Shown: positions 1 through 64,000, counted from the stretch's first letter. The stretch is DNA of 64,000 nt from Oceanispirochaeta sp. (GCA_963663385.2 CAXXXD010000003.1:160001-224000); one strand, 5' to 3'. Program-made: numbers and translations. Notes: generated by a model not told the origin, from the sequence alone.

Positions 1-2
1 GC

Positions 3-2270
3 CGGTCGATCATTCTTTTGATCATTACCGGCGGTTCGGGATCCGTATGGTTCACATTCTGTAGTAACGGGCAGATCATGAATGTTCTGGTTCAGAACCA
101 TCTGGGCGCTTCGGACCGCACGCTGGGGATCCTCGGCGGATTTCTCAGTTTCATAGGGATTTTCAATCTCGGTGCCATTCTGCTTTATTACCGGGCTAAA
201 AGAATAAAAAGGGTTTTCGTTCCTGTTACATTGCTGTCGAAAACCTCTGCCTTCTTTATTTCCGCCGCCGCTTTTTATGTTCACTGCGGAGGAAGCCGGG
301 AGATCGCGCTCATGGTTATCGTAGTTTCCACCGTTCTTTTCTCATCGGTCGCCAATAATCTGACCGGTCCGCTCTGGTGGACTTGGATCAGCCATCTGAT
401 CCCCGATAAAAAAAGAGCGTCCTTCTTCGGAATCCGCACTTCGGTTTCCCAGGCTTCGAGCATTCTCATGTTTTTCGCCGCTACTTTCTGCCTCGACCGT
501 TTCAGCATAAATCTTTTTTTCGTCTACGGTCTGTTTTATTTTATGGCGGGGATAGCCGGCATGTCCGATATTATCATTCACTGCTTTGTTCCCGAACCGA
601 AACATACGCGAAGCGGAACACTGACTATCGGCAGTTTCTTTGCGCCATTCAGGGATGGAAAATTTATGAAATTCGCCCTGATCATAGGGCTGACCAATGC
701 CTCCATCGGAATCAGTGTCCCCTTTCACGGTCCCTATATTACAAATCCCGGGACAATCGGTGCGGCCAATCTCTGGCTGGGCATCATGTTTGTCCTATCT
801 CAGGTCTCCTGGATCATCATGGCTCCGTTCTGGGGGACCATGATTGACCGTCTCGGCAAGAAACCCATGATTCTTTTAGGTCTTGCGGCCCCTTTCGCCT
901 ATGTCGGGTTTATTTTCCTCTCACCGGATAACTGCTCCCTGATACTGCCGCTTATAGCCGTATTCAGCGGTTTACTGACGCCGGCTTACGGCATAGGCGT
1001 ATCCCAGTTGATGCTTTCCCTCCCTCCGGAGGAGAACCGCATCTCCTATATCGGCTGGTTTCACGCTCTGATAGGAGCCCTTGGCGCGGCCGGTCCCATT
1101 GCGGGAGGTTATATCATGGAGCTGACATGGGGAAACCTGTCGATGACCATTTCAATTTCTCTCGCCCTGGTGTCTCTTTCCTTTCTCCTGTGTCTGACCA
1201 TTCAAGTGGACGAATCCGTTCCCTTTTCCAGAATTGCTCTTCTTATGATGACCCCGTCGACATTCAGGACCTATTCACAAATCCCCATATTATCGGGCAC
1301 TTCCAAACCGGGAAAAGTGGAAAAAGCCCTGAAAAGCATCAACCAGAAGACAGGAAGCCTTGTTATGGATGAGATCATAAACAGACTGGATGATCCTGAA
1401 GAGAATGTGCGCAGGGAGGCTGTATCGGCGTTGGGCCGGGTCGCCACGGCAGAAGCCAGGGATAAACTGATGAATCTGCTCACATCTTCGGAGTCGCTGC
1501 TTAAAGCTGAGGCCGCCCAGGCTCTTGGCGACTTGAAAGATCCCCGGGCGACACCCGTTCTGGTCAGCAGCCTTTACGGAGAAAGCGAACAGGTCCGGAA
1601 GGAAGCGGCTGCGGCTTTGGGGAAAATTCCGGGAACAGAATCTGTGGAGGCCCTTAAAACTCTGCTGAAGGAGGACGGAAGCGAATCCGTCAAAGTCGCG
1701 GGAGCCCGGAGCATCGCGTCTTTAGGGGAAATTGAAGCGGTTGAGGAGATTCTGCAACTTTGGATGAAGACGGAAAACGAAGTTCTCAAAAAGCAGCTGA
1801 TCATTTCCATGGGCAATCTGATCGGGAAACCGGGGGAGATCTACAAACTGCTCACGGGAACGGCGGAAAAGCAGGAAACCGCCATCAGCCAGCTGTTCGC
1901 CGACACAAAATCGGCGCTGAGGAAAACCGGTGCAGGGGGAAGCGCCTTTGTCCGGTTCTTTCTGGATGAGACGTTTCCCTCTCTGGAAATGGAATTTTAC
2001 AACGGGGAATTTAACAGCTGTTTTGACAGATTGCTCGGCTTCATAGGGAAAGTGCAGACAGGAGAATCCGGTGTAAAGATCGATAGAGAAGGGAAAGAAC
2101 GCAGAATAGATTTCCAGAAGACGGTTGAGTATTATTCCTGTCTCGGAACGAATCTCGTTGAAAATCTCCGTATTTACAGGAATCAGAACAGGGTGCTGAA
2201 AGCTCCGGAAATCCTTCTGCTGGTCTACTTCGTCAAGAACTTCTGCCTTAGAAAAAGCAGATCACGGTAG
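3..2270 (+). CDS. MFS transporter fused to C-terminal HEAT-repeat domain (5' end probably outside the window)
   Basis: Frame is open to the window edge upstream of the TTG at 18. About 12 hydrophobic helices with MFS motif 'GTMIDRLGKK', then HEAT-like repeats (VRREAVSALG, LKAEAAQALG, VRKEAAAALG). Confidence 0.85.
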   Translation, partial: RSIILLIITGGSGSVWFTFCSNGQIMNVLVQNHLGASDRTLGILGGFLSFIGIFNLGAILLYYRAKRIKRVFVPVTLLSKTSAFFISAAAFYVHCGGSREIALMVIVVSTVLFSSVANNLTGPLWWTWISHLIPDKKRASFFGIRTSVSQASSILMFFAATFCLDRFSINLFFVYGLFYFMAGIAGMSDIIIHCFVPEPKHTRSGTLTIGSFFAPFRDGKFMKFALIIGLTNASIGISVPFHGPYITNPGTIGAANLWLGIMFVLSQVSWIIMAPFWGTMIDRLGKKPMILLGLAAPFAYVGFIFLSPDNCSLILPLIAVFSGLLTPAYGIGVSQLMLSLPPEENRISYIGWFHALIGALGAAGPIAGGYIMELTWGNLSMTISISLALVSLSFLLCLTIQVDESVPFSRIALLMMTPSTFRTYSQIPILSGTSKPGKVEKALKSINQKTGSLVMDEIINRLDDPEENVRREAVSALGRVATAEARDKLMNLLTSSESLLKAEAAQALGDLKDPRATPVLVSSLYGESEQVRKEAAAALGKIPGTESVEALKTLLKEDGSESVKVAGARSIASLGEIEAVEEILQLWMKTENEVLKKQLIISMGNLIGKPGEIYKLLTGTAEKQETAISQLFADTKSALRKTGAGGSAFVRFFLDETFPSLEMEFYNGEFNSCFDRLLGFIGKVQTGESGVKIDREGKERRIDFQKTVEYYSCLGTNLVENLRIYRNQNRVLKAPEILLLVYFVKNFCLRKSRSR

Positions 2271-2275
2271 GGGGC

Positions 2276-4297
2276 TCAATACTCTATGGCAACCATCCGG
2301 TGGCATGTGAAGGAATCGATACGGAGCTCAAGCAGCCCGTCCCGCCATATCCAGGGTTGTTCTTTATGCTCCGGTTCCAGCAGGACTCTTCGCGGTCTGG
2401 CTGTTCTGATCTTTACGGTCACATGGTGAAGCGGAAGCAGCCCGTCGATAATTTCAACCGGTTTTGTTTCCGGTCCGTAATATCCCCCCCGGGTTACCGT
2501 GTTTCCGTACAGCAGGTGAACAATCATTCTGTTCTCTTTATCCTGTTTGCGGACTGTGAGCCTGGCCGAAGAGGGGAGGTCTGTTTCAACCGACAACTCA
2601 TCGGCGAGCAGAGACTTTATGCATTTGATCAGGAAATCTTTGTAAACGACTGCTCCGTAGGCATAATACTGGGTAAACACCTTGTGGGGGAGATAGAGAA
2701 TTCCACCCTTGAGAACGCCGCAGTCGAATCCCGAATCTTCAAGCCTGTGGGGCGTGTGCCGGTGGCTGCAGAAGTGATCGTATCGGCGGTTGAAATAGGG
2801 ATCGTAAACCTTTCCGAGAGATCTCCCCTCAGATACTTTGAGACGCCTTCCCGGAGAGTACATCACCATGGGGGAGGAGAGAAAATCGGAACTCAGCGAT
2901 TTTTCCGGTTTGATATAATCGGGGCAATAGGGACTCGGTTCCCCCAGTTCTCCGCCGATATCAAAGAGGAAATCTCCCTCCCCGTCAAAACCGCTGTCGC
3001 CGGTTATAAACAGTTTGCCTCCCGATTGTAAATGGCTGTCAAGTTTTCTTTTAAGTCTGGAATCGACGACGATTTCGTCCGGCAGGATCAGCAGCTTATA
3101 GGGGTTGAAATCCGTTTCCTCGTCTATGACGTCGAAGAGGAAATGCCCCTCCAGCAGTATGCGCGAGGCTCCCGTATCCCCCGGATAATCCCTGTTACGG
3201 GGATCCTGCATACCGCTCAGTCTTTCGCGGTTGGCCGCCCGGTTCAATAGGGCGATATCGGCTGCATTCCTGCTGCCGCTGCACCAGGGTTCTTTCTCTT
3301 CGACTTCCCCATAGGCTTGACCGATGATTCTGTAAGTCGACTCATCCATCAGTCCCGAGGGGTGCAATTGATCGCCTATGCTGCATTTCGCGCCAAAGGC
3401 CATCATGGCGGAACACTCATATCTGAGGGCGTCGGGGTGCTTGAATCCGCCGAATTCCCCCCAGGTTGTATGAAATTTCCCGGTCATGCCGAGAAAATCC
3501 ATTCCCAGCGCCGCGGCGTATCTGGCAGAGAAAGGGAAATGGTCGTATCCCCATCCCCCCGTGGGAAGAGATTCAAGCTCCAGATGGCTGAAATAGGGTA
3601 GAATATCTCTCCGGCCTGGGAAAATATGACCGCTGTTGTGAAAAACAGGCATATCCGGATTATTTATCCTGCAGGCTGCAGTCGTTCTCTCATAATATCG
3701 TTTAAGGGCGATTTCCGAACACTTGATCCTGTCTTCTTCGACCAGGGGATCGAGCCCCTGTTTCTTCATCAGTTCCAGGCAGCTGGGACAGCAGCACTGG
3801 CTCTGGGAAATGATATCAAGAAAAACGCCGTCGGCTTTCCCGTATCGTGTCACGGCTTCCTCGATTTTCGCGCAGAGATAATCCAGGTACGGTGTATTGA
3901 AGCAGAGGTTTTTAAAGCCGGCTTGCAGAGGGGAGGGCTCCCAGCTGGCCCATCTTCCCTCCTTGTCTATCTCCCGCCATTCCGAATGCTCTTCCGCGGC
4001 GACATTATCCACGCCGGCCGTCAGATAGATTGGAACGTTTATTCCGTTTTCCTTGCAGGCTTTGATCTGGGCGCCCAGGAGATCAAAGTCCAGATGGGGA
4101 TGCATCTTTCCGACCTTTGTAGGATGGTAGCTCCAGCCGTGGTGGCAGGACGAGAAGCATGTAATGGAGTTTACATGCCCGGCTCTGAGCGCATTAATGA
4201 ATTGATTCTTGTCGAATTCTTTTCCGATATTCTCTATGGCGGGGGAGGTATGGAAGTCCAGGTGTATCTGTCTGTATGGCAAGTCTCTGTTTTTCAT
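2276..4297 (-). CDS. GHL6/GH151-like glycoside hydrolase (putative alpha-L-fucosidase) with beta-galactosidase trimerisation-like domain
   Basis: N-terminal 'RQIHLDFHTS', 'CHHGWSYHPT', 'LELESLPTGGWGYDHF' and 'GMTGKFHTTWGEFGG' match my recollection of this family. Confidence 0.75.
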   Translation of the reverse strand: MKNRDLPYRQIHLDFHTSPAIENIGKEFDKNQFINALRAGHVNSITCFSSCHHGWSYHPTKVGKMHPHLDFDLLGAQIKACKENGINVPIYLTAGVDNVAAEEHSEWREIDKEGRWASWEPSPLQAGFKNLCFNTPYLDYLCAKIEEAVTRYGKADGVFLDIISQSQCCCPSCLELMKKQGLDPLVEEDRIKCSEIALKRYYERTTAACRINNPDMPVFHNSGHIFPGRRDILPYFSHLELESLPTGGWGYDHFPFSARYAAALGMDFLGMTGKFHTTWGEFGGFKHPDALRYECSAMMAFGAKCSIGDQLHPSGLMDESTYRIIGQAYGEVEEKEPWCSGSRNAADIALLNRAANRERLSGMQDPRNRDYPGDTGASRILLEGHFLFDVIDEETDFNPYKLLILPDEIVVDSRLKRKLDSHLQSGGKLFITGDSGFDGEGDFLFDIGGELGEPSPYCPDYIKPEKSLSSDFLSSPMVMYSPGRRLKVSEGRSLGKVYDPYFNRRYDHFCSHRHTPHRLEDSGFDCGVLKGGILYLPHKVFTQYYAYGAVVYKDFLIKCIKSLLADELSVETDLPSSARLTVRKQDKENRMIVHLLYGNTVTRGGYYGPETKPVEIIDGLLPLHHVTVKIRTARPRRVLLEPEHKEQPWIWRDGLLELRIDSFTCHRMVAIEY

Positions 4298-4378
4298 AGG
4301 GATATTATAGTTAAATCGACGTGATCTATCTTTAGATTATTCTCTTGACATATTGCATTATTCTTTTATTGTTTACTC

Positions 4379-5224
4379 ATGATTGAGTTGAGTAATATCG
4401 GTTCCGCGGTCAACTACCCCGAAAGGACTGTAGAAGATACATTTTCCAATAATGGGTTGGGCGAATGGGTTTTTATGCATTTTACTACTCCTTTCAGAGT
4501 CAAAACACCTATGGGAGCCATGGATCGTCCATCTGGCGATTTTCTGATTAATTCTCCCGATTATCCCCAGTGGCACAGGGGGATCGGAATGTGTTTTAAA
4601 AATGACTGGTTTATTTTCAATGATCCGGAAATAGGAAAATTCCTCGGGGTTTTAAATATCCCGATTAATATCCCCTTTACTCTTACAAACGGAGAAGCCC
4701 TCCTCTCTCTCTTCTCCGATATCCAGAGGGAGAAGATTCTGACGGACAGGTACTGGAAGGAGAAAATCGATCTTCTGGTAAGGGAAATTTTTCTGGAGGC
4801 GGCAAGGGGATTGGGACATCAGAAGGACCGTTATTTTACCGACAGGGAAAAAGAGCTGATCCCTTTGTTTCAGGATGCCCGCCTTGAGATTCACAAGGCC
4901 TCCGGAAAAAGCTGGAAGGTCGAAGACATGGCCGCTCTCGTATCGCTGAGTCCGAACCGTTTTGCCGTTTTATACCGGAAGTACTTCGGTATTTCACCTC
5001 TGGCCGATCTTCTGGAGTTCAGGTTGAATCAGGCAAAGAGCCGCCTTCTGAATCATAATTCCAAAATAGAATCAATTGCCGAAGAGTGCGGCTTCACTAC
5101 GACCCATTACTTCTGGAGGGTGTTTAAAAGGCGTTTCGGTCTCTCTCCTTCGGAATTCAGAAAAACCGTTAAATGGCATAATGCCGAAAGCGCAGCGTTT
5201 GGGGCCTCCGGCATAATGCCATAG
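4379..5224 (+). CDS. AraC family transcriptional regulator
   Basis: C-terminal double HTH 'IAEECGFTTTHYFWRVFKRRFGLSPSEFR'; divergent from the GH gene. Confidence 0.92.
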   Translation: MIELSNIGSAVNYPERTVEDTFSNNGLGEWVFMHFTTPFRVKTPMGAMDRPSGDFLINSPDYPQWHRGIGMCFKNDWFIFNDPEIGKFLGVLNIPINIPFTLTNGEALLSLFSDIQREKILTDRYWKEKIDLLVREIFLEAARGLGHQKDRYFTDREKELIPLFQDARLEIHKASGKSWKVEDMAALVSLSPNRFAVLYRKYFGISPLADLLEFRLNQAKSRLLNHNSKIESIAEECGFTTTHYFWRVFKRRFGLSPSEFRKTVKWHNAESAAFGASGIMP

Positions 5225-5237
5225 CTGCAGAGGGCTG

Positions 5238-7232
5238 TTATGATCTCCTCAAAAGAGGCATGAACAGACCGCCCTGCACGGTCCGGTTCTGAAAATCCCG
5301 GCACCGCCCTGTATCGGTTTCATACCAGTCCGAGAAGGGAACCCTGTCCGGAGTCTCTCTTAAAAAGCGGAATACCGGGCGAATCAGGGCTGCCCGGTCC
5401 TCCTTCGATTCGGCGAAGGAGGCGCACCATAGAATCCAGTCGCTTTTCGTGTATTTCGCCCGGTTGTCCAGCGGCACTCCGTATTTATCCTGTTTCCGCA
5501 GGTACCAGGCGGTCTCCCTGGCAAAAATGCGGGGAGAGAAGAGGTTTGTCTCCAGAACCAGATCCCAGATGAGGTTGTATTTCTGTCCCCAGGACTCCGG
5601 TCTGTCAAAGGTCAGCGCTGAATGATCCGGTTGGAGAAATACCCGTTCCTCCCAGTCAGCCGCCAGCGATTCACTGCGCTTCCTGTATCCTTCAGCCTCT
5701 TCCTTTTCTCCAAGGGCTTCCAGCAGGATGGCATAAGAGGCTATTCCAAGAACGGCCTTGGCCGCCAGGTTGGCGTTGTGGGCCAGATGGCCGGCAAAAT
5801 CATCGGTACAGAGCTGGTTGCCCGGATCCCTCCCGTACTCGAGGAGGTAGCGCACCCAGCTGCCGTAGAGGTCCCGGTTTTCCCCGACGAATGCCAGATC
5901 GCCGTCGGCCCGATAGAGGGCCGCCGCCATTATCAGCATGTTCCCGCACTCCTCCACAGGCATCTGGCGGTCAAAATCATAGAGGTTGGAACCCTTCGGG
6001 TAGGAGTAATACGGCGGAATGGTGTCGTTTCTATCCTGACCGTCTTTTTTACCTGGGGCCAGCTCGGAGTTCAGAGCATAGATCTGACCGTTGGCATAGG
6101 GGTATCGGCCCACGTCATGGGGGGCGAAGTCGTACTCCCATACGGGTCTGCGGGCAAAAGTTAGAACCGGTCTTATCATGCCCTTGACCAGTTCGGGATT
6201 ATAGAGGAGATAGAGCGGTACGGAAGGATAACTGACATCCACCGTGCCTATACAGCCGTTGGAATGGCACTCTTTGGAGAGAAAAACCGGATGCCCGTTC
6301 CGGTCGGCGATCAGTTTATGGGCGGCTATGGACTGGCGGAATGCCAGCGAGAGGATTTCGGCGTATTCGCCGGAAATGGCGTTCTTCGCTGACCGGGACA
6401 CCTCTTCATCCATACGGGTACACCGTTCCATGACGGTCTGGTAATCCCTTTCCGCGTCCTCCAGCGCTTCAAATATGGTCCGGCCTTCACGGGCCCAGTA
6501 TCCCCGGTACGTTTCGCCGAAATAAACCAGAGAGGCGGTATCGTCATAAGCCAGAAGGAGCCTGGCCGACGTTTCTGCCGAAACCTCATGAAACTGCAGC
6601 AGAGCTCCGATAGCCATCTCCGATCCGGGCTCGGTATCGCATGTAAAAAGACGGTGACCGCTGTCATTTCCCACGGCCAGATAGAGATACCCCCAATCAA
6701 TGGTAATTCCGTCACCCGAGTGGTTGAGCGGAGTCTGTTTCGCTTTTCCCAGAGATATGGCACTGAGACTTTCGAGCTTATGCTCCCGTACAACCATATT
6801 CTCCGGGTTGTCTCCACCTCTGCAGTGGGACTCATCCATTGTAATGCTCAGATCTACGGAATGGGTTTTTCCGTCCATCGGCCGAACGGAAAAGGACAGA
6901 TAGGTTACAGGCCTGGAAACCAGGTCCAGGTCATCGGGCAGAAGGGGGGAGGTAAAGCGAACTGAGAGCTCTATGCCTTCGGCTGCAAAAGTGTAGATTG
7001 ATGAAAGGGCCGTGAGATCAAAACCGGTTTGCTCCATGGTTCTCCCGGAATTGTCGAGTCCCATAAAACGGTAGACGGTTCCGTCAATGCGGGCCGTACC
7101 GGTCAGGGGCTGCTTTCTTCCTGTCCAGTTAACCACTTCGCTTTCGTAGAGCTTGTCCGAAGGGGACCAGAGCGAAAAATAGGGGTCATGCGTCACCAGG
7201 GGGACGGCGGGGTATCGTTTTGTTTTTGTCAT
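5238..7232 (-). CDS. GtaA 'glutaminase'-like / DUF4965-DUF5127-DUF1793 protein, probable (alpha/alpha)6 glycoside hydrolase-like enzyme
   Basis: 'PAVPLVTHDPYFSLWS', 'FLSKECHSNGCIGTVDV', 'FAPHDVGRYP', 'MPVEECGNM', 'QLCTDDFAG', 'YTKSDW'; GGAGG SD upstream. Confidence 0.8.
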   Translation of the reverse strand: MTKTKRYPAVPLVTHDPYFSLWSPSDKLYESEVVNWTGRKQPLTGTARIDGTVYRFMGLDNSGRTMEQTGFDLTALSSIYTFAAEGIELSVRFTSPLLPDDLDLVSRPVTYLSFSVRPMDGKTHSVDLSITMDESHCRGGDNPENMVVREHKLESLSAISLGKAKQTPLNHSGDGITIDWGYLYLAVGNDSGHRLFTCDTEPGSEMAIGALLQFHEVSAETSARLLLAYDDTASLVYFGETYRGYWAREGRTIFEALEDAERDYQTVMERCTRMDEEVSRSAKNAISGEYAEILSLAFRQSIAAHKLIADRNGHPVFLSKECHSNGCIGTVDVSYPSVPLYLLYNPELVKGMIRPVLTFARRPVWEYDFAPHDVGRYPYANGQIYALNSELAPGKKDGQDRNDTIPPYYSYPKGSNLYDFDRQMPVEECGNMLIMAAALYRADGDLAFVGENRDLYGSWVRYLLEYGRDPGNQLCTDDFAGHLAHNANLAAKAVLGIASYAILLEALGEKEEAEGYRKRSESLAADWEERVFLQPDHSALTFDRPESWGQKYNLIWDLVLETNLFSPRIFARETAWYLRKQDKYGVPLDNRAKYTKSDWILWCASFAESKEDRAALIRPVFRFLRETPDRVPFSDWYETDTGRCRDFQNRTVQGGLFMPLLRRS

Positions 7233-7387
7233 TGTATCCTCCGAAAATATCCTATGCCGGGATAGACATCAGGAAAATGGCTGAAATTGTATAATAGATA
7301 TCCAATACTATACTGCTTGTATTCTGAGATATTCAAAAACATCAATTTTGTTGACTTCAAGGTGTTTTAAGAGCAATAATCTTCTTT

Positions 7388-8242
7388 ATGATATATACGG
7401 AAGATATCCGAAATAATATTCCTGCAGAATCCAGAGAGGAGTTCATACCCGTTGATATTCCGGGAGCGGAACTTGCCGGCAAGTGGGGCATTCAGCTGGC
7501 CGGCATCAGCGATCTGACCGAAGGCTATCAGATGGGACGGCGGGATTGCCCCTTTACCGTGCTTATCTGCGTTCTGTCAGGAGAGGGATTCTGTTATTTC
7601 GACGGGAAGCCGCACGCCCTGAAAGAGGGAAACATCCTTATGATCCGTTTCGGCGAGGATCATATCTACCGGGCTTCGGGAACCTGGCGAATTCTGTGGT
7701 TTCACCTGGACTGTTGTTTCCGGAAGGAAACGGAGTCCCCTTTCTTTATCAGATCCGATGGGGAGCTGATTCAATCGCTTTACCGAATTTCCCTGACCTT
7801 TCTGAGGGAGAGCCAGGGGGAAAGGAACGGTATGATCCTGTATAATCTCGGGAGTCTGATTGCTTTAATGATACGCCGTATTCTGGCTTACCCCTCATCG
7901 GGAGTGCGGCAGAGCCGGGACAGGCAGATTATAGAAAGGCTTCGCCGGGAAGCGAGCCGCGATCTGTCCAGGGACTGGACTGTGGGTGAACTGGCTGAAC
8001 TGGCAAATATTACACCATCCTATCTCTTCAAGATAACGGGGCGTACCCTTGATCTTTCGCCTCAGGGATTTGTGACACAGATGAAAATGGAGCTGGCCGT
8101 TCAGCTCCTTAATCATTCCGATTATCCCCTGAAATACATCGCCGACAGGCTGGGCTACTCTACGCCTTACGCTTTTTCAAAGGCTTTCAGGAAGCGTTAC
8201 GGTGTCAGTCCGGGGGCTTTCCGGAATGGAGAGAGGTCCTAG
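7388..8242 (+). CDS. AraC family transcriptional regulator (cupin + HTH)
   Basis: 'IADRLGYSTPYAFSKAFRKRYGVSPGAFR' HTH; N-terminal cupin-like region. Confidence 0.92.
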   Translation: MIYTEDIRNNIPAESREEFIPVDIPGAELAGKWGIQLAGISDLTEGYQMGRRDCPFTVLICVLSGEGFCYFDGKPHALKEGNILMIRFGEDHIYRASGTWRILWFHLDCCFRKETESPFFIRSDGELIQSLYRISLTFLRESQGERNGMILYNLGSLIALMIRRILAYPSSGVRQSRDRQIIERLRREASRDLSRDWTVGELAELANITPSYLFKITGRTLDLSPQGFVTQMKMELAVQLLNHSDYPLKYIADRLGYSTPYAFSKAFRKRYGVSPGAFRNGERS

Positions 8243-8298
8243 TCCGGGGATTGCCTCTGAATCGATGTTTCCGATACCGTAACCTTATATCATTTCTT

Positions 8299-10401
8299 TC
8301 ACTCAAAAACCATCCGGAACCGGGCCAGCCCGTCATCCTCATACCACATGGGGAAATTGGTACCCCAGAGATTATTGGAGATATTGAAGTGGACTCCTTC
8401 CCGCATATCGGGCTGGGACTGGTCAAATTCCAGTATCCTCGGCCTGCCGGGACTCAGCAGAGGTATGTCGAGGGTTTCGATTCTCAGGGATTCACCGCCA
8501 TCGAGGCAGCTGATTCCCCTCTCCGTGCAGTGGAGAGCCCTGTTGCCTCCGTTGATGATTTCGAATGGAGAGACGGATATTCCCATTTTGTCTATACTCC
8601 ATTCCGCCTGTTCCGTAAACTGCGGGATAAAGGAAAACCAGAGCGCCTCAGGTATGCGGCAGGCTTTCTTGTCCGACCATTTCAGTTCGATCTCAATCTC
8701 TCCGCTGCCGGGAAATGTGTATGTAATTCCCACATACTTCGGTGCGCCGAATCTCTCTGTGCATTCTCCGGGCATTTCCAGGAATACCGCAAGGCGTTCC
8801 TTTCCATGGCTGTTCCGGAAAAATGAGACCCTCTCTGCCTCGAAGAATTGATGGTTCAGATCTGTGAGATTCTCCAACCCCGGTTTGGTGTAGTCGGGAA
8901 CAGCCCAGCCTGAGGTCCAGTCCTTGTTGATATTGTAACGTTCGTGAAAAACCCTGTAGGAGGAGGCTGTAAACAGTTCGTATCTGAATAGCCCCAGAGC
9001 CTTTCCTTTTTCGCACCATGACCGCCCCGTTCCTGTATCTGCCAGGAAGGTCAGAGCGCCTGTGCTCCGTGAGAAGGAGAACCGGAATCCGCCCATTTCC
9101 ATTTCATCCGGGGGATCGATTTCCCTGAATTCCTTTGCCATCATCTTTTTCCGGGAAAGAGGGGCGGGGGATATCATGGCCAGGGCCTCTTCGGCTTCTC
9201 TTCTGAACCGGTCGTTCTGAAGGGACGCTACAGCCTGATCGATGTAGTTCCGCTGTTCCTTCCAGGAGGATTCGAACCTGCTGTATGAAGGTCCGATAGG
9301 ATCGTCTCTTTCAGAGCTATGGTCGTCCTCATCGAGTTTAAAGGCGCAGAATCTCATATCGGCACCGGTAGTGATATCCCGTGGCACCGAATCTCTTTGT
9401 CTCGCACTGGTAAAATCCTCCCGGCTGTAATTAACATAGTCTTTCAGATGAGTCTTTTCATCCATTCCCCATGTGTGCTCGGGAACCATGAGCAGTTTTC
9501 CTGTGAATTCTTTAAATCCAGGTTCCTCTTTGCATTCTGCGGATTCTTCCCATTTCCGTCTTAGACGGCTTAACTGTCTGAACCGGGCCGTTTTAAGAGG
9601 ATCCGAACCGACTCCGTGAATCCATGTGTCTCCCATCTCTCCCGTAACGAGGGGAAGATTTCCGCTTACGGTTCGCAGGCGTTCGGCAAAATGGTCGAGG
9701 GTCGATCCGGTGATGGTTGCGCCCGGGTATCTGTCGTGCAGTCTTCCGAATTCCTGATTCAGCTCCTCTACCGAAGGGGGGCCGCAGTTATCTCCCGAGT
9801 GAGCAAAGAAGAGCAGATCGTTGAATCCGTCGATTTTCAGAGGCTGACCGTAGCCTGAAACGTAATTGACCGTCACCTGACTCCCGCAGGGAGACCGCCA
9901 GTTGAAAAGAGGGGGCAGGTCGATGGTTGTGGAAGCGGGATTAACTCCTATATGGAGGAATTCGACACCCGCATCGGCCAGAAGCGGAATGATAGCTCTG
10001 CAGTGACCGGGGACATCAGTCATTTTCCCCGCTATGGTTTTCCTGCCGAATCTTTGGTCGAGGCGTTTAGAAATGGCCAGCCCCGCCCGGAAGAGGCTGC
10101 TGTCCATATACTCCGAGTGGACTGTGAAGGGGAGGGCGTGCCAGGCAATATCTCCGGAGAGGATGGCCTCCTCCATCTTTCCCCTCATTTGTCTGCTGCC
10201 CTTCTCCAGGTATTCCTCAATCAGCCAGGATCCTGTCGTCCATATAAAGCGATTGCCCTCGCCTTTCTTTCTCGTTCTCTCGGCAAGATCCAGAGCCGCC
10301 GGGATGAAGTTACGGAAATAATTATCTGTAACAGACGCCGCCGTATCGGTAAACCCTATATCAAGATGGGTCTTAAAAACCACGTGAATTGTTTTCTTCA
10401 T
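8299..10401 (-). CDS. DUF5054 protein with GH38-like N-terminal domain (putative glycoside hydrolase)
   Basis: 'IHVVFKTHLDIGFTD' metal-binding HxD motif, 'MTDVPGH', 'GDTWIHG', 'EHTWG', 'NNLWGTNFPMW'. Confidence 0.75.
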   Translation of the reverse strand: MKKTIHVVFKTHLDIGFTDTAASVTDNYFRNFIPAALDLAERTRKKGEGNRFIWTTGSWLIEEYLEKGSRQMRGKMEEAILSGDIAWHALPFTVHSEYMDSSLFRAGLAISKRLDQRFGRKTIAGKMTDVPGHCRAIIPLLADAGVEFLHIGVNPASTTIDLPPLFNWRSPCGSQVTVNYVSGYGQPLKIDGFNDLLFFAHSGDNCGPPSVEELNQEFGRLHDRYPGATITGSTLDHFAERLRTVSGNLPLVTGEMGDTWIHGVGSDPLKTARFRQLSRLRRKWEESAECKEEPGFKEFTGKLLMVPEHTWGMDEKTHLKDYVNYSREDFTSARQRDSVPRDITTGADMRFCAFKLDEDDHSSERDDPIGPSYSRFESSWKEQRNYIDQAVASLQNDRFRREAEEALAMISPAPLSRKKMMAKEFREIDPPDEMEMGGFRFSFSRSTGALTFLADTGTGRSWCEKGKALGLFRYELFTASSYRVFHERYNINKDWTSGWAVPDYTKPGLENLTDLNHQFFEAERVSFFRNSHGKERLAVFLEMPGECTERFGAPKYVGITYTFPGSGEIEIELKWSDKKACRIPEALWFSFIPQFTEQAEWSIDKMGISVSPFEIINGGNRALHCTERGISCLDGGESLRIETLDIPLLSPGRPRILEFDQSQPDMREGVHFNISNNLWGTNFPMWYEDDGLARFRMVFE

Positions 10402-10619
10402 AATGAACCCATTCTATGAACAGTTGCTGGATCAGTCAATTTATGGAATGAGAGGGGGATGTTTTGTTTAATTCTTTTTAAGATAAAGGAATAATTTTTT
10501 TATGTTTGATAAGTTGTATCAAAAGAGGTATTTTATTTGCAACAAAATATATATAATTGTATCATTAATTGATGCTGACTTTCTTGTTTTGTAGTATGAA
10601 TAAGGGGTCGAAGGAACAG

Positions 10620-11711
10620 ATGAAGAAATTTGAAAAGGTAAAGCAGTATATACTGGAAAAGATCCAATCGGGATTGCTGGTTCCGGGAGACAGAATCCCT
10701 ACGGAAGCCGAACTGACGGACAGATTCTCCTTCAGCCGGAATCCCGTACGCAAAGCTCTGGATGAACTCGCTGCCGAAGGGTATATCGAAAAAGTCCATG
10801 GAAGCGGTTCCTATGTCAGAGAGGATATGCCGGATGATGAGATCAATATCAATGTGATAATGTACTACAACCGTTTTCTTGAGTCCCGAATCATTCAGGG
10901 AATGAGAAAAGCCGTGGACCATTGCAGCTACAGTCATATTAATCTCATTCTTAAACGGCCGGGTAAAAGCTTTTCGGAATACAGGGAAATTCTGGAGAAT
11001 GCGGGAAAAGGGAAGAAATGCGGGGTACTTTGTGTTCCCCTTATAGACAGGACTGTCTCTTTCATCAGGCTTCTTGAGGCGTCATTCCGTAAACTGGAAA
11101 AAGCCGGCATCCCCCTTGTCCAGGTGGATCAGTTCATCACCGGAGACAAGGGATCCTGCGTCATGTCGGATCACAGGAGGGGGGCGGCTGATATGACCCG
11201 GCTCATACTTGAGAATGGGCACAGGAAGATAGCGGTCATTCATGAAAGATTTATTCCCCCTTCCATCAGTCTCAGGATAGAAGGGGTGGAGGATGCGGTT
11301 GCCTCTTTCGGCAGGCCCGTTCCGCCCCCTCTGTTTATAGGTGTTGACCCCGGGGACATTGCCGAACAGGGCTTCCGGATCCTCCGGGACTTTACGGAGA
11401 AGGGAATAACGGCGGTTTTCTGCCTCAATTGTGAACTGGCTTTCGAGATGAACCGCCTCTTCCGCCGTTTCGATATCCGCATCCCCGGGGATTTATCCCT
11501 CTGCTCGTTTGATGACCACTGTTTTTCCGAAGAAGTGGACCGCAGAGCGATAACCGCAGTCATTCAGCCTTTTGAGAGTGTCGGCTACTACGCGGCTAAC
11601 ATTCTTCTTGATCATATTCTCGGGAGAACGTCCGGACAGGTCACTATGCTTTTAAAGCCCGAAATCATCGATCGCGGGAGTCTGGGAATCTGTCCGGGCA
11701 GCTGTATTTAA
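10620..11711 (+). CDS. GntR-HTH / LacI-type sugar-binding regulator (AraR-like)
   Basis: GntR wHTH 'GDRIPTEAEL..RFSFSRNPVRKAL..GSGSYV' plus a periplasmic-binding-fold C-terminus 'IPGDLSLCSFDD'. Start moved to ATG 10620, which follows AAGGA. Confidence 0.9.
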   Translation: MKKFEKVKQYILEKIQSGLLVPGDRIPTEAELTDRFSFSRNPVRKALDELAAEGYIEKVHGSGSYVREDMPDDEININVIMYYNRFLESRIIQGMRKAVDHCSYSHINLILKRPGKSFSEYREILENAGKGKKCGVLCVPLIDRTVSFIRLLEASFRKLEKAGIPLVQVDQFITGDKGSCVMSDHRRGAADMTRLILENGHRKIAVIHERFIPPSISLRIEGVEDAVASFGRPVPPPLFIGVDPGDIAEQGFRILRDFTEKGITAVFCLNCELAFEMNRLFRRFDIRIPGDLSLCSFDDHCFSEEVDRRAITAVIQPFESVGYYAANILLDHILGRTSGQVTMLLKPEIIDRGSLGICPGSCI

Positions 11712-11839
11712 ACAGGGGTAGATGGTCCGGTACCGAAATCGTGCCGGAAGTATGGGGATATGCAAGCACTCATGTCGAACCTCTCCCAACATAAAAAGGG
11801 GATCCCTATGGGTCTCTCCGGGGTATCATTGAAGAGGAA

Positions 11840-13507
11840 TCAACAGTTATCAGTAATTGTCTCGATCCTGTTCCGTCCATTCCTTTTGGCTTTATACAGA
11901 GCCCTGTCTGCCAGATCAACCATCTGTTCGACCGTATGCGACGGATCGTAAGCTGTTACTCCCAGGCTGAGGGTCAGGCTCCCATCTTTTAAACAGCCCG
12001 ATTCCTTTTGCCGGATGTTATGCCGGATGCGTTCGCAGATGGAAACGGCTCCGGACAGATCGGTTTCAATAAAGAGCAGCAGGAATTCTTCTCCCCCCCA
12101 GCGGCAGATAAAGTCTGTATCCCGGCATTCCTCCTTCAGCAGGGCCGCCGTATTTTTCAGAACTTCGTCTCCGCACTCATGACCGTAAGTGTCATTGACA
12201 TTCTTAAAAAAATCCAGATCCGCCATGGCCAGGGAGAAGGTCCTGCCGCTTCTTTCTGTTCTGTGGATCTCCTGATTGAAAATTTCCAGCATCTTTCTGC
12301 GGTTGAGCAAACCCGTCAGGGAATCTGTATTGGCCAGGAGAGAAACTTTTTCGTAGAGAAAGGCATTATGAAGGACAAGACCGATCTGTTCTCCCATGAA
12401 ATAGAAGAAATCCCGGTCCAGTACATCAATTCTCATTTTACTGGTATATACAATGGATATGGCCCCTATAATACCTTCTGAGGTTTTAAGGGGAATACTG
12501 ACAAATTCCGTTACCCCTCTGGCTCTGTACGCTTCCGCAATACTCCGGTTCGGGTAATTATCTACATTCATCACAATAACACGGTCCTCTTCAATTGCTC
12601 TGCCCGATGCACCTTCTCCCTTCTTCAGTGTCGTAACATCATCCAGAGGCAGGTCGAGCTCATTGAAAATATAGGCAATGGAGTGGCTTTCCTTTTCTTT
12701 ATCCACCAGAAAGATTGCCGCTGTGTCGATGTTCATGGATACCTTCAGTATCTCTTCAATGGACTTGTACAGCTCTTCCAGTTCCAAATGCCTGGCTGTG
12801 TTATGGAGGAAGTTGAAGAGGTATTTCAGTTTATCCTTCTCCCTGACTATCAGATGATTCTTCTTTCGCAGAGAGGCATTGAACATGCCCATCAGGTACA
12901 TAAGATTGAAAATAATAAGATACAGGAAGCTTATGGTAGTCATTAGGTTTATGTCGAACAGGGAGTTAACCGCACCCGTTCCTGAAATGGTGACAACTGA
13001 ACGGGTCAGATAGAAAAGGATGGAGAAGCTGAACAGGTATAATAGTTCCCGTGTATCCCTTGTCTTCTTTTTCCGGGTGGAGTAGATCCTGATCATCAGA
13101 AATACCGCGTATAAGTAGAAAACCATGAGTATACTGGAAATAATAATGATTCTTATGGAGGTATTAAAATTTATGAAACTGAAGTAGACAAACAGGACCC
13201 AGTAAACCGCAGATACACTCAGCAGAAAAGGATAATTAACAGAATACCTCCTGTCCTCAATACTCAGAGTTGAGGAGATCTGAAAAAAGAACCCCAGAAG
13301 AAGAAGGTAATTGGCAGTACAGATGGATAGAAAAGGGGGGAGTTTCTGCTGCATTAATATAAGGAAAAACCCGGCAAAGAGGAGATACGATGAGGCCAGC
13401 CACTCCATCCGGCCAAGACTGTCCGTATTACGTGTGACAATGGAGGTAAAAAGGGTATTAACCGCCAATATGATGATTAGAGTATATAGAAGTGTAAAAT
13501 TATCCAT
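11840..13507 (-). CDS. Membrane-anchored GAF-GGDEF diguanylate cyclase
   Basis: N-terminal TM helices, GAF region, 'TDSLTGLLNRR', 'DLDFFKNVNDTYGH', 'RWGGEEF' and an RxxD I-site (RDTD). Confidence 0.92.
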   Translation of the reverse strand: MDNFTLLYTLIIILAVNTLFTSIVTRNTDSLGRMEWLASSYLLFAGFFLILMQQKLPPFLSICTANYLLLLGFFFQISSTLSIEDRRYSVNYPFLLSVSAVYWVLFVYFSFINFNTSIRIIIISSILMVFYLYAVFLMIRIYSTRKKKTRDTRELLYLFSFSILFYLTRSVVTISGTGAVNSLFDINLMTTISFLYLIIFNLMYLMGMFNASLRKKNHLIVREKDKLKYLFNFLHNTARHLELEELYKSIEEILKVSMNIDTAAIFLVDKEKESHSIAYIFNELDLPLDDVTTLKKGEGASGRAIEEDRVIVMNVDNYPNRSIAEAYRARGVTEFVSIPLKTSEGIIGAISIVYTSKMRIDVLDRDFFYFMGEQIGLVLHNAFLYEKVSLLANTDSLTGLLNRRKMLEIFNQEIHRTERSGRTFSLAMADLDFFKNVNDTYGHECGDEVLKNTAALLKEECRDTDFICRWGGEEFLLLFIETDLSGAVSICERIRHNIRQKESGCLKDGSLTLSLGVTAYDPSHTVEQMVDLADRALYKAKRNGRNRIETITDNC

Positions 13508-13567
13508 ACCCTTTCAGTATCGGCTGGTACCGGAGGGGTATGGAATACTTTCTGTCTTACTCTCTAT

Positions 13568-14962
13568 CTAAACCGCGATTCTGTCCGGATTCCCTTCCCT
13601 GTTTGTATCGTCCGGTTCAATATTCAGGTTCAGCCATTTTCTGTTGTGGAACCGCAGGTACAGAATGGTTCCGAATACAGCAAAGGATATCATCTCGGCA
13701 TACCAGATTCCTGGAATCCCTGTATTCATATATATGACAAACAGATAGGACAGGGGAACGAAAATCAGCCACAGCCGGCTTACCGTATTAACCATCACCG
13801 CTCTGGTATCTCCGGCTCCCCTGAGAGCTCCTCCCAGTACGATATTCATATTAAGACCCATCTGGTTAAGCCCTAAAAAAATCATGGCAGACAGAGACGC
13901 TTTTATCAGGGCCGGATCCGTGGAAAAGAGGGTCAGGATACTTTTCGGAAAGAGGAGGAACACAGCGCCGATCAGAACACCCCACAGTATCCCCATTCCC
14001 GTTGAAAGGTAACCGGTGGCCACAGCCTTGTCAGGCTCTCTCTCTCCCAGAGCTTTTCCTACCAGAGTCGCCGTAGCGATGGAGATGCCTACGGCAGGCA
14101 TAAAGGAGAGGGATTCTATCTGGATAAGGACACGGAAAGCTGCTTCGGCTGCCGTATCAAGCCGGGAAATAATCACGGACATGGCCAGAAAACTGAGCTG
14201 CATCAACCCCTGTTCAATTCCGCCGGGAAGGCTTATTTTCCAGAGGGGATCCAGAATGGATCTGTCAAAAAAGAGATGGAGACGGAGTCTGATCCTGGAA
14301 GGTTTTACATACAAAACAAAAATATAGATTACCATACCCAGTATTCTGGACCCGGATGTTGCCCAGGCGGCACCGGCTATGCCCAGAACGGGAAAGGGAC
14401 CGGCTCCCGTTATCAGCAGATAGTTTCCAATTATATTTACTCCGTTGGCAATCCCTGTTACCGCCATGGGGGTGACCGTATCACCGGCTCCCCTTAAAAT
14501 AGCGGCAAAGGCAAAACTGAGGAACATGGGAACGAAACCGACCAGGATTATGCGGAAATAGATTAGGCTGTTCCGGTAAATGTCAGGGGAGGTATCAAAA
14601 ATCCCCAGTATTCTGGAAGCGAAAACAATGGACAGTCCCATAATAACTAAAGAGATAATCAGGTTGAGAATAACGTTCTGCTGGGCAATGATTTTGAGTT
14701 TTGAATAATCCTTCTCTCCCAGGCTGCGGGAAATCAGGGCAACCGCTCCCGTATTAAAAGAGGAGAAAACAAATATCAGAACAAAGACAATCTGATTGGC
14801 AAAACCCACTGCCGCCAGGGCTTCGGTTCCCACCATGCGGCTGATCATGATGGTATCGCTTACGCCCAGCATGGTATTCAGAGCCATTTCGCCGATAGCC
14901 GGCAGAGATATGCTTATAATGCTGAGAATCAGGGCTTTGCGTCCTTTCAGAAATCTATTCAA
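13568..14962 (-). CDS. MATE family efflux transporter
   Basis: About 12 TM helices, duplicated 'LRGAGDT' motifs, 'GIAGAAWAT'; TTG start with GGAGG SD. Confidence 0.92.
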   Translation of the reverse strand: MNRFLKGRKALILSIISISLPAIGEMALNTMLGVSDTIMISRMVGTEALAAVGFANQIVFVLIFVFSSFNTGAVALISRSLGEKDYSKLKIIAQQNVILNLIISLVIMGLSIVFASRILGIFDTSPDIYRNSLIYFRIILVGFVPMFLSFAFAAILRGAGDTVTPMAVTGIANGVNIIGNYLLITGAGPFPVLGIAGAAWATSGSRILGMVIYIFVLYVKPSRIRLRLHLFFDRSILDPLWKISLPGGIEQGLMQLSFLAMSVIISRLDTAAEAAFRVLIQIESLSFMPAVGISIATATLVGKALGEREPDKAVATGYLSTGMGILWGVLIGAVFLLFPKSILTLFSTDPALIKASLSAMIFLGLNQMGLNMNIVLGGALRGAGDTRAVMVNTVSRLWLIFVPLSYLFVIYMNTGIPGIWYAEMISFAVFGTILYLRFHNRKWLNLNIEPDDTNREGNPDRIAV

Positions 14963-15311
14963 TTCGTAAAATCCTCCGTATAACAGGAATTGGTTTTATC
15001 ATATAAGAAGGGCGCGGAACAAGAGGCGGAAGATGCAATCAGGTAAAAATAAATAATCTATTCTTATTAATCATTTACTTTCGGCATAAAACGCTAATGG
15101 TAAATGCAGGAAGACTGTTATCTGTAAATAAAATTGAAAAGACTCCTCAAATCAAATTGTGTCAGTACTTAAGTCGCTATCAAAGCAATACAGCATTTGA
15201 TAAATATTACTGATATGGGTATAGTTTAATAAAAAAGGAATCCTTATTCTGATGAAATCCGTGTAAAACCCGATCCGGTAAGCCTATAATGAAGGGTAAG
15301 GAAGTAATGCA

Positions 15312-16112
15312 ATGATGAAAAAGAAAACAGTACCTGTACTTATAGCCCTGATCTCTGCCCTGATGATTTCATCCTGTTCCGGTAAAGAGGAGAAGATGCT
15401 TGTTGTTGCTATGGAACTCCAGTTCCCCCCCTTTGAAATGGCCGAAGCCGACGGAACTCCAACCGGAATAAGTGTGGATACGGCCTATGCTCTGGGCGAA
15501 TACCTGGGACGCCCCGTTAAAATTGAGAATACCTCCTGGACCGGGCTTATCCCTGCCGTTCAATCGGGAAAAGCCGATCTGATCATCTCTTCCATGAGTA
15601 TTACCGAAGAGAGAGCAAAAGTAGTGGACTTTTCCATTCCCTATGCCGCCTCCGGTCTGACCCTCCTGATTAATAAGGATTCAAAGGTTGCGGGGTATAA
15701 GGATCTTTTTTCCGAAGGTGTTACTGTTGCCGTCAAATCGGGAACAATCGGTGCTATCTGGGCTCAGGATTACCTTCCCTCCGACAGTATCCATATATTT
15801 GATGAAGTGGCCGCCTGTGCCCTCGAAGTCTCCCAGGGAAAGGCGGATGCCTTTATTTATGACGGCCTTACCACCTTCAGCCTTCATAAGAAGTTCCCCG
15901 ATTCCACACGGGTTAACCTGGAAAACCTTCCCGGAACAAGCGGAGACTGGGGCATGGCCATGAAAAAGGGCAGCCACCTGAAAAAAGATGTGGATGCCTT
16001 TATTACGCAATTCCGGAACAAGGGCGGTTTTGAAGAACTGGAAAGAAAGTATCTGACAGAGATGAAGCAGGTATTTGACGAAGAGGGCTTGCCTTCGTTT
16101 TTCGACCTGTAG
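15312..16112 (+). CDS. Polar amino-acid ABC transporter substrate-binding lipoprotein
   Basis: Lipobox 'MISSC'; 'FPPFEM', 'GKADLIISSMSITEERAKVVDFSIPY'. Confidence 0.92.
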   Translation: MMKKKTVPVLIALISALMISSCSGKEEKMLVVAMELQFPPFEMAEADGTPTGISVDTAYALGEYLGRPVKIENTSWTGLIPAVQSGKADLIISSMSITEERAKVVDFSIPYAASGLTLLINKDSKVAGYKDLFSEGVTVAVKSGTIGAIWAQDYLPSDSIHIFDEVAACALEVSQGKADAFIYDGLTTFSLHKKFPDSTRVNLENLPGTSGDWGMAMKKGSHLKKDVDAFITQFRNKGGFEELERKYLTEMKQVFDEEGLPSFFDL

Positions 16113-16127
16113 AATCCGGGACCGGTT

Positions 16128-16901
16128 ATGAATATTCTGACAGAACGGGAAGGAAGGGATAATCGCTTTGCCCATTTCTTCAGCTGGTTTTTTATAGCTC
16201 TGCTGCTGACGGCGGTTTTCTGGTTCGGCTTCAGCCGGCTGGGGTATCGCTTCGCCTGGAAAACCATCTACTCCTACAGGATCAATTTCCTGAGGGGGTA
16301 CGGGATGACCCTCCTGATCTCCCTGTTCGCCCTGATTCTCAGCCTGATACTCGGTGTTCTTTTCGGGCTGGGCCAGGGAAGCTCTTTCCTGCCTTACCGG
16401 TATCTATCCCTGTTTTATGTGGAACTGATACGGGGGACCCCTCTACTCGTTCAGATTCTGATTTTTTTCTATGTTATCGCCAATGCGGCGGGAATGAATA
16501 ACCGGTTTGTGGTGGGGGTTGTAATTATGGCTCTCTTTTCGGGAGCCTATATCGCCGAGATCATCCGTGGCGGGGTACAGAGTATAGGAGAGAGCCAGAG
16601 GGAGTCCGCCCGGTCTCTGGGGTTTTCTCCCTATCAGACCTATCGCTACATAATCTTTCCCCAGGTGCTTACCAGAATTCTGCCCTCTCTCGCAGGGCAG
16701 CTGGCTTCCCTGATAAAGGATTCTTCCCTGCTGTCCGTTATTGCCATCAAGGAGTTTACCATGGCTGCCCGGGAGATGAACGCCAATACCTTTTCCACCA
16801 TGGAGGCGTATATCCCCCTGGCTGTGGGATACCTGCTTCTGACTCTTCCTATTTCCCGTTTAACCAGAATCCTGGAAAGGAAATTCAGCTATGAAACTTG
16901 A
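16128..16901 (+). CDS. Amino-acid ABC transporter permease (HisM/GlnP-like)
   Basis: 'YVELIRGTPLLVQ', 'AYIAEIIRGG', EAA-like 'ESARSLG', 'LIKDSSL'. Confidence 0.93.
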   Translation: MNILTEREGRDNRFAHFFSWFFIALLLTAVFWFGFSRLGYRFAWKTIYSYRINFLRGYGMTLLISLFALILSLILGVLFGLGQGSSFLPYRYLSLFYVELIRGTPLLVQILIFFYVIANAAGMNNRFVVGVVIMALFSGAYIAEIIRGGVQSIGESQRESARSLGFSPYQTYRYIIFPQVLTRILPSLAGQLASLIKDSSLLSVIAIKEFTMAAREMNANTFSTMEAYIPLAVGYLLLTLPISRLTRILERKFSYET

Positions 16902-17628
16902 ACTGGCCGGTTTGTCCAAACGCTATGGAACCCTGAAGGTTCTGGATCGGGTTTCCCTTCTGCTGGAGGATGTGCGATCCCTTGTCTTTATCGGTCCTTC
17001 CGGGGGAGGAAAAACCACTCTCCTCAGGTTGATTGCCGGTCTGGAGAAACCCGAATCGGGGCGTATTCTTATAAACGATCACCCTATTGAATATTTCAGT
17101 GAGGACAGCCTGCGGGAGTACCGCAAAAGGATCGGAATAGTCTTTCAGGCCTACAATCTTTTTCCCCACCTTACAGCATTGCAGAATATTACCCTGCCTC
17201 TGGTGAAAGTTCACGGCTATACAGAAACTCAGGCGGCCGAAGAGGCCCTGGTTCTGCTGGAGCGGTTTCAGTTGGCCGATCAGGCCCTTAAAAAGCCCGC
17301 TCAGCTGTCGGGGGGACAGAAACAGCGGATTGCCATCTGCCGGGCCGTAGCCATCCGGCCGGAATTCCTTCTGCTGGACGAACCTACCTCGGCTCTGGAT
17401 CCCGAGTATACTTCGGAGGTGCTGGATCTGATCGGTGAACTGAGGAACGAGGGGATGCGCCTGATTCTGGTGACCCATGAAATGGGCTTTGCCCGGCAGG
17501 CCGCGGACTATCTGTTGTTTGTGGGGGACGGAGGTCTGATAGCCCAGGGAACCCCGGATGACCTTTTTGAAAAAAGAGGGGAACCCCGTGTGTACCGTTT
17601 CCTCAATAAAGTTCTGAAGTATAATTAA
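16891..17628 (+). CDS. Amino-acid ABC transporter ATP-binding protein (GlnQ-like)
   Basis: Walker A GPSGGGKT, signature LSGGQKQR, Walker B LLLDEPTSALDP, H-loop VTHEM. Confidence 0.95.
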   Translation: MKLELAGLSKRYGTLKVLDRVSLLLEDVRSLVFIGPSGGGKTTLLRLIAGLEKPESGRILINDHPIEYFSEDSLREYRKRIGIVFQAYNLFPHLTALQNITLPLVKVHGYTETQAAEEALVLLERFQLADQALKKPAQLSGGQKQRIAICRAVAIRPEFLLLDEPTSALDPEYTSEVLDLIGELRNEGMRLILVTHEMGFARQAADYLLFVGDGGLIAQGTPDDLFEKRGEPRVYRFLNKVLKYN

Positions 17629-17698
17629 ATCCTGTACCTTTAAACAGACCATCCCATGTTATAATGCTCAGGATTCTCCGGGAAAGGAAGGGATTCAG

Positions 17699-18274
17699 AT
17701 GAAGAAACGATGTGAATGGTGCAGTGATGATCCTTTATATATATCCTATCACGATAAGGAGTGGGGCGTTCCTGTCCATGATGGCCGTCTCCTTTTTGAA
17801 TTCCTTGTATTGGAGGGAGCCCAGGCCGGTCTGAGCTGGCTGACCATTCTGAAAAAGCGGGAGAACTACCGAAAAGCCTTTGACTTTTTTGATATAAAAA
17901 CAGTTGCCGCCTATACGGAGGATGATTTTCAGCGTCTGCTGGGGAATGCGGGGATCGTCCGGAATAAACTGAAAATCCGCTCCGTCATCCGAAATGCCCG
18001 GGCCGTTCTGAAAATTCAGGAGGAGTTCGGTTCTCTTGATGCCTACCTCTGGGCTTTCGTTGACGGAACGCCCCTGCAGAACAGCTGGAAATCCCTGGGT
18101 GAAGTTCCAGCTTCAACAGAACTCTCCGACAGGATCAGTAAGGACCTTAAAAAAAGGGGGCTGAACTTTGTGGGATCTACGATCTGTTACGCCTTTATGC
18201 AGGCTGTGGGGATGGTGAATGATCATACAATGGACTGTTTTCGTTATAGGGAAGCAGGAAATCCTGCTCTGTAA
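17699..18274 (+). CDS. tag: DNA-3-methyladenine glycosylase I
   Basis: 'RCEW', 'YHDKEWG', 'LEGAQAGLSWLTIL', 'MQAVGMVNDH..DC'. Confidence 0.95.
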   Translation: MKKRCEWCSDDPLYISYHDKEWGVPVHDGRLLFEFLVLEGAQAGLSWLTILKKRENYRKAFDFFDIKTVAAYTEDDFQRLLGNAGIVRNKLKIRSVIRNARAVLKIQEEFGSLDAYLWAFVDGTPLQNSWKSLGEVPASTELSDRISKDLKKRGLNFVGSTICYAFMQAVGMVNDHTMDCFRYREAGNPAL

Positions 18275-18451
18275 GTCAGAATCCTCCGCTCCATTTCAAC
18301 TCTGAAATACTGAGCTTCCGCTTCAGACCAAAGCCCCTGGCTGACAGTTATCTTTTTTCAGGATAAGGGTTTGAAAGGGGTTTTGAAATTTTTTCAGAAC
18401 AGGGTGTCAAATTGATTATAATGTATTTATAACCTGCAGGGGAGTATTCTT

Positions 18452-21400
18452 ATGATCCGGTTGATTCGACGATACCGCTCATCTCTCGGCATTGCATTGA
18501 CAGCCCTTTTTATCATTGGAGCTTTCAGCTGGATACTGCTGGCTTTCTTTCTCCCCCGGATTGAAGAATCCCTCTATAGTCAGCGGTATGAAATGGTCAA
18601 GAGGATGACTGAACTGATTATGAGTGATCTGAACTCCCGTCAGGAAGATGTCGTGAATGGCCGGACCACACTGGAAGAAGCCCAGCGCAGATCCATTGAC
18701 CGCTACCGGAAGATCCGATACGGGGAGGAGGAAAAAGACTACTACTGGATACTGGATAAATCGCCGGTTTTTATTATGCACCCCTACCGTCCTGATCTTG
18801 AAGGGGAGATCTTTGAAGAAATATTCGATTTGGACTTAAGAGGGATTCTGACGGAAATGGTAGCTATCGCCGATTCGCCTGCCGGGGAGGGGTTCCTGGA
18901 GTATGACTGGCAGTTCAAGGATGACAGAAGTCAGATTAAGCCAAAAATCTCCTATGTAAAATCCTTTGAACCCTGGGGATGGATCATCGGAACGGGAGCC
19001 TATGTTGATGATATTAATGAAGATATTGCCAGCCTCCGGAAAGAAATCCTGTTTACAATTTTTTTTATTCTCCTGTCTACAATCCTTGGGGTCAGCGTTA
19101 TGACTTTTCTTGCTATTTCCTCCCGGAATAAAAGAGTACAGAGCGAAAAGGAAATCCGTACAAGCGAACAGCGCTTTAAAACGCTCTTTGATCTGCTTCC
19201 CTTCTCGTGCGTTATAAACAGAAAGAGCGGGGAAATCCTGGAGGCGAATCAGTATCACTGCAGGGTGACCGGTCTGTCTCAGGAGGAAATACGCGGCAAA
19301 ACAACCTCTGATCTTCACCGGTATATGGACCCTGAAAAGCAGGATGCACTGGTCAGGGAACTTGAAACAACCGGGCACGTCTCGGCAAAGGAAATCTATC
19401 TGGATACAGACCGGGGCCCAGGCTGGCTCCTTATATCGAGCTGTCTGATAGAGTGGAAAAATGATGAAGCGGTTTTAACGGCGACTATTGATATTACCGA
19501 TCAGAAACGGGCCCATCTTGAACTCATTAAAACTTCTGATCGTATGAACGCCCAGAGGGAAGCGCTGTCAGCTCTTGCAGAGAGTGAAGCCCTGGCAAGC
19601 GGGATAGCAGCCAGAGCCATTCCTGAGCTGGCTGAACAGGCGTCAAAAGCCCTTGGGGTTGAGAGGGTCGGCACCTGGCTGTTTTCTGAGGAAAGCCATG
19701 AAATCTTCAATGTGGATCTGTATCTTGCCAGTAGTAAAGAGCATTTATCCGGGGAAACCCTGTGTCTGGATAACTACCCGGGCTATTGGGAATCCATCCG
19801 TTATAAAACCAGAATAGATGCCCATGATGCCTTTACCGACGAGCGCCTTGCCGAGTTAAGGGAGGAGTGGATTATTCCCAAAGGAATTACGTCTCTTATG
19901 GATGCAGGGATTATGCAGGAGGGAAAGTTTTTAGGGCTTTTCAGCTGTGAGCATACCGGACCGAAACGGCAATGGCAGGCGGATGAGCAGGCCTTTGTCA
20001 GTTCTCTCGCAACCCTGGCCGGTCAGATCTTTGTCACCGATGAAAGAAGACGTGCCGAGATTTCCCTGAGAGCCAGCGAAGAGAGCCTTCGAGCCACCCT
20101 GAAATCCATCGGAGACGGCGTTATCGTTACGGATACAGAAAGCCGGATAACCCTTATGAACCATGTTGCCGAAACGATTACAGGCTGGTACCTGGATGAG
20201 GCCCGGAGCAGACCGCTCTCAGACGTTTTTAATGTTATTTACAGGGATTCCCGGAATGAGGTTCCCGACATTGTGGAAAAAGTGATCGAAACCGGGAGCA
20301 TTGTTAAACTCCCTGATAATTCCGTTCTGATTTCCCGGAACAGAACGGAGTACCTGGTTGCCGACTCGGGGGCTCCCATCTTTTCAGAGTCAGGGGATGT
20401 TACCGGTGTGGTTCTTGTGTTCCGGAATATCACCAGGGAAAAGGAACTGCAGGAACAGCTGAGCCACATTCAGAGGATGGAGTCTATCGGTCAGCTGGCC
20501 GGAGGTGTGGCCCATGATTTCAATAATATGCTCGGGGGTATAACAGGGGCAGCAGAACTGCTTCAGCATTTATATAAAAATGATGGAACCGATTCACTGG
20601 TATACGTAAAAATGATACTGGAGAGTGCCGAAAGAGCCGCTTCGCTGACAAGGAAGCTTCTCTCTTTTGCCCGTAAAACCCCGCTTTCCTCCTCCGCTAC
20701 CAATGTGCTCCGCTCTCTCCTTGATGCCCTGTCATTTCTGGAAAGTACGGCGGATAAACGTATCAATGTTTTTAAAAACCTGCCTGAGCAGGAAGTCCTG
20801 GTGCAGGGTGATCCCTCGGAATTGCAGAATGCCTTTATGAATATTCTGATTAATGCGACCCACGCCATGCCGGACGGAGGCGATATTCACATTGATGCCC
20901 ATCTCCTTACGCTGGATGAAGAATTCTGCGAAAGTACGGCAATGGACATAACACCCGGTCCCTATATCGAAATTGAAATCCGCGATACGGGATGCGGAAT
21001 CCCTCAGAAAGATCTGAAACGTATTTTTGAACCTTTCTACACGACAAAGGAAAGGGGGAAGGGAACCGGTCTCGGCTTATCCTCGGTATTTGCTATGGTT
21101 CAGCAGTATAAGGGCGCCGTAACTGTTTACAGTGAGGTAGACGCTGGTACAGGTTTTCATATATTCCTTCCTCTGGCGGAAGAGGGGATCCAAGCTGAAT
21201 CGGCACCACCAGATCAAATCATTAAAGGCAGCGGAACCGTACTGCTTGTTGATGATGAACCTATTGTCCGGATGACAACCGGTACCGTACTGAAAGGACT
21301 GGGATACCATGTATTACTGGCGGAGAACGGCAGACAGGCTCTGGATGTTTTTTCCATGAATGTTAAAAGTATTGATCTGGTTATCCTTGATATGATAATG

Positions 21401-21601
21401 CCGGAGATGAATGGACGGGACTGTTTCTTCGCGTTAAAGGAGAAAGATCCCGGTGTGAAGATCCTTGTCTCATCCGGTTTTTCCCGGGAGGACGAGATTG
21501 AATCCATGCGGGCGGCCGGACTGTCCGGGATTGTGAGTAAACCCTACGGCAGTGCTGTTTTAAGCAAAGCCGTAAGTGATGCTTTAAAGCGCAGGGATTA
21601 G
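18452..21601 (+). CDS. Hybrid sensor histidine kinase (Cache-PAS-GAF-PAS-HisKA-HATPase-REC)
   Basis: Cache region between two TMs (MHPYRP...WGWIIGTG), H-box 'GGVAHDFNN', 'NILINA', 'GTGLGL', receiver 'LLVDDE...LDMIMP'. Confidence 0.93.
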   Translation: MIRLIRRYRSSLGIALTALFIIGAFSWILLAFFLPRIEESLYSQRYEMVKRMTELIMSDLNSRQEDVVNGRTTLEEAQRRSIDRYRKIRYGEEEKDYYWILDKSPVFIMHPYRPDLEGEIFEEIFDLDLRGILTEMVAIADSPAGEGFLEYDWQFKDDRSQIKPKISYVKSFEPWGWIIGTGAYVDDINEDIASLRKEILFTIFFILLSTILGVSVMTFLAISSRNKRVQSEKEIRTSEQRFKTLFDLLPFSCVINRKSGEILEANQYHCRVTGLSQEEIRGKTTSDLHRYMDPEKQDALVRELETTGHVSAKEIYLDTDRGPGWLLISSCLIEWKNDEAVLTATIDITDQKRAHLELIKTSDRMNAQREALSALAESEALASGIAARAIPELAEQASKALGVERVGTWLFSEESHEIFNVDLYLASSKEHLSGETLCLDNYPGYWESIRYKTRIDAHDAFTDERLAELREEWIIPKGITSLMDAGIMQEGKFLGLFSCEHTGPKRQWQADEQAFVSSLATLAGQIFVTDERRRAEISLRASEESLRATLKSIGDGVIVTDTESRITLMNHVAETITGWYLDEARSRPLSDVFNVIYRDSRNEVPDIVEKVIETGSIVKLPDNSVLISRNRTEYLVADSGAPIFSESGDVTGVVLVFRNITREKELQEQLSHIQRMESIGQLAGGVAHDFNNMLGGITGAAELLQHLYKNDGTDSLVYVKMILESAERAASLTRKLLSFARKTPLSSSATNVLRSLLDALSFLESTADKRINVFKNLPEQEVLVQGDPSELQNAFMNILINATHAMPDGGDIHIDAHLLTLDEEFCESTAMDITPGPYIEIEIRDTGCGIPQKDLKRIFEPFYTTKERGKGTGLGLSSVFAMVQQYKGAVTVYSEVDAGTGFHIFLPLAEEGIQAESAPPDQIIKGSGTVLLVDDEPIVRMTTGTVLKGLGYHVLLAENGRQALDVFSMNVKSIDLVILDMIMPEMNGRDCFFALKEKDPGVKILVSSGFSREDEIESMRAAGLSGIVSKPYGSAVLSKAVSDALKRRD

Positions 21602-21627
21602 TCCGGCAGGGTGCATATGGAAGGTAA

Positions 21628-22560
21628 TCAGCTCTTGCCGAAGCGTTTACTCATCTCTTCGGATATAACGCAGAACTGATCTATTTCCAGAAGCTGGGAG
21701 GCTGTCATCTGCCTCAGCCGGGCATCCTGACGGCGGCTGACCAGATTTGTCATGACCCCCTGTTTCATCAGGGAGTAGCGGGCATTGGCCGGGTAGAACT
21801 GATTCTCGATAGTTGAGGCAAATCCCAGGTAGTTCTGGAGATTTTCTGCTTCATTTCCCATCTCCTGCCAGTCATGACAGAGCCTGTAATAGAGGTCGCT
21901 GTGGAAGTTTGTCATGATGCCGCTATACCCGGCAAACCCCTCTTTCAGGCTCATGAGCAGGGTTGCCGCGTTGGCATTGAAAAACTTTACTCTGGTACCT
22001 CTGGACAGACGGGCCCTCTCTTTTATCATTTCTGGATCGCAGCAGGTATCCTTGATAAACTCAAAGCGGTCCATGGCAATCAGTTCCTTTACGACCTCCA
22101 GGGACAGAACCCTTTTATAGGGGTAGGGGCACTCATAAAAACCCAGGGGAATATCCGAGGGAAGTTTCTTTAGCAGTTTGTTAAGATTGTCCAGCCAAAT
22201 AGTATCGTTCTCCCAGGGTGCCGCCAGACGGTTGCTGACCAGTACAAGGGCATCTGCTCCGGCATCTGCCATGGCTTTCATATCATCTGCCTGACCTTCC
22301 AGGGTATCCGATACATGACCCGAAGCCATAACAGGGTACCGACCATTTGTTATCTCAACGGTTTTTCTGCAGAGCTCAACCCTTTCCTCCCTGCTCAGTT
22401 CAAACATGGCGCTGGACTGGCAAACGGCAAACAGGCCGTCTATTCCTCTTGCTATATACCATTCGATTAACCGTTCGAGGGCTTTGTAGTCAATAGATAG
22501 ATCTTTATGGAAGGGGGTAAGCATAGTGGGGTATACCCCGTTCTTAATTTCTTTTTTCAT
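21628..22560 (-). CDS. Dihydrodipicolinate synthase / N-acetylneuraminate lyase family protein (probable sugar-acid aldolase or dehydratase)
   Basis: 'GVYPTMLTPF', 'YECPYPY' and Schiff-base Lys in 'IKDTC'; last gene of the TRAP operon. Confidence 0.85.
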   Translation of the reverse strand: MKKEIKNGVYPTMLTPFHKDLSIDYKALERLIEWYIARGIDGLFAVCQSSAMFELSREERVELCRKTVEITNGRYPVMASGHVSDTLEGQADDMKAMADAGADALVLVSNRLAAPWENDTIWLDNLNKLLKKLPSDIPLGFYECPYPYKRVLSLEVVKELIAMDRFEFIKDTCCDPEMIKERARLSRGTRVKFFNANAATLLMSLKEGFAGYSGIMTNFHSDLYYRLCHDWQEMGNEAENLQNYLGFASTIENQFYPANARYSLMKQGVMTNLVSRRQDARLRQMTASQLLEIDQFCVISEEMSKRFGKS

Positions 22561-22579
22561 AAAAGCATACCTTTCTTTT

Positions 22580-23875
22580 TTACATTCCGACCAGTGTCGG
22601 GAGGAATGTTACAAGTTGGGGGATATAGGTCACCAGAAATAAAACCCCGAACAGAACAAGAAGCATGGGAAGTATTTCCTTAATCACTTCTTTCAGAGGT
22701 GTTTTGGATATTCCCGAGACGACAAATAGCAGCATCCCGAAGGGAGGTGTGGATAATCCTATCATCATATTCAGGGTTATCATTACACCAAAGTGAACCA
22801 GGTTGATTCCAAGAGCATTGACCAGGGGCAGTACAATAGGGATAAAAACCAGGGTAATACACATGGTATCGATAAACATTCCCAGTACAATAAAGACAAT
22901 ATTTATAAGCAGAAGCAGAATGTACTTATTCTCTGTAACAGTTAAAAGCCATCCGGCCACTGCATCCGGAATGTGTTCGATTGCCACAATATAGGAGAAC
23001 GCGTAAGCTGTTCCGACCAGAAGAGACAGGGTTCCGGTTGTTTTGATTGTATTCATGATGACCTGAAGCAGATCTTTGAATCCCATAGCCTTGTAAATAA
23101 AGAAAGAGACCAGAATGGCATAGAGAGCCGCCAGGGCACCTGCTTCTGTAGGTGTTACGATACCGGAATATATGCCTCCCAGGAGTACCACGATGGAAAG
23201 AAGAGCGGGGAACGCTTTTAATGTAATGGCAAGTGTAGCCTTCAAAGCCAGCTTTTCCCCTCTGGGATAATCCCGGACACGGGCTACGACAGCAATATAA
23301 CCCATCAGGGCCAACCCGATCAGTATACCGGGAATCATCCCTCCTATAAACAGGGCTCCGATGGAGGCTCCCGACAGCATGGAGTAGAAAATCATGGGTA
23401 TGCTGGGAGGAAAAATGGGGCCGATTGTCGCCGAAGCCGCTGTGATGGCGCTGCTGAATCCCCTTTCATAACCATGGTCGTTCATGGCTTTGATTTCCAT
23501 CATCCCCAATCCGGACGCATCCGCCAGGGCTGATCCGGTCATCCCCGAGAAAATAATGGAGGCAACAACGTTGACATGCCCGAGGGCTCCCCGTTTCCTG
23601 CCTACAATAGCATTGGCAAAGCGGAATATCATATCCGTAACTTTTCCGCTGTTCATGACCTCGGCCATGAAGACGAAAAGAGGTACGGCAATAAGGACAA
23701 ATTTAGAGTTCATATTCGTCAGGAACTGTGTGGCTGCCATGCTTATGTCGGTTGCAGGACCTGAAGCAAGGGCAAAGTAGAAAAGGGAGGCCATAAGCAT
23801 ACCCGGAGCAATGGGAATCCTGATCAGGAATATAAGAATAAAACAGAGAATAAAAACCAGTAGTGCAATGTTCAC
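22580..23875 (-). CDS. dctM: TRAP transporter large permease
   Basis: 'LIAVPLFVF', 'GMTGSALAD', 'PIFPPSIP', 'TPTEAG', 'STPPFG'. Confidence 0.93.
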   Translation of the reverse strand: MNIALLVFILCFILIFLIRIPIAPGMLMASLFYFALASGPATDISMAATQFLTNMNSKFVLIAVPLFVFMAEVMNSGKVTDMIFRFANAIVGRKRGALGHVNVVASIIFSGMTGSALADASGLGMMEIKAMNDHGYERGFSSAITAASATIGPIFPPSIPMIFYSMLSGASIGALFIGGMIPGILIGLALMGYIAVVARVRDYPRGEKLALKATLAITLKAFPALLSIVVLLGGIYSGIVTPTEAGALAALYAILVSFFIYKAMGFKDLLQVIMNTIKTTGTLSLLVGTAYAFSYIVAIEHIPDAVAGWLLTVTENKYILLLLINIVFIVLGMFIDTMCITLVFIPIVLPLVNALGINLVHFGVMITLNMMIGLSTPPFGMLLFVVSGISKTPLKEVIKEILPMLLVLFGVLFLVTYIPQLVTFLPTLVGM

Positions 23876-24366
23876 GATATCTCTCCCTTGACGAGCTTAC
23901 GTATATCCCGATAAATATCCAGGGTATAACGGCCTATCATAAAAGACAGGAATATAACGAAGGGAAAAAATACCAGATCCATGGGGATTTTCAATACATT
24001 GGATTTTTTATATCCCATAAACATGACATATTTCCAGGACGGTACCAGGCCTATAAGGAAGGATATGACCAGGAGGGAGTGTCCGCTGATACGCATCCAG
24101 GCTTGTTTTACCGGACTGACGATATCATAAATCATTGTAAAAACAACATGAGACTCTTCCCGCTTGGCAAAGAGGCCGCCCAGAAGGGATGTCCATATAA
24201 AACAGATCAGGGACAGCTCAAGAGTCCAGGTGAGGGGTTTCAGAAAGTAGCGGAAAAAAATACCAATAAGAAAAACTGAAAAAAGTGTAACAAAGGCGGC
24301 AAAGGGTATGTAGATCTCAACTGTATCTATCAGGGCTTTACCAATTCTTTTTAACCATGTTTTCAT
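23872..24366 (-). CDS. dctQ: TRAP transporter small permease
   Basis: Four TM helices, 'FRY...WTLEL', 'HVVF'; start taken at MKTWLKR; overlaps the dctM start. Confidence 0.88.
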   Translation of the reverse strand: MKTWLKRIGKALIDTVEIYIPFAAFVTLFSVFLIGIFFRYFLKPLTWTLELSLICFIWTSLLGGLFAKREESHVVFTMIYDIVSPVKQAWMRISGHSLLVISFLIGLVPSWKYVMFMGYKKSNVLKIPMDLVFFPFVIFLSFMIGRYTLDIYRDIRKLVKGEIS

Positions 24367-24438
24367 TAAAATACCTTTTAATAGTATAAATACCGGTGCC
24401 CATACGACTGATCGGCACCGGTACTCCTTCAATTTAAA

Positions 24439-25458
24439 TTATTTTACCATTGCCTGTACTTTTTCGTAGAGGTCCCAGTCCCAGTCTTTGGAAATATCCT
24501 TGCTTTCTGTCATGTAGGAGTTTTTGGCATACTCGGCAAATGCTTTTACATCAGGATCATCGATGATAATCATGCCTTCTCCCCTGAAAAAATCCAGGAT
24601 ACCGGCTTCTGTTTCCAGGTTGGTCTTGTCGCAGTAAGTTCTGGCTTTATCAACAGCTTTCAATACCCAGCCCTGCTGTTCTTCCGAAAAAGACTGCCAT
24701 TTTTTTTCATTGATGGTAGGCCAGGTAGAGTCGACAACATGGTTCGTCAGTACGATGTATTTTGTTACTTCGTAGAATTTGGCGTTCTTGTCTGTTCCGA
24801 GAGGGTTGTCCTGGCCTTCTACAGCACCGGTTTTCAATCCCATATACACTTCGCCGAATGCCATTGGTGTGGGGTTTCCGCCGAGGGCTTTACCAAGAGC
24901 AATCCAGGAAGGACTTCCGGGAGTTCTCAGTTTTACACCGGCCATATCGGCAGGAGTCCTTACAGGACCTACTTTTTCAACCAGATTCAGCTGTCTTGTT
25001 CCCAGGTAATAAGCGCCCAGGGGGCGAATTCCCTGAGAGTCGACAACGTCCTGGAATACCTTTTCTCCGATTTCGCCATTGAAAACTTCAGTCATATGAT
25101 CGTAGCCCTGGAAAGTGTAAACAGCACCAAACATTGACAAATAGGGAACGAATTCAGCCAGCCATGGTGCGCTTGTATAAACCATATCAACAGTTCCCTG
25201 TCTGACGGCCGACTGTTCACCTTCCTGGGAATAGAGCTGACCGGAATGATAAACATTTACAATCATGGAACCCCCGGAAAGTTTTTCCAGCTCTTCCTTG
25301 AAAACGTTCATTGCTTCTGTATGAGCATCTCCGGGGACACTTACGGATGAGAAATTTATCTCAATAACTTTTTCTTCGCTGCTTTCCTGCTGTCCCCCGG
25401 CAATCGCCAGGGATAGGGAAAATACGGAAATTAAAATCATGGGTAGCAGTTTTTTCAT
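24439..25458 (-). CDS. dctP: TRAP transporter substrate-binding protein (SiaP/DctP family)
   Basis: AAGGAG SD then MKKLLPM signal peptide; 'GVKLRTP', 'PTPMAFGEVYMGLKTGAVEGQDNP'. Confidence 0.93.
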   Translation of the reverse strand: MKKLLPMILISVFSLSLAIAGGQQESSEEKVIEINFSSVSVPGDAHTEAMNVFKEELEKLSGGSMIVNVYHSGQLYSQEGEQSAVRQGTVDMVYTSAPWLAEFVPYLSMFGAVYTFQGYDHMTEVFNGEIGEKVFQDVVDSQGIRPLGAYYLGTRQLNLVEKVGPVRTPADMAGVKLRTPGSPSWIALGKALGGNPTPMAFGEVYMGLKTGAVEGQDNPLGTDKNAKFYEVTKYIVLTNHVVDSTWPTINEKKWQSFSEEQQGWVLKAVDKARTYCDKTNLETEAGILDFFRGEGMIIIDDPDVKAFAEYAKNSYMTESKDISKDWDWDLYEKVQAMVK

Positions 25459-25513
25459 CTTGACTCCTTTAGATAATTGTATAGTGTTTCCGAACTGTAA
25501 TCGGCTAAGAGGT

Positions 25514-25586
25514 ATTGTATTATGACTTATGACATAAGTCAACTTTATAATTAAAGTGTTGACACATGTCTTATGAGGGGTACAAT
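25514..25586. promoter_or_regulatory. Divergent sigma70-like promoters with a perfect palindromic operator TGACTTATG-A-CATAAGTCA (25523-25541)
   Basis: Minus strand TTGACT-17-TACAAT (25542-25514) toward dctP; plus strand TTGACA-16-TACAAT (25559-25586) toward the FadR gene. The palindrome overlaps the dctP -35 box and spacer. Confidence 0.7.
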
Positions 25587-25607
25587 GAAATATATAAATA
25601 ATCTATA

Positions 25608-26351
25608 ATGATCAGTGTGGGAACTATGTATAAAGATATTGCGCCTCTGAAAAAAGTTAAAATTTCTGATGAAGTCACTCATGCTCTCGAAAATATTATA
25701 ATTGAAAACAATCTTTCTCCAGGGGATAAGCTTCCATCCCAGTCTGAACTTTCAGAAAAACTGCAGGTCGGGACACGGTCTATTCGTGAAGCGATCCGCT
25801 CGCTGGAGTCCAGGGGGATGGTGGAGACCAGACAAGGGAAGGGTGTTTATGTAAAAGAGATAAATATGGATTACTTTATTGAAACCCTCATGGGATCCTT
25901 TGTTTTCCATTTCAAGAATCAGAAAGACCTTTTAATTGATCTGACCAATACCAGACGGATTATAGAATCCCAGGCAATCTATGATGTGGCGGCAAATCCT
26001 CCCCGTGGATTTGTAGCCGGTTTTGCCGGACTCGTAGAAGATCTGGACAGTAAAGCTGCAGAAAAAAAGATCGATGAGTACAATGTTCTGGATTTTGAAC
26101 TGCATAAAATGATTATCAATGCTACAGAAAATAAAATATTAATCTCTTTATACAAGCATTTGACAACTCTTATGATACGCAGTTTTTCCAAAACAGGCTA
26201 TGTAAGAGGGAGTCTGGAGACCAGTATTTCGGATCATCACAAGATGCTGGAAGCTATTGTAGCAAAAGATGCGGACAGGGCGAAAAGGACAATGGAGCAT
26301 CATATCCGTTTAACTCTGGAAAAAGTTTCGAATCTTAATCAGGAAGAGTAA
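25608..26351 (+). CDS. GntR/FadR family transcriptional regulator
   Basis: 'GDKLPSQSELSEKLQVGTRSIREAIRSLE..GKGVYV' and FCD domain; alternative start at 25626. Confidence 0.92.
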   Translation: MISVGTMYKDIAPLKKVKISDEVTHALENIIIENNLSPGDKLPSQSELSEKLQVGTRSIREAIRSLESRGMVETRQGKGVYVKEINMDYFIETLMGSFVFHFKNQKDLLIDLTNTRRIIESQAIYDVAANPPRGFVAGFAGLVEDLDSKAAEKKIDEYNVLDFELHKMIINATENKILISLYKHLTTLMIRSFSKTGYVRGSLETSISDHHKMLEAIVAKDADRAKRTMEHHIRLTLEKVSNLNQEE

Positions 26352-26371
26352 GCATGGCAACTGCCTGATCG

Positions 26372-27124
26372 TCAAGCCAGTTTGGAGATTCTAATCATCA
26401 TGGTGTCATAATGGCTCCCTTTCCAGTAGATTTTTCCGCAGGTGCTGCAATAGGAAAAGTCATTACACCACTTCAAAACCTTTAGAGGGATTCTTTCTTT
26501 CAATCTGCTGAAAGCCGGATTTTCTGACTCCAGCCTATCAAGTTTCCCGTTGCATTCAAGGCAGCGGGTCAGCGGACAAATCTGATTTTTCAGATCCAGT
26601 TTCGTCATGACTTCCACAAGCTGTTCCGCCGGATCATCACTGCGGACGGCCAGGCCCCGGGTAACGATTTTTCTTTTGAGGAGCCCCCTGTCCCTTGTCA
26701 GCAGAATCCTCTGTTCCGAGGCGGCTATGGCGGCAAGTTCCGGATCATCCCTGCTATTGGAGTAATCACAGTCAAATCCCAGCATCCTGAGATCCCGTGC
26801 CAGTCTGCCCAGGTGAACATCCAGAACAAAGCGGGTCTGTCTCAGAGGCTTATCCCTTAAAGGGCTCAGACCGTGGATATCCAGTCTTTCAAAGACGGGA
26901 TAAACGCTTATTCTGTCTCTGTCTTCAACAATATAGGTGAAATCCACGGATTCCCCGTTTACCAGTATAAGGTCCACTTCCACATGGGGAACCCCGAAGC
27001 TCTCTATCAGGTCTTTGACAGACCGTCTGTCACGGAATGAGAAGGGGATATCCTCCTTGGGCGGGTAATTCTTTATAAAATCGTTCAGTTCCTCATAAAA
27101 CCGGATGGTAATGTTAAAGGCCAT
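26372..27124 (-). CDS. Mut7-C RNase (PIN) domain protein with N-terminal ubiquitin-like domain and Zn ribbon
   Basis: 'RFYEELNDF', 'SVKDLIESFGVPHVEVDLILVNG', 'FVLDVHLGRLARDLRMLGFD', 'RILLTRD', CxxC...CxxC, 'YWKGSH'. Confidence 0.9.
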   Translation of the reverse strand: MAFNITIRFYEELNDFIKNYPPKEDIPFSFRDRRSVKDLIESFGVPHVEVDLILVNGESVDFTYIVEDRDRISVYPVFERLDIHGLSPLRDKPLRQTRFVLDVHLGRLARDLRMLGFDCDYSNSRDDPELAAIAASEQRILLTRDRGLLKRKIVTRGLAVRSDDPAEQLVEVMTKLDLKNQICPLTRCLECNGKLDRLESENPAFSRLKERIPLKVLKWCNDFSYCSTCGKIYWKGSHYDTMMIRISKLA

Positions 27125-27239
27125 GATACTTTATTATAGCACCTTGTGATTCCCTGAGGCATTAGCTTAGCGGGAGGCTTCACAGGATTTACAGCAAGAA
27201 CGGAATGGACTTTTTTCCGGGAACTGATAATATGGGATT

Positions 27240-28001
27240 ATGAATAGGCATTATCAGGATAGACCTGTCAGAAAACCGCTGATACATATGGAAAAGGTTG
27301 GCAAAAAATTTAAAGGGTCCGACCGCTGGGCTGTTCAGGACCTCTCATTTCAGGCTGAAGCCGGTGAGATAATAGGCCTTATAGGGGAGAACGGCGCCGG
27401 AAAGTCCACACTGCTACGCATGCTGGCTACCATGCTGAAACCAAGTGCCGGACGCATCAGTATGGCCGGTTATGATACACAGACCCATCCCGGACAGGTA
27501 CGGCGGATTATGGGGATACTGTTCGGGCAGCACAGCGGGCTGTATGAACGGCTCAGCGCAAGGGAGAACATCCTCTACTTTGCCCGGCTTAACGGACTCT
27601 CCCGACAGGAAGGGGAGAGTAGGATGGCAGAACTCAGCTCCCTGCTGGAAATGGATGATTTTCTAGATCGCCGGGCCGGTACTTTTTCTACGGGGATGCG
27701 GCAGAAAACTCTGATAGCCCGTTCCATCATTCATAATCCCGAAGTGCTGCTGCTGGACGAACCTTCTACCGGGCTGGATGTCAGCAGTGCCCGGAGTATC
27801 CACAATTTTATTAAATGGTGCAGGGATGATAACAGGACAGTTGTCTTTTCAAGTCATGATCTGAATGTTGTCCAGCAGATATCCGACCGGGTTCTGCTGC
27901 TGCATAAAGGACGGCTTCAGGTTTGCGGAACTCCTCTGGAAATTGCCGGTACAGGTTCTCTGGAAGAGTATTTCTTTCAGAAGCAGGAGGCCGCCCTGTG
28001 A
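27240..28001 (+). CDS. ABC exporter ATP-binding protein (NatA-like)
   Basis: GENGAGKST, 'FSTGMRQK', LLLDEP, SSH. Confidence 0.9.
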   Translation: MNRHYQDRPVRKPLIHMEKVGKKFKGSDRWAVQDLSFQAEAGEIIGLIGENGAGKSTLLRMLATMLKPSAGRISMAGYDTQTHPGQVRRIMGILFGQHSGLYERLSARENILYFARLNGLSRQEGESRMAELSSLLEMDDFLDRRAGTFSTGMRQKTLIARSIIHNPEVLLLDEPSTGLDVSSARSIHNFIKWCRDDNRTVVFSSHDLNVVQQISDRVLLLHKGRLQVCGTPLEIAGTGSLEEYFFQKQEAAL

Positions 28002-29170
28002 AAACGGATTCTCCGGGTTTAACAGCTGCTGTGGCAGCAAAGGAGCTGAAGGATTTCTTCCGGGATCCCCGCTCCCTGGTTCTTTCTTTTGTTCTCCCCC
28101 TTGTGCTGTTTCCCCTGCTGTTCTGGGTTCTGGCAGAAGACACGGAATCTGACGATTCCGGTAACCAGATATACCGTATCGGAGTCGATCCGGATATCTC
28201 TTCCGATTCCTTTGTTTACGGGAGTGACAGGATCAGCCTCTCCCTTATTGACCAGGAATACCCTTTTGAATGGCGAAACCAGTATGATGCCCTGCTGATA
28301 GATGATCCGCAGGCGGATATGCCTCTGATTGTTTATGATAATTCCAATCCCCGTTCGATTGCGGCCTACTCCTGCCTGGAATCCCTCAACGGTCCGAAAA
28401 TCGCCTCTCCCGTAAATCTTCCGGCTCCGGTTGAAAGGGAAATAAACCGGGGCCGACCTTTATTTGAGCCTGAAGAAGCAGCGGGCAGGGTGTTCCTGGG
28501 GACCATACTGCCCTTCATTTTCTTTGTCTTTGCCATAACATGCCCTCTGCCGGGAGCTGCCGATCTGAGTTCCGGAGAAAAAGAGCGGGGCAGCCTGGAA
28601 CCCCTTCTGTCGACGGCGGCTCCCAGGCATACAATTATCATGGGAAAACTCCTGGCGGCTTCTATTACCGGCATAGGCAGCGTGTCCGCCTATCTGCTGG
28701 GAATCTACCTGTCCTGCCGGATTACTCCCGAAATTCTGGGAGAGGCAGCCATGGTTTTTTCCCTGTCCGGTCCGCAGCTGATAATTCTTGTTATGCTGCT
28801 GATCTTCCTTAGCTGTCTGTTTGCGGCCATTGAAATCTTTGCCGGATTTATTACCAGATCTGTCCGGGAAGCGCAGCTGCTGGCCATGCCTCTTCTTACG
28901 GTTGGCATGGGGGCTGTCTATATCTCCCAGAATCTTGATCTTGCCGGAAGGGCCTGGTTTTATATCCATATTCCGCTGGTCAATATCGCCCTGGCTGTTC
29001 GGGAAACGGCTCTGGATCGTATCCTCCTTTCTGATATAGTGACTGTTTTTATCTGGATCATCTGTTATCTGGCTTTTATTACCTTTCTGGCAATTCGCAT
29101 GTTTCAGAAGGAGTCCGGGATTCTCAAAAACAGCAGACCCGTGAGCTTCCTTGATAGTTTTAAAAACTGA
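27998..29170 (+). CDS. ABC-2 type permease (NatB-like)
   Basis: GTG start overlaps the upstream stop (GTGA) after GGAGG; 'KELKDFFRDPR', 'GEKERGSLEPLL', 'GKLLA'. Confidence 0.88.
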   Translation: MKTDSPGLTAAVAAKELKDFFRDPRSLVLSFVLPLVLFPLLFWVLAEDTESDDSGNQIYRIGVDPDISSDSFVYGSDRISLSLIDQEYPFEWRNQYDALLIDDPQADMPLIVYDNSNPRSIAAYSCLESLNGPKIASPVNLPAPVEREINRGRPLFEPEEAAGRVFLGTILPFIFFVFAITCPLPGAADLSSGEKERGSLEPLLSTAAPRHTIIMGKLLAASITGIGSVSAYLLGIYLSCRITPEILGEAAMVFSLSGPQLIILVMLLIFLSCLFAAIEIFAGFITRSVREAQLLAMPLLTVGMGAVYISQNLDLAGRAWFYIHIPLVNIALAVRETALDRILLSDIVTVFIWIICYLAFITFLAIRMFQKESGILKNSRPVSFLDSFKN

Positions 29171-29208
29171 GGGTATATTAAGGTAAATAAAAAACAGGAG
29201 TTATTTGT

Positions 29209-29271
29209 ATGAGCCTTATTTCATTACTTGTAGTAGTTGTTCTTGTTATTGTTATTGTGAAATTGATTTAA
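29209..29271 (+). CDS. Putative 20-aa single-helix membrane micropeptide MSLISLLVVVVLVIVIVKLI
   Basis: CAGGAG SD 8 nt before ATG; almost entirely hydrophobic; intergenic and below the ORF-track cutoff. Confidence 0.5.
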   Translation: MSLISLLVVVVLVIVIVKLI

Positions 29272-29367
29272 ACCACTCTATTTTCTGTTTATATGTTCAT
29301 AAGCCTGACGGATTTCGGGGGTAAAAAGAGTATGGACAGAAAATAGGAGCATCCCTCCCTTAATACC

Positions 29368-29547
29368 GTGTATCCTGTGAGTCAGGTTTTAAATGTAAAG
29401 GAGTTTTATCCCTATTTTTTTCAATTCCTGTTCAATCAGATGGATGACCGGGAAATTGAGGAGCTGATAGATTCTTTTTTTGTGCCGGATACTGACCCGC
29501 GGGAACTGTTACGCGGGTATTTTTATCAGTGGCTTAATGAGGTATGA
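29368..29547 (+). CDS. Small hypothetical protein (59 aa from GTG), possibly the 3' part of a TAG-interrupted ORF starting at 29293 or 29332
   Basis: Open frame VYPVSQ...YQWLNEV fills the intergenic gap; an in-frame TAG at 29344-29346 separates it from upstream ATGs. Confidence 0.35.
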   Translation: MYPVSQVLNVKEFYPYFFQFLFNQMDDREIEELIDSFFVPDTDPRELLRGYFYQWLNEV

Positions 29548-29577
29548 CAGGAGCAGCAAAATAGACATCATGTCCTT

Positions 29578-30969
29578 CTAACGGTTGTTCAGGGTATATA
29601 AAGCGGCTTCCCGGCCGGCAATTTTGCCGAATACCATAGCATCAGCCAGAGAGTTTCCCCCCAGACGGTCCTTTCCGTGAATACCGCCTGTCGCTTCTCC
29701 AGCGGCATACAATCCGTCTATGGGATTATCATTCTCATCCAGTACCCGTGCCTTTTCATCGATGGCCAGTCCTCCCATGCAGTAGTGAATTCCGGGAGTT
29801 ACCTTTATGGCAAAGTAGGGGGAACTGTTCAAAGCCGCTTTAAGATCTCTCCGCTGGAAATCCCGGTCATTTTCATACATAACAAAGGAATTCCAGCGTT
29901 CAATCGTGTTTGCAAGATCTTCTTCAGGCAGGTCCAGTTTTTCAGCCAGATCCGGAATTGTATCTGCCTTTTTAGTCAGTTGATTTTTTATATAGTACTC
30001 CGAGGCCTTCAGGCTCTCCCGGACGCCCTGATCAAAGATCAGCCAGGCAAATCCATCCTTCTGACTGAGGATGCTCCGACTGAGGTTGTCTCTGAAATCC
30101 ATCTCATTTGTAAAACGCCGGCCCAGGCTGTTGATAAGGATCCCGCCGTTTCCCCGGAGGGCTTCTGTTATCAGGGTACTGAATTCCGGTTCAACTGTCG
30201 GATGGGTCTGTATTTCATTCAGGTCGATCAGTTTGACAGGCATATCTTTTGTAAGAGTTATAAAGTCTCCTGTCGCTCCGGCGCTGTTTGTTGTATGAAA
30301 ACCTTTCAGTTCCGGATTAAAACGTGTCACCAGTTCAGGGCTGCCCCCGAATCCGCCTGTTGAAATGATTACTGCTCCAGCCCGTATCCTGTACTCTTTT
30401 CCGGTCCTGTTTTTTACAAGGACTTCCAGTTTATCCTTTTTCTGCAGAATCGAAAGGGCTCTGTTTTCCGTGCGGATATCGATCTGGTTATTTCGCAGAT
30501 GACTATAAAGTACTCTGCTGATCTCTTTCCCTACAGGGGAGCCGCCGGAAGGTCTGTATGTTCTGCTGTGACTATGCCCCGCAAGCAGTCCTCTGTCTTC
30601 CAGATCAGCGCCCATTTCTCTTAATTCCTGTAAAGCTTCCGAGCTTTTTTCCGCCATTATTTTTATAAGATTAATATTCCCGATAAAGCCGCCGGCTGTA
30701 CGGGTATCATTGATATAGCTTTCCATGTCCCTCTGTTCCGTAACGGCATTGAAGCCGGCTGTGGCTTTATTGGAGTTCCCGCCGGAGTAGGGCATCTTTT
30801 CCAGTAAAATGACATTGGCGGTATGGGTTCTGCTTTCTATGGCGGCCCTCATGCCTGCTGTTCCAGCCCCGATGACAACGACATCCGTCCTTTCGGGCAG
30901 GTATCCGGGGATTGTCAGGAGAAAAAAAGCTGTCAGGATTATCAGAAAAATGGCTGTAATGGCTTTCAC
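29578..30969 (-). CDS. Flavocytochrome c / fumarate reductase-like FAD protein, N-terminally anchored, lacking an FMN-binding domain
   Basis: Hydrophobic N-terminus, GAGTAG Rossmann motif, QTHPT, ITEALRGNG, HYCMGG, HGKDRLGGN; start overlaps the response-regulator stop. Confidence 0.88.
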   Translation of the reverse strand: MKAITAIFLIILTAFFLLTIPGYLPERTDVVVIGAGTAGMRAAIESRTHTANVILLEKMPYSGGNSNKATAGFNAVTEQRDMESYINDTRTAGGFIGNINLIKIMAEKSSEALQELREMGADLEDRGLLAGHSHSRTYRPSGGSPVGKEISRVLYSHLRNNQIDIRTENRALSILQKKDKLEVLVKNRTGKEYRIRAGAVIISTGGFGGSPELVTRFNPELKGFHTTNSAGATGDFITLTKDMPVKLIDLNEIQTHPTVEPEFSTLITEALRGNGGILINSLGRRFTNEMDFRDNLSRSILSQKDGFAWLIFDQGVRESLKASEYYIKNQLTKKADTIPDLAEKLDLPEEDLANTIERWNSFVMYENDRDFQRRDLKAALNSSPYFAIKVTPGIHYCMGGLAIDEKARVLDENDNPIDGLYAAGEATGGIHGKDRLGGNSLADAMVFGKIAGREAALYTLNNR

Positions 30970-31649
30970 TGTTTTCTTTTCAAGCGGTAGTAGTGCTGAG
31001 GACGGCCCACTTTTCCGTATTGCAGTTTCACATCCAGGATTCCCTGTTTATCCATAAAATCCAGGTACCGGCGGATAGTTACCCGGGCCATACCCAGTTT
31101 TTCCCCTATCTGTTCTGCCGTAAAACTGCCTTCCATCCCGGCCAGTTCTTTTTTTACCATTTCATAGGTCTTGCAACTCATTCCCTTATCCAGATCGACG
31201 GTTTTCTCATCTGATATTTCAGAGTTTTTACGAAAGACCCTGTCCAGGTTCTCCTGACTGAATTCATCGCTGCTGCCGATAGAGGCGATTTTTTCTTCCG
31301 CTTCCTCAAGGGCATCCCGGAAACGTTCAAATGTAAAGGGTTTTATAAGGTAATCCAGAGCTCCCAGATGGGCGGCCCGTTCCACCGTAGACTGACTGTT
31401 ATCGGCGGTTATAAAGATGACATGCACCGGGATTGATTCGTTTCGTATCCACTGCAGAAGGTCCGGCCCTCTGCCCGTGGGAAAATAGACATCCAGCAGC
31501 AGGAGATCGTAAGAGGTTTCCAGAAGTTTTTCCCGGGCTTTCTCTGTTGACGTTACTATGTCGCACTCTCCAACAAAGGGGAGTTTTTCCGCAAATCTCT
31601 GATTGATCTGTCCAACCATCGGATCGTCTTCCACTATCAGTATATTCAT
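30966..31649 (-). CDS. CitB/DcuR/MalR-type response regulator
   Basis: 'LIVEDD', 'LLLLDVYFP', 'DYLIKPF', 'RVTIRRYL', 'YGKVGRP'. Confidence 0.92.
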   Translation of the reverse strand: MNILIVEDDPMVGQINQRFAEKLPFVGECDIVTSTEKAREKLLETSYDLLLLDVYFPTGRGPDLLQWIRNESIPVHVIFITADNSQSTVERAAHLGALDYLIKPFTFERFRDALEEAEEKIASIGSSDEFSQENLDRVFRKNSEISDEKTVDLDKGMSCKTYEMVKKELAGMEGSFTAEQIGEKLGMARVTIRRYLDFMDKQGILDVKLQYGKVGRPQHYYRLKRKQ

Positions 31650-33220
31650 TCCCTCTCCTTCTTCTGCGGCAGGGGCAGTTTCACTGTAAAACAGGTATTC
31701 CCGGGCTGGGAATTTACTTCAATAGACCCTCCTGATCGGGTAATTTTCTCCCTTATCAGGTAGAGCCCAAGCCCTCTCCCGGGACCCTTTGTACTGAACC
31801 CTTTTAGAAAAATACTTTCCGTATCTTTTATGCCGGAGCCGGTATCGGCTACCTGCAGTGTTACAGAGGAAGGTTTCTGATGAATCTTTACCATAAGGGA
31901 ACCTTCCGCACTGTCTCTTAACTCTTCCAGACTGTTCTCAATCAGGTTTCCCAGAATCAGATTTATCTGATCGGTCAGACCCGTATTATCCTCAAGAAAA
32001 CTGTTATCCTCAAGGTAGCAGGAAACTTTCTGTTCCTGGGCTTTATTGTATTTGCCCAAAAGCAGACCTGCAACGGAAGGATCTTTAATACGGCTGTTCA
32101 GTCTGGCGATCATCTCTTTTCTGTTGTGACTGATTCCGGTAATAAACTGTATGGCTTCTTCGTACTCTTCCAGCTGTATCAGTCCGGATATGGTATGGAG
32201 TTTATTCAGAAACTCATGATTCTGGGCCCTCAGACCTTCATTAATCTGACGGATTCCGGTTATTTCCTCCGCCCGGGCACGCACTTCCGTCAGATCTTCC
32301 ATCAGGGCTGTCGCCCCCAGCACAGCCGTACCGTGATCATCCAGAATCGGTTCAAAACGGCATTGGAGGGCCAGGCCGGAAGGGGATACCAGGTCTGTAT
32401 GCAGGGCCTTTTTCAGCTCGAGGCACTGATTAAATTCTTCTTTAAAATAGTAGAGATCTACAGGCTGATTCATATCGGAACTGTTCAGCCCCGTCAGAAA
32501 CCGGGCTGCCGCGTTAAAATAGACAATCCGGGCATTCTGATCTATGGTAATAATCCCTTCCTTAAGATTTTCCAGGGTCATGGCTCTCTGCCCCAGCAGA
32601 CGGGATATCTCTTCCGGTTCCATACCATGCATGGACTTTTTTATATTGTAGGAGAGGATCCCGGATGAATAGATACTGATGAAAACCGCAAGGATAATAA
32701 AAAGGATAAACGTATCCAGGTTAAGTCTGATATCCTGATAGATCCTGCCGTTGAGCATACCCGCAATGACAAGTCCCGCCAGTTCGCCCTGATAGTAGAC
32801 CGGAGCGATGGCTTCGATGGAAGGAAGCGGGGATGAATCCAGGTGTCGTATTACCATCTCGGGATAGGGGGTCTTCAGCTGATCCAGTATAAATGGATCT
32901 TTTTCACGGGTATTAAGAAAACCGGGGTAGGTATGGGCATAGTAAATCCCTTCTGCATTTATGATATGAATATACTGCGTGCGGGTTGCCAGCTTCAGTT
33001 CTTCCGCTTTCCTCTGAATGGGAATACTGCCGTTGGAGCGTGTCAGATTGAATTGAACAGCTTCCATCCCGGAAATGGTTATGGCCAGGTCCCTTGCAGA
33101 AAACTCCAGTTGTGTTTCCAGGGTGCTGAACCACTGTTTGAATACGAGTAAGCCGATCATAAGGATCATGACGGTTGTAAATAAACTGGTAGCCAGGGAT
33201 ATTTTCCGATTCAGTTTCAT
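31646..33220 (-). CDS. CitA/DcuS/MalK-type sensor histidine kinase
   Basis: Periplasmic Cache domain between two TMs, 'GMEPEEI', PAS, H-box 'LRAQNHEFLNKLHTISGL', 'GFSTK..GRGLGL'. Confidence 0.92.
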   Translation of the reverse strand: MKLNRKISLATSLFTTVMILMIGLLVFKQWFSTLETQLEFSARDLAITISGMEAVQFNLTRSNGSIPIQRKAEELKLATRTQYIHIINAEGIYYAHTYPGFLNTREKDPFILDQLKTPYPEMVIRHLDSSPLPSIEAIAPVYYQGELAGLVIAGMLNGRIYQDIRLNLDTFILFIILAVFISIYSSGILSYNIKKSMHGMEPEEISRLLGQRAMTLENLKEGIITIDQNARIVYFNAAARFLTGLNSSDMNQPVDLYYFKEEFNQCLELKKALHTDLVSPSGLALQCRFEPILDDHGTAVLGATALMEDLTEVRARAEEITGIRQINEGLRAQNHEFLNKLHTISGLIQLEEYEEAIQFITGISHNRKEMIARLNSRIKDPSVAGLLLGKYNKAQEQKVSCYLEDNSFLEDNTGLTDQINLILGNLIENSLEELRDSAEGSLMVKIHQKPSSVTLQVADTGSGIKDTESIFLKGFSTKGPGRGLGLYLIREKITRSGGSIEVNSQPGNTCFTVKLPLPQKKERE

Positions 33221-33247
33221 TTGATCTCAGTATAGGCTCAGGACATC

Positions 33248-33285
33248 AAAATATAAAGGGGGCGGCCCGGTTACAGGCTGCCCCC
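33248..33285 (-). terminator. Intrinsic terminator after the flavinylated reductase gene
   Basis: GC-rich stem GGGGGCAGCC/GGCCGCCCCC followed by TTTATATTTT on the minus strand. Confidence 0.7.
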
Positions 33286-33307
33286 TGAAAATTACAGGGA
33301 TTGGAAG

Positions 33308-35029
33308 TTATTTGATATAGGCTGCAGCCTGAATTCCGGCAATTCTACCGAAGGTTGTAATATCAGCCATGGCATTTCCACCTAATCTGTTGGCGCCATG
33401 AACGCCGCCGGTAACTTCACCTGCAGCAAAGAGGCCTTTTACCCATTCGCCTGACTCATTGATAACTTTTGTTTCCGTATTAATTTTGAGTCCGCCCATG
33501 GTATGGTGAACGGCAGGTCCGACTTCTACCGCATAGAAGGGCGCCGTCGCCAGTTTCCGGGGCATATCAGGTCTGTTGAAATCAGGATCATTTCCCGCTT
33601 CTACATAAGTATTGTACTGACTTACTGTGGTTTCCAGCGCTGCTCCGTCAAGTTCCATGGCAGCTGCCAGTTCAGTCAGAGAGGCTGCTTCGGTCAGAAG
33701 CCCGGCTTTTGCATAGCTTTCAATAGCCGAGAGTGACTCCCGTACTCCCTGATCAAAAACCAGGAAGGCAGTCTTTCCGGTCTGCTCCAGCTCGGCCGCG
33801 GATACAACATCACGGGTCTGCAGCTCGGATACAAATCTTGCAGCATCCCTGTTTACAAGAATGGCGCCATTTCCGCGAACCGCTTCTGTAATCATCGTGT
33901 TCTTGACAGGCACTACTGTGGGGTGGGTCTGAATCTGTTCAATATCCACCAGCGCAACATTAAAAGGAGCAACCAGGTCAAGGGCGTCACCTGTAGCGCC
34001 GGGATGGTTTGTTGTTCCAAAGCCTTCCAGTTCAGGTTTGAAACGGACAACCTTTTCCTGACTGGCGCCGAATCCTCCGGTTGCCACTATGACAGCTTTT
34101 GCTGTGATATGATAGGTTCCTTCAGCTGTTTCAACATCAACACCATTTACACCGTTCTCATCAGCTGTAATGGCAACAACTTTACTGCCTGTGCGGATGT
34201 CCGCCACTTCTTCGGCCACTTTATCCAGAACACCGGCAACATGAGCGCCAACGCCGGCTCCGCCGGTCGGTCTGTGTGTTCTGTTATTGGATGAGCCTCC
34301 CATTCTTCCCACATCGTTAAGGTCCGCACCGAGAGATACAAGCCAGTTTACAGTCTCGGCCGATTTGGATGCCAGGACCTTTACCAGTTCGGGATCGTTC
34401 AGGTTTTTTCCACCCTTCATGGTATCATTGAAAAACTGTTCAACCGAGTCTTCGATACCCTTGGCTTTCTGCTGAGATGTTTCTGCGGCATTCAGTCCGC
34501 CTGTGGCATAGTTTGTATTACCGCCGACCAGGGGCATTTTTTCCAGCACAATAACTTTAGCGCCCGCATCGGCTGCGGCTTTTGCGGCAGAAAGACCGGC
34601 GCCCCCTGCTCCGATAATGACAACATCTGCCGAATCATCTTCCAGTTTGACTGCTGCTTCAGTTTTTGCTGAAGCGGCGCCGGCTTTTCCTGTGGAAGCC
34701 TTGGCAAGAGCGGCTTGAATGGCGGTAATCATACCGGCTGAGGTTTCGGAAGCGCCGCTGACAGCGTCAATATCACCGCTGTTGGCCTTGATGGCTTTTT
34801 CAATGAGAGTGTTCATGGGTTTGAGGCTGAATTCAGACTCGGGGTTTTCTGTTACCTCAATAGACTGGATGGCCTTTTTATCCACAGTAACGGAAACAAC
34901 GATTGTTCCGCCGTGACCCTGACCTTCTCCCAGGTAGGTTCCGGGAGTGTAAGCATCTTTGGCTCCGCAGCTCATAAAGAGGAGTGCAACCGCAGCCAGC
35001 GCACTCAAAAGGGGAATCATTTTTTTCAT
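33308..35029 (-). CDS. Lipoprotein flavocytochrome c / fumarate reductase with N-terminal FMN-binding (flavinylated) domain
   Basis: Lipobox 'LFMSC'; FMN_bind domain 'GTYLGEGQGHGG...DIDAVSGAS'; FAD domain with fumarate-reductase motifs QTHPT, ITEAVRGNG, ELQTRD, HHTMGG, HGANRLGGN. Confidence 0.9.
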   Translation of the reverse strand: MKKMIPLLSALAAVALLFMSCGAKDAYTPGTYLGEGQGHGGTIVVSVTVDKKAIQSIEVTENPESEFSLKPMNTLIEKAIKANSGDIDAVSGASETSAGMITAIQAALAKASTGKAGAASAKTEAAVKLEDDSADVVIIGAGGAGLSAAKAAADAGAKVIVLEKMPLVGGNTNYATGGLNAAETSQQKAKGIEDSVEQFFNDTMKGGKNLNDPELVKVLASKSAETVNWLVSLGADLNDVGRMGGSSNNRTHRPTGGAGVGAHVAGVLDKVAEEVADIRTGSKVVAITADENGVNGVDVETAEGTYHITAKAVIVATGGFGASQEKVVRFKPELEGFGTTNHPGATGDALDLVAPFNVALVDIEQIQTHPTVVPVKNTMITEAVRGNGAILVNRDAARFVSELQTRDVVSAAELEQTGKTAFLVFDQGVRESLSAIESYAKAGLLTEAASLTELAAAMELDGAALETTVSQYNTYVEAGNDPDFNRPDMPRKLATAPFYAVEVGPAVHHTMGGLKINTETKVINESGEWVKGLFAAGEVTGGVHGANRLGGNAMADITTFGRIAGIQAAAYIK

Positions 35030-35313
35030 TATAAAAAATCTCCTGCATGTTTTTGATAAAAAAATAGCGATAAAAAAATAACGATTAAAAGTTACAATGT
35101 TAAAGTGAAAACCGCAATGTTTAGAAAGATAATGAGCTTTTAGATCTTATTGGTCGCAAAGGCGGGTGAAATCTCCTATAATATTTAAGAAATATAAGAC
35201 CAAAATAATAGGAAATCTTGATTTATAGAGTTTTAACTGATAAAAGTAGAATCGGTAAATATTGCACGATTTCTGGCTAATTATTTATGCGTTAACATAT
35301 AAAGGACTGGATT

Positions 35314-37332
35314 ATGAGAAAGATAGTTATTTTGGGCGGAGGATACGCAGGTGTCCATGCGGCAAAGCACTTCCATAAAGCTTTTAAAAAGAATCAGGAT
35401 GTGAAGATTACCCTGATTGACAAAAACCATCATCATACTTTGATGACAGAACTGCACGAAGTGGCGGGAGATCGGGTTCCCGATGACAGCGTCCGCATTT
35501 CCTTTGACCGGATTTTTGCCGGGACCACTGTAAATGTCGTACAGGACGAGATTGTAAAACTGGATCCTGAAGCAGGAAAACTCTATTCCGAAACTGCCGA
35601 ATACGGGTATGACTATCTGCTTATGGGAACCGGAGCCGAAACAACCGATTTCGGAATCCCCGGAATTAAAGAGCACTCCCTGCCTCTGTGGAGTTTCAAC
35701 CATGCCATCCACATCCGGGAACATGTGCGGGAGATGTTTTTCAAAGCCGCTCATGAAAAAGATGCGGAAAAACGGAAACAGTATCTGACATTTGTTGTAG
35801 CCGGATCCGGATTCACCGGAGTCGAGATGGTGGGTGAACTGATTGAGAATATCCCTGTTCTTTCTGCTGAGTATAAGGTGGATCCTGCAGAGGTTCAGCT
35901 GATCAATGTTGAGGGACTGGGGAATATTCTGAGTATGATTCCCGAAAAGCCCCGTGCCAAGGCTCAGCGTTATATGGAGAAGAAGGGTGTAAAAATCATG
36001 CTGAATTCTCTCTGTGTAAAAGCGGACGAAGGCTCCCTGACTTTGAAAGACGGTACGGTCATCAAATGCGGTACCCTGATATGGACCTGCGGAATCAAGG
36101 GCGGTTCCTTCGGGGCCTCCACAGGGCTGACTATCGGCCATGTGGACCGTCTGCAGGTTGATAAAACCATGAAGTGTCCCGACTTTGATAATATCTACCT
36201 GGCGGGGGATGCCATCTGGTTTCTGGAGGATGAACGGCCTGTTCCCCAGATTGTGGAAGCGGCAGAACAGACTGCTGCCGTTGCGGCTCACAATATTATC
36301 CGTGAAATAACAGGCAGGGGAGAAGTCAAATCATTTAAATCCAATTTTCACGGTTTTATGGTATCCATCGGCGGGCGTTACGCTGTTTCCTATACAGGCG
36401 GGGTCGCTCTGTCCGGAAAACCAGCTATGGCTCTGAAGCATCTGGTTAATGTTTACTACCTTCAAACCGTAGCGGGCGTAAATGCGTGGTGGAAGTATCT
36501 GGAACATGAAATATTCAATATCAAAAACAAACGTTCCTTTCTGGGCGGTCTGGTTGCCGGAAAGATCAACGGTTTATGGGCCGTCCTTCTGAGACTCTGG
36601 CTTGGCCTTATGTGGGTTATAGAAGGGGTGAACAAAATCGGTGAAGGCTGGTTTAACTTTGATAAGGGTTCCAGCTCCTCCTGGATGTTTTCCCAGGGGG
36701 TCATCCAGGCCGGTCTGCCTGTCGCTGATGCCGGATCAGCAGCATCGGAAGCTGCTGTGGAAACTGTTGCAGAACCTGTGACTGAAGCGGTGAGCGCGGC
36801 AAGCGGTGCGGTAGGTGAGGCTGCCCATGCCGCAGCGGAAACAGCGGCTGATGTCGTCAGCGCCGCTTCGGGAGCGGCTGACGCTGTTGTCGAGACTGTC
36901 GCCCGTACATGGGGACCTGTCTGGGATACTTCTTTAAGCATCCTGTCCTGGGATAATCCTCTGGTAACCTGGTTCCGGCAGACCTTTATGGATGGTATGG
37001 CAGCCTATATACCCTTCCAGTTCTTTCAGGTAATGGTTGTCTCTGTGGAAGTCGCACTTGGTCTTGCACTGATGGGAGGCCTTTTTACATTTCCTGCTGC
37101 GGGCGTTTCCATTATTATGTGTCTGGTCTTTATCCTTTCCGGTCTATTCAGCTGGAGTCAGCTCTGGTTTATCTTTGCGGCTATTGTGATGCTGGGCGGA
37201 GCCGGACGGAATACCGGCCTTGACTACTGGGTCATGCCCTGGCTGAAGAAATGGTGGAATGGGACATCCCTTGCCCATAAGACGTACCTGTATAAGGGTG
37301 AACCGAAAATCCGAAAAAGAAAACAGGGGTAA
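35314..37332 (+). CDS. ndh: Type II NADH dehydrogenase fused to a C-terminal DoxX-like membrane domain (EET-type Ndh2)
   Basis: Two Rossmann motifs (GGGYAG, GSGFTGVE), 'IYLAGD', 'EAAEQ'; C-terminal 'LRLWLGLMWVIEG..K' to 'GAGRNTGLDYW' DoxX-like TM domain with an Ala-rich loop. Confidence 0.85.
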   Translation: MRKIVILGGGYAGVHAAKHFHKAFKKNQDVKITLIDKNHHHTLMTELHEVAGDRVPDDSVRISFDRIFAGTTVNVVQDEIVKLDPEAGKLYSETAEYGYDYLLMGTGAETTDFGIPGIKEHSLPLWSFNHAIHIREHVREMFFKAAHEKDAEKRKQYLTFVVAGSGFTGVEMVGELIENIPVLSAEYKVDPAEVQLINVEGLGNILSMIPEKPRAKAQRYMEKKGVKIMLNSLCVKADEGSLTLKDGTVIKCGTLIWTCGIKGGSFGASTGLTIGHVDRLQVDKTMKCPDFDNIYLAGDAIWFLEDERPVPQIVEAAEQTAAVAAHNIIREITGRGEVKSFKSNFHGFMVSIGGRYAVSYTGGVALSGKPAMALKHLVNVYYLQTVAGVNAWWKYLEHEIFNIKNKRSFLGGLVAGKINGLWAVLLRLWLGLMWVIEGVNKIGEGWFNFDKGSSSSWMFSQGVIQAGLPVADAGSAASEAAVETVAEPVTEAVSAASGAVGEAAHAAAETAADVVSAASGAADAVVETVARTWGPVWDTSLSILSWDNPLVTWFRQTFMDGMAAYIPFQFFQVMVVSVEVALGLALMGGLFTFPAAGVSIIMCLVFILSGLFSWSQLWFIFAAIVMLGGAGRNTGLDYWVMPWLKKWWNGTSLAHKTYLYKGEPKIRKRKQG

Positions 37333-37335
37333 TCA

Positions 37336-38304
37336 TTGTCCATCCATCCCATCTGGAAGGATTTCCCTTCTCTCCGGACTGATCTTGCAGCTGTATCGGA
37401 TCAGATCAGGAGGGTTGTGGAACAGAGTCCTGAAGCAATTAAGAATGATCTGGCCCGCCTCCTCCTGAGCAAGGGTAAAATGCTGCGTCCCGTTTTTGTC
37501 ATTTTATCTTCGGGCTGGGGAGAGGAACAGAACGAGAATCTTCCTGCTGTAGCTGCTGCTGTTGAACTGCTTCATCTTGCCTCTCTGGTACACGATGATG
37601 TTCTGGATGAGGCTGTTTCCCGCAGGGGGGTCGCCACACTTCATCAGACAATGGGCATTAAAAAGGCGGTCCTTACAGGAGATTATCTTCTGGGGGTCGC
37701 CATGAAGCTGGGGATGAGCGAATTCCGTAAAGAAAACGTTCCTGTCATGATGGAAAGCCTCAATCGTCTTCTGGAAAGTGAGATCGATCAGGATTTTTCC
37801 GGAAAGAGCATGAACATAGACCGTGAATCCTATCTAAAGCGTATTAAAGGAAAAACCGCCGAGCTTTTCGGTCTGGCCTGTATGATCGGGGCAATCGTCA
37901 GCGGATGTGAAGATGTTCTGGTCGAGAACCTTCAGAAACTGGGAATCCTTTTCGGGATGGCCTTTCAGATAGATGACGATATTCTGGACTATACGGGATC
38001 GGAAGGTCTGCTCGGAAAAAATACCGGAAAAGACCTGAAAGAGGGAATCCCGACTCTGCCTTTTATTCTGGCATTGGAAGAGGGGGATAAAAAAGTCCTG
38101 GCCTATACCGGGTCCTCTTTTCGGCGTATCTTCCCGGGATCTCTTCAGAGGTACCTTATCCGCAAGGGGTATGTGGAAAAAGCAGTAGTAATTTCAGACT
38201 CCTATAAAAAGGAAGCGGAGGAGCTTCTGCTCTCCCTGCCGGAATGCGCTTCAAAAGAGATTTTTCTCAGAGTCCTTAAGACGTTTCAGAAGCGGGACTG
38301 CTGA
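37336..38304 (+). CDS. Polyprenyl diphosphate synthase (HepT/DmkB-like)
   Basis: 'GKMLRP', first Asp-rich motif HDDVLD..RRG, 'KTA', second motif QIDDDILD. Confidence 0.92.
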   Translation: MSIHPIWKDFPSLRTDLAAVSDQIRRVVEQSPEAIKNDLARLLLSKGKMLRPVFVILSSGWGEEQNENLPAVAAAVELLHLASLVHDDVLDEAVSRRGVATLHQTMGIKKAVLTGDYLLGVAMKLGMSEFRKENVPVMMESLNRLLESEIDQDFSGKSMNIDRESYLKRIKGKTAELFGLACMIGAIVSGCEDVLVENLQKLGILFGMAFQIDDDILDYTGSEGLLGKNTGKDLKEGIPTLPFILALEEGDKKVLAYTGSSFRRIFPGSLQRYLIRKGYVEKAVVISDSYKKEAEELLLSLPECASKEIFLRVLKTFQKRDC

Positions 38305-38420
38305 TTTATATTTATACTTTTCAGATGTTATCAGATCCGGCAGCTGTTTCAAAGCATAAGCTGTCGGATCATCATGTTCCGGGGACCTGCTGGAGAGAGA
38401 ATCGAACTGCAGCAGATCCT

Positions 38421-39035
38421 CTAGAAAAATCTCTCCAGTAATACCGACCCCCATACCAGTATTTCCAGAGGCAGAATATAGAGAAAGGCCAGAGGATAGG
38501 ATCTGCCGGTATCTGCCTCCGGCAGTTCCGGATCAGAGAGAGCTTCAGGCGGGAATATTTCCATCAGGATCCTGTCCAGACTGCCTATGAAATCCCTGGC
38601 TTTTACATGCTTTCTGCCGTCCAGTATCTCTTCAAAGTAGTAGAACATTCTGCCGAGCAATCCGCCCAGCTTTCCCGGGAATTGCAGGGACGGGGTTACT
38701 GTAAAGAGTGAGAGAAACACCAGTCCCATCAGGGTTATCCCTTTCAGGATCCCCGTTTCCAGTGAACCGTCTGTTATTGTTAAGGGACCTATCTCCCAGA
38801 GGATGCGCCCTGCGGGAGTCAGAAGATGGAAAAAGGTTATGGAGCCGGTCATCATCAGAAAGTAGATGTATCGAATCCTTTTGCCCGCAAGGGTTACCAT
38901 AATAGCAAATACAGCTACAAGAAGCAGTTTTATAATCAGCCAGTCTATAAGAAAGTATCCTGGTATCAGACTCAGTCCTGTCCAGAAACGGGCTTTGGGA
39001 GAAATGATCCGTCCCAGTTTGTCGACTTTTCTCAC
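38421..39035 (-). CDS. Membrane protein, possibly ECF transporter T-component-like
   Basis: GTG start overlaps the stop of the upstream Gx-transporter gene; several TM helices; 'TPAGRILWEIGPLTITDGSLETG' resembles CbiQ/EcfT. The ORF-track N-terminal extension overlaps the upstream gene. Confidence 0.6.
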   Translation of the reverse strand: MRKVDKLGRIISPKARFWTGLSLIPGYFLIDWLIIKLLLVAVFAIMVTLAGKRIRYIYFLMMTGSITFFHLLTPAGRILWEIGPLTITDGSLETGILKGITLMGLVFLSLFTVTPSLQFPGKLGGLLGRMFYYFEEILDGRKHVKARDFIGSLDRILMEIFPPEALSDPELPEADTGRSYPLAFLYILPLEILVWGSVLLERFF

Positions 39036-39580
39036 AGGGACTCCCTCATCTGCGCCCACCAGAGGGACTTTTCGGAAAACCGCTGGGCAAACAGACCGAT
39101 AAACAGTCCCGACACGAGTCCGATTCCCAGAAACAGCGGAAGGATACGCCAGGCGGACATCCCGAAGATGAATGTTATGGAGAGTGTTATCTGGGCCATG
39201 TTGCTGACAAGGGCCCCCAGTACGCTTATGCCTATAAAGGAGATATACGGAGTCAGATAATGCCACGCCAGGAACATTATAATCCCGCTTGCTAACGATC
39301 CGCTCAGGGAAAACAGAAAAATATAGGAAGCCATAGTCCCGTTAACCATTCCCTGGCCGAGCACCTTGAGCAGTATCAGCAGAAAATAGGAAGCCATCGG
39401 CAGCACGTGGGGATCCCCCTTTTTACGGGGAAGGAGATCCAGCGCCAGGATAACAGGCAGGTTGGCCAACCCCAGACGCATAAAGGGAATGGGACGGGGA
39501 AAAAGGTACTCCACTGTGGATAGGAAGAGACTGAGGGAACCCAGCATGGCAATACGGTTCAGCTGTTTTTCAGTAAACAT
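39032..39580 (-). CDS. Gx transporter / heptaprenyl diphosphate synthase component I family (EetB-like)
   Basis: 'E.LFP.PIPFMRLGLANL', 'FSLSG', 'SFIGISVLGALVSNMAQ'; GGAGG SD 9 nt before ATG 39580. Confidence 0.82.
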   Translation of the reverse strand: MFTEKQLNRIAMLGSLSLFLSTVEYLFPRPIPFMRLGLANLPVILALDLLPRKKGDPHVLPMASYFLLILLKVLGQGMVNGTMASYIFLFSLSGSLASGIIMFLAWHYLTPYISFIGISVLGALVSNMAQITLSITFIFGMSAWRILPLFLGIGLVSGLFIGLFAQRFSEKSLWWAQMRESL

Positions 39581-39935
39581 CGGCATCCACCTCCTGTTTC
39601 TCTCCGCCGTCAATATACAGGAATACCTCATTGGGCAGACAGGCTGCCCACTCCCCCGATTCTGAGATCTGTCCCATGTGGACACAGAGGTTGTCGTCAC
39701 AGTCTGAATGGATAAAGGCTGCCTTTCCTTCGGAAATCTGAATAACCGATTCCCCGACAGGGCCCCGTACATGAATCTCCCTGTCTTCCGAGAGAGGGTA
39801 GAGGGCTACCCCGTCTCTGTCTTCAATGTATAAATAACCGCTGTCGCCGGATCTGTTCCACCCATACCAGGTAAAAACGGAAAAGATCAGAAGCGAAAGT
39901 AGTATAGCGGCAATATCATATCTGCGTATCTTCAT
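39570..39935 (-). CDS. NusG domain II-containing protein (EetA/Lin0431-like)
   Basis: N-terminal TM helix; 'SDCDDNLCVHMGQIS..GEWAACLPN' cysteine pattern; 'EVDA' tail. Confidence 0.88.
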   Translation of the reverse strand: MKIRRYDIAAILLSLLIFSVFTWYGWNRSGDSGYLYIEDRDGVALYPLSEDREIHVRGPVGESVIQISEGKAAFIHSDCDDNLCVHMGQISESGEWAACLPNEVFLYIDGGEKQEVDADVY

Positions 39936-40199
39936 AATTTGTGCCCCTAAACTAACATTTTTATAGGGAGACTGGGAATAGAAATCCCCTTCAAAAGCAC
40001 CGGAAAATCCTTATCCTCTTCACTTGAAACAGCAATGTAATAAGGAGATTCACTCTTTGAGGGCTGGAATCGATCCCGACAGAACTTTTTCTCTTGCCAT
40101 ATGTTCGAAAAAAGCCAACCATTAAAAAAATAGTGATATACTGTATATACCCGATACATTGTACTTGCAGATCCTATATTTCTGGAAAAGGAGATATTG

Positions 40200-40367
40200 A
40201 TGTTATCTGAAAGTGAAAAACAGGCTGAGATTCAGCAGTGGGGAATCATCTATCGCATGGCACTTCAAAGAAAGAGTCTTTCAGAATTGAAGTTCTCTCA
40301 GGAGGAGCGCGTTATTAAACGTGTTTTGGATAAGATCGAAAAACACATTAACGATATTCGAAGATAG
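40200..40367 (+). CDS. Small hypothetical protein (55 aa, predicted helical)
   Basis: AAAGGAGA SD 5 nt before ATG; MLSESEKQAEIQQWGIIYRMALQ...DKIEKHINDIRR. Confidence 0.55.
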   Translation: MLSESEKQAEIQQWGIIYRMALQRKSLSELKFSQEERVIKRVLDKIEKHINDIRR

Positions 40368-40642
40368 AAGAGGATTTTTTTCCTCAATAACCTCCAACCG
40401 GTTGCCATCGCGCCAGTTCATCTCCTTTTGAAATAAACATAAGCTGTCCTATGAACCAGAACGGGCGAAACAAATACTCCTTTTCCTATCGGACAGTGAA
40501 AAATATCAGTGACGAATCAGAACAGATCATTCGCAGACTCCTATTTTTAAAATATTCCAGTAACATCTGTTCTTTTTTATTTGAAATCCCGGTGGTCCGG
40601 ATATTATCCTTAATACTAGGCAAAAAGAAACGGAGGATCATT

Positions 40643-42619
40643 ATGGTTAAACAGGTAAAGATAAGGACCAAGATGCTGGGGAGTTTTTCCCTTTTGGTTA
40701 TTTGTACGATTATCGTCGGACTGATGGGGATACGAGGGATTAATCAGATCAATTATCAGAATGAGATAAATGCCCTGGCCAACCGCTGTCTGGTGGATGC
40801 CCAGGATGTTCAGGCCGGATCGCTGCGCTATATTATCTATAAGGACGACAGCTATATAGATGTGGCTTCCGAAGAAGCGGAAAATGTCATAACCCAGGCC
40901 GGAGCCGCGGAAGAACTGATGCTGAGCGAAGAGAATAAACAATACACTCAGGCTCTTATTGCGGCAATGAAAAGCTATCACTCCCATAATCTATCCTACC
41001 GGGATATTCAGGAGGAAATCTATACTTCCTCTGCGGAAAGATCTGCCGCAGCGGATGATGTCCTTGAAAAGATAAAAAATCTGATTGCCAATGTATCTTC
41101 CGAAATGAATAAAAAATCTGTCAACGGCCTGGTTTCCCAAAGGAATGTGAACAGTCTGATGCATCTGCAGGAGATCCGGAACGCTACAAACCGGTTCAGA
41201 ATCAGTTCTCAAAAATTCCAGCTTGCTAAAACGGCAGACGAGAAGGCGTCTTATGGTGAAGCCTGGAATCTGGGGATAGATACGGTGCGGAACCTTCTGG
41301 TTGAAGGGAAAGCTCTGTTTACCGATGCGGCCATTCTGGGGTACTTCGATCAGAGTCTGAGGGATATCGATATCTATAAAGAACATGTGGAGGCATACAA
41401 AAAGCTGGAGAACGCCCAGAACGAACTGCTGGACCTGCAGCGGGAAGAAGCTGCTCTGGTAATGGCCAGCGCCCGCTCCGTACGGGACGGTGTTAACCGT
41501 GTTATTGAGCAGGTAACCAGAACCAATACAATGATTGCTGTTATTCTGGCTGTTCTGTCGGCGGTTATAGGTCTGACGGTTGCCGTATTTTTGACAAAAT
41601 CCATTACTTCCCAGCTTGGGGGTGAACCCTATGAAATCGTGGATATCACATCACGCATTGCCAGAGGAGATCTGAATATTCAGTTTCCCGATAGAAAACT
41701 GACCGGCGTATACTCATCCATGAAGGATATGACAGGCCAGCTTATAAATATCGTAAATGATATAATCAGTGCGGCCGATCAGGTTACCAGCGGAAGCGAA
41801 CAGATATCCTCTTCGGCTCAGCAGATATCCTCCGGAACCAGCGAGCAGGCTTCCAATATGGAAGAGGTGTCCGCTTCAATCGAAGAGCTGAATGCCAATA
41901 TTCAGCAGAATACGGACAATGCCCAGCAATCAAATGTCATGGCTCAGAAAGTTACCGAGGATTCCCAGGAGGGCAGCATTGCCGTTGCCGAAACTGTCAG
42001 CGCCATGAAAGAGATTGCAGAAAAAATCTCTGTTATTCAGGAGATTGCCAGGAGTACCAATATGCTGGCGCTGAATGCTGCTATTGAAGCCGCCCGGGCG
42101 GGTGATGCGGGAAAAGGATTTGCCGTTGTGGCCTCTGAGGTCAGAAAACTGGCCGAGTCCAGCGGGTCCGCCGCCAAGGATATTACGGAAATCACTCAAA
42201 ACAGTGTTCACCGGGCTATAACGGCTCAGGAAAAAATAGAACAGGTCGTGCCTTCCATGAAAAAAACCGCAGACCTTGTGGAAGAGATCACCATGGCCAG
42301 TCAGGAGCAGAACAAAGGATCCGAGCAGATAAACTCCGCAGTTGTCCAGCTTGATTCGGTTATCCAGCAGAATGCTTCCGCTTCGGAAGAACTGGCATCC
42401 ATGTCAGAAGAGCTGCTCTCCCAGGCTACCTCCATGAAAGAGACGATCAGTTTCTTTAAACTGTCAGGGAGAGATAAAACGGAAAAGATAAAACCCGTCA
42501 GCTATGAAACAAAAGAGGAGACTCCCCGTTTTGCCCTTCATAAAGCCGATATCCCGGCACCGCAGGATATCCATACCGGTGAGTCCTATGCAGACGACCA
42601 GGAGTTTATTGATTTCTGA
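40643..42619 (+). CDS. Methyl-accepting chemotaxis protein
   Basis: GGAGG SD at 40632; TM, large helical periplasmic domain, TM, HAMP-like 'LGGEP', hairpin tip '[34 protein letters not shown]'. Confidence 0.95.
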
Positions 42620-42649
42620 CAGTGCCTTACGCCTTTATCCCCTTAAAAA

Positions 42650-42695
42650 GGTATGAGGCTGTCCCCCTTCGAAGGGGGCAGTCTCATACCGTTTT
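42650..42695 (+). terminator. Intrinsic terminator after the MCP gene
   Basis: Long stem GGTATGAGGCTGTCCCC / GGGGGCAGTCTCATACC followed by GTTTT. Confidence 0.75.
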
Positions 42696-42828
42696 ACAGC
42701 CTGTCGCAGGGCTGTCCGGATTCTCTCCCCAGACTGGAATATAAATATATTAAATAAAACATATATAGTTCATATTTTATTTATATGTATACTCTAATTT
42801 TAAAACATCTGATAGATGGAGGTTCATT

Positions 42829-43341
42829 ATGAACAGTAAATACTTTTTGATAGTTATGATTGCCCTTTTAAGCGCTGGAATATTTGCGGATGATTTCGGA
42901 TCGGCAGGAGCTCTGGATAAGAGAAACTTTGATCTTGAGGAGATGATGCGTTACGCCTGGGAAGATGAGCATATGGCTCTGGCGGAATATGAGGCTATTA
43001 TGGATAAATTCAAGGTTGACCGTCCTTACGCCAATATCGCCCGGTCTGAGGAGACTCATATCGCTCTGCTGACCGAACTGTATGAAGCCCATGGTCTGCC
43101 CCTTCCTTCAGTTAATGTAAAAGGTCATATGGTTCTGCCTTCCAGTCTGGAGGAAGCTGCTGAAATCGGCGTTAAGGCCGAGATTAACAATATTGATATG
43201 TATGAGCTTTTTCTGAAGAACGATCTGCCTGCCGATGTAGCCGAAGTATTTGAACTGTTAAAGGCAGGATCGGAGAAGCATCTGGACGCCTTTGAAAGAC
43301 AGCTGGAAAACCCCGCCGGCAGCGGACGCCGGCGCAGTTGA
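42829..43341 (+). CDS. Exported ferritin-like domain protein (DUF2202-like)
   Basis: Signal peptide; diiron-type pattern 'EDEHMA...SEETH...EINNIDMY...SEKH'. Confidence 0.8.
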   Translation: MNSKYFLIVMIALLSAGIFADDFGSAGALDKRNFDLEEMMRYAWEDEHMALAEYEAIMDKFKVDRPYANIARSEETHIALLTELYEAHGLPLPSVNVKGHMVLPSSLEEAAEIGVKAEINNIDMYELFLKNDLPADVAEVFELLKAGSEKHLDAFERQLENPAGSGRRRS

Positions 43342-43364
43342 ATAGAAATATTTTTTCTGACCAC

Positions 43365-43416
43365 GGGGGAGCTGATGCAGAAATACGGGATTCTGTATCA
43401 GCTCCCTTGTTTTTTT
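43365..43416 (+). terminator. Intrinsic terminator
   Basis: GGGAGCTGATGCAGAA / TTCTGTATCAGCTCCC stem followed by TTGTTTTTTT. Confidence 0.8.
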
Positions 43417-43555
43417 ACTGGAGAACTTCCGGAAAAACTGGCTAATCTGTTTTCCATAAAGAAGGGAAAGCGGTAGAGCCTGTTCATAATTGACTGAAAA
43501 ACCAATTTAATCATAGGATAATGTTGTCCATGACAAGGATTAAAGGAGTTGTCTC

Positions 43556-43954
43556 ATGATTCAGTATAAGAAGAGAAGAAAGTACAAGTATAATCTCCAT
43601 TCGGTCTGTACCTATCATACAGGCATTAAGGTCGAGAAAGAGCATAAATCCGCGTTCATCGAAATAGGAACTGACGGGCTTTTAACGATACGCAAAGGAT
43701 ATGCCTGGGACGGACCCAGCGGTCCGACCATTGACACTAAGGACTTCATGCGGGGGTCCCTTGTCCATGACGCCCTTTACCAGCTGCTGAGAGAGGGTGT
43801 TCTGGATCAGAAATACAGAAAACGGGCCGACGAGATTATCCGTGAAATCTGTGTGGAAGACGGGATGTGGAAGCCCGTTGCCTGGCTGGTGTACCAGGGG
43901 GTTCACCTTTTCGGCGGGAAACACGCCAAACCGGATATGATTAAAGCTCCCTGA
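43556..43954 (+). CDS. DUF1353 domain protein
   Basis: AAAGGAG SD; 'GYAWDGPS', 'SLVHDALY', 'RKRAD', 'YQGVHLFG'. Confidence 0.8.
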   Translation: MIQYKKRRKYKYNLHSVCTYHTGIKVEKEHKSAFIEIGTDGLLTIRKGYAWDGPSGPTIDTKDFMRGSLVHDALYQLLREGVLDQKYRKRADEIIREICVEDGMWKPVAWLVYQGVHLFGGKHAKPDMIKAP

Positions 43955-44048
43955 AAAGGGAACTGCAAACGGGACTTAATACCGGCCCTCATACCAGCCT
44001 TCTCCCGGAGGGAGAAGGAGTAAGATTCGGTTATCTGCTTTGCCTGTA

Positions 44049-45446
44049 TCAGCCTATTTCCGTGGCCGGTTTAAGCTTCTCTTCCGCCGCTATCCGGCCT
44101 TTTGCTGCTGTCTGAAAAATAATGGCGCTCAGCGAAATAAGGGCAATCAGGTTGGGGATGGCCATCAAGCCGTTGAAGGTATCCGAAAGATCCCATACTA
44201 TTCCGATTTTCATTATAGAGCCAAGGAGTGTAACCCCAAGGAATACCCATTTATACAGGGCAATGGATTTTGTTCCGGCAATATATTCCAGGCATTTGGA
44301 ACCGTAATAGAACCATCCCAGGATGGTAGAGAAGGCAAAGAATATCAGGCCGATTGATACCAGGTACTTCCCGAATCCTGGCAGAGCCATATCAAAAGCG
44401 CTGGTTGTCAGAGACGCCCCGTTAAGACCTCCGGTAACAACCATGAGACCATCGCTCCCGAAACTGATCAGACCCGAAACCATAATCACCAGAGCTGTCA
44501 TGGTACAGATAACCAGGGTATCGATAAAAGATCCGAGGGAAGCAATCAGCCCCTGTGTATAGGGGTTGTCGTTAGTGGAGGCCGCATGGGCGATCGGGGC
44601 GCTTCCCAGACCTGCTTCATTTGAAAAAACACCTCTGGCTACACCAAGGCGGATGACAGTTCCGATCAGACCGCCCTTGACCGCTGTGCTTGAAAACGCA
44701 TGGGAAAATATAAGCTGGAATGCTGCAGGAACAGTGGATAACCTGCTGATCAGGATGATCAGAGAACCGCCAACGAAAAAAAGGGCCATAAAAGGGACAA
44801 TTTTCGATGTTACCCCGGCTATGGATTTGATACCGCCGATAATTACCAGCCCCGTAAGCACTGTTATGATTATTCCCGAAACATATAAGGGGATCCCGAA
44901 GCTGAGCTGAAGGGCATCGGCAACAGAATTGGACTGAACCATACTCCCTATCCCGAAGGAGGCAAAGACCCCGAAGAAGGCGAACAGCCATCCCAGCCAG
45001 GACCAGTTCCCGCCGAAACGTTCCTTCATTCCGTTTTTAATGTAGTACATGGGGCCGCCGGATTGTTCTCCTTTTTCATTTACTTCCCGGTAGCGGATAG
45101 CCAGAACAGCTTCTCCGAATTTGGTCGCTCCTCCGAAGGCTGCAGTAACCCACATCCAGAAAACGGCTCCCGGTCCGCCCAGGGCTACAGCTGTAGCGAC
45201 TCCGGCGATATTGCCCGTTCCGATTGTGGCGGACAGGGAGGTCATCAATGCCTGAAAAGGTGTAATATCCCCGCTGCCGCTATGGTCTTTGGAAAAAAGC
45301 AGTTTAAAAGCAAGTCCCAGTTTTCTGAACTGGATAAACCTTGTTCCAAGCGACAGGAGTATCCCGGTCCCCACCAGGAAGATAATCATCACAGGTCCCC
45401 AGGCAAAACTATTGATCTTTGAAACCATTGAGGTGAATAATTCCAT
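44049..45446 (-). CDS. Alanine/glycine:cation symporter (AGCS family)
   Basis: AAGGAG SD before MELFTSM; 'IGTGNIAGV', 'GGPGAVFWMW', 'GGPMYY', 'FSNEAGLGS', 'DTLVICTMT'. Confidence 0.93.
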   Translation of the reverse strand: MELFTSMVSKINSFAWGPVMIIFLVGTGILLSLGTRFIQFRKLGLAFKLLFSKDHSGSGDITPFQALMTSLSATIGTGNIAGVATAVALGGPGAVFWMWVTAAFGGATKFGEAVLAIRYREVNEKGEQSGGPMYYIKNGMKERFGGNWSWLGWLFAFFGVFASFGIGSMVQSNSVADALQLSFGIPLYVSGIIITVLTGLVIIGGIKSIAGVTSKIVPFMALFFVGGSLIILISRLSTVPAAFQLIFSHAFSSTAVKGGLIGTVIRLGVARGVFSNEAGLGSAPIAHAASTNDNPYTQGLIASLGSFIDTLVICTMTALVIMVSGLISFGSDGLMVVTGGLNGASLTTSAFDMALPGFGKYLVSIGLIFFAFSTILGWFYYGSKCLEYIAGTKSIALYKWVFLGVTLLGSIMKIGIVWDLSDTFNGLMAIPNLIALISLSAIIFQTAAKGRIAAEEKLKPATEIG

Positions 45447-45720
45447 TTTATGCTCCTTTTTTTTATGTATAAGAACTGAATCAGTCACCATTGATAATGG
45501 AAAGAAGAACCTTTTTCAAGGAGGTCCTTTCAGGGTAAGACTTTATGGGAGACCGGAAATCTTAGGGATAGGGGAAACTTTTTATCCATACTTTCGCAGA
45601 TGGATAATTTCCCGATCCATTTTTCATGAATAGAGTATTTTCTATAAAAATGATATTTTCTTCGAATATTTCACAATCGCTTCCCGGTCGTCCGCATCAA
45701 GCCGGTCCTGACCCGGCTTA

Positions 45721-47682
45721 TTACTGATCCGAACTGGAATTGTCCGTGATCTGACGGGAACAGGCTGACAGCATCTGAAACTCTTTCTGATAATCTCCCG
45801 GGGTACGGCCATACTCCTTTTTAAAAAGACGGAAAAACGTTCCCATACTGGCAAAGCCCGATTCCTCGGCAATTTCCTTTACAGAATCATCGGATGTATG
45901 AAGTCTAAGTTCTGCCTTTTTCAGACGGCAGTGATTTATATATCCTGCGATACTGTATGAACTATGCTGCTTGAAGAGCCTGTTCAGATAACCGGAAGTC
46001 AATTGAAATCGGTCTGCAATTGTATCTGCCGATAGATTAAAATCATTGAGTTCCGTCTCTATAATCTCCTTTACCTGTAAAACCGTCGTATCATGTTTTG
46101 CTTCCTTTTTTCTGCTGCATTCAAGCAGCACTTTCCGGATGATTTCAGCAAGCAGTTCTTTTACTCCTTCTATTGTTTCCGGATTCTGTATTCTCAGGAT
46201 CATGGGGGTTACATTTTCAATGGAAGGAATATGCCAGGTCCTTTCAAGGGCTTCTACAGTTGTCATCAGGGTTGCTGTAAATCTGATTATAAGTCTCCGC
46301 ATATTACGGGGACCGTAAACAAAGCCGGACGAGATAAGATCGTTGAGTATTTTCCATGATTCTGATTCATTGAGCGTATGCATCGCCTCTACAAAACGCT
46401 TCTCCTTTTCCAGAGGATAATGAAATTTCTCCTGACTGTTCAGATAGGATGATCCTGAACTGATAAAGGAACCTTTTCCTGACAGAAAGCGGTACTCTGC
46501 AATCTGAAGCAAACGGGAGAAGTCCTGATCCAGATCAATGGCTTCGGTATTAAGCAAACCGAAGGTCATGGTGACGGAAACATCATTTTTTTCCAGCAGT
46601 ATTCCATGATTCAATTCAAACCACTCTTTCAACTCCTCCTGTTCATCAACATGGGAAAGATTTACAAGAAATACAATCATATCGTCACTGTAGCGGAATG
46701 ATTCAAAAACCATCCCTCTGTTTCTGATGATTCCTTCCATGTATTCCGTAAGGTTTTCCATAATGCCTGTCTGTTCCCCGATGTTGTACTGATGGGAAAA
46801 TGAGGAGTAGTCATCAAGCTGCAGAGCAACGGGCTGTATGGGGGCGGATAAACTCAGATCTATCCCCAGTTCTCCTTTTCTGCTGTTAAAACGTTCAAGG
46901 TTTTCATCGCAGCTGTTATAGACAAGTTTCTTGAAAAGCCGATTCTTCTGGTCTTTCAGATAAAGGATGCGGTTGATTTGAGATGTTTTCAGCTGTTTCT
47001 GAATCAGAAACAGAAGGCCGAGGGTTATCAGAACAGTGAATGACAATATGACGGAGATGATTCGAACCTTTTTCAGATACAGTGTTCCGGCCTGCTCAAG
47101 ATCCGTCATAACTGAAGTAAAGAGGGTGTCAAACTCCTTCGTGGCATTGTCCAGGGATTCCAGGGCATAAACCGTATCATCCAGCAGGAATATTTCACTG
47201 ACCGTCAGCTGATCGGTCATTCTGAGTTTATACATGGTGTGAAGAAAACCATTTACCATAACTTTTTCTCCCAGTCCTGTCTGCAGGATCTGCAGAAAGA
47301 AATGGTCAGCGTTATTAAGCTGAACTTCTGTGAAACGCCAGACCCGGATAATCCCTTCCAGTTTTTCCGGTATGCTGTCCAGTTTCTGAATCTGCCGGTT
47401 CTCTGCAAAGCTGTCCAGTGCTTTTGAAAAACTCCTGTAATGGTCCGACCATTCCACTATCCCGGAGGGGGGGCCGTCGCCCCTGAGTGTATAGCGGTCC
47501 AGAAGTATCTGGTTTGTCTCATTCTGAAGTTTATTCCAGTCTGCCAGGAGTTTTACAGATTCCAGAGCCAGTGACTGTACCCGGTTGGAATGTGTATTAT
47601 AAAAAACAATCCCCGCTGTCAGCAGGGCAAGTGTCAAAAATACTGCCGTAAACAGAACGAAAAAACGATGGATTTTTAGCAT
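45721..47682 (-). CDS. Membrane-anchored AraC family regulator (TM, extracytoplasmic domain, TM, linker, HTH)
   Basis: Two TM helices flank a soluble domain of about 175 aa; C-terminal 'IAEESGFASMGTFFRLFKKEYGRTPGDY'. Confidence 0.85.
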   Translation of the reverse strand: MLKIHRFFVLFTAVFLTLALLTAGIVFYNTHSNRVQSLALESVKLLADWNKLQNETNQILLDRYTLRGDGPPSGIVEWSDHYRSFSKALDSFAENRQIQKLDSIPEKLEGIIRVWRFTEVQLNNADHFFLQILQTGLGEKVMVNGFLHTMYKLRMTDQLTVSEIFLLDDTVYALESLDNATKEFDTLFTSVMTDLEQAGTLYLKKVRIISVILSFTVLITLGLLFLIQKQLKTSQINRILYLKDQKNRLFKKLVYNSCDENLERFNSRKGELGIDLSLSAPIQPVALQLDDYSSFSHQYNIGEQTGIMENLTEYMEGIIRNRGMVFESFRYSDDMIVFLVNLSHVDEQEELKEWFELNHGILLEKNDVSVTMTFGLLNTEAIDLDQDFSRLLQIAEYRFLSGKGSFISSGSSYLNSQEKFHYPLEKEKRFVEAMHTLNESESWKILNDLISSGFVYGPRNMRRLIIRFTATLMTTVEALERTWHIPSIENVTPMILRIQNPETIEGVKELLAEIIRKVLLECSRKKEAKHDTTVLQVKEIIETELNDFNLSADTIADRFQLTSGYLNRLFKQHSSYSIAGYINHCRLKKAELRLHTSDDSVKEIAEESGFASMGTFFRLFKKEYGRTPGDYQKEFQMLSACSRQITDNSSSDQ

Positions 47683-47737
47683 CCTGTCAGTCTATCATGT
47701 ACTTATCGTTTTCGCTATCAAGGATTGGAGCCCAATT

Positions 47738-49009
47738 ATGTCCGGACGTTTTCTTTTATACCTGTTTCTGGTTCTCAGCTCCTTAACTCTTTCTGCAGAA
47801 TCCGTTTCTACCGAATCAAAAGAGACTTTGACTGTCTGGGATTTTAAATTTACGGATCTGCGGACCAACAGGGCTATGAACCGTGTAGATAATCTCTTCC
47901 GGGAAGAGAATCCCGGGATTATCCTGGAACATAAGGGATTCTATGATCAGCAGTATATACCATCTCTCCGGACCTCTCTGTTAGCGGGCACAGGTCCGGA
48001 TATACTCTGGCTGCATAACGGTATTGAATTTACCGAGTTTCAATCCTACCTTGAAGTTCTGGATCCCTATCTGGCAGCTTCGGAAATAAAATTCCGTAAT
48101 GAGTCCATTGAGGCCTGCAGAGCCGGGAATGGCAGGCTGATGGGATTCCCCCTGACTTTTCAGGGGATGGGATGGTATTACAATAAGGATCTGTTCAGGC
48201 AGGCCGGGCTTGACCCGGAAAAAGCTCCAGTCGACTGGAATGATTTCCTTGAAAGTTGTGAAGTTTTAAAAAACAACGGCATTATTCCCATCGCAGCAGG
48301 CAACAACCGGCCCCTGACGACGGAGTTTATACGCAGGAGCCTGATCTCGGCTTTCTTTACGGATGATGAAATCAGAACATTCTATAAACAGGCCAGAGGC
48401 GTCAGATCACCCCGCTACAGGCTTATAATAGAATTCTGCAGGACATTGAGAGAAAGGGGATATTTTCATGAGGAAGGCCTTTTCCGGCCCTATTTCAGTT
48501 TTGCTCCGGATACTTTCAGTGAAGGTCGTGCAGCCTTTATCCCCGGACTGTTATCCGATATTGCTCACTGGAAAAACTTCTCTGATGCTCTGGGAGGAAA
48601 TTCCGTGGGGTATTTCCCGAATCTTCATTATCCGGATATGGCAAGGCCGGGAGTACAGCTGCTGCAGGATGCGGGTATCCTGATCTGTATGAACAGGAAA
48701 TCGGACAGTAAAGAGGCGGCATTCAGATATATGGAGCACCTTTATTCCGACAGTTCTCAAAGAATACTTATGGAGGATCTCGGAATGCTCCTGCCTGTTG
48801 AGAACCATAGTTTTAATACGGATAAATATCCCGTATTGAATTCAATCAGGAAGGCCCTGGACTGCACGGGAGAAGATCCCGAGCGTTACATCCCCTCTAC
48901 TTATGTTTCAGATATACAATACAGGCTGGATGATCTGCTGATAAATACGCAGGAAATAACAACAGATGAATATCTCCTTAAGATTATCGATGAGCTGAGG
49001 CTGTATTAA
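47738..49009 (+). CDS. Sugar ABC-type substrate-binding protein (possibly sensory)
   Basis: Signal peptide, 'GPDIL', 'YYNKDLFRQAGLDP..P..W'; shares motifs with the next gene. Confidence 0.85.
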   Translation: MSGRFLLYLFLVLSSLTLSAESVSTESKETLTVWDFKFTDLRTNRAMNRVDNLFREENPGIILEHKGFYDQQYIPSLRTSLLAGTGPDILWLHNGIEFTEFQSYLEVLDPYLAASEIKFRNESIEACRAGNGRLMGFPLTFQGMGWYYNKDLFRQAGLDPEKAPVDWNDFLESCEVLKNNGIIPIAAGNNRPLTTEFIRRSLISAFFTDDEIRTFYKQARGVRSPRYRLIIEFCRTLRERGYFHEEGLFRPYFSFAPDTFSEGRAAFIPGLLSDIAHWKNFSDALGGNSVGYFPNLHYPDMARPGVQLLQDAGILICMNRKSDSKEAAFRYMEHLYSDSSQRILMEDLGMLLPVENHSFNTDKYPVLNSIRKALDCTGEDPERYIPSTYVSDIQYRLDDLLINTQEITTDEYLLKIIDELRLY

Positions 49010-49178
49010 ATACTTGCTTTTTTGTGTAAAAAATTATGTTTATTTTACAGTTTTCAGTACTTTTTACATAATTTAAGATTCCTGTTTCACTGCTTTTAAG
49101 AGTACTTAGGCGTATTGGAACTTTTCAGATTTCAACTTTCTCCCTCACACTGAATTCATTCCAAGAGGAGGGACCTGA

Positions 49179-50474
49179 ATGAAAAAAAAAGGTTTCATGT
49201 TATGTATTGCATTAGTATCAAGTTCACTATTTCTAATGGCCGGAGGACAGAAAGACTCCGATTCCGGTAGTTCTGAAGAACCAGTTAAACTGACTGTATG
49301 GGACTTTAAATACAGTGAAGAAGTTGTAGGATCCGCTTTAAAGGATATGGATTCCCTGTATCTGGCTGCAAATCCCGGTGTGGAAATTGAGCACATTGCC
49401 CAGCCTCATGACAACTATTATGAAATCCTGGCTGCGGCAGTCGGTTCCGGTCAGGTTCCGGATGTCATCATGGCTCACACGGATCAGAGAATCTGGAATA
49501 TGGAAGAGTTTCTTCTGAACCTTGATCCGTATATAGCAGACTGGAAGGATGATATTGCCGATTCAGCCTGGGCTGCCTGTTCCTCGACAAAGGAGAGCAG
49601 TAAAAATATCAAAATCGTTCCTTTAACCGCTCAGGGGCTGGGAATCTATTACAACAAGGCAAACATGGCGAAAGCCGGTGCTGATATGACCCGGGACCTC
49701 AGTGAATGGGATAATTTCCTCGGAGCATGTGAAAAACTGAAATCCGCAGGGATTCCCCCGGTCGTTATGGGCAACGGCGGTCAGCCCTATGGAATCGATT
49801 TTGCCTACAGAACCCTGCTCGCCAACTTTTACGGTCCTGATCTGACAGGATTCCGTGATGGTTCCGCCGGTTTTACCGATGATGCCTTTGTCGAAGCATC
49901 CCGTATGCTGAAAACTCTCTTCACAAAGGGATATGTCATTACAGAAAACAGTACCATGCCCTATTTCATGGATGCCATCGAAGTATTCAAATCCGGAGAA
50001 GGCGGCTTTTTCTTTGGCCTGACATCGGATATTGCCCACTGGAAGGATTTTGGAGATGCCTTCGGTTATGAAAACCTGGGATACATGCCCAGCATTAATG
50101 CCTCAGGTGCTGCCTACAGGAACAGACAAAGTTCCCAGGGGGCAGGTATCGGTTTTGCCGTTATGAAAGATTCCGGGAATATCGATACGGCGGTGGATTA
50201 TCTATATGAGTATGTTCATGGTGAATCAGCCAACCTTTTTCTCGCCAGAACAGGCGCTATTGTTCCCAATAAAAATCTGCCGATCGAAAACGAGACGCTT
50301 GCCGAGGTCGTCGGTTTTATGAGTAAAAATGCCGTTCCCGACTTCTATGTACAGCTTGATGCCGGTTTCGGTGCGGAAATGTATAACTATTTTCAGCTTT
50401 TCTTTCTGGCAGATGAAATCAGTCTGAACGAATACATTGACAGCCTCCAGAAGGCATATGAAATGAATCTCTAA
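49179..50474 (+). CDS. Sugar ABC transporter substrate-binding protein
   Basis: AGGAGG SD; signal peptide then AGGQKD; 'VPDVI', 'IYYNK', 'LKSAGIPP'. Confidence 0.9.
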   Translation: MKKKGFMLCIALVSSSLFLMAGGQKDSDSGSSEEPVKLTVWDFKYSEEVVGSALKDMDSLYLAANPGVEIEHIAQPHDNYYEILAAAVGSGQVPDVIMAHTDQRIWNMEEFLLNLDPYIADWKDDIADSAWAACSSTKESSKNIKIVPLTAQGLGIYYNKANMAKAGADMTRDLSEWDNFLGACEKLKSAGIPPVVMGNGGQPYGIDFAYRTLLANFYGPDLTGFRDGSAGFTDDAFVEASRMLKTLFTKGYVITENSTMPYFMDAIEVFKSGEGGFFFGLTSDIAHWKDFGDAFGYENLGYMPSINASGAAYRNRQSSQGAGIGFAVMKDSGNIDTAVDYLYEYVHGESANLFLARTGAIVPNKNLPIENETLAEVVGFMSKNAVPDFYVQLDAGFGAEMYNYFQLFFLADEISLNEYIDSLQKAYEMNL

Positions 50475-50501
50475 TCCCGATATTTCAAAAAAAATCCATA
50501 T

Positions 50502-50524
50502 TCGGCAGGCATAAATCCTGCCGA
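50502..50524 (+). other. Intercistronic stem-loop after the SBP gene (mRNA stabiliser or partial terminator)
   Basis: TCGGCAGG / CCTGCCGA 8-bp stem. Confidence 0.55.
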
Positions 50525-50548
50525 TTTCAACTAATCCGAGAGGAAAAA

Positions 50549-51445
50549 ATGTTCAAGAAAAGATTAATGAAGCAGCAGGAAGAACGGGATGCCTTTATTC
50601 TGCTGGCACCTCTACTGACTCTGATGCTTGTTTTTACAGTTTATCCGGTTCTCGCCAACTTCTATTACAGTATGACAGAATGGAAAGGATTCGGCACTGC
50701 CCGTTGGGTTGGATTCCAGAACTATATCCGTATGTTCCAGGATGTGAAATTCTGGCACTCCCTGAAAAACCTGGGAGTACTTGTTCTCTATATCCCGGCT
50801 GGTGTTTTTATACCTCTCCTTATTGCCGCCATCTTGAGGGACGGCCTGAAAGGATGGACTTTCTTCCGGTCGGTGATCTACCTGCCTACAATTCTGGGGT
50901 ATGTCATTCTGGGAACCCTGTTCAGTATTATTCTCAGTCAGACCGGCTCCATGGTTGAAGTTCTGACAGCTCTGGGAGTTCAAAGCGCCAACACAATCAA
51001 CCTGCTGGGTAAATCCGGATCGGCTATACACACGGTAGCCATGATCTTTGTTATTTTTACAAAAATGGGATTCGGCTGCATCTATTTTCTATCCGCCATG
51101 AGCGGTATTGATGCGGGTATGTACGACGCAGCCGGAATTGACGGCGCCAGCTGGTGGCAGAAGTTTCTTCATATAACAGTTCCCAGTATCAGTTTTTCCA
51201 TTCAGTTTTTTCTGGTTCTCTCTTTTATTGAAGTTTTTGCCAGAATGTACAGCTTCATTTATACCCTGACCTACGGGGGACCGGGATTTGCAACATTCAC
51301 CCTTGAATTCGGTATATACAGGCAGGGGTTTCAGGCTTTCAAGATGGGCTATGCGTCCAGCTGGGCTGTGGTGCTTTTTCTCTTCTGTTCAGTTATCGCA
51401 GCGGCTCAGATTCAGGTGCTCGGAAAGGGAGACCAGCTGTCATGA
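50549..51445 (+). CDS. Carbohydrate ABC transporter permease (MalF-like)
   Basis: 'WVGFQNY', 'FRSVIYLP', EAA loop 'YDAAGIDGASWWQKFLHITVP', 'MGYASS'. Confidence 0.92.
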   Translation: MFKKRLMKQQEERDAFILLAPLLTLMLVFTVYPVLANFYYSMTEWKGFGTARWVGFQNYIRMFQDVKFWHSLKNLGVLVLYIPAGVFIPLLIAAILRDGLKGWTFFRSVIYLPTILGYVILGTLFSIILSQTGSMVEVLTALGVQSANTINLLGKSGSAIHTVAMIFVIFTKMGFGCIYFLSAMSGIDAGMYDAAGIDGASWWQKFLHITVPSISFSIQFFLVLSFIEVFARMYSFIYTLTYGGPGFATFTLEFGIYRQGFQAFKMGYASSWAVVLFLFCSVIAAAQIQVLGKGDQLS

Positions 51446-52281
51446 ACAGGGTATTAAAACGTTTTATTGTTAACCGCTTTCCGGTATATCTCTTTTTACT
51501 TTTTATAACATTCATCAGTCTGTATCCTGTTTTTTTCTCATTCATCTCCAGTTTTAAAACTGTTCAGGAGTATACATTCAGCAAGTGTGCTCTTCCTGCA
51601 TCCTGGGTGATGGAGAATTACGCGTATGTTTTCAGAAATCTTAATTTTCTATCCTATCTTTTAAACTCTGTTATTCTGGTTTTCGGGGGAATGATCCTGT
51701 ATCTGTTTGTTTGCAATGCCGCGGGTTTTGCTCTAGGGATGCTCAGGTTCCGGTTTAAACTGCCCGTTTTTTCATTTATTCTGTTTTTTCAGATATTCCC
51801 CCAGATGGTCATTGCCTCGCAGGTCTACAGAATCTGTTCAAAAATCGGTCTGATGAATTCCCATATGGGACTGATTCTGGTCTGGGTTGCCTACTTTGCT
51901 CCCTTCGGGACATATATCATGTCCACCTATTATTCCTCCATGCCCCGGTCCATGATTGAGTCGGCCAGAATCGATGGTGCTGGAGTCTTCCGTCAATTGT
52001 TCAGAATAATGATCCCCATGGCTGCGCCCATGATAGGCACCGTCAGTATAGTCGGCTCTCTCGCCATGTGGACGGAACTCCCGTTTTCCCTGCTTCTGAT
52101 TCAGGATCCTTCCAAACGGCCTCTGTCTCTCGGGATTGCCATTATGAAGGGCGAGCACGGGATTCCTGTTCCCATTCTGACTGCAGCAATTCTGGTATCA
52201 GCAGTGGTTCCTCTGATTTTCTATTTTTTCTTCCAGAAAAAAATACATATGGGTTCTACAACCGGAGCCGTAAAGGGGTAA
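51442..52281 (+). CDS. Carbohydrate ABC transporter permease (MalG-like)
   Basis: 'SSFKT', 'ENY', EAA loop 'IESARIDGA', C-terminal 'GAVKG'; ATGA overlap with the upstream gene. Confidence 0.92.
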   Translation: MNRVLKRFIVNRFPVYLFLLFITFISLYPVFFSFISSFKTVQEYTFSKCALPASWVMENYAYVFRNLNFLSYLLNSVILVFGGMILYLFVCNAAGFALGMLRFRFKLPVFSFILFFQIFPQMVIASQVYRICSKIGLMNSHMGLILVWVAYFAPFGTYIMSTYYSSMPRSMIESARIDGAGVFRQLFRIMIPMAAPMIGTVSIVGSLAMWTELPFSLLLIQDPSKRPLSLGIAIMKGEHGIPVPILTAAILVSAVVPLIFYFFFQKKIHMGSTTGAVKG

Positions 52282-52359
52282 AGCATTAAATGAACCAAAG
52301 AGAACGAATTCCGGCTCTCTATGAAGAGGCGGGATCTTACAAACACCAAGGACTGAACA

Positions 52360-53439
52360 ATGAGTATTGAATGGAAAACAAACTGGCCTGAAACAAGGCA
52401 GCATCTGCTGGACTGGTGGGATCATAAGGGATTTGTCCTGAGTCACTGGGGAACCGGAATGGATACGGGCGGCAGCCTCTACGGCATTGATGCTGTGGAA
52501 GAACCTGCCAGTCCTGTCCAGAGGCATACGGATGTGGAATGGATCGGCAGAAATGAGGTTTACCGGCTCTCGCGGAACTGGCAGGGGGCGGATTTCCTGC
52601 CCATTGCCTATCCCGATTACGGCACCGTTTCACTGGCTACTTTTATGGGAGTGGAACCCCGTTTCGAGGATGAGTATATTCTCTATCATCCCACCGGTCT
52701 GAGTCCTGAAAACAACAGAACTCTGACTCTGGACAGGGACGGGAAGAGTTACAGAACCATAAGGAATGCCGCTTTGAATCTCCGGGACAGGTCGGAAGGA
52801 CGGTATTTTGTCAGTTATCCGGCCTTTATGCCGGGGTTGGATGTGCTTGCCGAACTTCGGGGCACCCAGGAGCTGCTGATGGATCTTATCCTGAACCCTG
52901 AATGGGTCAAGGAGAAGCAGGCTGAAATCAACACCTGTTTTTTTGACTGCTACAACGAGTTCTATAATGAACTGAAGGGGAGTGACGGCGGCAGTATGAA
53001 CGGCTGGTTCATGATCTGGGGGCCCGGGAAGACCTCCCTGGCCCAGTGCGATTTCTGTGCCATGATCAGTCCAGATATGTTTGAAGAGTTCGAGGCACCC
53101 TATCTGAGGGAGCACTGTGATACTCTGGACAACACTCTTTTTCATCTGGACGGTCCTGATGCCCTGAACAAGCTGGATATCCTGCTGGAAATCGAAAGCC
53201 TGGATGCCATACAGTGGACCCCCGGTCCCCAGCGCCCCCAGGGAGGCGATCCCTGCTGGTACGATATGTACAAGCGTATCAAAGCGGCGGGGAAGTCCGT
53301 ACAGGCTCCCTGGGTCAGGCCGGAAGAGGCTCTGCCCCTGCTGAACGAGGTGGGTCCCGAGGGAATGTATGTCATGGTGGATTTCAAAAACCGGAAAGAG
53401 GTGGATGAAGTGATGAAACAGCTGGAACAATTCAGATAG
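52360..53439 (+). CDS. URO-D/CIMS-like TIM-barrel protein (corrinoid methyltransferase-related family)
   Basis: 'LAELRGTQELLMDL', 'QCDFCAMISPDMFEEF', 'FHLDGPDA', 'IQWTPG'. Confidence 0.72.
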   Translation: MSIEWKTNWPETRQHLLDWWDHKGFVLSHWGTGMDTGGSLYGIDAVEEPASPVQRHTDVEWIGRNEVYRLSRNWQGADFLPIAYPDYGTVSLATFMGVEPRFEDEYILYHPTGLSPENNRTLTLDRDGKSYRTIRNAALNLRDRSEGRYFVSYPAFMPGLDVLAELRGTQELLMDLILNPEWVKEKQAEINTCFFDCYNEFYNELKGSDGGSMNGWFMIWGPGKTSLAQCDFCAMISPDMFEEFEAPYLREHCDTLDNTLFHLDGPDALNKLDILLEIESLDAIQWTPGPQRPQGGDPCWYDMYKRIKAAGKSVQAPWVRPEEALPLLNEVGPEGMYVMVDFKNRKEVDEVMKQLEQFR

Positions 53440-53448
53440 GAAAAGAAT

Positions 53449-55731
53449 ATGAAACAACTCAATGATTTTTTAACGGATATGGCAGATCTGGACCAGCATC
53501 CCGGCGCCGTCCTCTGGAGAGCGGAATCCCCGCAGTCTCTTTCGGTCCGGGATGGTCTTGTCGAAATAGTCATCCCCTTTGCCCCCTATACCCTGCAGGG
53601 CAGTCTGAAACCTTCATCGGGACTGAAAACACGCCTGCAAACTCTGAAGCTTGCCTGCCCCGACAGGGATATTCTCCATCTTTACTCGAATCATGATCCG
53701 GAGAGCCCTATGCTCAGTGTGCAGGAGGATAGGCAGGCCCGGCCCCTCTCGCTCAGGGAAGAGAGGCACTTCTGGTCCATACTGGACGGCTCCGGCGTCT
53801 GCCGGGCCAGATTCCACAAAAAAAGGAAGACCCCCGATGGATGGAGCAATCAGATTACTCCCGCTTTCGATTCTCTGAAAGCGGATTTTTTCCCTTCTGA
53901 TGGAACATCCCTTTCGTTCAGTTCCCACGACCAGTTTTTTCCCGAGAAGGTGGAATCCCTGCCTCTGGCATTTCTGACCTGGAGCGAAGAGGGGGAGGAC
54001 CGGGAATCGGTACTCTTTTCATTCGAGGCGGAATACGATGAACATTTTGCCGGGACAGGAGAGCGTTTCGCTCCCCAGGATCTGCGGGGCAGAACCCTGA
54101 ATCTGGAAAATACCGATGCCATGGGAGTGAACAGCCGCAGAGCCTATAAAAATGTCCCCTTCTACCTTTCCAGCCGGGGATTCGGCGTCTTTATACACAG
54201 TTCCCGGCATATGCGCCTTTCCCTGGGGGATATCTCCACAAGGGCGGCTCAGGGAAGGATCGAGGACAGGGAACTGGATCTGTTTCTTATCGGAGGCGGA
54301 AGCCCCGAGAGGATTCTGAACAACTACAGGCGTCTAAGCGGTTATCCTCCCCAGCTTCCCCTGTGGAGCTACGGCACATGGATGAGCCGCATGACCTATT
54401 TCTCCGCTGGTGAAATCGACGATATCTGCAAACGCCTCAGGGAGGAGGAGTATCCCTGTGATCTGATCCATATCGATACGGGCTGGTTTGAAAAAGACTG
54501 GGTCTGTGAGTGGACTTTCAGCAGGGAACGTTTTCCCGACCCTTCCGGATTTATGAAGAGGCTGCGGGAGAAGGGCTTCAGAGTCTCCCTCTGGCAGACC
54601 CCGAATATAGGTGAAGGGAACAAACTGCTGGAAGAGGCTTTGAAGAACCGCTATCTGGCGCCTCCCCGGGGTAAAGCCGTCAGTTCCTCCTCCGATTTTT
54701 CGGGTCAGGATTTTGGAGGTCAGATTGATTTTACCAATCCCGAGGCTGTAGAGTGGTATCAGTCCATGATCCGGGATCTCCTCAAAAAGGGTGCCTCGGT
54801 TATTAAAACAGATTTTGGCGAGCGGATACAGATGAATGCGGACTATCTGAATATGCCCCCTGATGCGCTGCATAATCTCTATGGTCTTCTATATCAGAAA
54901 GCGGCTTTTGAGGAGACGGAAAGAAGTACGGGCGAGGGAATCATCTGGGCCCGGGCCGGCTGGGCGGGCTGTCAGCGTTATCCCCTTCACTGGGGGGGCG
55001 ATGCTGCCGCCACCTGGGACGGGATGGCCGGTTCTCTTAGAGGGGGACTTCATCTGGGACTCTCGGGATTCGGGTACTGGAGTCATGATGTTCCCGGTTT
55101 TCACGGTCTGCCGGAGTTTATGAATACGCCTCCTGCGGATGATCTGTATCTGCGCTGGACCCAGTTCGGTGTTTTCAGCTCCCACCTGCGTTATCATGGA
55201 ACATCAGCCCGGGAACCCTGGCATTTTCCGGGGATTGCCGGAGCTGTCCGCAAGTGGCTGAGGCTGCGCTACTATTTTATCCCGTATTTCCTGAAGCAGG
55301 CTGAATCGGTTTCGGAAACGGGATTTCCTCTGCTCAGGGCAATGATTTTTCATTATCCCGAGGACTCTGTATGCTGGAACAGGGATGATCAGTTTTTCTG
55401 CGGCAGCGATATTCTTGTCTGTCCTGTGATGAACAGTCGAAACGAGAGGGACGTCTATGTTCCGGAAGGGGAGTGGGTTGATTTCTGGACAGGGGAAAGC
55501 ATCCGGGGACCGCAGAATCTGTTCCTTGAGAATATCGATCTGGAAAGCATGCCCCTGTATATCCGGAAGGGGGCGGATATTCCCGTTTATCCGGAAGCCG
55601 TTCTGTCTACAGATGAAATGGAAAGGGAGAAGGTTGAAATCCTCCATGTAGGCAGTAATTTTCCCGGTTGGCTGAAACTGCCTGCCGCAGCTGCTCTGGG
55701 TTGGACCTCCGGTATTCCCGTAAAAACCTGA
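53449..55731 (+). CDS. GH31 glycoside hydrolase (alpha-xylosidase YicI-like)
   Basis: 'GTGERF', 'YKNVPFY', nucleophile 'KTDFGE', 'HWGGD', 'WSHDVPGF', 'RYHG'. Confidence 0.9.
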   Translation: MKQLNDFLTDMADLDQHPGAVLWRAESPQSLSVRDGLVEIVIPFAPYTLQGSLKPSSGLKTRLQTLKLACPDRDILHLYSNHDPESPMLSVQEDRQARPLSLREERHFWSILDGSGVCRARFHKKRKTPDGWSNQITPAFDSLKADFFPSDGTSLSFSSHDQFFPEKVESLPLAFLTWSEEGEDRESVLFSFEAEYDEHFAGTGERFAPQDLRGRTLNLENTDAMGVNSRRAYKNVPFYLSSRGFGVFIHSSRHMRLSLGDISTRAAQGRIEDRELDLFLIGGGSPERILNNYRRLSGYPPQLPLWSYGTWMSRMTYFSAGEIDDICKRLREEEYPCDLIHIDTGWFEKDWVCEWTFSRERFPDPSGFMKRLREKGFRVSLWQTPNIGEGNKLLEEALKNRYLAPPRGKAVSSSSDFSGQDFGGQIDFTNPEAVEWYQSMIRDLLKKGASVIKTDFGERIQMNADYLNMPPDALHNLYGLLYQKAAFEETERSTGEGIIWARAGWAGCQRYPLHWGGDAAATWDGMAGSLRGGLHLGLSGFGYWSHDVPGFHGLPEFMNTPPADDLYLRWTQFGVFSSHLRYHGTSAREPWHFPGIAGAVRKWLRLRYYFIPYFLKQAESVSETGFPLLRAMIFHYPEDSVCWNRDDQFFCGSDILVCPVMNSRNERDVYVPEGEWVDFWTGESIRGPQNLFLENIDLESMPLYIRKGADIPVYPEAVLSTDEMEREKVEILHVGSNFPGWLKLPAAAALGWTSGIPVKT

Positions 55732-55778
55732 AAGGGGACTGGTATCAGCACGGAAAGGCTGTATTTCCAAAAAAGTAT

Positions 55779-55807
55779 TTGACCGGAAGATCCTGATCCT
55801 CTAATAT
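55779..55807 (+). promoter_or_regulatory. Sigma70-like promoter for tRNA-Gly
   Basis: TTGACC-17 nt-TAATAT ending 12 nt before the tRNA. Confidence 0.55.
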
Positions 55808-55819
55808 GAAAGTCTATAC

Positions 55820-55890
55820 GCGGCTGTCGTATAATGGTATTACCCCAGCTTCCCAAGCTGGAGAAGCGGGTTCGATTCCCGTCAGCCGCT
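55820..55890 (+). tRNA. tRNA-Gly (anticodon CCC), CCA not encoded
   Basis: Acceptor GCGGCTG/CAGCCGC, D-loop AATGGT, anticodon stem CCAGC/GCTGG with loop TTCCCAA, T-arm GCGGG-TTCGATT-CCCGT, discriminator T. Confidence 0.95.
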
Positions 55891-55962
55891 GTACCCCCTC
55901 CAGCAAAAGTTATATACTCTGCCTATCTCGGTAAATTATTACTTAGTCAGGCGGTTTTTCCT

Positions 55963-57123
55963 TTGAGCAAATCCTTTAATAAGGCGGACGTTGTAACTCT
56001 CTCTGCCGCACACCTTATGCACGATACTTTCTCTGCTTTTCTGGCTCCCATTCTTCCTCTGCTTATTGCCAAACTGGGGATGTCTCTCTCTGTCACGGCC
56101 TTTCTGGATATTACCCGCCGGCTTCCCTCTCTTCTAAATCCTTTTCTGGGGTTACTGGCCGAACGGACCGGAACCAAGTTTTTTGTTATTCTAACTCCGG
56201 CTGTTACCGCTGTCAGTATGTGTCTGCTGGGGCAGGCCAATTCGGTTGTTATGCTCATTATCCTGTTATTTGCCGCCGGTATTTCAGCCACCCTGTTTCA
56301 CATTCCCTCCCCGGTGCTGGTTAAAGAGGCTTCGGGAGATAAAATCGGTACGGGGATGAGTTTTTTCATGGTCGGCGGAGAGCTGGCCAGAACGCTGGGG
56401 CCTCTGCTTATTACGGCAGCCGTATCCTGGTGGTGCCTGGAAGAGATCTACAAGCTGATTCCCCTGGGAGTTCTGGCTTCATTGATCCTTTATGTTAAAT
56501 TGAAAGATCTGGATGTTCAGCGGCCTCCCAAAAAAGATAAAGAGCTGGGAGATACGGGACGGATTCTGAAGGAGAACGGTTCATTTCTGGCGGTCATCGG
56601 CGGATTCATTCTGTTTCAGGCCGCCATGAAAAGTTCCCTTACCCTTTATCTGCCTGTATACCTTACCGGCCAGGGAGCTTCCTTGTGGTTTGCCGGGGGG
56701 TCCCTCTCTGTGCTTCAGCTGTTCGGCGTTCTGGGTGCCTTTTTTTCGGGTAATCTTTCAGACCGTATCGGACGCCGCAATACCCTTCTGATCTCTTCCG
56801 CCGGTTCGATTGTCTTCATGGCCCTCTTTATTCTGACTCATCATATTGTTGTTCTCGCTTTTCTCGGGCTGTTTCTGCTTTCCACCGGACCCGTATTGAT
56901 GGCCTGTGTTCAGGATACCAGCTCCTCCATGCCCACCTTTATGAACAGTATGTATATGACGGTGAATTTCGGTGTCGGTTCTCTGGTTGTTTTTTTTGTC
57001 GGATTGTCAGGGGATCATCTGGGGCTGGAACGGACCTATATAATCAGCGGTTTTTTTGCGGTGGGAATGATTTTTATGGCCCTGCTGCTTCCGCGGGTGA
57101 TGAAGGTTAAAAAGGCATCCTAG
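55963..57123 (+). CDS. MFS transporter (Fsr/fosmidomycin-resistance-like)
   Basis: 'AHLMHD', 'LFHIP', 'FMVGGELARTLGP', 'GNLSDRIGRR'. Start reassigned to TTG 55963 because the track start lies inside the tRNA. Confidence 0.85.
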   Translation: MSKSFNKADVVTLSAAHLMHDTFSAFLAPILPLLIAKLGMSLSVTAFLDITRRLPSLLNPFLGLLAERTGTKFFVILTPAVTAVSMCLLGQANSVVMLIILLFAAGISATLFHIPSPVLVKEASGDKIGTGMSFFMVGGELARTLGPLLITAAVSWWCLEEIYKLIPLGVLASLILYVKLKDLDVQRPPKKDKELGDTGRILKENGSFLAVIGGFILFQAAMKSSLTLYLPVYLTGQGASLWFAGGSLSVLQLFGVLGAFFSGNLSDRIGRRNTLLISSAGSIVFMALFILTHHIVVLAFLGLFLLSTGPVLMACVQDTSSSMPTFMNSMYMTVNFGVGSLVVFFVGLSGDHLGLERTYIISGFFAVGMIFMALLLPRVMKVKKAS

Positions 57124-57135
57124 AGAGAGAATTCC

Positions 57136-58035
57136 CTAGCGCCAGTTTAAACGGTAGATCGGGATCCTTTCTTTAATCCCCTTTAATTTGGCAGATCCGC
57201 ATAGATCAAATAGTTCTTTCTTCCTGCGGGTTTTCTTCTGGTAATCATCGTAAAAGGTTTTGGATGCAAGGATCCTGTTCTGTTCCCCGATTGCTTTTCT
57301 GACAGATGTAAAAGCTGTCTTTTTCAGCCCTTCGATACGGAAAGTAATATTGATATCTATGCCATGAATATCCTCGGTTGCCGGATCTATAACATAGGTT
57401 CGGCCCTTATGCAGGCCGATGCGGACATTGATGGGAGGATTTTTAGTTTTTTTATTCCTTTTTTCCAGAACCTTCAGGATTTCCATGGCCGTATTGACAG
57501 CCTGTGTCGAACTGGCAAAGGTCGCCAGAAAACCGTCTCCCGTATTTTTATAGAACTGAATACCTGCTCCGTAGAGTATCGGTTTGGTTATATTGCTCAG
57601 ACGCTGTTTTGAATGAAAGGCTATCTGTTCGTCTTTCCGGGCCTGTGTGGTGGAATCGCAGAGATCCAGCACCATAATTGATGATTCGTTTTCCACTTCG
57701 GACAGAGAGATAATCTGAGACTCTCCCGATTGAATCGTTACAACCACCGCCTCTGCCAGCTTGATCTGGACGGGAAGGTGAAACTTCATCTGCCTGCCTT
57801 TCAGGGGATTCCAGCGGTAATCCATATAAACCTCGGTTCCGTTGGAGGATCTTTCATCTTTAATATAGAGGTTGTTGTCCTTTATAATCAGGGAGGCGTG
57901 GGTGTCTGATATATATTTGTTTTGAATGGTAATATCGTGTTCGGAATTTCTTCCCAGAAAAATTCTGTCCTGTTTGAAAGAATAAAACTGACTGGTGTGG
58001 GAGAGTATATCCTTTACTTCGATTCGCAATTCCAT
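57136..58035 (-). CDS. FHA domain fused to class III adenylate/guanylate cyclase domain
   Basis: FHA 'LGR....DI......IS..HA...D..SSNGT'; cyclase 'VLDLCDST', 'KNTGDGF', 'RIGLHKG', 'DIHGIDINITFRIE', 'LKGI'. Confidence 0.85.
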   Translation of the reverse strand: MELRIEVKDILSHTSQFYSFKQDRIFLGRNSEHDITIQNKYISDTHASLIIKDNNLYIKDERSSNGTEVYMDYRWNPLKGRQMKFHLPVQIKLAEAVVVTIQSGESQIISLSEVENESSIMVLDLCDSTTQARKDEQIAFHSKQRLSNITKPILYGAGIQFYKNTGDGFLATFASSTQAVNTAMEILKVLEKRNKKTKNPPINVRIGLHKGRTYVIDPATEDIHGIDINITFRIEGLKKTAFTSVRKAIGEQNRILASKTFYDDYQKKTRRKKELFDLCGSAKLKGIKERIPIYRLNWR

Positions 58036-58184
58036 AAGCTGATTTTTTCATACAAATCCCTTATTGGCAAGATTCTCCCTGGCATATCGGGTTCTATATT
58101 TCTCAATAACTTGAATTATTCCGGAACAGAAACTCTTGTTCTATCGGCCTGATAGGGCTATTGTAAAATTCTGAGAGGAATTCC

Positions 58185-58667
58185 ATGTACTACACAAGAT
58201 TCAATTCGATACTATGCGAAATTACCCTGGCCGGAGACGAACAGGGCCTCAGAAATCTTCATCTGGATACGGGAGAAGGGAAGGGATCCTTTGAGATCTC
58301 TTCTGAATGGAAACGGGATGACCGTTTTTTTGCAGATACCGTAAAACAGCTGATGGAGTATTTCAGGGGAGAACGCCGGGTCTTTGATGTAAAACTGGCT
58401 CCTGAGGGTACAGATTTTCAAAAGAGAGTCTGGACCGGATTGCAGGATATCCCCTACGGGGAGACCCGCAGCTACGGAGAACTGGCTGCCGCCTTCGGGA
58501 ATCCCAAAGCTTCCCGCGCTGTGGGCGGAGCCAGCGGCCGAAACCCCATTCCTGTTATTATCCCCTGCCACAGGGTTATAGGGAGTTCCGGGAAGCTGAC
58601 GGGATTCGCTTATGGAATCAATATAAAAAGAAAACTCCTGGAACTGGAAAACCCGGAACATTTTTAA
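58185..58667 (+). CDS. ogt: Methylated-DNA--protein-cysteine methyltransferase
   Basis: 'GTDFQKRVW', 'IPYGETRSYG', 'RAVG', active site 'IPCHRV'. Confidence 0.95.
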   Translation: MYYTRFNSILCEITLAGDEQGLRNLHLDTGEGKGSFEISSEWKRDDRFFADTVKQLMEYFRGERRVFDVKLAPEGTDFQKRVWTGLQDIPYGETRSYGELAAAFGNPKASRAVGGASGRNPIPVIIPCHRVIGSSGKLTGFAYGINIKRKLLELENPEHF

Positions 58668-58689
58668 TTTTCGGGTTTTCCGGACAGCG

Positions 58690-59727
58690 CTACATCAGTG
58701 TAATGCTGTTTTCAGAGCAATCTTTGCGGACGTTTTCGGGCCACAGACTTGCCTGAACCTCCCCGATATGAGCTTTTCTAAGCAGAAACATACACAGACG
58801 GGACTGACCGATTCCACCGCCCACGGATTCGGGGAAATCTCCGGCCAGAAGCCTTTTATGAAAGGTCAGCTCTTTTCTCTCCTCACAGTCCCGGATGGAC
58901 AGCTGGCGGAGAAGGGCTTCCCTGTCTACTCTGATACCCATGGAGGAAATCTCGAAGGTTCTTCCCAGAACGGGGTTCCAGAGGATTATATCCCCATTCA
59001 ATCCCTTTGTACCGGCGCTGTTTTCCGTACTCCAGTCATCATAGTCGGGCGCTCTGCCGTCATGTTCCTTCCCGTCCGAGAGGGCTGCTCCTATTCCGAT
59101 AATAAACACGGCTCCGTATTTTTCGGCAACCTTCGATTCCCTTTCCACGGGGCTCAGGTCGGGGTACATTCTGCATAATTCCTCGGACTGAACAAAGGTT
59201 ATATCTTCGGGGAGGATCGGTTCAATTTCAGGATAACTCTCATAAACCATAAACTCCGTGGCTTTCAGTGTGGCATATATCTTCTTTACCACGGATTTAA
59301 GAAAACCGAGGTTTCTATCCTCTTTCCGGATTGCCTTTTCCCAGTCCCACTGATCAACATAGTAGGAGTGGAGGTTATCCGGTTCCTCATCGGGACGGAT
59401 AGCATTCATATCCGTATAGAGGCCGTAACCCAGGCTTATCTTGTAATCCCCCAGCATCATCCTTTTCCATTTGGCCAGGGACTGAGGTATCTCTGCGGAA
59501 CCGCCCATCCCTTTGGGAGTAAAGGATACGGGCTTTTCAATTCCGTTCAGATCGTCGTTGATACCGGTACCCGCTTCGATAAACAGGGGCGCTGTTACAC
59601 GGCGCAGCCGGAGCTGGGCGGAAAAATAGGTTTGAAAGAATGCCTTGATGTCGGCAATGGCTTTTTCTGTTTCTTCCAGTGTCAGAATGGATTTATAATG
59701 GGGGGGATAATAGTATTCAGCGCTCAC
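58690..59727 (-). CDS. asnA: Aspartate--ammonia ligase
   Basis: 'DDLNGIEKPV', 'SLAKWKR', 'HSYYVDQWDWE', 'HDGRAPDYDDW', 'GGGIGQSRL'. Confidence 0.96.
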   Translation of the reverse strand: MSAEYYYPPHYKSILTLEETEKAIADIKAFFQTYFSAQLRLRRVTAPLFIEAGTGINDDLNGIEKPVSFTPKGMGGSAEIPQSLAKWKRMMLGDYKISLGYGLYTDMNAIRPDEEPDNLHSYYVDQWDWEKAIRKEDRNLGFLKSVVKKIYATLKATEFMVYESYPEIEPILPEDITFVQSEELCRMYPDLSPVERESKVAEKYGAVFIIGIGAALSDGKEHDGRAPDYDDWSTENSAGTKGLNGDIILWNPVLGRTFEISSMGIRVDREALLRQLSIRDCEERKELTFHKRLLAGDFPESVGGGIGQSRLCMFLLRKAHIGEVQASLWPENVRKDCSENSITLM

Positions 59728-59908
59728 AATTCCTTCCTTTTTGCAATCAATCTCTTATATATGGGAATCATTCCCTGAAATAAAGCTGATTGAACTGTTT
59801 TGCTGTCTGTCAGAAGCCGGACGAGGCAGCATTGAGTTTTAATATACAGAAAAACTACCATCTTCGTGCCGAGAAGACAAGGGGAATCTTTTTTTGGTTG
59901 ATCCTGTT

Positions 59909-60250
59909 TCAGCAGGCAACAATTTCCTTAATCATAAATTCCTTTCCGCTGATAATTTCCCACTCCCTGCTGCTGCAGTGGGGGCATACGCTTTTGTTCC
60001 TGATTATATTAAAAACTTTACTGCATCTGCCGCACAGGGCATTGCCCGGGAGTATTTCAATTTCCAGTTTTGTATTTTCCATTGCAGTACCGTCAACCGC
60101 TGCGGGATAGCAGTCCCTGAGGAATTGGGGAATCATGGATGACAGTTCCCCCACCTGCAGGATAATTGTATCCACTTTGGTCAGACCATTCTTCAGGGCA
60201 AAGTCCTCAACGGTTTTAATGATTTCTATTACAACACCTAATTCATGCAA
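59909..60250 (-). CDS. hypA: Nickel metallochaperone HypA
   Basis: N-terminal MHE Ni motif and two CxxC motifs (CGRC, CPHC); 'GKEF.IKEI'. Confidence 0.93.
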   Translation of the reverse strand: MHELGVVIEIIKTVEDFALKNGLTKVDTIILQVGELSSMIPQFLRDCYPAAVDGTAMENTKLEIEILPGNALCGRCSKVFNIIRNKSVCPHCSSREWEIISGKEFMIKEIVAC

Positions 60251-60275
60251 ATATTCTATCCTCTAATAATATTAA

Positions 60276-60390
60276 TCCCCTTGGTCACAAACTTCGTTTG
60301 TTGCTCAGGTATGCATCCGGCCTCTCCCCCTGGGAGAGGCCTCATTTCCCTAATCAGAATCGAACATTGCTCCTGAGCGAAGTTGAGGGA
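60276..60390. repeat. Nested-palindrome intergenic element (REP-like or structured RNA)
   Basis: Nested arms TCCC/GGGA, AACTTCG/CGAAGTT, CTCAGG/CCTGAG and a perfect GGCCTCTCCC-CCT-GGGAGAGGCC hairpin. Confidence 0.55.
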
Positions 60391-63087
60391 TTACTCCCCC
60401 GCAAAGGCTTTCTTGAGCTTTCTGATAGGGGTTTTTACCGCTATTTTTGCTTTTCGCTTCAGTATGTGTTTGATGACCTTCGGTTTCATCTCACTGAGAT
60501 CAACACCTTCCGCATCGTATTTCCGTACAAGGGAGATGGCGTCAAACTTACAAACGGTGGTACAGGACCCGCAGCCGATGCAGGCATACTCGTCTACAAC
60601 AGTGGCGCCGCATCCAAGGCATCGTTCCGTTTCTTTTCTGATCTGTTCTTCCGTCAGGATCCCTCTCAAATCGTCAAAGGTTTCGGTTGATTTTCTGTCC
60701 GTGCTGATATTGGCGGCTTTTTCTCTCGGAAGACGATCGTATCCGGCCAGATCCAGGTTTGTCTTGTCCAGAGGTCGGTAATCCCGATTCAGTCGCCCCA
60801 GGGTCAGGCTCTGACCGTTTTGAACATAACGGTGAATGGATATGGCTCCTTCCTTGCCCAGGGCAATGGCATCAATGGCAAACTTCGGCCCTGTCAGGGC
60901 GTCACCGCCGGCAAAGATATCCGGTTCGCCGGTCTGGAATGTCACCGGATCGGCTTTCACGGTCCGGTTGGGGTTGAGCTCAACTTTTGAACTTTCCAGC
61001 AGATTTCCCCAGTCCATCCCCTGTCCGACAGAGAGCAGAACATTGTCCGCTTCGACGATTTTTGTGCTGCTTTCATCATAGCGGGGACTGAATCTCCCGT
61101 CTTCATTAAAAACGGAGAGGCATTTTCTGAATTCGACGCCTGTCACTCTGCCATTTTCCGAAATAATCCGTTTGGGTCCCCAGGAGTTATTGATCGCGAT
61201 CGCTTCCTCTTCGGCCTCTTCAATCTCTTCATCCAGAGCAGGCATTTCTTTTCTGCTTTCAAGGCAGTACATATCCACCTTTTCCGAACCGGTTCGGGCA
61301 GCAGTTCTGGCAACGTCTATAGCGACATTTCCCCCGCCGATAACAACGGTCTTTCCGCTCATCTTATCTGCCCTGCCGAGGTTTACATCCCGGAGAAAAT
61401 CAACTCCGGTTACAACGCCTTCCGCATCTTCGTTTTCAAGACCGAGGCTTCTTCCCGTCTGGGCTCCGATGGCAAGATAGAAGGCTTTATAGTCCTGGCC
61501 CCTCAGTTCGTTCAGGGTAATATCCCTGCCGACTTCAACGCCCGTTTTAAACTCGACACCCATCTCCCGGAGTATCTCGATCTCTGCCCTGATCACATCT
61601 TTTTCCAGTCTGTAAGAGGGGATCCCCAGAGTAAGCATTCCTCCCAGGGCTTCCTGTTTTTCAAATACAGTCACCTTGTACCCGTCAATTGCCAGGTAGA
61701 AGGCGCAGGACAGACCGGCCGGACCGGCCCCTACAATGGCAATCTTTTTGCCGTATTCATGCTTCTGGCGGGGAATGAAGCGGGTTTCGCTGTGAAGGTC
61801 CTTTTCGGCGATAAATTTTTTGATATCATCAATGGCAATGGGATCGTCAATATCCCCTCTGGTACAGGCGGATTCACAGTTCCGGGGGCAGATACGCCCG
61901 CAGACGGCGGGAAAGGGATTCTCTTTCTTGATCAGTTCGAGGGCTTCCGTATATTTGCCCTGGGCTGCCAGTTTGATATAACCCTGAATCCCTATATGCG
62001 CAGGGCATTCCGCCTTGCAGGGACTGGAGCCGGTTTCAACAACAACCTCCCGGTTTGTTCTGTAATCGGTGTTCCACTTCTCTTCTGTCCACTCCGTATC
62101 ACGGGGCGTTTCTTTTCGTTCGGGTAGGGCAACGGGGTTCTTTTCACAGATCTTCTGTCCCAGTTTAAGGGCATTGGTGGGGCAGGTTTCAACACACTCT
62201 CCGCATCCCACACAATTGTCCCTGTTTACCTCAGCCACATAATTGGAGCGGACCATATCGTGGTTGTCCCACATGTTGGCCAGTCTCATATTAAAACAGC
62301 CGCACCCGCAGCAGTTGCAGATAGCATGGGTTTTTCCGGAACCGTCCAGGTTGGGGATGGAGTGCATCAAGCCGTTTGCTTCGGCTCTCTTGATTACTTC
62401 AAAGGCTTCTTCCCGTGTTATTTCCTTACCGCGGCCTGTTTTTATATAATATTCGGCGGCATGACCCAGCTGGATACAGATATCCTCTTTCAGGTGGCCG
62501 CACCCTTCCCCGACCGCTTCCCGGGACGTCCGGCAGGCACAGTCGGAAACGGAAAAAACTGTATTATCATTAAGGTATTTTGACACTTCCTCGTAGGAGG
62601 CATGCCTTGTTTTACCGTCAATGGCTGTTTCTATGGGGATAACGCGCATGGGTCCCATTCCCACCGGGATATTCCCGGCCGCCATAGGTCCTTTCCTCTT
62701 CCCGTATTCATCAAAGAGCTCTCCCAGAATGGGAAGCCGCTCTACCTGTTCCTTATTGTTAACGATCATTTCCATATGACCGGGGACCCATATTTCATTC
62801 CAGTACTTATTAACCCCGTCGATTTCGTTGACAAAGGCCAGACCCACCATAGCCAGCTCCCATAGAAGCTCTTCGGTTTTTTCAGCGGTTTTTCCGCATT
62901 GGGGCGCAATATCCTCTGCGCTCAGGGGTTCCCTCAGTTTCAGACAGAGGGCCACATCTGCCATCTCGTCAGAACAGATCGGTTCCAGAATCCTGTATTC
63001 AGGGTATTCGGGTTTGATCTCCATTCTGCTTCCGCGTTTTGTTCTGCTAATTTTATTTGCCAGATCCAGAAGTTTTTCATTAACCAT
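60391..63087 (-). CDS. Large Fe-S / FAD oxidoreductase: Cys-rich N-terminal domain, ferredoxin, GltD/NfnB-like NAD(P)H module, C-terminal ferredoxin
   Basis: 'CACR', 'CNCCGCGC', 'CVGCGECVETCP', 'PCKAECP', 'CGRICPRNCE..C', GAGPAG, GGGNVAID, 'RCLGC', 'CIGCGSCTTVC'; start taken at MVNEKLL. Confidence 0.88.
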   Translation of the reverse strand: MVNEKLLDLANKISRTKRGSRMEIKPEYPEYRILEPICSDEMADVALCLKLREPLSAEDIAPQCGKTAEKTEELLWELAMVGLAFVNEIDGVNKYWNEIWVPGHMEMIVNNKEQVERLPILGELFDEYGKRKGPMAAGNIPVGMGPMRVIPIETAIDGKTRHASYEEVSKYLNDNTVFSVSDCACRTSREAVGEGCGHLKEDICIQLGHAAEYYIKTGRGKEITREEAFEVIKRAEANGLMHSIPNLDGSGKTHAICNCCGCGCFNMRLANMWDNHDMVRSNYVAEVNRDNCVGCGECVETCPTNALKLGQKICEKNPVALPERKETPRDTEWTEEKWNTDYRTNREVVVETGSSPCKAECPAHIGIQGYIKLAAQGKYTEALELIKKENPFPAVCGRICPRNCESACTRGDIDDPIAIDDIKKFIAEKDLHSETRFIPRQKHEYGKKIAIVGAGPAGLSCAFYLAIDGYKVTVFEKQEALGGMLTLGIPSYRLEKDVIRAEIEILREMGVEFKTGVEVGRDITLNELRGQDYKAFYLAIGAQTGRSLGLENEDAEGVVTGVDFLRDVNLGRADKMSGKTVVIGGGNVAIDVARTAARTGSEKVDMYCLESRKEMPALDEEIEEAEEEAIAINNSWGPKRIISENGRVTGVEFRKCLSVFNEDGRFSPRYDESSTKIVEADNVLLSVGQGMDWGNLLESSKVELNPNRTVKADPVTFQTGEPDIFAGGDALTGPKFAIDAIALGKEGAISIHRYVQNGQSLTLGRLNRDYRPLDKTNLDLAGYDRLPREKAANISTDRKSTETFDDLRGILTEEQIRKETERCLGCGATVVDEYACIGCGSCTTVCKFDAISLVRKYDAEGVDLSEMKPKVIKHILKRKAKIAVKTPIRKLKKAFAGE

Positions 63088-63101
63088 ATAATTTTCCCTT
63101 T

Positions 63102-63776
63102 TTATGCCTTGTTCCACTCTTTTATTTCATGGCGGAGCCAGTCCGCCCAATCGTCAATTCCCTCGCCCGTTTTGGCGGAGATGGGGATGATTGTAATTTC
63201 CGGATTCAGTTTTTTTACATACTCCGTAAGTTTTTCCATATCAAAATCAAAGAAATCCATGGCATCAATTTTATTCACCAGGAGTACATCCACCATTCTG
63301 AACATAACAGGATATTTGAGGGGTTTGTCATGTCCTTCCGGAACACTCAGAATCATGGCGTTCCTTGCGGCTCCCGTATCGAATTCGGCTGTACAGATCA
63401 GGTTGCCGATATTTTCCAGGATCACAAAATCCGTTCCTTCGGTTCCCATGGAAGCCAGACCCTGTCTGGTCATATCCGCATCAAGGTGACACATCCCGCC
63501 CGAGTGGAGTTGAATTACTTTCGTCCCTGTATCTGCCACAGTGTGGGCGTCTACATCCGAATCGATATCGGCCTCCATCACACCTATGCTCATTTCATTC
63601 CCGAGAGCCGCAATGGTTTTTAAAACCGTTGTTGTTTTTCCGGAACCGGGAGAGGACATCAGATTCAGCAGAAATACCTTGTCTTCCTTAAGCTGAGACC
63701 TTAAGGCTTCAGCCTGTCTGTCATTCCCTTCGTAAACACTCTTTTTAATTTCGATAACTTTATATTTTTCATTCAT
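63102..63776 (-). CDS. hypB: Nickel-insertion GTPase HypB
   Basis: 'MSSPGSGKTT', 'CHLDA', 'ENIGNLIC.AEFD', 'SVPEGHDKPLKYP', NKID, SAKTGEG. Confidence 0.94.
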   Translation of the reverse strand: MNEKYKVIEIKKSVYEGNDRQAEALRSQLKEDKVFLLNLMSSPGSGKTTTVLKTIAALGNEMSIGVMEADIDSDVDAHTVADTGTKVIQLHSGGMCHLDADMTRQGLASMGTEGTDFVILENIGNLICTAEFDTGAARNAMILSVPEGHDKPLKYPVMFRMVDVLLVNKIDAMDFFDFDMEKLTEYVKKLNPEITIIPISAKTGEGIDDWADWLRHEIKEWNKA

Positions 63777-63873
63777 TTCTGCATTACCACCTATAACATC
63801 AGGCTTTCAGCCCGTATCTGAACCTTTTTATATCTGTACCGCTGTACAGAGAATAAAAAATCGAACATAATTC

Positions 63874-63924
63874 ACCGAACAATGTTCGGTAATTATAATA
63901 GGCGGCAGCACAGGATTTTGTCAA
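63874..63924 (-). promoter_or_regulatory. Promoter of the hypB operon with palindromic operator ACCGAACA-A-TGTTCGGT (63874-63890)
   Basis: Minus strand TTGACA (63924-63919), 18 nt, TATTAT; a perfect 8-bp inverted repeat lies just downstream of the -10 box. Confidence 0.6.
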
Positions 63925-64000
63925 TAAAATTTTATCTATAAAAAAAGATATCCGTATTATGGAAAATCGATCGGTTCTGCAGTATTCTAGAGGCAGAATC

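What the first reader, a model, noticed from the sequence alone, without database searches (positions are those of the whole stretch)
59909..63776. hypB / Fe-S flavoprotein / hypA operon with no hydrogenase or urease: possible new nickel enzyme
Seen: intact HypB and HypA bracket a single ~898-aa gene in one apparent operon, with a promoter and operator before hypB. No [NiFe]-hydrogenase subunit, hypCDEF, urease or CODH gene lies in the operon. The middle protein joins a GltD/NfnB-type NAD(P)H/FAD module and ferredoxins to an N-terminal domain whose ligands fit no standard ferredoxin spacing (CACR...C.H....C, MH, ICNCCGCGC). Established: HypA and HypB only deliver Ni, whereas HypCDEF build the Fe(CN)2CO site. 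Inference: HypAB may load Ni into the Cys-rich domain, giving an undescribed NAD(P)H-linked Ni/Fe-S redox enzyme.
Basis: partly seen in the sequence, partly recalled or inferred. Interest (0 to 1): 0.8.

Follow-up and report, generated by a model that had tools for sequence, protein, structure and literature searches.

The report
IsrA-like reductase with private nickel chaperones
Two nickel-delivery genes flank a large iron-sulfur flavoenzyme in a bacterium that has none of their usual client enzymes, so the enzyme is probably a nickel enzyme of a kind proposed in 2023 but never tested at the bench.

Summary
On the minus strand lie hypB (63776-63102), an 898-aa Fe-S flavoprotein (63087-60391) and hypA (60250-59909). 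Upstream are a strong promoter-like site, a unique 8-N-8 palindrome and a divergent TetR gene.

The own genome (98% complete) gave no match for a [NiFe]-hydrogenase large subunit, HypD, urease or CODH. It has one hypA and one true hypB.

The order hypB-enzyme-hypA recurs in 70 of 80 related loci across several phyla. Of 79 genomes carrying it, 62 show neither HypD nor urease alpha above cut-off.

Nine cysteines and two histidines in the N-terminal domain are invariant in 38 of 38 full-length relatives.

The idea is not new. Kronen et al. 2023 (mSystems, PMC10134865) described this family as "clade 9" homologues of the putative isoprene reductase IsrA. They reported the HypA/HypB/TetR neighbourhood and proposed nickel insertion at the same Cys-rich site. 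No biochemical test turned up in four literature searches. This scan has reached the same family before on other DNA.

Verdict: a real, clean new member of a published but untested family. Nickel dependence is likely but not shown, and the substrate is unknown.

The parts
63959..64000 (+). 5' end of a divergent TetR-family regulator gene. It runs on to C3:224633, beyond the window.
   Evidence: L001:2460-3134, 224 aa. PF00440 TetR_N 52 bits; several TetR-type NCBIfam hits.
63895..63924 (-). Sigma-70-type promoter-like site, TTGACA-18-TATTAT, reading into hypB.
   Evidence: 11 of 12 matches, the best site in 59700-64000. A consensus match only.
63874..63890 (.). Perfect palindrome ACCGAACA-N-TGTTCGGT just downstream of the -10 hexamer. 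Probable operator of the adjacent TetR.
   Evidence: I5, 100% complementary. The only copy in the whole genome at up to 2 mismatches. Binding by TetR is inferred.
63102..63776 (-). hypB, nickel-binding GTPase (224 aa).
   Evidence: TIGR00073 236.9 bits against cut-off 121.2; PF02492 65 bits. GSGKTT, CH...C and NKID are visible in the translation.
60391..63087 (-). IsrA-like Fe-S flavoprotein, 898 aa from ATG 63087 (an alternative GTG at 63117 gives 908 aa).
   Evidence: It is 57-73% identical over 850 or more residues to 75 homologues from the 80 loci.
62668..63081 (-). Residues 3-140: winged-helix-like subdomain.
   Evidence: Model pLDDT mostly above 90 here. Best structural matches are ArsR/MarR-type winged helices at Z 6-7.3, which is a common arrangement.
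62230..62595 (-). Residues 165-286: Cys-rich core with C183, C185, C196, H198, C204, H242, C257, C259, C260, C262 and C264. This is the proposed nickel/Fe-S site, 'cluster V' of Kronen et al.
   Evidence: All 11 residues are invariant in 38 of 38 full-length sequences. C183, C185, C204 and C259 are invariant in 78 of 78. Mean column identity is 83%.
62134..62232 (-). Residues 286-318: ferredoxin-type CxxCxxCxxxCP motif.
   Evidence: PF00037 at 296-318 in 908-aa numbering. C292, C295, C298, C302 and C314 are at least 90% conserved.
61792..62028 (-). Fer4_20 domain (two [4Fe-4S] clusters, NfnB/GltD/DPD type).
   Evidence: PF14691 82.7 bits. PDB matches to NfnB, GltD and DPD.
60862..61746 (-). 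FAD/NAD(P)H-binding Pyr_redox_2 module.
   Evidence: PF07992 106.4 bits. NfnB 5jca_L at E 1.7e-70.
60505..60600 (-). C-terminal ferredoxin-type [4Fe-4S] motif.
   Evidence: Fer4_21 and Fer4_7 stretches at 840-871 in 908-aa numbering; weak scores.
60319..60341 (-). 10-bp GC-rich hairpin (GGCCTCTCCC-AGG-GGGAGAGGCC) in the 140-nt gap between the reductase gene and hypA. No T-run follows it.
   Evidence: Read directly. Not listed as a terminator. Function unknown.
59909..60250 (-). hypA, nickel metallochaperone (113 aa, TTG start).
   Evidence: PF01155 107.6 bits. M1-H2-E3 and C73, C76, C89, C92 are invariant in 38 of 38 cluster-linked HypA proteins.

Best explanation
This is a TetR-controlled operon, hypB / isrA-like reductase / hypA. 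It encodes a 'clade 9' homologue of the putative isoprene reductase IsrA together with nickel chaperones dedicated to it.

**Proposed mechanism**
1. NAD(P)H reduces the FAD in the NfnB/GltD-type module (shown by homology).
2. Electrons pass along a chain of ferredoxin-type [4Fe-4S] clusters (inferred from motifs and from the published model of IsrA).
3. They reach a nine-Cys, two-His site in the N-terminal domain.
4. HypB, using GTP, and HypA insert Ni(II) into that site during maturation (inferred).
5. The Ni/Fe-S site reduces a small hydrophobic unsaturated substrate, most likely an unactivated or conjugated C=C bond. This step rests on analogy with IsrA and is the weakest.
6. The divergent TetR repressor sits on the unique palindrome over the promoter and releases it when it binds the substrate or a related molecule (inferred).
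For: **Gene identities.**

**No known HypAB client in the own genome** (98.13% complete, 4 contigs).
- No match to PF00374, PF00346, HypD or urease alpha.
- The only Prismane-family protein is hydroxylamine reductase Hcp, not CODH.
- There is one hypA. Of the five cobW-family hits, only the window copy was scored as HypB.
- The four LarA-like genes have their own LarC, with a CbiM transporter next door.

**Synteny.** 70 of 80 related loci show hypB, enzyme, hypA on one strand within 600 nt. The loci come from Clostridia, Spirochaetes, Bacteroidales, Ferrimonas, Mycoplasmatota and Erysipelotrichaceae.

**Carrier genomes.**
- PF00374 in 7 of 50.
- HypD in 10 of 79. Among the first 50 genomes these are the same 7.
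- Urease alpha above cut-off in 8 of 79.
- Neither HypD nor urease alpha in 62 of 79.

**Dedicated chaperones.**
- In 4 of the 7 hydrogenase-bearing genomes a second hypA lies beside hypD.
- That second copy is only 18-30% identical to the cluster-linked HypA of the same genome.
- Cluster-linked HypA proteins from other phyla are 39-67% identical to the window's. All 38 keep MHE and the four zinc cysteines.

**The proposed site.** The Cys-rich core has 83% mean column identity, and its 9 Cys and 2 His are invariant in 38 of 38 sequences.

**Literature.** Kronen et al. 2023 found IsrA, HypA and HypB induced by isoprene and made the same proposal. A 2026 preprint reports hypA and hypB up about 373-fold and 585-fold in isoprene-fed Pelotomaculum cultures (passages only).
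Against: - No metal analysis, activity assay or structure exists for any member of the family (literature searches).
- The window shows no substrate clue apart from the TetR gene.
- It lacks the accessory genes that most relatives carry: DUF5692 in 49 of 80 loci, an amine-oxidase-like flavoprotein in 46 of 80 and an HTH_32 protein in 46 of 80.
- Two loci have the enzyme with neither hyp gene (L024, L057) and two lack hypB (L018, L087). So the chaperones are not strictly obligatory in cis.
- H198 varies in the stand-alone relatives of the N-domain (15 of 40 keep His).
- Fold searches found no resemblance of the Cys core to any solved nickel site. The best Z was 3.5 on a model of pLDDT 65.5, so this is inconclusive.
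- Many carrier genomes are metagenome bins of unstated completeness, so absences there are soft.
- CODH was checked only in the own genome.
Confidence: 0.6

Rival explanations
1. The enzyme is a reductase of the IsrA family, but its Cys-rich site holds an all-iron cluster, for example a double-cubane or an unusual [4Fe-4S]. On this reading HypA and HypB help to fold or assemble it, or deliver a structural metal, rather than a catalytic nickel.
For: Kronen et al. note that the site also resembles P-cluster and double-cubane sites. Nine Cys are more than a single nickel site needs. Two loci have no hyp genes.
Against: HypB scores as a true HypB and keeps the CH...C residues. All 38 HypA proteins keep the MHE N-terminus, which the paper names as the nickel site. 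No Hyp protein is known to assemble all-iron clusters (established knowledge, recalled).
Confidence: 0.2
2. Nickel is inserted as proposed, but the chemistry is not C=C reduction. The site would reduce another small molecule, organic or inorganic, and isoprene reduction would be one specialisation of a broader family.
For: The window protein was not compared with IsrA itself. Other Acetobacterium homologues do not confer isoprene reduction. The N-domain family is very broad, with 1631 representative clusters that include 330-400-aa stand-alone forms. The neighbour sets differ between subclades.
Against: The only functional data for the family concern dienes: isoprene and butadiene. The commonest accessory gene in relatives best matches PDB 2b9w over its full length. 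From recall, not from any call, 2b9w is a fatty-acid isomerase that makes conjugated dienes.
Confidence: 0.3
3. HypA and HypB serve an unlinked nickel protein (LarA homologues, a glyoxalase or another), and their position around the reductase gene is only co-regulation or history.
For: The genome has four LarA-like genes and nickel uptake genes.
Against: The bracket is kept in 70 of 80 loci across phyla. LarC sits with the Lar genes. The cluster-linked HypA proteins are a separate conserved subfamily. In the paper's neighbourhood network of 988 homologues, HypA co-occurs at 0.73 and HypB at 0.56.
Confidence: 0.05
4. The hyp genes are decaying leftovers of a lost hydrogenase system.
For: The genome has no hydrogenase.
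Against: Both reading frames are intact and all metal ligands are present. Scores exceed the curated cut-offs. The same arrangement occurs in many phyla.
Confidence: 0.02

Closest known systems
IsrA, putative isoprene reductase of Acetobacterium wieringae ISORED-2, and its 'clade 9' homologues (Kronen et al. 2023, PMC10134865)
   Same: - Length of about 900 aa.
- An unannotated N-terminal domain with two CxC motifs in a multi-Cys site.
- A ferredoxin motif, Fer4_20, an FAD/NAD(P)H module and a C-terminal ferredoxin motif.
- hypA and hypB next door, and a TetR neighbour as in part of the family.
- 60% identity over the full length to both homologues of A. malicum DSM 4132, which the paper places in clade 9.
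   Different: - The isr operon has two hypA genes and a 4Fe-4S ferredoxin that carries a copy of the N-domain. The window has one hypA, and the genome has only one N-domain copy.
- The gene order here is hypB-enzyme-hypA.
- Identity to IsrA itself was not measured.
- Nothing shows isoprene as the substrate here.
NfnB, GltD and dihydropyrimidine dehydrogenase N-terminal module (PDB 5jca_L, 4ylf_B, 6s6s_G, 1gt8_A)
   Same: Residues about 350-756 match at E 1.7e-70 to 3e-53: two [4Fe-4S] clusters plus FAD and NAD(P)H sites.
   Different: Those proteins lack the 285-residue N-terminal domain. They are not linked to hyp genes and work with other partner subunits.
HypA/HypB nickel delivery to [NiFe]-hydrogenase (and, in Helicobacter, urease)
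   Same: The chaperone families and metal ligands are the same.
   Different: - The genome has no hydrogenase large subunit, HypD or urease.
- Cluster-linked HypA proteins are only 18-30% identical to the hydrogenase-linked copies in the same genomes.
Acetyl-CoA synthase A-cluster and double-cubane cluster proteins
   Same: Cys-rich sites where nickel or extra iron joins an Fe-S cluster. The Cys-Gly-Cys strings in CNCCGCGC recall the A-cluster's Cys-Gly-Cys nickel ligands (recalled). The paper draws the same comparison.
   Different: No sequence or fold similarity was found. This is inconclusive, because the model of the core is weak.

Membership tests
IsrA clade 9 (Kronen et al. 2023) | Full-length architecture of about 900 aa: unannotated N-terminal ~270-285 aa, ferredoxin motif, Fer4_20, Pyr_redox_2, C-terminal ferredoxin motif | tested here: met
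   compared with the description.
IsrA clade 9 (Kronen et al. 2023) | Multi-Cys 'cluster V' site with two CxC motifs in the N-terminal domain | tested here: met
   C183-x-C185 and C257-x-C259, plus C196, C204, C260, C262 and C264, are invariant in 38 of 38 sequences.
IsrA clade 9 (Kronen et al. 2023) | hypA and hypB within a few genes | tested here: met
   They are directly adjacent on both sides. 70 of 80 relatives show the same.
IsrA clade 9 (Kronen et al. 2023) | Close sequence relation to named clade 9 members | tested here: met
   59.8% identity to L067 and 60.3% to L107, both from A. malicum DSM 4132 and both over the full length. The paper lists two homologues of that strain in clade 9.
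IsrA clade 9 (Kronen et al. 2023) | Direct placement in a tree with IsrA (VUZ27132.1) | not tested
   The IsrA sequence was not obtainable through the tools. An Acetobacterium genus scan gave no locus with the isr operon layout.
isr operon proper (isoprene-induced five-gene operon) | Two hypA genes plus a 4Fe-4S ferredoxin carrying the N-domain | tested here: not met
   One hypA in the genome. Only one N-domain copy in the genome.
isr operon proper (isoprene-induced five-gene operon) | Isoprene reduction or induction by isoprene | not testable with these tools
HypB (TIGR00073) | Score above the curated cut-off; P-loop, CH...C and NKxD motifs | tested here: met
   236.9 bits against 121.2. The motifs are visible; their names are taken and from recall.
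HypA (PF01155) | Score above cut-off; N-terminal MHE nickel site; two CxxC zinc motifs | tested here: met
   107.6 bits against 28.9. The ligands are invariant in 38 of 38. TIGR00100 scores 77.7, below its cut-off of 88.1.
[NiFe]-hydrogenase maturation system | Large subunit and HypCDEF in the genome | tested here: not met
   PF00374, PF00346 and HypD: 0 matches in a genome that is 98.13% complete. HypC, HypE and HypF were not searched separately.
NfnB/GltD-type flavoprotein module | Fer4_20 plus a Pyr_redox_2 FAD/NAD(P)H module | tested here: met
   NF009410 scores 480.7, below its whole-protein cut-off of 516.
ACS A-cluster-like or double-cubane-like nickel/Fe-S site | Fold or sequence similarity of the Cys-rich core to those proteins | tested here: inconclusive
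   Not among the matches. The core model has pLDDT 65.5.

The most novel reading that the evidence does not exclude
The nine-Cys, two-His N-terminal domain may be a portable catalytic module that holds a new kind of nickel/iron-sulfur cofactor loaded by a specialised HypA/HypB pair.

If so, the ~900-aa IsrA-like reductases would form a large unrecognised class of nickel enzymes that hydrogenate unactivated C=C bonds. The 330-400-aa stand-alone '4Fe-4S binding proteins' of Bacteria and Archaea, which share the domain (1631 representative clusters), might belong to it too.

This spirochaete has no other HypAB client, which would make it one of the cleanest natural systems in which to prove the idea.
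Probability: 0.4. Interest if true: 0.85.

Novelty: new member of a known kind. Interest (0 to 1): 0.4.

Why it matters
Only about nine classes of nickel enzyme are known (recalled). If IsrA-type reductases do carry nickel, they would add a class. They would also explain why many anaerobes without hydrogenase or urease keep hypA and hypB.

The chemistry, biological hydrogenation of unactivated alkenes, bears on isoprene turnover, on lipid biohydrogenation in guts and on biocatalysis.

This locus adds no new idea, but it is a tidy test case:
- a minimal three-gene operon;
- a single private repressor with a unique operator;
- a nearly complete genome with no competing client for the chaperones.

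Tried and rejected
- **Complex prediction.** N-domain with HypA (collected) gave no verdict (score 0.01). It counts neither for nor against binding.
- **Fold searches, whole N-domain**. They found only common winged-helix matches for residues 3-140 (Z up to 7.3).
- **Fold search, Cys core alone**. The best Z was 3.5, from a weak model, so no fold could be assigned. ACS and double-cubane proteins were not among the rows, which does not exclude them.
- **Sequence search of solved structures with the N-domain**. It matched only the ferredoxin motif.
- **Finding IsrA itself.** A scan of 27 Acetobacterium genomes showed three groups of homologues. The most distant one fetched (L106) has TetR, enzyme, hypA, hypB, which is not the isr layout.
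- **TetR as a common neighbour.** Only 4 TetR-like ORFs turned up in the 80 loci, and none was adjacent. L106 does have one, and the paper gives a co-occurrence of 0.21.
- **A regulon for the palindrome.** There is no second copy in the genome.
- **Identity of PDB 2b9w.** Searches did not confirm from papers that it is the fatty-acid isomerase, so that stays recalled.
- **Literature.** Searches for a biochemical study of the family found only Kronen 2023, Jin 2022 (listing only) and two 2026 preprints.


Full report
**1. What is in the sequence**

Three minus-strand ORFs fill 63776-59909.

- **hypB** (63776-63102, 224 aa). It scores 236.9 bits on TIGR00073 against a cut-off of 121.2. The translation shows GSGKTT, a Cys-His pair, a later Cys and NKID.
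- **The middle gene.** It can start at GTG 63117 (908 aa). More likely it starts at ATG 63087 (898 aa), which lies 14 nt after the hypB stop behind AAGGGAAAA. Pfam finds a ferredoxin motif, Fer4_20 (82.7 bits), Pyr_redox_2 (106.4 bits) and a weak C-terminal ferredoxin motif. Nothing covers the first ~285 residues. The best NCBIfam model, NF009410, scores 480.7, below its cut-off of 516.
- **hypA** (60250-59909, 113 aa). It needs its TTG start to give the N-terminus MHE, and scores 107.6 bits on PF01155.

A 140-nt gap between the reductase gene and hypA holds a 10-bp GC hairpin with no T-run after it.

Upstream of hypB lies the best promoter-like site of the region, TTGACA-18-TATTAT at 63924-63895. 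Directly after it comes a perfect palindrome, ACCGAACA-N-TGTTCGGT, at 63874-63890. A divergent TetR-family gene starts at 63959 and runs past the window end. The palindrome occurs nowhere else in the 5.3-Mb genome, even with two mismatches.

Genes further out look unrelated. Downstream are asnA, an O6-methylguanine methyltransferase, an FHA protein, an MFS transporter and a GH31 hydrolase. Beyond TetR are an AraC regulator, an FGE-sulfatase-like protein and others.

**2. The genome has no usual client for HypA and HypB**

The window is G000:C3:160001-224000. The genome has 4 contigs and is 98.13% complete.

| Searched for | Result |
|---|---|
| [NiFe]-hydrogenase large subunit (PF00374) | 0 matches |
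| 49-kDa, group-4 type (PF00346) | 0 matches |
| HypD | 0 matches |
| Urease alpha | 0 matches |
| Prismane family | 1 match, hydroxylamine reductase (862.8 bits), not CODH (30.6 bits) |
| HypA | 1 match |
| cobW family | 5 matches; only the window copy was scored as HypB |
| LarA-like | 4 matches |
| LarC, with a CbiM-type transporter beside it | 1 match each |

So the nickel-pincer enzymes have their own nickel inserter. HypC, HypE and HypF were not searched separately.

**3. The arrangement is conserved**

The N-terminal 330 residues have 3942 hits among proteins of 493-1572 aa. The top 120 are 70-94% identical. Most are about 890-923 aa long, with two shorter entries of 588 and 800 aa. Where they carry a name, it is generic: 'FAD-dependent oxidoreductase', 'NADPH-dependent glutamate synthase beta subunit-like oxidoreductase' or similar.

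A genome scan returned 80 loci. A strict script found hypB, enzyme and hypA on one strand within 600 nt in 70 of the 80. The other ten are:

| Loci | What differs |
|---|---|
| L050 | Script artefact; one search shows the normal order |
| L038, L079, L083, L080 | Cut by contig ends |
| L019 | Order is enzyme-hypA-hypB |
| L018, L087 | No hypB |
| L024, L057 | Neither hyp gene |

Seventy-five homologues align to the window protein over 850 or more residues at 57-73% identity.

Other recurrent neighbours are DUF5692 (49 loci), an amine-oxidase-like flavoprotein (46), an HTH_32 protein (46) and a GntR regulator (11). Same-genus relatives carry a longer cassette: HTH_32, flavoprotein, a DsbD_2-like membrane protein, hypB, enzyme, hypA, DUF5692.

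The window has only the core trio plus TetR. The genome's two DUF5692 genes lie elsewhere. No homologue of the flavoprotein, the HTH_32 protein or the membrane protein was found in it with those queries.

The distribution among relatives is patchy. The N-domain was found in 14 of 41 genomes searched, counting the own genome. Among other genomes of the same genus it was found in 6 of 10, at 23-77% identity.

**4. Carrier genomes mostly lack hydrogenase and urease**

- PF00374 was found in 7 of 50 carrier genomes.
- HypD was found in 7 of the same 50 (the same seven genomes) and in 3 of 29 more, so 10 of 79.
- Urease alpha was above cut-off in 8 of 79, or 12 of 79 at E up to 0.001.
- 62 of 79 have neither HypD nor urease above cut-off. 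The count is 59 of 79 if the weak urease hits are included.

Many of these genomes are metagenome bins of unstated completeness. CODH was not surveyed in them, and the acetogens among them have it according to the paper.

In 4 of the 7 hydrogenase-bearing genomes a second hypA sits beside hypD. Those copies are 18-30% identical to the cluster-linked HypA of the same genome. Cluster-linked HypA proteins from other phyla are 39-67% identical to the window's. M1, H2, E3 and the four zinc cysteines are invariant in all 38. This points to chaperones specialised for the reductase.

**5. The N-terminal domain**

The domain alone (residues 1-280) finds 1631 representative clusters at E up to 0.001. 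They include ~900-aa enzymes and 330-400-aa stand-alone proteins, which are named '4Fe-4S binding protein' in an independent atlas.

An alignment was built from the window, 37 loci and 40 stand-alone proteins (78 sequences).
- C183, C185, C204 and C259 are invariant.
- R186, C196, H242, C257, C260, C262 and C264 are at least 90% conserved.
- In the 38 full-length sequences, all nine cysteines plus H198 and H242 are invariant.
- Residues 138-286 have 83% mean column identity across phyla.

The AlphaFold model of residues 1-335 has pLDDT 81.4. Residues 3-140 resemble winged-helix domains (Z up to 7.3, a common arrangement). The Cys core modelled alone is weak (pLDDT 65.5) and matches nothing above Z 3.5. 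No solved structure matches residues 1-275 by sequence.

The C-terminal half matches NfnB, GltD, dihydropyrimidine dehydrogenase and NfnB-like modules of formate dehydrogenase complexes.

**6. It is already in print**

Notes from earlier runs of this scan pointed to Kronen et al. 2023, mSystems (PMC10134865). I read its sections 8, 9 and 10. The paper makes these points:
- It names IsrA, a 901-aa oxidoreductase of Acetobacterium wieringae ISORED-2 that is induced by isoprene.
- It defines 'clade 9' as the ~900-aa homologues found in Firmicutes, Spirochaetes, Tenericutes, Bacteroidetes, Proteobacteria and other phyla.
- For 988 homologues it reports these neighbours: HypA (0.73), HypB (0.56), DUF5692 (0.4) and TetR_N (0.21).
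- It notes that the organism has no [NiFe]-hydrogenase or hypCDEF.
- It proposes that HypA and HypB insert nickel at a Cys-rich 'cluster V' with two CxC motifs, and compares that site with the ACS A-cluster and with double cubanes.
- It states that biochemical proof is missing.

Two 2026 preprints on Pelotomaculum repeat the idea and report strong induction of hypA and hypB by isoprene (passages only). Searches for 'isoprene reductase', for IsrA with nickel, for biohydrogenation with HypA and HypB, for HypA and HypB with FAD-dependent oxidoreductase, and for DUF5692 found nothing else. Subscription journals are not covered by that library.

The window protein is 60% identical over its full length to both homologues of A. 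malicum DSM 4132. The paper places homologues of that strain in clade 9. I could not compare it with IsrA itself. The window is not an isr operon in the strict sense, because it has one hypA and no N-domain ferredoxin.

**7. Most likely mechanism and rivals**

Shown by homology: an NAD(P)H/FAD module with two [4Fe-4S] clusters, two further ferredoxin motifs, and intact HypA and HypB with their nickel ligands.

Inferred:
- Electrons run from FAD through the clusters to the nine-Cys, two-His site.
- HypB and HypA load nickel there.
- The site reduces a hydrophobic unsaturated substrate.
- TetR senses that substrate.

I put the nickel-dependent reductase reading at 0.6. The C=C part is the least secure.

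Rivals:

| Rival | Confidence |
|---|---|
| All-iron site, with the Hyp proteins in another role | 0.2 |
| Nickel site with chemistry other than C=C reduction | 0.3 |
| HypAB serving an unlinked enzyme | 0.05 |
| Decaying leftovers of a lost hydrogenase | 0.02 |

There is a substrate lead from relatives. The flavoprotein present in 46 of 80 loci best matches PDB 2b9w over its whole length (E 5e-26; the next hit is 1.4e-08, on the FAD end only). I recall 2b9w as the Propionibacterium acnes polyunsaturated fatty-acid isomerase, which makes conjugated linoleic acid. No call confirmed that identity. If it is right, those cassettes would first make a conjugated diene and then reduce it. The window genome lacks that gene, so the lead may not apply here.

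**8. Verdict**

However, the system is a new member of a published, biochemically untested family, and this scan has met the same family several times on other DNA.

Its value is as a clean test case: a minimal operon, a private repressor with a unique operator, and a near-complete genome with no other client for HypA and HypB.

Noticed in passing
window 60319-60341 (-): A 10-bp GC-rich hairpin (GGCCTCTCCC-AGG-GGGAGAGGCC) with no T-run lies in the 140-nt gap between the reductase gene and hypA. It might set the ratio of enzyme to chaperone transcript. Its function is unknown.
   Followed up: no
L100:2342-10273 (same-genus genome G056) and 46-49 of the 80 loci: Relatives carry a longer cassette: an HTH_32 protein, an amine-oxidase-like flavoprotein, a DsbD_2-like membrane protein, hypB, the enzyme, hypA and DUF5692. 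The HTH_32 protein shows weak IS481-transposase similarity (99.6 bits, below the 224 cut-off). The flavoprotein best matches PDB 2b9w over its full length (E 5e-26), which I recall as a fatty-acid isomerase. The membrane proteins may import nickel or the substrate.
   Followed up: partly
G000:C4:450310-454321 and C4:435350-435976: LarC (nickel insertion) and a CbiM-type transporter lie near one of four LarA-like genes. The genome therefore uses nickel for pincer-cofactor enzymes, with separate machinery.
   Followed up: partly
L106 (G128:C1:2054000-2072000), positions 6143-10549: One Acetobacterium species has TetR, an IsrA-like enzyme (51% identical to the window's), hypA and hypB in a different order. 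TetR control therefore recurs in a distant subclade.
   Followed up: partly
proteins P0138-P0270: Stand-alone proteins of 330-400 aa, made of the same Cys-rich N-domain plus a ferredoxin motif, are widespread in Bacteria and Archaea. They keep C183, C185, C204 and C259 but often lose H198. Whether they sit beside hyp genes was not examined.
   Followed up: no
L003:1-1056 (G000:C2:1102610-1103665): An IS110-family transposase gene lies next to the hydroxylamine reductase (hcp) gene.
   Followed up: no
window 57136-58035 (-): A 299-aa protein has an N-terminal FHA domain. Its C-terminal 200 residues matched no Pfam family at E up to 1e-4.
   Followed up: no
G000:C2:623447-624382 (L105:5448-6383): A DUF5692 gene 76% identical to the cassette-linked copy of a same-genus relative sits alone between a periplasmic binding protein gene and a SIMPL-domain gene, far from the hyp operon.
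   Followed up: partly
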